Positions 1 through 22,452 of a stretch of DNA of 22,452 bases are shown here, one piece after another (positions within the stretch are counted from its first letter, which is position 1; each line of letters opens with the position of its first letter). The notes under the pieces are model-generated. The model saw only the letters and a program-made list of their open reading frames with translations. It searched no databases and was not told the origin of the DNA. Made by a program: the position numbers and the translations under genes. Origin of the DNA: Candidatus Bathyarchaeia archaeon (GTDB lineage Archaea; Thermoproteota; Bathyarchaeia; TCS64); the NCBI GenBank assembly GCA_050014495.1, contig JBEKDF010000041.1:1-22452 (forward strand). Reading direction: 5' to 3'.

Positions 1-1908
1 GGCGACCTTAACAACCTATACTTCGACGCGACGTCGAGTGTCTATATTCTGATAGGTTTCCTCGCCGTCTCCTCGGTGACGGCGGGGTTTCTGCTTGTTG
101 ACTCAAAGAGGCTGCAGATCGCTTTGGGGGTTGGGCTTTATGTCAGCGCTTTATTTGTGCTGAGTAGTGTGTACCCGGGAACGGCTGCGACGCCTATTCA
201 GGGATTTCTGCTTGCTGCGGGGGTCTCCTATGTTGTCGTCGTGGTCGCCGCCACTTTACTTCCGAAGTTGTTGGGTGGGGTCGGTGGGGATGATAAGGTA
301 AATCTGAGTAGCGTCCTCATTCCCGTGGTCAGTATAGCGAAGAGGAGCCTGAAGAGGAGGAGGCTCAGGTTCATTTTGACACTTGTCTCGCTCACGGTTC
401 TGGTGATGAGTTTCGTCGCCCTCACATCCCTCTCGCAGGGGTATGGCCTAATGATTACGAAGTCAAGCGGGATTGGGGGCTACCAGGGACTCCTTCTACG
501 GGCTTCGACTTGGACGGAGGCTGACCCGACCTTCATCATGTCTGAAAGCTCGGAGGCGAGTTGGCTATTAAAGCAGCCGGAGGTGAGGGGGATCTCTGTA
601 AAGGTTGAGAATGTCCCCCAGCAGAGAGCGATTGCATCAATCGCTGGGAATAGGATCTACTCAATAATAGGAGTGAATGCGGCTAACGAGACACAGATTA
701 TACCCCTCGCGGCAAAGCTTGCGCAGGGGGTGCTACCCGGCCCGGGTGGCGTGGCGTTGAGTATCACCCTCGCCCAGGAGGCGGGGCTTAAGCTCGGTGA
801 TAAGGTGAAGCTTAGGGATGAGACACTCACCCTCGTCGGGTTATTTGATGACTCTGCCTTATCGGGGCTCATCGACCTAGATGGGACTGGTTATATACCT
901 GACAAGTTTGTGAACATTGGTCCGTCGGAGGAAGCGCCGCTCTGGGAGAGGCAATCGACGCTTCCCTCGGAGGCTGCCTTCGTTGACGCCTCGACGGCGA
1001 GCCTCTTCCCTGAACTTGGGGTGACGAGGATTGCCCTGAGGGTAGACTCGGTGGAACAGGATGTCTTCGCGGAGAAGTTGGCTCTGGATAGGGGTTACAA
1101 GACGTGGTCGGTATCCCCCTCGGGGATCGTATACGCTGCACTCGGAAGCTACTTGGAGGGGGAGGGACTCCCATTCATCATTCCTTGGGCGATTGTCGTC
1201 CTAAACGTGGTCGTGACGATGCTGAACTCGCTGTTTGAGAGGAGGCGGGAGATAAACATCCTCAGCTCGGTGGGGCTTAACCCGGCTGAGATAGCGTCGA
1301 TATTTGTCGCTGAGGCATCGATCATGGGCTTCATTGCGGGTGGTCTCGGTTACCTCATGGGACTTGCCTTCTATAGGCTCATGCCTATGCTTGGCCTCGC
1401 CCTTGAGGTCCACCAGAAGGTGTCCGCGGTCTGGGTTCTTGCCGCCATCGGTATCTCTATATCAGCAGTTCTTGTGGGGGCCTTCGTCGCACTGAGGAGC
1501 AGCATGGTTATCACCCCGAGTCTTACTCGAAAGTGGAAGCTCGATGAGGCTTTGGGTGGATTCAACAAGCCATGGGTGGCTCCCGTTCCAATCAAGCTTG
1601 ATGCGGTTGAGGTGGATGGCTTCGTGGAGTACCTTGGGTTGAGGCTCCGGGCATTAGAGGATAACCAGGTTCGGAGGATAGGGCAGTTGAAGGTCGAGTC
1701 TAGGGGGGATGTAAGAGTAGTGTCCTTCATCTATACGGCTTATCAGTCGCCTACAGATAACTTCTATTCGAGGAACTCTCTCTTCGTGGAGCCTGAGGAG
1801 GGCTCTTTTAAGGTGAGGCTTGAGTCGATGGGGTCTCAGGACTCTGCATATGAGACTGGTTCCTTGATTCGCCAGATAGCGATGGAGTGGAGTAACAAGC
1901 CACGCTGA
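1..1908 (+). CDS. Large MacB/FtsX-family ABC transporter permease (5'-truncated by the window edge)
   Basis: The frame is open from base 1 (GDLNNLYFDATSSVYILIGF...). Multiple TM segments, an extracellular MacB-like domain, and the FtsX signature 'LNSLFERRREINILSSVGLNPAEIASIFVAEA'. Confidence 0.88.
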   Translation, partial: GDLNNLYFDATSSVYILIGFLAVSSVTAGFLLVDSKRLQIALGVGLYVSALFVLSSVYPGTAATPIQGFLLAAGVSYVVVVVAATLLPKLLGGVGGDDKVNLSSVLIPVVSIAKRSLKRRRLRFILTLVSLTVLVMSFVALTSLSQGYGLMITKSSGIGGYQGLLLRASTWTEADPTFIMSESSEASWLLKQPEVRGISVKVENVPQQRAIASIAGNRIYSIIGVNAANETQIIPLAAKLAQGVLPGPGGVALSITLAQEAGLKLGDKVKLRDETLTLVGLFDDSALSGLIDLDGTGYIPDKFVNIGPSEEAPLWERQSTLPSEAAFVDASTASLFPELGVTRIALRVDSVEQDVFAEKLALDRGYKTWSVSPSGIVYAALGSYLEGEGLPFIIPWAIVVLNVVVTMLNSLFERRREINILSSVGLNPAEIASIFVAEASIMGFIAGGLGYLMGLAFYRLMPMLGLALEVHQKVSAVWVLAAIGISISAVLVGAFVALRSSMVITPSLTRKWKLDEALGGFNKPWVAPVPIKLDAVEVDGFVEYLGLRLRALEDNQVRRIGQLKVESRGDVRVVSFIYTAYQSPTDNFYSRNSLFVEPEEGSFKVRLESMGSQDSAYETGSLIRQIAMEWSNKPR

Positions 1909-1951
1909 TTTTATCATTGGTCTGATGAAGATAACGTTTCGCGTGGGGGGT

Positions 1952-2686
1952 TCAAGGTTCTTTTTCCGTTTTCTGGGTGATGTTAATTGGGATTGTGCCT
2001 CTTTCTATCTTCTCAACCTTGCCATCCCTCATCCAGACTACGCGGTCGGAGGCCTTGATCATCTTGAGGTCGTGGGTGGCGGCGACTAGTGTGAGGCCTC
2101 GGGTCTTGTTGAGGCCGTGGAGGAGGTCTATGATCTCGGTACCGGTGTTGAGGTCTAGGTTGCCGGTGGGCTCGTCTGCGAGGATTATGGCGGGGTCGTT
2201 GGCTAGGGCGCGTGCGATGGCTACGCGCTGCTGCTGCCCTGCGCTGAGTTGCATTGGTTTGTGGTTGAGTCTCTCGCCGAGGCCGACGCTCTCTAGGAGC
2301 TTCCGCGCCTTTCTTATCCCTTCATCGTGGGGTGTCCCCGCGAAGACTGTGGGGAGGGCGACGTTTTCCAGTGCTGTGAGGATGGATATGAGGTTGAAGC
2401 TTTGGAAGATGTATCCTATGCGTCGGCATCGGAGCCACGCGAGTTCGTAGGCGTCTAGCTTGCTTATATCGACGCTGTCTATGAGGACGCTTCCTCCGGT
2501 TGGGCGGTCTAGGCCTCCTATCATGTTGAAGAGGGTTGTCTTGCCGGAGCCGCTGGGGCCGATTAGGCTCACGTATTCCCCCCTCCCGATGGAGAGGTCT
2601 ACGCCGTCGAGGGCCTTCACAGTCTCTCCGCCAACATCGTAGTGTCTCTTTAGTCCGTTGAGTTCGATCACTGTGTCATAGATCAT
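1952..2686 (-). CDS. ABC transporter ATP-binding protein (LolD/MacB type)
   Basis: Walker A GPSGSGKT, signature LSAGQQQR, Walker B ILADEPTGNLD, H-loop ATHD. ATG at 2686 (MIYDTVIEL) is preferred over TTG 2710 because it overlaps the upstream stop. Confidence 0.95.
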   Translation of the reverse strand: MIYDTVIELNGLKRHYDVGGETVKALDGVDLSIGRGEYVSLIGPSGSGKTTLFNMIGGLDRPTGGSVLIDSVDISKLDAYELAWLRCRRIGYIFQSFNLISILTALENVALPTVFAGTPHDEGIRKARKLLESVGLGERLNHKPMQLSAGQQQRVAIARALANDPAIILADEPTGNLDLNTGTEIIDLLHGLNKTRGLTLVAATHDLKMIKASDRVVWMRDGKVEKIERGTIPINITQKTEKEP

Positions 2687-3281
2687 ATCTGAGTGCCTCC
2701 ACTGGGTCAAGCTTCGATGCCCTGTATGCGGGGTAAATTGTTGCTGTGGTGCTTAGGGCGACTGCTAGGGCTAGGGATGATGCGAATAGTGTCAAGTTTT
2801 GTGCTGCGGGGACTTTGAGTATTATGTCGTAACCCGCTGAGAAGCCGGTGCTGAGGATTGCTGCGATGAGGCCGATGGCGTATCCGATTACTCCGCCGAC
2901 AAGCCCCTGGAGGAGTGCCTCGATTAGGAAGAGTAGTACTATGTGTCTGTCTAGTGCGCCGAGGCACTTCATCGTGCCTATCTCCTTCACCCTCTCCTGG
3001 ACGCTGATTAGCATCGCGTTGGTTATTCCGACGACGCTGACGGTGAGGGCTATGGCTACGAGCCAGTAGTAAGTCGCCTCGACGCTTACGTTTGCGCCTC
3101 CGAGGCTCTCATAGGTCCTGTAGATGGTGTCGGTGAGGAGTAGGCTTGCGTAGAAGCTTAGACCGAGGGCTATTGAGGCGATGTTGAGGGCGCTGCGGTC
3201 GAGGCGTCGGAGAAGCTGGATGTTGCCTAGTCTTAGGGCCTCGGCGTATCCGAGGTGAACCCGCTTATCCCCCGCTTTCAT
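2676..3281 (-). CDS. Small FtsX-like ABC permease (no large extracellular domain)
   Basis: 'NAMLISVQERVKEIGTMKCLGA' and C-terminal 'PAYRASKLDPVEALRY' FtsX motifs, 4 TM segments. Translationally coupled to the ATPase. Confidence 0.92.
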   Translation of the reverse strand: MKAGDKRVHLGYAEALRLGNIQLLRRLDRSALNIASIALGLSFYASLLLTDTIYRTYESLGGANVSVEATYYWLVAIALTVSVVGITNAMLISVQERVKEIGTMKCLGALDRHIVLLFLIEALLQGLVGGVIGYAIGLIAAILSTGFSAGYDIILKVPAAQNLTLFASSLALAVALSTTATIYPAYRASKLDPVEALRYDL

Positions 3282-3306
3282 CTCCTATGGATCGCCCCGC
3301 TGGAGG

Positions 3307-3312
3307 TATAAA
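3307..3312 (-). promoter_or_regulatory. Archaeal TATA box for the small permease/ATPase operon
   Basis: TTTATA on the minus strand 26-31 nt upstream of ATG 3281, consistent with a leaderless transcript. Confidence 0.55.
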
Positions 3313-3385
3313 TGGTGCGGGGGCTAGTTGAGCGTGCGCGCATCACCTGCCTTAGACGACCAGTTTATTTGATATATCTTCGTCT

Positions 3386-3395
3386 GCGCGCGCGC
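3386..3395. repeat. (GC)5 self-complementary tract
   Basis: tGCGCGCGCGCa is a perfect palindrome at 3385-3396. An imperfect sibling GCGTGCGCGC lies at 3332-3341. Confidence 0.95.
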
Positions 3396-3542
3396 ATGTT
3401 CAGGGGAACCGCTAGAAGTCTCCTACAATCCAAATATCCTGATAAGGTCCAAGACCTTAAACTGGACCTAATTAAAGTAGCCAATGAGTCCGATCCCGAG
3501 GTCATATCTCGGATTAGCGATGAACTTAGGGGTTTGTCTTGA
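3396..3542 (+). pseudogene. Possible 3' remnant of an unknown gene (48 aa) starting immediately after the (GC)5 tract
   Basis: MFRGTARSLLQSKYPDKVQDLKLDLIKVANESDPEVISRISDELRGLS*. Amphipathic and protein-like in composition, but with no promoter or RBS and no recognisable family. Confidence 0.3.
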
Positions 3543-3944
3543 TCGTCCATACAATATTATCCTAACCTAGTCTCTAAAGCGTCTATTTCGTCACAGTCCA
3601 TAGAAGTTGCACCAGTGTCCATGGAGTCTCAATTAATCCAACCTGTTCAAGGGTCTTTCATGATATTTCCTCCGGGTCCAAGTCTATAATCCCCCTATGC
3701 ACCTCTTCCAGTAGTCCGAAGCATACCATACAGATCAACCACTTGACCACATTCCTGTATGTGGGCTCTATAGTGGGAGCTCTCTAGGAAATTCTAGAGT
3801 GTAGGAGGGGAGAGGGTAACTTTGGACACTTGGACGAATCTTGTACTAATGGACGGAAATGAGACTCGAAAGAAACATCGGACCCGTTGAAGAATATCTC
3901 TTTGTAGTTGGAAACATTTGGACAAAAAGGGACTCATACCAGAC
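3536..3944. repeat. Inverted arrays of GTCC(A)/(T)GGAC motifs around central hairpins (ori-like element)
   Basis: GTCC at 3545, 3596, 3617, 3676, 3714 on the left. GGAC at 3824, 3832, 3851, 3880, 3920, 3930 on the right. No opposite-orientation copy within either arm. Confidence 0.7.
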
Positions 3945-4048
3945 GTGTGCGCAAATATTTAGCCGAGTGACCCGCGCATGTCAATCAACAAAATTGATCA
4001 GTCAACGTTAAAATAATCTAGAGTAAACTATATTGTAAAATGAAAATT

Positions 4049-4061
4049 AAAAAAGAAAAAA
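4049..4061 (-). terminator. Oligo-T terminator of the MFS-M20 operon
   Basis: Minus strand reads TTTTTTCTTTTTT about 10 nt after the M20 stop at 4072, a typical archaeal intrinsic terminator. Confidence 0.6.
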
Positions 4062-4071
4062 TTTAAGGATT

Positions 4072-5199
4072 TTACAGGCAAATTCTCTTGATGATTTCCC
4101 TGAACATGTTTGTGCCGCGGTCTATTTGCTCCAGGGTAATGAATTCGTCAGGGGCGTGTGCTTGAGCGATGTCTCCTGGTCCGCAGATGAGGGTGGGTAT
4201 TCCAGCTTTTGTGTAGCTGACTGCCTCAGTGTAGTATGGTTCGCCTTCTGGTTTGGTTCCTAGTATATCCATTAGTAGTTTGACTACTTCGCTGTTCTCA
4301 GGTACGTCTAGGGCAACGTTAGTCATCAACCCAACTAGCTCAGCTTCAAATGTGGGATCATCAGCCTTCAGGTATTTGATTATCTGATCGAGCCATCCCT
4401 TGAAGGTCTCCACGTTGTCTTGGCCTGGGATGAGTCTGGCGTTCAGTGTTACATCGCAGTTCGGAGGTATGATGTTTGATTTCAATCCTCCACTAATGAG
4501 GGTTGGTTTGATTGTGCTGTGGCCTAGTAGAGGATAGTCATCTAGGGTCAACATTTTTTGGAGTCTCTTTATCTCCTGTATGAAGTCTGAGGCGTGGAGT
4601 ATTGCGTTGTTGCCCCATTCGGGGCGGCTGCTGTGGGCCGCTTTTCCCTTGAAGCTGACGACGCATCCCCCTGCTCCTTTGTGGGCTCTAACTATTCTCA
4701 TCACACTTGGTTCAGGTATAACTCCGAATCTAGCGTCTTTGGTCGTGACTAGTTTATCCGCGATCACGTTGTCCACGAACCAGCCTCCTGTGTCTTCGCC
4801 AGATGTGAAGACGAGTGTTAGTTGCTTTTTGAAGTTGTTTTTTACATTCTCAGTTACTGCCTGAAGGATACATGCGTCAGGGCCCTTCATGTCGCATGCA
4901 CCTCTGCCATAGAGTTTACCATTCTTCACCTTCGGCTCGAATGGAGCCGTCTCCTTCCATAGTTGAGGGTCTCCTGCGAGAACAACGTCTATGTGGCCAG
5001 ATAAAACGACTCCAGGATCCTTTCCTTCACCGATTTTGGCTATTAAATTAGCTCTATTGGGGGCGACTTCCTGGAGCTGGGTACTTACACCTAGATCCTC
5101 TAAATAGTCTTTTATCCACTTCGCCAATGGTAATTCCTTTGTCGGTGGGCCAGAGGTGTCGAACTTCATCATTTCTTTGGCGATTTCGGCTGCAGGCAT
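4072..5199 (-). CDS. M20 family metallopeptidase/deacylase (ArgE/DapE-like)
   Basis: Motifs SGHIDVV, YGRGACDMKG, GED (usually EE), EPS, GKAAHSS and C-terminal AHAPDE. Confidence 0.92.
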   Translation of the reverse strand: MPAAEIAKEMMKFDTSGPPTKELPLAKWIKDYLEDLGVSTQLQEVAPNRANLIAKIGEGKDPGVVLSGHIDVVLAGDPQLWKETAPFEPKVKNGKLYGRGACDMKGPDACILQAVTENVKNNFKKQLTLVFTSGEDTGGWFVDNVIADKLVTTKDARFGVIPEPSVMRIVRAHKGAGGCVVSFKGKAAHSSRPEWGNNAILHASDFIQEIKRLQKMLTLDDYPLLGHSTIKPTLISGGLKSNIIPPNCDVTLNARLIPGQDNVETFKGWLDQIIKYLKADDPTFEAELVGLMTNVALDVPENSEVVKLLMDILGTKPEGEPYYTEAVSYTKAGIPTLICGPGDIAQAHAPDEFITLEQIDRGTNMFREIIKRICL

Positions 5200-5200
5200 G

Positions 5201-6355
5201 TCACTTTAGCTCCGTGCTTCTAGATTCTTTGACTAGCCACGATGAGATTAGGCACACTATGATTCCAATTTCGAGCCAAGCAGTGACCGAGAGGGGGTTT
5301 CCGGTTTGTGACACAAGGAACGTCGCTATGAAGGGCGTGAAGCCTCCGAAGATGCCGACCGCGAGTTGGTATGTGAATGATACCCCCGTGTAGCCGACAT
5401 CTGTGGGGAAGAATTCAGCCATACATGAGGCGTATTGGCCATTCATCATAGAGAACAGTGAGTAGGCGATTATTAGCGAGAGGACGACGTAGTAGAAGTT
5501 GCCTGAGGACATCAGCCATAGCGCGCGCGCAGAGAAGATAAGGGCTCCGAAGGCCCAGGTCCAGATGCATGTCGAGTAGGGTATCTTGCCGAACGTGTAT
5601 GCGTAGGTCATTCCATACGTTCCAATAGTATAAGTTAGGATGGTCGCACCCATTACTAGGCCTAGTGAGAGCAGTACCTGACGTGGGTAATTCATGCATA
5701 GGTTTACGACTGGGATTCCTTTTGGCTTCGTGGCACTCGGCTGTGCCTTTTTCGTTGGCTCAGTCACGCCGAATCTGATTCCAAGTGCAACGAGCGCTAT
5801 GGCGACACCCACGAAGAAGGCGTATCTCCAACCATATGCAGAGAAATCAGCAGGCGCCATAACTGTGGCCAAAATGCCGACGACGGCGCTGCCTAGGGGG
5901 AGTCCCTGAGCCATTTGTGCGATGGATACGTAGAAGCCCCTTTTCTTGGCTGGTGCGTTCTCGGCGGTGATGCTAATACCTCCGCCAAATTCTCCACCCA
6001 ACGCTAAGCCCTGAACCATCCTTATGATGACAAGTATAACGGTTGACCAGATGCCAATCTGTGCATAAGTTGGCATCAGACCCATTGCACCGGAGGTGGC
6101 AGCCATCATCAAGATGGTTATGATCAGTGTGTCCTTGCGACCGAGGCCCCTGTCGCTTAATGCTCCAAAGATTATTCCACCTAATGGCCTAAAGAGGAAG
6201 CCAACGGCATAGATTGCGAAGAGGTAGAGAAGCGACGGTATTGGGTCTTTCGATGGGAAGAATGTTGGACCGATGATGACCGCCAGGGTACCCATCAGCC
6301 CAAAATCGAAGAACTCTAGTCCTGTGCCGATCGCAGCAGCAATGGCTGTGTACAA
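5201..6355 (-). CDS. MFS transporter, MHS (metabolite:H+ symporter) family; probably degenerate (internal deletion, native start lost)
   Basis: GTGLEFFDFG, RPLGGIIFGALSDRGLGRK, RMVQGLALGGEFGG, GWRYAF and AEFFP motifs. The second DRxGRR loop and TM9 are absent. The frame stays open upstream of TTG 6355 with no ATG/GTG. Confidence 0.85.
   Translation of the reverse strand: MYTAIAAAIGTGLEFFDFGLMGTLAVIIGPTFFPSKDPIPSLLYLFAIYAVGFLFRPLGGIIFGALSDRGLGRKDTLIITILMMAATSGAMGLMPTYAQIGIWSTVILVIIRMVQGLALGGEFGGGISITAENAPAKKRGFYVSIAQMAQGLPLGSAVVGILATVMAPADFSAYGWRYAFFVGVAIALVALGIRFGVTEPTKKAQPSATKPKGIPVVNLCMNYPRQVLLSLGLVMGATILTYTIGTYGMTYAYTFGKIPYSTCIWTWAFGALIFSARALWLMSSGNFYYVVLSLIIAYSLFSMMNGQYASCMAEFFPTDVGYTGVSFTYQLAVGIFGGFTPFIATFLVSQTGNPLSVTAWLEIGIIVCLISSWLVKESRSTELK
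5521..5530. repeat. (GC)5 tract inside the MFS gene at the apparent deletion junction
   Basis: GCGCGCGCGC, translated on the minus strand as S-ARA-L between TM8 and the end of TM9. Confidence 0.95.
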
Positions 6356-6391
6356 TGCAACTCTTTCTGCCTTTTTATCTGTAGCTGGAGT

Positions 6392-6400
6392 CGCGCGCGC
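6392..6400. repeat. 9-nt CG-alternating tract at the 5' end of the MFS reading frame
   Basis: CGCGCGCGC directly precedes TPATDKKAERVALYTAIAAAIG on the minus strand. Confidence 0.95.
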
Positions 6401-6492
6401 AATGATACTTGGGCTGGTCTCAGTTATCCAGCTGATACGAGAGAGGGATAAGCGTTAATTTCAACCACCCCCTTTCACTCTGGAGTGCCCCA

Positions 6493-7200
6493 TTGTCGGA
6501 GAAGATAATAGGTATACTCGGTGGAATGGGCCCTGAGACTACTGCAGATCTCTACATGAGGATAATTAGGGCCACCCCAGCTAAGAGGGATCAGGACCAC
6601 CCGCGCGTCATCATTTATAGCAACTCGAAAGTCCCCGACAGAACCGCGGCCATATTGGGAACGGGACCGAGCCCGCTGCCAGAGCTTATACGAGCGGGGA
6701 AGAGGCTTGAGGAGGCAGGCGCTGACTTCATAATAATCCCATGCAATACCGCCCACTACTTCATTGACCCACTCCAGAAGGAGCTGAGAATTCCTATTCT
6801 CAACATGATAAAGCTTGCTGCAGAACGGGGAAATAACCTCTATCCAAGAATTAAGAAGGTTGGAATCCTAGCGACAGATGGGACGCTGAAGAGTGACCTG
6901 TATACCTACGCCTACGGAAAAGTTGGGGTTGAGATCCTTCAACCAACACCGGAAAAGCAAGTTGAGGTAATGAAGGCGATTTATCTATGCATAAAGGCGG
7001 GTAACCTAATTGACGGGGGCCTCCTGCTTCGAAACGTAGCGAACGACCTCATAGCCAGGGGGGCAGAGATGATAATCTGTGGCTGCACGGAGGTAAGCCT
7101 CGTCCTAAAGGAGGAGGACCTAACTGTGCCGATTCTCGATCCGCTTCAGATCCTCGCCGAAGCCGCTGTATCAGAGGCGCTCTCTAAGGAGCATGGTTGA
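6493..7200 (+). CDS. Aspartate/glutamate racemase family (RacX/YgeA-like amino-acid racemase)
   Basis: N-terminal IGILGGMGP and both catalytic cysteines (PCNTAH and GCTE). Confidence 0.95.
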   Translation: MSEKIIGILGGMGPETTADLYMRIIRATPAKRDQDHPRVIIYSNSKVPDRTAAILGTGPSPLPELIRAGKRLEEAGADFIIIPCNTAHYFIDPLQKELRIPILNMIKLAAERGNNLYPRIKKVGILATDGTLKSDLYTYAYGKVGVEILQPTPEKQVEVMKAIYLCIKAGNLIDGGLLLRNVANDLIARGAEMIICGCTEVSLVLKEEDLTVPILDPLQILAEAAVSEALSKEHG

Positions 7201-7263
7201 CTGATGGGGAAGAGAAGCGAAGTAATGGAGTCGCGTGAGGTTATCATTCCATACGCAAGGGCG

Positions 7264-7698
7264 ATGCTAACTACTGCCTCCGCTAAATTCGAGTTCTACT
7301 ATCCGAAGGGGATCAGGTGGAGTTGCAAGCGTTGTGGGGCCTGCTGCCGCGACGCATCACATCGTCCAAGGAGGATACTGCTCCTACCATCAGACATAAC
7401 GAGGCTGGAGGGAGTGGGGGAGAAAGACTTCATGGAGAGGGTAAAAGGTGAAGAGCCTTATATAGCTGAGATGAAGAAGATGGGCGGTGCCTGTGTCAAG
7501 CTGACAGAAAAGGGTTGCATGGTCTACCCCAGCCGTGCACTCCTGTGCAGGATGTATCCGTTTTGGGTCGAAAGGGAGGGGAGAAGCCTTGAGGTGATGG
7601 TTGATACGAGATGTCTAGGATTTGGTCACGGCCCGGAGCTAAAGGAAGACTACTTCAGGGACCACCTCACAATCGCTCTCAAAGAACGGGGAGATTGA
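7264..7698 (+). CDS. YkgJ family cysteine cluster (CxxCxxCC) protein
   Basis: WSCKRCGACC ... CVKL ... CMVYPSRALLCRMYPF ... C. The start may be ATG 7204, 7225 or 7264. Confidence 0.88.
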   Translation: MLTTASAKFEFYYPKGIRWSCKRCGACCRDASHRPRRILLLPSDITRLEGVGEKDFMERVKGEEPYIAEMKKMGGACVKLTEKGCMVYPSRALLCRMYPFWVEREGRSLEVMVDTRCLGFGHGPELKEDYFRDHLTIALKERGD

Positions 7699-7707
7699 GC
7701 CAACCAC

Positions 7708-7715
7708 TTTAATAT
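7708..7715 (+). promoter_or_regulatory. TATA box for the GNAT gene
   Basis: TTTAATAT 24-31 nt upstream of ATG 7739. Confidence 0.5.
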
Positions 7716-7738
7716 TTCATCAACTAATCGAGAAAGCC

Positions 7739-8590
7739 ATGGGCGAACCCGAAATCAGGGTAATGACACACAACGACCTCGACTTAGTAATGAGACTACA
7801 AGAGATGGTTGGCTGGGGTAACACAAGAGCCGACGCAGAGCGGAGCCTATACTATGAGCCTGGAGGCTGCTTCGTCGCGAGCCAAAACAGCTTAGATGTG
7901 GGGATCGTTAACAGCTTTCTCTACGGGGATAGTGGGTTTATCGGGAATCTTATCGTAGTACCCGAGGCGAGAGGGAGCGGAGTAGGTGCCGCGCTTATGA
8001 GGCACGCCATGGAGAGACTCACATCTGAGGGGGCAAAGGCGATCCGTCTCGATGGCGTCCAGAAAGCCATCTCTCTCTACGAGCGTCTCGGTTTCAAGGG
8101 AGAGTACTGGTCCCTCAGATTAGAAGGGAACGCTTCGAAGGCCCCCCACCACGGCGTCGAGCCCATGATGAAGGAGGATCTCGAGCAGGTCACCAGACTC
8201 GACAGACGATTCTTTGGCCAGGACAGGGGGCAGAAACTGAGGAGGGTCCAACACGACTTCCCCGACCTCTGTTTTAAGGCGTCCAAGGGGGGTGAGGTGA
8301 GGGGTTTCATTATGGCGAAGGTTGGGACATCTAACGTCCGAGTGGGACCCTGGATATGCGACCCAGCCTTCAGCGACATGGCAGAGCCACTTCTAAACGC
8401 ATTACTCTCTAAGGTCGAGGGGCGAAAGATCTGGATCGGGGTCCCCGAGTTCAACAAGGCTTCAATTAAGATCTTGGAGGGAAAGAGTTACCAAAGGATG
8501 CCCCCGAGCCTGAGAATGTGCTATGGAGTATGTAAGAAGGTAGAAGATGTCTCGGGTATATTCGGGGTTGGGGCTCCTGACAAAGGCTAA
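7739..8590 (+). CDS. GNAT family N-acetyltransferase (YitH/HolE-like two-domain)
   Basis: Acetyl-CoA motif VVPEARGSGVG, LYERLGF, and a second degenerate GNAT domain with 'VGPW'. Confidence 0.9.
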   Translation: MGEPEIRVMTHNDLDLVMRLQEMVGWGNTRADAERSLYYEPGGCFVASQNSLDVGIVNSFLYGDSGFIGNLIVVPEARGSGVGAALMRHAMERLTSEGAKAIRLDGVQKAISLYERLGFKGEYWSLRLEGNASKAPHHGVEPMMKEDLEQVTRLDRRFFGQDRGQKLRRVQHDFPDLCFKASKGGEVRGFIMAKVGTSNVRVGPWICDPAFSDMAEPLLNALLSKVEGRKIWIGVPEFNKASIKILEGKSYQRMPPSLRMCYGVCKKVEDVSGIFGVGAPDKG

Positions 8591-9015
8591 CTGGCACGAT
8601 GGAAGATTATCTTCTCACCCACTTCGAGCGGGGGCTCGTCCACCGTCGGTGCCCTGATCAGTATATTCATGTGGTTGGGCATATGGTTCATGTCGTAGCC
8701 TACGAGCTCACCAATCTTACTATCAGCGACGACGACATCATCTCCGGTGACGATTAGACCCCCACTGGTTATCTCGAAGAATGCTACCGCACTAACTTTA
8801 TCCGCTCCACCTCCTGGCACTGCGGCCTTCTCATCGGTTATCATGAGCTCATGAATTTCATGCTTAAGGACCGCCCTGCTCTTGGTATCAAGGAGTTTTA
8901 GGCCACGATCCTTGAAGCTTACGTGGAGAAGAGCTATTATCTCTCCTTCGACGGGGCGGCGGTCGCCGTAGAGGTCGGGGGTGATCTTCTTTGGGTCGTA
9001 GGGGAGCTTGGACAT
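8587..9015 (-). CDS. Conserved hypothetical protein, DUF6917-like
   Basis: Pattern EIHEL...PG...FFEI..GG..GD...GYDMNHMPNHMNI, recognised from memory as DUF6917. AGGAG RBS directly upstream; begins 5 nt after the asparaginase stop. Confidence 0.7.
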   Translation of the reverse strand: MSKLPYDPKKITPDLYGDRRPVEGEIIALLHVSFKDRGLKLLDTKSRAVLKHEIHELMITDEKAAVPGGGADKVSAVAFFEITSGGLIVTGDDVVVADSKIGELVGYDMNHMPNHMNILIRAPTVDEPPLEVGEKIIFHRAS

Positions 9016-9020
9016 CTCCT

Positions 9021-9962
9021 CTACTCCTTTATCCAGATACCCTTGCGTTCCTCAGGATTCTTAGAGTCAACGCCCATATACCAATGAACACTATCATGAC
9101 TCGTAGAAGCACTCATTGTATTACCTTTATTGTCCATGGCGAGGCAGTTCATCCCACCCTTTTCGTGGAGCTCGTTTATATCCTTCATACCACGGGCGCA
9201 GGCCTCGCGGATGTTCATACCATTTTCCATATAGGTGAGTACGGTTCGGGCGAGGCTGAGGCGTATGGCGAGTTCGCCACGTCCTGTGCATGCTACTGCC
9301 CCGAAGCGGTTGTCACAATAGTTTCCAGCACCAATTATGGGGCTGTCCCCGAGGCGCCCAGGGAACTTGAAGGCGGTACCGCTTGTGCTTACTCCGCTAC
9401 ATATGTCCCCGTTTTTATCCATGGCCATTACGTTTACGGTACCGTACTGCTTATCCGTGAGCTTATCATACCAATCACGAAGACCGAAGTCAACATCGTA
9501 GTTTATGTACCAAGGAGTCTGCCCCTCCTTGGGCTGATCAGAGTACCTCTTGAGGAAGCTCTGATAGGTGGCCTTCGACTGTTTCGTGAGCAGGTTTTGC
9601 TTTTTGAATCCCATGGTCTTCGCGAAGAGCTCAGCGCCACTACCCACAAGCATGACGTGAGGGGTTTTCTCCATCACCATCCGAGCGATACTTATGACGT
9701 GCATGTACCCCTTCACAGCGCCTACCGCACCCGTCCTTAGTGTCTTTCCATCCATGATACTGGCGTCGAGTTCAACATCTCCCATAAGGTTGGGTATCCC
9801 ACCATAACCCACACTGTCATCCTTTGGATTTGCTTCCACGAGTTTTATCGAAGCTTCGACAGCGTCGATCGCCGAGCCATTGTTATGCAACACTTCGGCA
9901 CCAGCATGGAGGAACTCGCCAGCGTTCATAGTCCCAATGATAAAGGGTTTGACTTTTGTCAT
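9021..9962 (-). CDS. Asparaginase_2 family Ntn-hydrolase (glycosylasparaginase / isoaspartyl peptidase-like)
   Basis: SVGYGG, ELDASIMDG, nucleophile Thr in GTV, STSG, PGRLGDSPIIGAG and CTGRGE. Confidence 0.93.
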   Translation of the reverse strand: MTKVKPFIIGTMNAGEFLHAGAEVLHNNGSAIDAVEASIKLVEANPKDDSVGYGGIPNLMGDVELDASIMDGKTLRTGAVGAVKGYMHVISIARMVMEKTPHVMLVGSGAELFAKTMGFKKQNLLTKQSKATYQSFLKRYSDQPKEGQTPWYINYDVDFGLRDWYDKLTDKQYGTVNVMAMDKNGDICSGVSTSGTAFKFPGRLGDSPIIGAGNYCDNRFGAVACTGRGELAIRLSLARTVLTYMENGMNIREACARGMKDINELHEKGGMNCLAMDNKGNTMSASTSHDSVHWYMGVDSKNPEERKGIWIKE

Positions 9963-9984
9963 GGTTTGATGGACGCTCTAGGTG

Positions 9985-9990
9985 TATAAA
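9985..9990 (-). promoter_or_regulatory. TATA box for the asparaginase operon
   Basis: TTTATA on the minus strand 23-28 nt upstream of ATG 9962. Confidence 0.55.
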
Positions 9991-10310
9991 AAACAGATAG
10001 AGGCGCCCTAGCGAGTTAATTCTTGTAAAAATCACAGAAAAATGCAGACCATATCGACTCAACTAGTCTTTTATCCCAGTGGTTTCGTGTTTTCAATACT
10101 TTTGCATTTATAACATCTCGATAAAATTATTGACAGAAGTTTAACAAGTCGTTATGAAAGCTGAAACGACAAAGATTGATGATAGGTAAATCGCCTTTAT
10201 TGTTTTTATGCGCACGCGTTAGGGTCTTAAGTATTTCACCCGTCTCTCTGAGCATCTCAGACTCCTAGAAGCCTTAAAAAACGCCCTCGAGCGTTATCTG
10301 GTGAATCGTC

Positions 10311-11282
10311 ATGAGCACTGGAGTGTGGGCGGAGAAATATAGACCCAAGACCTTGGACGAGATGGTCGATAGAGATGAGATCGTCTCAAGGTTCAAAAGC
10401 TTCGTCAAAGACAAGAACCTCCCCCACCTCCTCCTCGTCGGGCCCGCTGGCGTGGGCAAGACAACGAGCATCCTCTGCTTGGCTCGTGATCTCTACGGGG
10501 CAGGCTATCAGAACTATATCCTTGAGTTGAATGCTAGCGACGAACGCGGCATTGATGTCATCAGGGAGAAAGTAAAGAACTTCGCCCGTACCGCTGCAAT
10601 CGCTAGTGAGGTCTCGTTCAAGATTCTCATACTCGACGAGGCTGACAGCCTCACAACAGCTGCACAACATGCTCTCCGCCGTACGATGGAGGTCTACACA
10701 CGTACTTGCCGCTTCTGCCTCATAGGTAACTACTCCGAGAACATCATAGACCCTATACAGAGCAGATGCAGCGTATTCAGGTTCAGTCCCCTAGCCGAGC
10801 AGGATGTGAAGAGCTACATTACTACCATTGCGAAGAAAGAGGGTGTGAAGATGATCCCCGAAGGGCTCGACGCCGTCTTCGAGGCAAGCCAAGGTGACAT
10901 GCGTAAGGCTACGAATCTTCTCCAAGCTGCCGCTGCGACGCAGGGCGAGGTAGATGACATAGCTATCTACAGTGTCCTCGGAAGGGTGAGCCCACAGCGT
11001 GTCCGAGATATGATCAACCTTGGCATTAAGGGGGAGTTTCTCGAGGCACGTGAGATACTTCGTAGCCTACTCATAGATGAGGGGCTAGCTGCAGAGGATA
11101 TAATCAGGATGGTTTACTCCGAACTTATGCGGATGCAGATGCCCGAGAAGTGGAAAGTCAAGATAAGTGACACAATCGGGGAGGTAGACTTCCGCCTCAC
11201 ACAAGGTGCGCGCCCCGAGATACAGCTAAGCACCCTAATAGCTAAATTAGCACTGGCCAGTGAAGAAATTGAGCGTCGATAG
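10311..11282 (+). CDS. rfcS: Replication factor C small subunit
   Basis: WAEKYRP, Walker A GPAGVGKT, ELNASDERG, LDEAD, SRC and GDMR motifs. No intein. GGTGA RBS upstream. Confidence 0.98.
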   Translation: MSTGVWAEKYRPKTLDEMVDRDEIVSRFKSFVKDKNLPHLLLVGPAGVGKTTSILCLARDLYGAGYQNYILELNASDERGIDVIREKVKNFARTAAIASEVSFKILILDEADSLTTAAQHALRRTMEVYTRTCRFCLIGNYSENIIDPIQSRCSVFRFSPLAEQDVKSYITTIAKKEGVKMIPEGLDAVFEASQGDMRKATNLLQAAAATQGEVDDIAIYSVLGRVSPQRVRDMINLGIKGEFLEAREILRSLLIDEGLAAEDIIRMVYSELMRMQMPEKWKVKISDTIGEVDFRLTQGARPEIQLSTLIAKLALASEEIERR

Positions 11283-12690
11283 GTTACCTTGGGCGGTCAG
11301 GTTCAGACCACGCATCATCACCGATATAGCTGACAACAGGGAAGCAGTCAACGACCTTAAGTTATGGCTTCGTGGCTGGGAGAAGGGTATCCCAAAGGAA
11401 CGCGCGGTCTTCCTCTATGGACCTCCCGGCACTGGGAAAACTAGCAGCGTATATGTACTCGCTGAGGAGCTTAACTTCGACCTTCTCGAGGTAAACGCTA
11501 GCGATTATCGGACACGGACCCGTATGGAAGAACTCATAGGCCGAGCTGCTACACAGAACATCACTATCTTCGGTAAGAGACGCCTAATCCTATTCGATGA
11601 AATGGAGGGCATCAGTGGCCACGAGGATCTAGGGGGTATCGCGGCAATTACGGACATCATCAAGACGACACGTGCCCCAATAATTCTCATCGCCACCGCT
11701 ATCGCGGAGAATAACGAAGAGAAGTTCCGTCCTCTACGCGACAAGGCCATCGCAATAGAATTCAAGCCAGTCCCTACAATGGATGTCTACACAAAGCTCG
11801 AAAGGATAGTGAAAGAACTCGAACTCGATGCTTCCCCCGAAGCGCTAGAGACCCTAGCCATCCACAGCGAGGGCGACCTACGCTCAGCAATAAACGACCT
11901 AGAGACAATAGCCAGAGGAAAGGGGACGATCACGACCGAGGATGTAGAGGGCCTCGGACACAGGGACAAACAGGAGTACACTCCCACTATAGTGAGAAAC
12001 ATCTTCGCCGCCAAGACCCTCCAAGATGCACGGAAAGCGATAGGCCAAGCATATGTAGATCACGAGGAGCTCTTCGACTGGCTCTACGAAAACCTCCCTC
12101 TCATCCTCGATGACAAGGTCGATCTTAATAACGGGCTCGAGGCACTCTCACGCGCAGACATCTTTGAAAAAAGGGCACGTAATAGCAGTTACAGGCTCCA
12201 GAAGTACATGTTCAATGAAATGACGGGGGGCGTCGCCTTTAGTAGGGGGCGAAGCGAGGGACTTGGACTTCGTCGCCAGATCATGATGGCTACTTCAAAA
12301 CTTGGATACCCACAGAGCGCCTTCGTCCTCCAAGAGACAGCGGGAGGAATGCTGTTGAAGCCTGTCAAATACATGGGCGATGACTGGAAGCGCGTCAACG
12401 ACGCCATGAGAGCGATCGGGGCAACCTGGGTGCGGGGAGGTAACGGGTGGGCTATTCCCTACCTCCGCCCCCCGCAACTCAAATGGAGGTACATACGCAC
12501 TTACTACAGCCGCAGGAAGCTCCAAGCAGTCGCCGCGAAGGTAGCTTCGAAGTGTCACATCTCCATCAATGAAGCCATCTCAGAGGTGATCCCACTCCTC
12601 CGACTCATGTACAAGGACAAGACAACAGAGGAAGCTACGACAGCGTGGCTTGGACTAGAGGACGACGAGGTCGACTGGCTCAAAGGCTAG
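11260..12690 (+). CDS. rfcL: Replication factor C large subunit (with a ~66 aa insertion)
   Basis: PWAVRFRP, GPPGTGKT, EVNASD, FDEMEG, GDLRSAINDL, WLYENLP, LSRADIF and MTGGVA. Overlaps the rfcS stop. Alternative start TTG 11269. Confidence 0.95.
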   Translation: MKKLSVDRLPWAVRFRPRIITDIADNREAVNDLKLWLRGWEKGIPKERAVFLYGPPGTGKTSSVYVLAEELNFDLLEVNASDYRTRTRMEELIGRAATQNITIFGKRRLILFDEMEGISGHEDLGGIAAITDIIKTTRAPIILIATAIAENNEEKFRPLRDKAIAIEFKPVPTMDVYTKLERIVKELELDASPEALETLAIHSEGDLRSAINDLETIARGKGTITTEDVEGLGHRDKQEYTPTIVRNIFAAKTLQDARKAIGQAYVDHEELFDWLYENLPLILDDKVDLNNGLEALSRADIFEKRARNSSYRLQKYMFNEMTGGVAFSRGRSEGLGLRRQIMMATSKLGYPQSAFVLQETAGGMLLKPVKYMGDDWKRVNDAMRAIGATWVRGGNGWAIPYLRPPQLKWRYIRTYYSRRKLQAVAAKVASKCHISINEAISEVIPLLRLMYKDKTTEEATTAWLGLEDDEVDWLKG

Positions 12691-13670
12691 AAGATATCTG
12701 ATGACACTATGCTCCAGTTTCTGATGCTTGTCAACTCGACGCCGCCACGAAACAGCTTGCTTTCAAATTCTTCTATCCCAGAGATATTTTTCATTATGAG
12801 TGTATAGAAGTGGTCAGGCACGAAACCCAGTAGCTGAACCGCATTGCTCATCAAGGAACCCATCGCTTCCGTCAAATAGATTTCATCAATTGGTTCGCCA
12901 ACGTGCAGTACTTGATTGATGAGTGCAGATGCAACGCGTGGCCTGTTGAGAATTGGAGAATAGTCCTCAAGGAAGAGAGTGTTGGAGACATTACCTCGTT
13001 CAAGACTCACGGCTGCGTATCCGGTATCGTCTCCATCTTTGATGCTGTAAAACATACTCCGCCTAATTGGATGACTGTACCTCCATCTCAAGTATTCAGT
13101 TGTTCTATAGTAGTGGAGTTTAGAAGTGATCTTTGCCCAATCCTCGTAGAGATTGTGAAAATCGTCGAGGCTGCATGGTTTTATCTCAACTTCGTCATTT
13201 CCCTCGATACTACACTTGTTGAGATCCGATAACTTAACGCGAAGGGAATTGAAATCTCCGGTGATTGTGGATCCCACCTTCTGCGCAGCTCCCGCCGATC
13301 CCGCGAAGTTGAACCCCATGAGCATCTTAGGCCCTCTCCCAGCGAGTTCACCGAACGCAAATTGAAGTGTCTTCTGGAAGAGACCCATCCTTCTATGCTC
13401 TGGATTCACGAAACCGTCACAACCCTGCACAACTGAGAATATGTCTTCCCCTCGCCTTACCCGGAGGGGAAGGAAACTATTGAAGGCGACAGGTTCACCG
13501 GCGTACTCCACAACCGCTATCGAAACGAAACCGAGGTTGAATGGAGTGTTAACCATCTTCCACCTGAACCTAGCCTCGTCGTACTCATCATAGAGGGACT
13601 CATTAAGTCCACGTATGTAGGCTTCGAGGTCACTCTCCTCGAACCACCTGACCCTATACTGTCCTGACAA
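12687..13670 (-). CDS. GNAT family N-acetyltransferase
   Basis: DGFVNPEHRRMGLF motif A and 'RTTEYLRWRY' in the second domain. TTG 13670 is preferred because ATTTAT lies 26-31 nt upstream; the ORF track start is GTG 13709. Confidence 0.85.
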   Translation of the reverse strand: MSGQYRVRWFEESDLEAYIRGLNESLYDEYDEARFRWKMVNTPFNLGFVSIAVVEYAGEPVAFNSFLPLRVRRGEDIFSVVQGCDGFVNPEHRRMGLFQKTLQFAFGELAGRGPKMLMGFNFAGSAGAAQKVGSTITGDFNSLRVKLSDLNKCSIEGNDEVEIKPCSLDDFHNLYEDWAKITSKLHYYRTTEYLRWRYSHPIRRSMFYSIKDGDDTGYAAVSLERGNVSNTLFLEDYSPILNRPRVASALINQVLHVGEPIDEIYLTEAMGSLMSNAVQLLGFVPDHFYTLIMKNISGIEEFESKLFRGGVELTSIRNWSIVSSDIF

Positions 13671-13825
13671 CGGATCATAGCCACTCTTTGACTGGATAAA
13701 TCCTGCCACCTAGTCAAAGACGTTATACAGCCAAGTTTCGCACGCGAATTTCCTTGGACTTCCCAGACTGAAGCCCACAATCCACCTAAACTCTTTTTTC
13801 CCTAGTCCCTTCACTATGAAAAGAA

Positions 13826-14929
13826 ATGGCCGAAGCCCCAAAGCTCGATCTAAATTTACCATATGTCACACCTGATCTCCCTGGGATCGGTGGGGTCATC
13901 AGGTCGAGGCCAGAGCTCTTTTCAGTTGTCGAGATACCGGCTTATGAGCCTCTTGGATACGGGGATCACATATATCTAAGTATAACTAAACGAAAAATGA
14001 CTACGAGGGATACACAGATTGCAATCGCAAGTCTGCTCGGTCTCAGGCGGGAGGACGTCGGCCACGCTGGACTGAAGGATAAAAACGCCGTCTCAACCCA
14101 GACATTTAGCCTCCTAATGCCGATCGATAATCCCATGGAAGTTGCCAAGATTGTCGAGTCAAGCCTTGGTGTCGTGGTGAATTGGGCAAAAAGACACCCA
14201 AAGAAGCTTAGGTCGGGCCACCTCAAAGGTAACACGTTCTCGATTACTGTTACTGAACCTGAAGTGCCGCAGGAGACCGCTCTGAGAATGGTTGGGGAAA
14301 TCCAGATGACGATCGCCCGACTTGGAATACCCAATTACTTCGGTACCCAAAGGATAGGAAAGGATGGGAGAAACGTCATCGACGGCTATAACCTCATCAA
14401 AGAAAAATATAGGGAGCGGAACAGATGGCTGCGCAGATTCCTCGTCTCAAGCTACCTCAGCCACCTCTGTAACCGCTACCTAGCTAGGAGGCTAACTGAA
14501 GGTAACTTCGCGAGGCTCCTCAGCGGCGACTTGGCTAAGAAGCACGATACAGGTGGCGTCTTCACAGTCGAGGATTCTCAGTTGGAGCAGCCACGTTTCG
14601 AGAGAGGCGAAATCAGTTTCACGGCTCCGATCTATGGTTATAAGATGAGAGAGACAAAGTATGAGTCAAAAATGCTTGAGGACTCAATCTTCGCGGAAGC
14701 GGACGTTACATTAGATGAACTTCAAAAGGTTGGGGCGGATGGGACAAGACGCCTGGGGAGGTTACTACCCGATATCACTGTAAGCGAACACCCGGAGGGT
14801 GTGACTCTCTCCTTTGGCCTCCCTGCGGGTGGCTACGCCACCGTTGTTTTACGTGAGTTTATGAAGAACGATATCAAAACCAACGAGATCGAAGTTGAAG
14901 AACCCGACGAGGAGAATTTGGAGCTATAA
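13826..14929 (+). CDS. truD: tRNA pseudouridine(13) synthase TruD
   Basis: Catalytic AGLKDKNAVSTQ, GHLKGNTFSI, PNYFGTQR and LPAGGYATVVLRE motifs. Confidence 0.96.
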   Translation: MAEAPKLDLNLPYVTPDLPGIGGVIRSRPELFSVVEIPAYEPLGYGDHIYLSITKRKMTTRDTQIAIASLLGLRREDVGHAGLKDKNAVSTQTFSLLMPIDNPMEVAKIVESSLGVVVNWAKRHPKKLRSGHLKGNTFSITVTEPEVPQETALRMVGEIQMTIARLGIPNYFGTQRIGKDGRNVIDGYNLIKEKYRERNRWLRRFLVSSYLSHLCNRYLARRLTEGNFARLLSGDLAKKHDTGGVFTVEDSQLEQPRFERGEISFTAPIYGYKMRETKYESKMLEDSIFAEADVTLDELQKVGADGTRRLGRLLPDITVSEHPEGVTLSFGLPAGGYATVVLREFMKNDIKTNEIEVEEPDEENLEL

Positions 14930-14932
14930 GCT

Positions 14933-15298
14933 CTAACGAGATTTAACATCTATAGTTCTGAGGAGCTCCTCGATCATTTCCTCATCCGTCTCTGAGTTCA
15001 TGCTACGCTTATACTCCCTCAGTCGCCCAAGAGTCTCTTCGGAAATACCACCACAGTTCCTGGATGCGTGGTCTAACCACTCCCTATACTTCACATGCTC
15101 CCTGTCGATTTCCTCAATTGAGAGGTCAATGAGTCGAAGGTGTGTCTCAATCTCTTTCAAGCTTCTTGGATCCTTAACGGGGAGGCCTGAGATACCATCT
15201 TTGAGTGTGTCGAGGACCTTTCGGAGTTTTCCATGATGTTTTTCCATCATTTCGTCTAGTTCGCGGAGCTCAGCCGCCAATGTACCGTTCTGAGGCAT
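14933..15298 (-). CDS. Hypothetical helical/coiled-coil protein
   Basis: 121 aa ATG ORF filling the gap between truD and endA, charged heptad-like composition, TATA-like CTTTATC upstream. Confidence 0.6.
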   Translation of the reverse strand: MPQNGTLAAELRELDEMMEKHHGKLRKVLDTLKDGISGLPVKDPRSLKEIETHLRLIDLSIEEIDREHVKYREWLDHASRNCGGISEETLGRLREYKRSMNSETDEEMIEELLRTIDVKSR

Positions 15299-15384
15299 TC
15301 AGCACGCCCAAAATGCCATATTATCCCAGCTGATAAAGGATTAATGGAGTGATGAACGAGTTTTAGAGTTCCTTGGACAAGTTT

Positions 15385-15942
15385 CTAGGCCTTCCACCAC
15401 TTGAACTCAAGATACTCCACATCATTACAGCTCGGTATCGCTGCGATGAAGGTCTTCCTCACAGTTGAGGCTAGGCGTCCAGCCTTGACAACATCGAGGG
15501 CTGTCATCTGATCTTCCCTCGACATTACTTGTATTATATATGGGGCGTGGTCTATTCCTGGGCCATGTTCATACACTGCGAAGTCGCAACCGTATTTTAA
15601 ACCAGGTGTCACCACGAATCCCTTCTCTCTAAGATCGTGATATACCCTATATTTCGCATCGAAGCCCTCTAGTTTCTCCCTCGCGACCTTTCTAAGACTA
15701 GCGAAAGTCATCTTATGATTATTCAAGAGGACAAATACCTTCTTTTTTTCTAGGAGATAGATACCCTCAATCAAGTCCAGGATTAGTGGCTCTTCGAAGT
15801 CCTCCCTTGGCTTCGGGTTTCCCAAGGGTTTCCCATAGAAGTCGGTGTTGAAGAGGTTTCTGCTGTCCTCAGTAGACCACACGACAAGGCGCCCATCAGC
15901 GAGGAGCTCGACTTCTACAGGCGCCGTCAATTCTTGCTTCAC
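15385..15942 (-). CDS. endA: tRNA-intron lyase (splicing endonuclease, catalytic subunit)
   Basis: VYHDLREKGF, GLKYGCDFAVY, HAPY and GRLASTVRK with the Tyr/His/Lys triad. Confidence 0.95.
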   Translation of the reverse strand: MKQELTAPVEVELLADGRLVVWSTEDSRNLFNTDFYGKPLGNPKPREDFEEPLILDLIEGIYLLEKKKVFVLLNNHKMTFASLRKVAREKLEGFDAKYRVYHDLREKGFVVTPGLKYGCDFAVYEHGPGIDHAPYIIQVMSREDQMTALDVVKAGRLASTVRKTFIAAIPSCNDVEYLEFKWWKA

Positions 15943-16596
15943 CTAGAGTGCCAAGATGCGGACTAAATCACTTGCATCATGGACCTTGTCACCTAGACGC
16001 TCAAGCTCGCGTGCCACATCCCTCATGATTAGAATGGAGGCCAATTCGCCTTTGCCCGTGACTATATCCAAATCTAATTTGATATAAAGTAGGTCGAGCT
16101 TCTTCTCTATCTCGTCGATGTCTCTTGCGAAGTTCGTGGCTTTCTCGCTATTGAAGCCGAGGCTCATTATACTATCCCTCAGCTTAACGAGGGCGTCGAA
16201 ACCTAGGTCAGACATGGTCCCCATACTTTCCGCTTGAGTGTCATTCAATTTCCAACCTCTGGCCTCGACCTCGACGAGCCTCATAGTGTTGACCTCAATG
16301 GAGTCCATCATCCCAGAGAAGCTACTAGAGAGGCGCAGGAAATCGTCCCTACTAACAAGTATTCCTCCAATCTCTCCCAGCTCTTTGATTGTGGAGGTCT
16401 TAACCCTGTTTGAATCCTCTATTATCTTTTGAATATCTGCAAGCGGGTCACTGCTTCCCATTGGCTTTCCCTTTGTCAAACGGTCGAAGGTAATTAGGGA
16501 CTTGCGATAGGCTTCGACCACGAGGCGAGCATTATCCTGACAGAGCATCAATAAGTTACGAAGTGTCCTGTCTTCACTCTCTATAGGGAATACCAT
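15943..16596 (-). CDS. DUF47 / PhoU-like phosphate transport regulator
   Basis: Duplicated helical bundle with SRDDFLRL, IDEIEKKLD and LERLGDKVHDASD. Abuts the endA start. Confidence 0.8.
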   Translation of the reverse strand: MVFPIESEDRTLRNLLMLCQDNARLVVEAYRKSLITFDRLTKGKPMGSSDPLADIQKIIEDSNRVKTSTIKELGEIGGILVSRDDFLRLSSSFSGMMDSIEVNTMRLVEVEARGWKLNDTQAESMGTMSDLGFDALVKLRDSIMSLGFNSEKATNFARDIDEIEKKLDLLYIKLDLDIVTGKGELASILIMRDVARELERLGDKVHDASDLVRILAL

Positions 16597-16749
16597 GGAA
16601 AATACACCCTTAAACTGTCCACTATACTTAATAGCGGCTGCTGTTTAAAATTGTGATGCCTAGTAGTTTGGGGAAACTCTTATAATAATTACTTAAATTC
16701 CATTTTCTACACTTGAAAAATATAAAAAGAGTGAAATGGGTCCAAATAT

Positions 16750-16971
16750 TTATTTCTTTTTCTTGTCTTTGTCGCTGAGCCACCACTCTAAGTAATCATC
16801 ATGTCTCTGGCGCGTCTTCTCATCGTCAGTCATCTCGCGCTCATACTTCTTATCCATCGCATCGCTTAACTGAGCCTCATTTAGTGTGACGCCACAGCTA
16901 GAACAACTATAATGTTTGAGTTTCCGGTCCCAATTCAACTTTCCTCCACAGTCTGGGCAATATGGTGACAT
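16750..16971 (-). CDS. Small zinc-ribbon protein
   Basis: CPDCGG...YSCSSCG Zn ribbon followed by a helical tail 'HDDYLEWWLS'. Confidence 0.8.
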   Translation of the reverse strand: MSPYCPDCGGKLNWDRKLKHYSCSSCGVTLNEAQLSDAMDKKYEREMTDDEKTRQRHDDYLEWWLSDKDKKKK

Positions 16972-17038
16972 TCTCCGGTATCTCCAACCTCGTTACGCTT
17001 GTCTCAAGCGTATTTCGTCCCAGTATTTAGTGGGCTAT

Positions 17039-17073
17039 GGTTTAAACCCTTCTCAGATCTGATTATGTTTATA
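17039..17073. promoter_or_regulatory. Divergent promoter region (TATA boxes)
   Basis: Palindromic GGTTTAAACC at 17039-17048, and TTTATA at 17068-17073, 26-31 nt before ATG 17099. Confidence 0.5.
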
Positions 17074-17098
17074 GAACGCTTGGGATTGAGAGTCACAT

Positions 17099-17368
17099 AT
17101 GCTTGTTAGGGTCAGGTTACTCGGGTCACTGAGGCCACCCGGAATACCTAAGGAGATAGAAGTAGAAATACCAGCTGACTCGAAAATTGCTTCATTAATT
17201 GAAGAACTCTCCCGATTGTACCCTGAAATTGCCTCCTCACTCATTAACTCATCCACGGTTAATTTAATAATGCTCGAGGGAATCGAAGTAGGAAACTTAG
17301 AGGGATTAGATACTTTCCTAGATCAAAACGCGACAGTAATTATTGTTCCTGTCACACATGGAGGCTGA
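17099..17368 (+). CDS. Ubiquitin-like sulfur carrier (MoaD/ThiS/SAMP/Urm1 family)
   Basis: 89 aa with a beta-grasp pattern and C-terminal ...VPVTHGG. Directly upstream of TtuA. Confidence 0.92.
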   Translation: MLVRVRLLGSLRPPGIPKEIEVEIPADSKIASLIEELSRLYPEIASSLINSSTVNLIMLEGIEVGNLEGLDTFLDQNATVIIVPVTHGG

Positions 17369-17371
17369 GCT

Positions 17372-18286
17372 GTGAAACCACTAATCTGCACAAAGTGTCA
17401 TGAACGGCCATCGATTTATCACAGGGCCTACAGTGGAGAGAGGCTATGCTCAACATGCTTCAAGGCGAGCCTTAGGGAACGGGTACAAGGGGCGATAAAT
17501 AGATTCAATATGCTCGATCACTGGAGCAGAGTCGCTGTCGGCGTCAGCGGTGGTAAGGATAGTCTCACACTCCTTCACATACTAAAAAGGATCGAGAATG
17601 AGACTCATGGCTCCGAGATCATTGCTATCACCATAGACGAGGGAATAAAGGGGTATAGGGACGAATCCTTAGGAATAGTCGAGCGCAGCTGCAAGAAGAT
17701 AGGCGTCGAATGGCTAAGCATAAGCTTCGACGACTTATTTGGATATACTATGGATGAGATAGCCTCATCGGAAAGGAGGTTGGGTGCGTGCAGCTTCTGT
17801 GGGGTCCTCAGGCGCCGCGCACTCAATGAGGCAGCGAAGAGTGTCAATGCGGACAGGCTCGCTACCGGTCACACTCTCGACGACATGGCGCAGTCTGCTC
17901 TTCTCAATCTCCTCCGAGGAGATACAGGCAAGATGGCGAGTCTACACCCCGGTGGCTTTAGAAACCCCGGATTTGTCAGGCGCATCAAGCCCCTCTGCGA
18001 GGTTCCCGAGAAAGAGACTACCCTATACTCATTCCTTGAGGACTTCGAATTACAATCAATCTCTTGCCCATACGCAGGTGAGGCGATGAGAGGAGACGCC
18101 CGCGCCTTCCTCGGTAACATGGAGACCAGACGCCCTGGCACACTCTTCACCACATATCAAACCGCCCTCAAACTAATGCCTGAGGCAAAAACAGCGGAAA
18201 TTATGAAAACATGCAGAATATGCGGCGAACCCTCTTCAGGGGATACCTGCAGAGTCTGTCAACTCCTAGAGGAAACAAAACTGTAA
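17372..18286 (+). CDS. tRNA 2-thiolation protein TtuA/Ncs6 (TIGR00269 family)
   Basis: N- and C-terminal Zn fingers, PP-loop SGGKDS, CSFCGVLRR, ATGHTLDD, RIKPL and CPY. Confidence 0.94.
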   Translation: MKPLICTKCHERPSIYHRAYSGERLCSTCFKASLRERVQGAINRFNMLDHWSRVAVGVSGGKDSLTLLHILKRIENETHGSEIIAITIDEGIKGYRDESLGIVERSCKKIGVEWLSISFDDLFGYTMDEIASSERRLGACSFCGVLRRRALNEAAKSVNADRLATGHTLDDMAQSALLNLLRGDTGKMASLHPGGFRNPGFVRRIKPLCEVPEKETTLYSFLEDFELQSISCPYAGEAMRGDARAFLGNMETRRPGTLFTTYQTALKLMPEAKTAEIMKTCRICGEPSSGDTCRVCQLLEETKL

Positions 18287-18393
18287 TAAAATAGATTTAT
18301 TAAATCAATATCAGTCCAAACTCATCAAAGCTCATACTGAGCCAGAGATCCTAAAAACTGTACACCACATATATACACCCAAAGGGTGAAAAC

Positions 18394-19776
18394 GTGACCA
18401 GCATACTCATCAAGAACGCCTTCGTGGCCACGATGGACAATGAGAGACATGTCTACTCTCAGGGAGAGGTCCTCATCGAAGACGACTATATTGCGGAAGT
18501 TGGCAAGAAGGTAAAGCCACCCAGGAGCCCTGAGTATATTCTCGATGCATCAAACAAAGTAGTTATGCCGGGATTCATCAACGCCCATACGCATCTTCAG
18601 CAATACTTCCGAGGAGTCTATGAATTAATGGGAGATTTCTTCGAAACGAACTTGCCTCTCGAAGGATACCGCCGCGAGGAGCAGATGGACACTCTTGGAG
18701 CTTCAAGCTGTGCAGAGCTTATCTATGGCGGCTGTACGACGAGCGTTCTCATTTACACTTACCCGGACGGTTGGGCGAAAGCTGTCAATCAAGCGGGTAA
18801 CCGCTGTTTAATCGCTGGAGATATAGAGCATGTCGACCTCGAGAAACTCAAAGGTGGAGTCTTCGAGTACCTCCCCGAGAAGCGCGACAAAGCAATCAGG
18901 CGCGCCACCGACCTCTACGAGAATTGGCACGGCAAGGCAGAAGGTAGGATAACAATCATGATGTGTCCCAAGGCCCCCGACATGGCTGAGCCCGAGGTTT
19001 ACCAAAAATGCAAGGACTTCGCTGACAAACACAATCTGCGCATGACCACTCACCTCAGCCAAAGTATGCGCGAGTATCGGCAGGTTATGAAGCTCTATGG
19101 CAAGACCCCACCCCAACACCTCTATGATCTCGGCGTCATGGATGAGAAGTTAAGTGGAGCACATCTCACATACGCAACCGAAAAAGACATAGAACTCGTA
19201 CAGAAAACTGGTATGGCGATCCTACATTGCCACGCAGTGGAGAACCCCCTAAACAATTGGATCGATCGCGGCATACCAGTAGGTTTCGGAACAGACGACT
19301 ACTTTCATAATATGAACGACTTACTACGAGAGATACATCAAGGACAAATGACCCGCTCAAGACTCGTGGGAGGCGCAGAAGGCATGATTAATGACAGCCG
19401 CAGAACAGCCCGACCGACCTTCTATGAGCTACTTGAACGAGCAACTATAGGCGGAGCGAAAGCACTAAAAATTGAGGAACATGTTGGTAGCATCGAACCA
19501 GGCAAGAAAGCAGACATTATCACGATTAACATGCTAAATCCATACCTGACCCCAACCCGTGAGCCCCTAACTAGCATCTTCCTTTACGCCAACCCAGGAG
19601 ACATCGACAATGTCATTTGTGACGGCAAGTGGCTCAAAAAGGACGGTGACATGCAGACAATTGACCTAAACAAAGCCCTGACCTCCGCACAAAAGACCTG
19701 TGACTCGATCATCACCAAGTTCTTTGAGGAGCACCCAGCCCAGCAGAAAATTTGGCAGGACAAGATTCCGTACTAA
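18394..19776 (+). CDS. Amidohydrolase family protein (MtaD/AtzA/SsnA-like)
   Basis: MPGFINAHTH, THLSQ, GAH, GFGTD and GSIEPGKKADI motifs. GGTGA RBS before the GTG. Confidence 0.92.
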   Translation: MTSILIKNAFVATMDNERHVYSQGEVLIEDDYIAEVGKKVKPPRSPEYILDASNKVVMPGFINAHTHLQQYFRGVYELMGDFFETNLPLEGYRREEQMDTLGASSCAELIYGGCTTSVLIYTYPDGWAKAVNQAGNRCLIAGDIEHVDLEKLKGGVFEYLPEKRDKAIRRATDLYENWHGKAEGRITIMMCPKAPDMAEPEVYQKCKDFADKHNLRMTTHLSQSMREYRQVMKLYGKTPPQHLYDLGVMDEKLSGAHLTYATEKDIELVQKTGMAILHCHAVENPLNNWIDRGIPVGFGTDDYFHNMNDLLREIHQGQMTRSRLVGGAEGMINDSRRTARPTFYELLERATIGGAKALKIEEHVGSIEPGKKADIITINMLNPYLTPTREPLTSIFLYANPGDIDNVICDGKWLKKDGDMQTIDLNKALTSAQKTCDSIITKFFEEHPAQQKIWQDKIPY

Positions 19777-19786
19777 AAGAAGAAGT

Positions 19787-21427
19787 TCACACGCTGTAGA
19801 CTACCTTCCCGCCGACAATAGTTGTAAGAACCTTCACTTCTTTGATCTCATCACTGGGGATCGAAAGTATGTCCCGGTCCAAAACGATAAGGTCAGCAAG
19901 CTTCCCAGCTTCGATGCTACCCTTCATATCCTCCTCCTTGGAGAGGTAGGCTCCATTCAGAGTGTAAACTCTGATCGCGTCCAATACACTGATGGCCTCC
20001 TCAGGACCAACGACCTGACCGCTGCTCGTTTTCCTCGTCACAGCCGAATAAATCTGCGTCCACGGGCTATAGAAGGTAACCGGGCAGTCACTGTTCCCAC
20101 CCGCGATAATCCCCATCTCCTTCATCGTTTTATGTGGATGAAGCCACCGCGACCTCTTAGGACCAAAGTTTTCAGCATATTGATCCCCGAGACCGTACAT
20201 GTATCCAATACTGCTAGATGGGACGACGCCTAGCTTCTTTATTCTCCTCAGTTGCTTTGGCGTACAGCAACTATTATGCTCGATGCGGTGGCGCATATCC
20301 TTTACAGGCTTCGCCTTCTGAGCCTTCTCGAAGCAGTCGAGAGCTATGTCAATACCCCTGTCACCAATGCTATGGATGCTCACACGTAACCCAGCCTCAT
20401 GGGCAGCAAGTACAATCCTCTCCATATCCTCAGGACTCGTCGTCATCAAACCGAGTCCCTTAGGGCCCCTATTTTGTGGCGTATATACACCAGCTGTCCC
20501 TCCCGCGCCTGACCCATCTCCCATAATCTTCAAGGACATGATGCGCAGCCACTCGTCCCCGAATCCACTTTCTATACCAAGCGAAGACATTGCACTTAAC
20601 ATATCTTCAGTGCCTGCATGCCATGGTCTCAAACTCACCATAAGGCTCACGCGAACCTTCCTAACACCTTCTGCTAGTAATTCTTGATACCCACGTATAC
20701 CAAGCATCTGTCCACTCGCGTCGTGAGTTGATGTAATGCCCCACTCCGTGAACTGATCCCAGAGCTGCCCAAGTCCCTTTTTAACCTGTTCGACGGTGTA
20801 CTCGGGGACCTTGTCTGAGACGAGCTTCGTTGCAGTCTCATAGAGTAACCCATTAGCCTCCCCATCGGTGTCACGGTCAATCTTACCACCAGCAGGGTCA
20901 GGTGTACTCCTCGTTATCCCAGCGATATCTAGGGCCCTCGAGTTTACAACTGCCTGGTGACCTGTGTCAGAGACGATATAAACAGGGTTATCTGGGGCAG
21001 CCTCATCTAGCTCTTTCCTAGTGATCTGCCTCCTCTCAACGAGCTTAGAATCATTATAACCACTCCCACGCACCCACTTCCCCAGGCCTAAAGACTTTGC
21101 TTTCTTGGCCACCGCGGATTGAATATCCATAATTCCTTTAATCTCCTCGCCACGGCAGTTGATCTCGAGGAAGTTCATCGCCGCGTTATGAGGGTGAGTA
21201 TGAGAATCGATTATGCCGGGAAGAACTAATTTCCCCTTCAGATCAATGATCTTCGCACCCTTAGCGGCAAGCTTCTTCAATTCAATGCTCTTACCCACAG
21301 CTATGATCCGGTCGCCCCTGATGGCGACGGCTTCAACTATCGAGTCTTTAGGGTCAACAGTAATGATTTTACCGTTTAAAAGTAGCAAATCTGCTCCCAA
21401 TAAATCCACCAAGCCCATGAAAGTCAC
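19787..21427 (-). CDS. Amidohydrolase_3 (YtcJ-like) metal-dependent hydrolase
   Basis: PGIIDSHTH, KIMGDG, HSIGDRG, HRIEH, GNSDCPV and GSIEAGKLADL. Start is GTG 21427 or ATG 21418. Confidence 0.94.
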   Translation of the reverse strand: MTFMGLVDLLGADLLLLNGKIITVDPKDSIVEAVAIRGDRIIAVGKSIELKKLAAKGAKIIDLKGKLVLPGIIDSHTHPHNAAMNFLEINCRGEEIKGIMDIQSAVAKKAKSLGLGKWVRGSGYNDSKLVERRQITRKELDEAAPDNPVYIVSDTGHQAVVNSRALDIAGITRSTPDPAGGKIDRDTDGEANGLLYETATKLVSDKVPEYTVEQVKKGLGQLWDQFTEWGITSTHDASGQMLGIRGYQELLAEGVRKVRVSLMVSLRPWHAGTEDMLSAMSSLGIESGFGDEWLRIMSLKIMGDGSGAGGTAGVYTPQNRGPKGLGLMTTSPEDMERIVLAAHEAGLRVSIHSIGDRGIDIALDCFEKAQKAKPVKDMRHRIEHNSCCTPKQLRRIKKLGVVPSSSIGYMYGLGDQYAENFGPKRSRWLHPHKTMKEMGIIAGGNSDCPVTFYSPWTQIYSAVTRKTSSGQVVGPEEAISVLDAIRVYTLNGAYLSKEEDMKGSIEAGKLADLIVLDRDILSIPSDEIKEVKVLTTIVGGKVVYSV

Positions 21428-21515
21428 AGCAGGAAGAAGATACTAACGGGATAAAAGACCATTCTCTGAATTGGTAAGATTCTATAAGCAGGAAAAAGAT
21501 AATTCTTTGATCAAT

Positions 21516-21659
21516 ATGGCAAAAGACCCAATCTGCGGTATGATGGTAGACGAGAAGGTTGCGAAATGGATCAGCGAGTATAATGGGAAAAAGTACTATT
21601 TCTGCAACGAGAACTGCAAAACAACCTTCGACAAAAATCCTAAGCGTTTTGCAAAGTGA
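21516..21659 (+). CDS. YHS domain protein
   Basis: MAKDPICGMMVD...YNGKKYYFCNENCKTTF. ATG at 21516. Confidence 0.92.
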   Translation: MAKDPICGMMVDEKVAKWISEYNGKKYYFCNENCKTTFDKNPKRFAK

Positions 21660-21671
21660 AGTTCGTTTAGG

Positions 21672-22452
21672 CTATTTTTTAGCGATCTCTTCGATCGCGG
21701 CTAATAATTTCTCGACCTCCTCCTTGGTGTTATATAGGTAGGAAGAAGCACGGACATTGCCCTCGTTGAGGTTAAATAACTCCTTCATGAGGGGTAGTGC
21801 GCAGTGATGCCCCGAACGGACCGCAATATCAAAATCGTTATCGAGTGTTAGGGCTACATCGACCGGATTCAGGTCTCTAATATTAAAGGTCACTAAACCA
21901 ACTCTTTTCTTCGGATCCGTTGGACCGTACATAGTGACACCATCAATTTCAGATAATCCTTCAACCATCTTCTCTGCGAGAACGTGATCCCACTGGGTAA
22001 TGTTCTCCATACCTACCCTGTTCAGATATCTACACGCCTCCCCGAGGCCGATCACCTGGGCTATAGCTGGTGTACCAGCCTCGAAACGGAGTGGAGGTTC
22101 TGTCAGGGTATAGCTGTCTATGTTAACGTCGGCTATGGTGCCCCCTCCGATGCAGAGCGGTTCAGTCGTGTATAATTCCTCTTCACCTATGTAGAGACCG
22201 CCTACACCTGTTGGTCCCAACATCTTATGACCCGAAAATGCGAGGAAGTCAATTTTATCTCTCTTAACGTCTGTCTTTATATGAGGGACACTCTGGGCAC
22301 CGTCGACCAACATCTTAGCGCCATGCATGTGGGCGATCTCAGCAATCTCCTTCACAGGAACTATGACACCTAGAACATTACTGACGCCGGTTACAGCGAC
22401 TATCCTCGTTTTGTCATCTATAATCTTCTCGAAGTCGTTCAGATCGAAGATG
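21672..22452 (-). CDS. sufS: Cysteine desulfurase, SufS (group II) family; 5' part outside the window
   Basis: DGAQS, PLP lysine motif FSGHKMLGPTG, FEAGT and group-II RSGHHC. The frame stays open to the window end (…KTRIVAVTGVSNVLG…). Confidence 0.93.
   Translation of the reverse strand, partial: IFDLNDFEKIIDDKTRIVAVTGVSNVLGVIVPVKEIAEIAHMHGAKMLVDGAQSVPHIKTDVKRDKIDFLAFSGHKMLGPTGVGGLYIGEEELYTTEPLCIGGGTIADVNIDSYTLTEPPLRFEAGTPAIAQVIGLGEACRYLNRVGMENITQWDHVLAEKMVEGLSEIDGVTMYGPTDPKKRVGLVTFNIRDLNPVDVALTLDNDFDIAVRSGHHCALPLMKELFNLNEGNVRASSYLYNTKEEVEKLLAAIEEIAKK

Follow-up and report, generated by a model that had tools for sequence, protein, structure and literature searches.

HIP1 of cyanobacteria, an iterated and over-represented GC-rich palindromic octamer, lies in intact genes. 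Among end-joining systems, Ku-LigD repair adds one or a few bases without stereotype, while the filler written by TdT is GC-rich. Break rejoining in Ku-less archaea is poorly known, and the scar described here bears on this question. For Saccharolobus, passages of PMC12019639 report that PriSL acts as a terminal transferase, lets ends anneal over 2-4 GC pairs and mends breaks in vivo. Microhomology-mediated end joining of the Haloferax type, as treated in part of PMC12281630, provided the comparison class for our joint test. In phage defence, the reverse transcriptase (RT) DRT3b is described in sections of PMC13174585 as performing protein-templated poly(dCdA) synthesis, with free DNA as its product.

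Here, we describe short GCGCGCGC-type runs that lie at deleted, moved or captured DNA in the genome of a peat archaeon (G000) and are mostly missing in the parent sequences. The presence of GC scars at joints is real, and they are probably the mark of an undescribed scar-writing end-joining route. No earlier description of such a scar was found in open-licence PMC/bioRxiv texts; the supplements of PMC12019639 contain lists of repair junctions, which may affect how novel the scar is.

Alternating runs at breakpoints in the window

The window is a stretch of 22,452 nucleotides from a Candidatus Bathyarchaeia archaeon. Pure GC-alternating runs of at least 9 nt occur at 3386-3395, 5521-5530 and 6392-6400 and nowhere else in it, at the same coordinates as in the first-pass annotation. 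Their rarity by chance was also confirmed, with an order-1 Markov null averaging 0.08 such runs per window and never exceeding 2 in 300 draws. All three fall inside 3 kb, as had been pointed out, but this clustering is unremarkable, as 59 of the 389 spacings between neighbouring runs across the genome are 300 nt or shorter. The tracts listed earlier as imperfect GC runs exist but are better called purine/pyrimidine-alternating (RY) runs, at 3332-3343, 3385-3399, 3943-3953 and 3973-3981. The shift from GC-rich to AT-rich DNA was seen again, from a GC content of 0.57 to 0.42-0.45 past 3400. The features of this region are as follows, with strand given where assigned.

1..3332, end of a relocated ABC-transporter block, which relatives have in another context
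1952-2710, ABC ATPase inside this block
2676-3281, FtsX-type permease inside this block
3332..3343, scar 1, RY run GCGTGCGCGCAT, where homology to relatives stops
3344..3384, 41-nt piece separating scars 1 and 2
3385..3399, scar 2, RY run with a pure (GC)5 core at 3386-3395, where the orphan fragment starts
3398..3935, AT-rich orphan fragment, decayed, without an intact frame
3943..3953, probable scar, RY run ACGTGTGCGCA, 8 nt past the end of the fragment's homology, parent placement inexact
3973..3981, possible scar, RY run CGCGCATGT
4072..5199, minus strand, M20 deacylase of the ArgE/DapE family, apparently intact
5201..6390, minus strand, MHS-type MFS transporter, broken
5521..5530, (GC)5 scar within the internal deletion of the MFS gene
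6392..6401, scar CGCGCGCGC(A), from sister comparison
6402..6458, plus strand, final codons of a longer gene for a membrane protein, found ahead of the racemase in relatives
6493..7200, plus strand, amino-acid racemase of the Asp/Glu family, intact

As had been proposed, each perfect run sits at a discontinuity, namely two deletion joints and the start of the orphan fragment. A collinear sister lineage has 96 letters against 6 in the window at 5521-5530, and 402 letters against 14 at 6392-6405; therefore, these two runs are deletion joints. At 5521-5530, 9 nt stand for 99 nt of an intact, 81%-identical MFS allele, with Ala-Arg-Ala in place of 33 codons; judged by this allele, about 2 nt of the run could be parent-derived, or as many as 4 by the sister alignment. 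The MFS gene has also lost its start and first ~29 codons, and 6392-6400 is, judging from the sister alignment, the deletion joint that removed this start and more. The orphan fragment is homologous to G016 and to contig C4 of this genome from 3398-3399 onward, beside the run at 3386-3395, and it resembles two sites in G016, as well as C4:94347, at 66-71%. For the 41-nt piece, no source was found in this genome or in the 15 loci searched. The final ~12 nt of the ABC block repeat the stop region of a neighbouring gene that is whole on contig C1, which rules out a gene truncation at 3332 and leaves it as the end of the block. No run is present at the joint that the departed block left on C1.

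Genome-wide excess and association with joints

The genome contains 459 pure (GC)n runs of at least 8 nt. Those of 8, 9 and 10 nt number 192, 144 and 111, compared with 58, 10 and 4 in a Markov null, an excess with a plateau at 8-10 nt, and only 12 are longer; even with the bases that match a parent counted in, the pure GC core ends abruptly at 10 nt (4 twelve-mers vs 111 ten-mers). Although long ORFs make up 71% of the genome, they hold just 38 of the 267 runs of at least 9 nt. Of 1387 paralogue alignment ends, 77 lie no more than 3 nt from a run vs 4.6 expected (IS ends counted in), and after removal of IS ends, an RY/GC scar was found at 37 of 240 abrupt paralogue ends vs a null rate of 1.85%. 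These data indicate that runs follow breakpoints throughout the genome, as the first-pass annotation had predicted from the window. A universal GC filler at joints was not borne out, with 203 of the 240 abrupt ends free of a scar. Both flanks fall within one protein for 6 of the 459 runs, comprising five deletions of 100-540 nt and one ordinary coding sequence, with no clean insertion among the six, while all 70 control sites for this flank test were collinear. Both the window comparisons and these genome-wide tests place runs at joints of non-contiguous sequences.

Composition and probable origin of the filler

Comparison with parents was possible on 45 of the 918 sides and for six of the 459 runs; the parents used are 80-100% similar and do not represent ancestors. 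On 39 of the 45 sides the parent supplies 0-2 nt (0, 1 and 2 nt on 13, 20 and 6 sides), leaving bases that are missing from both parents. The joints therefore do not fit microhomology-mediated end joining, in which more than 2 nt are present in both parents and nothing is inserted. The collinear DNA of relatives lacks the tracts.

The filler is RY-alternating DNA with a GC core, in which ~80% of purine slots are G and ~80% of pyrimidine slots are C. Counts outside long ORFs are 140 for GCGCACGC, 12 for GCGCCCGC and 36 for GCGCTCGC, and inside long ORFs they are 33, 33 and 44. Because this bias contrasts with ordinary CpG divergence (135 transitions vs 57 transversions), the alternation is not simple decay. 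The long RY runs reach 24 nt, and 226 of 255 are distinct. Their local-template matches are at chance level (35 vs 29.8), and their 76 palindromes are within the shuffled range (mean 64.8, maximum 80); copies of nearby flanks or fold-backs were not detected in this templated-insertion test. A hairpin/P-nucleotide origin was rejected, with complementary flank pairs at 58 of 146 vs 65 expected and 43 of 78 vs 37. The earlier reading of the inserted GCGC as non-templated therefore stands as to the lack of a local template, but the insert is RY-alternating around a GC core and not pure (GC)n.

We consider it likely that the runs at joints, being mostly not parental, are filler added by a template-independent polymerase so that any two ends can anneal. 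In such a route, the break would be resected, RY-alternating, GC-rich tails would extend the 3' ends, and their self-complementary GC parts would pair over the 8-10 nt core. The A/T-richer edges would then be filled in, followed by flap trimming and nick ligation, with a putative role in trimming and sealing for a second Fen1-ligase gene pair.

An IS5/IS1182-like element with the same motif

The genome encodes an IS5/IS1182-like element of 1.26-1.32 kb, which is bounded by terminal inverted repeats and accompanied by MITEs. Its transposase combines DUF772 with DDE_Tnp_1, and its insertion apparently duplicates a 6-bp GCGCGC target (hexamers identical in 16 of 19 by eye). The element falls below the cut-off of every named IS family model (IS1182, 91 bits vs 270; IS5_4, 65 vs 140). 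The three mismatched flank hexamers all differ by transitions, showing that some A/T variants are later than formation. Across 45 distinct ends at 46 loci in records of Bathyarchaeia or an unnamed archaeon, the ends adjoin RCGCGC at 80-89% per position. Close homologues are present in 12 of 17 genus genomes, and no plasmid relative was found.

It is conceivable, though improbable, that the runs stem from this element and its MITEs, as their target sites, as footprints left by excision and as scars of adjacent deletions. Besides the motif at its ends and its spread in the genus, this would fit the finding that the sole GCGCGCGC, the only 8-mer, of the scar-free G001 adjoins an IS remnant, and IS movement at deletion centres is documented in parts of PMC11708052. 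However, only 29 of the 459 runs adjoin an IS-like end, and an element requiring GCGCGC cannot cut parents with 0-2 matching nt. A retained 6-nt duplication predicts a 12-nt peak, which is missing, and none of five informative joints, a small sample, has a clean footprint. Both flanks could be placed for 2 of 19 elements, with the parental sites 420 nt apart or on separate contigs, while for five further elements one flank was placed and the other did not continue. Moreover, no transposase match was found in the scar-rich, incomplete genomes G013, G015 and G003, and mixed runs such as GCATACGCATGCATGCGCGCGCAT are left unaccounted for. Of 15 IS-split targets rebuilt by hand, five extend to 11-12 nt. 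Most likely, the element does not make the scars but inserts into them, as GCGCGC targets already in place within dispensable DNA.

Distribution of the trait and candidate writers

The trait was found in 22 of 24 genomes of the family and in 0 of 8 from the order's other families. It follows the family tree, in agreement with the expectation that related genomes would bear the same scars. The GCGCGC-targeting IS and a Ku/LigD operon lie elsewhere in the genome, and neither follows the trait.

This operon, complete and located at C3:63436-67463, encodes a LigD polymerase, Ku, a ligase-phosphoesterase fusion and DUF72. Since Ku is also present in 14 of 17 other genomes of the genus, and LigD polymerase has terminal transferase activity according to passages of PMC3333859, the Ku-LigD system of this genome might itself, with an atypical choice of nucleotides, be the writer. 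This is hardly probable, as the operon genes occur in the run-poor G001, G010 and G018 (0, 1 and 6 nine-mers) and were not found in G021 (182 nine-mer matches; one scaffold, 92% complete), G022 (82) and G023 (30). The same length plateau is seen in G021, over 350 kb selected around runs already known. Family members without Ku/LigD thus carry the trait, while a Ku/LigD-bearing pair is without it; co-occurrence with the trait was not seen for Ku over 33 genomes plus 5 or for LigD polymerase over 41 genomes.

The first-pass annotation had proposed a search for co-occurring AEP/PrimPol, polymerase, RT or ligase genes, and none of those profiled follows the trait. Over the same 41 genomes, a 439-aa PriS-like gene on contig C20 was rejected as writer with full-length copies in this genome and four others, as were extra PF01896 copies (G021 has PriS alone), PolB2 (found in the scar-free G001, G010, G028 and G030) and a second ATP-dependent ligase (present order-wide). 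Neither an RT nor a C5 methyltransferase was found in this genome, which is 96% complete. No primase lies beside its three RadA/RadB genes, neighbours being judged by eye, and only one RadA-like gene has a polymerase next to it, as part of the PolB2 pair. PriS of two scar-free genomes differs in nine columns, none of them diagnostic because the two genomes are sisters and represent one loss event.

A little less probable than the Ku-LigD reading is patching by pre-made GC-rich oligonucleotides or by copying of a ~10-nt RNA/DNA splint, in place of end-by-end tailing. The sharp end of the pure core at 10 nt would suit it, as would GC cores of 8-10 nt numbering 114 vs 34 in slot-shuffled runs and parent matches of at least 1 nt somewhat over an in-register null (32 vs 22 of 45 sides). 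However, a fixed template would not give such diverse RY edges, and the genome has no detected RT. A pre-existing fragile Z-DNA/microhomology site, or a library or assembly artefact, is a reading already largely refuted and barely credible: GC alternation promotes Z-DNA (part of PMC4060949) and the evidence comes from contigs, not raw reads, but the runs are missing in parents, the trait matches the family tree, and independent contigs span the three tracts, with no differences in those of sequencing runs X4 and X9, which were not marked as source (short pieces came from X10, X12, X14 and X17, of which X10 and X12 cross no tract). None of the three outcomes that the first-pass annotation had named as refuting its reading was obtained.

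Returning to the template-independent polymerase, by analogy with Saccharolobus we tentatively nominate PriSL, the replicative primase, in a form particular to the lineage as the writer, a doubtful assignment. Somewhat better placed, but still speculative, is the idea that the polymerase active site, and not a nucleic acid, enforces RY alternation, which would yield universal self-complementary tails, drive gene loss and foreign-DNA capture in the family, and have allowed a transposon clade to evolve to land in scars.

Significance and comparison with known systems

A scar readable in sequence makes repair events countable and mappable in uncultured lineages, and RY-alternating tails offer a sharp assay for the enzyme hunt. 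If a protein enforces the alternation, this would be the second protein-directed DNA sequence after DRT3b, as described in the sections cited above, and the first found in genome maintenance. An enzyme able to render any pair of ends compatible could also be of use in cloning, and an IS that targets scars would be homing to DNA already proven dispensable.

The scar resembles PriSL end joining in Saccharolobus islandicus in Ku-free archaeal repair, terminal transfer and annealing on a few GC pairs (passages of PMC12019639 and PMC3333859). The insertions described there, however, are mostly 1-2 bp, C beside C or G, and no alternating filler of 8-20 nt was found in those passages. Ku-LigD NHEJ of bacteria and Methanocella likewise seals deletions without long homology and can make untemplated AEP additions, and its operon is present in this genome, but gene presence does not track the scar. 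TdT, Pol mu and Pol theta filler (N nucleotides, templated insertions) also consists of new joint bases that can make their own microhomology, whereas the scars here are RY-alternating, self-complementary and without a flanking template. DRT3b shares the synthesis of alternating dinucleotide DNA without a nucleic-acid template, but, in the sections of PMC13174585 cited, its DNA is an RT product, while here no RT was found and the filler sits in chromosome joints. DDE insertion sequences of the IS5/IS1182 type with fixed targets are similar to the element here, which covers 29 of 459 runs and stays below named-model cut-offs. Finally, HIP1 is similar as an over-represented GC-rich palindrome, but the runs described here avoid long ORFs and mark joints.

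GC-alternating runs are in excess in the genome and recur in its family

The assembly that carries the window (G000; 3.1 Mb, 96% complete) contains 1901, 481, 186, 192, 144, 111, 5 and 4 pure GC-alternating runs of 5 to 12 nt, respectively, plus three longer ones, whereas AT, AC and AG runs drop geometrically with length. An order-3 Markov model of the genome predicts 58, 10 and 4 runs at 8, 9 and 10 nt, and the top over-represented octamer is GCGCGCGC (1024 occurrences on both strands vs 148 expected). The perfect runs of the window (3386-3395, 5521-5530 and 6392-6400), of which the first-pass annotation had estimated well under one per 22 kb by chance, are likewise in excess, with three runs of at least 9 nt against 0.08 expected. 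After the GC runs, the most enriched octamers belong to a dispersed repeat (core GGATAAGGCTATGGCCCC, variant TCAGGTGGAAGTGAGGATAAG) found on many contigs, frequently at their ends.

In raw hit counts, GCGCGCGCG occurred in 22 of 24 further members of the family, with as many as 429 hits, and in none of eight genomes of the order that belong to other families; its counts ranged from 0 to 17 in eight more distant genomes. The same plateau (28, 33, 17 and 6 runs at 8-11 nt) was observed in 350 kb of the related genome G021 picked around known hits. A library artefact is unlikely, because the occurrence of GCGCGCGCG follows the tree, which an artefact would not. The related worry about the assembly was eased by Logan contigs, rather than raw reads, of two sequencing runs, neither flagged as the source: those of X4 cross all three runs and those of X9 the first two, with zero differences. 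The window sequence is present in peat and wetland metagenomes.

Runs mark breakpoints

The window's runs had been proposed to mark DNA breakpoints, and genome-wide analysis supported such an association. Paralogue alignment ends lay within 3 nt of a run in 77 of 1387 cases (4.6 expected), and 37 of 240 abrupt paralogue ends carried a scar (null 1.85%), which also indicates that most joints are without one. ORFs of at least 200 aa, which make up 71% of the genome, contained 38 of the 267 runs of at least 9 nt. Among 918 run sides, 29 adjoin an insertion sequence (IS)-like end, and a clean paralogue is available for 45 more. The continuation of this paralogue, taken as the parent, matched the run by 0, 1 and 2 nt at 13, 20 and 6 of the 45 sides and by 3, 4, 5, 7, 10 and 10 nt at the remaining six, the longest being copies of the joint itself. 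Both flanks fell in one protein for 6 of 459 runs, five of which are deletions spanning about 100-540 nt and the sixth a normal coding match, while all 70 control sites were collinear.

Within the window, the suggested internal deletion at 5521-5530 was confirmed: the MFS transporter is 33 codons short of the intact protein P0002 (87% identical), and in DNA, 9 nt take the place of 99 nt found in an intact allele (L046), where a single G on the left and a single C on the right can be attributed to the parents. A 10.6-kb contig of sequencing run X19 is 90-98% alike and collinear with the window over 4072-7600, but carries 96 letters opposite the window's 6 (5522-5527) and 402 opposite its 14 (6392-6405); the former joint is also visible against X18, and the 402 letters may contain a separate joint. 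At 3332, homology to five relatives ends at the same base in all. Since the gene beyond is intact on contig C1 and an approximately 4.7-kb ABC block is absent there without any run, 3332 represents the end of a relocated ABC block. It is followed by a 41-nt piece whose source was not found, the 3386-3395 run and a decayed fragment with homologues starting at 3398-3399, so this run does mark the start of the orphan fragment, as first noted.

In addition, a purine/pyrimidine-alternating (RY) run, TATGCGCACGCGT (10207-10219), lies 13 nt ahead of 10233, where homology resumes, in a 188-nt gap opposite ~2.5 kb in G002 and G012, and is probably a further scar. In G021, at L095:9631-9693, a run adjoins a 55-nt piece that resembles a portion of a tRNA gene and has a second copy, 96% like it, at another place.

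Composition of the probable filler

Among one-change variants of GCGCGCGC, only transitions were enriched. Outside long ORFs, GCGCACGC, GCGCCCGC and GCGCTCGC occurred 140, 12 and 36 times, a skew exceeding ordinary CpG divergence (135:57). RY runs of at least 13 nt and at least 60% GC numbered 259, and long ORFs contained none of 222 of these. The dinucleotide steps of the 259 runs (GC 2116, CG 1912, CA/TG 450, AC/GT 333, AT 188, TA 114) indicate that G follows C about as often as it follows T (about 80%). The long RY runs are varied in sequence, with palindromes not above chance and no local template detected. A/T lies mainly at the edges, where some of the bases are parental ones that alternate by coincidence, and the pure core accumulates at 8-10 nt. 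This anatomy would fit two tails paired via their GC parts.

An insertion sequence targeting GCGCGC

A 1266-nt element (C61:6043-7308) encodes a DUF772 and DDE_Tnp_1 transposase, for which none of the named IS models passed. Its 19 paired copies and MITEs in four genomes (G000, G002, G012 and G016) have a GCGCGC-type hexamer at both ends, identical in 16, and the element is best read as a site-specific IS with a 6-bp duplication. This IS5/IS1182-like clade has MITEs of 290-490 nt and is specific for RCGCGC. The end motif followed by an RCGCGC-type target was found at 45 loci in Bathyarchaeia-titled records and one in another archaeal record among the first 80 of 120 loci listed; among the matches listed, the combination was confined to Bathyarchaeia-type records. 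Some targets in other Bathyarchaeia are bare hexamers.

A less likely reading is that the runs derive from this IS, for example as excision footprints; in its favour, the single GCGCGCGC of the scar-free genome G001 adjoins an IS remnant. However, the IS cannot give runs to parents without the motif, its footprints would show a peak at 12 nt, and at L119 the IS lies inside the joint of a 420-nt deletion for which the parent sequence lacks a run. These points argue against an IS origin, although the case is weakened by there being only two elements with both flanks placed and by IS copies frequently being left unassembled.

Candidate enzymes for the proposed end-joining scar

A full archaeal Ku-LigD operon (C3:63436-67463) with a split polymerase, a ligase-phosphoesterase fusion and DUF72 is present, and Ku occurs in 14 of the 17 other genomes of the genus. 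Ku-LigD is unlikely to be the scar writer, being complete in scar-free G001 and G010 and not seen in scar-rich G021, G022 and G023; further candidate genes were each rejected on similar genome comparison. In the PriS tree, the sister genomes G001 and G010 fall within a set of genomes that bear scars, which suggests that the trait is ancestral in this section of the family, with a single loss. Saccharolobus PriSL is reported to perform terminal transfer, anneal ends on 2-4 GC pairs and promote break repair in vivo (PMC12019639; PMC3333859), and by this analogy PriSL would be the best prior for the scar-writing enzyme.

Other repair-related genes were also observed. The gene for a second Fen1, 47% like the one on C8, overlaps a second, order-wide ATP-dependent DNA ligase (C22:11682-14295), a possible trim-and-seal repair module. 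A PolB2-type polymerase adjoins a degenerate RadA-like gene (C8:32880-36041), and two full-length RadA paralogues (C29:8777-9928 and C10:67596-68582) are 41% identical. A PriS-like protein of 439 aa that is extended at its C-terminus (C20:26047-27366), encoded beside an oligosaccharyltransferase-like gene, is full length here and in 4 of the 17 other genomes of the genus. An integrated element (C53:5924-7864; pieces on C13 and C22) carries integrase-like and small primase-like genes.

Comparison with known systems

A search of the open-licence literature found no published description of an RY/GC joint scar, and the scar is probably a new form of end-joining filler, its mechanism being inferred. 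The window contributes a comparison with a collinear sister, the rules of the RY alternation, tests telling IS from scars and grounds for excluding several candidate genes. In prokaryotes, patterns of the GC8 and RY12 types are reported to be generally under-represented (PMC4060949). In contrast to the scars, joints described in Haloferax arise from pre-existing microhomology (PMC12281630), and in DRT3b dinucleotide alternation is reported to be enforced by a protein (PMC13174585).
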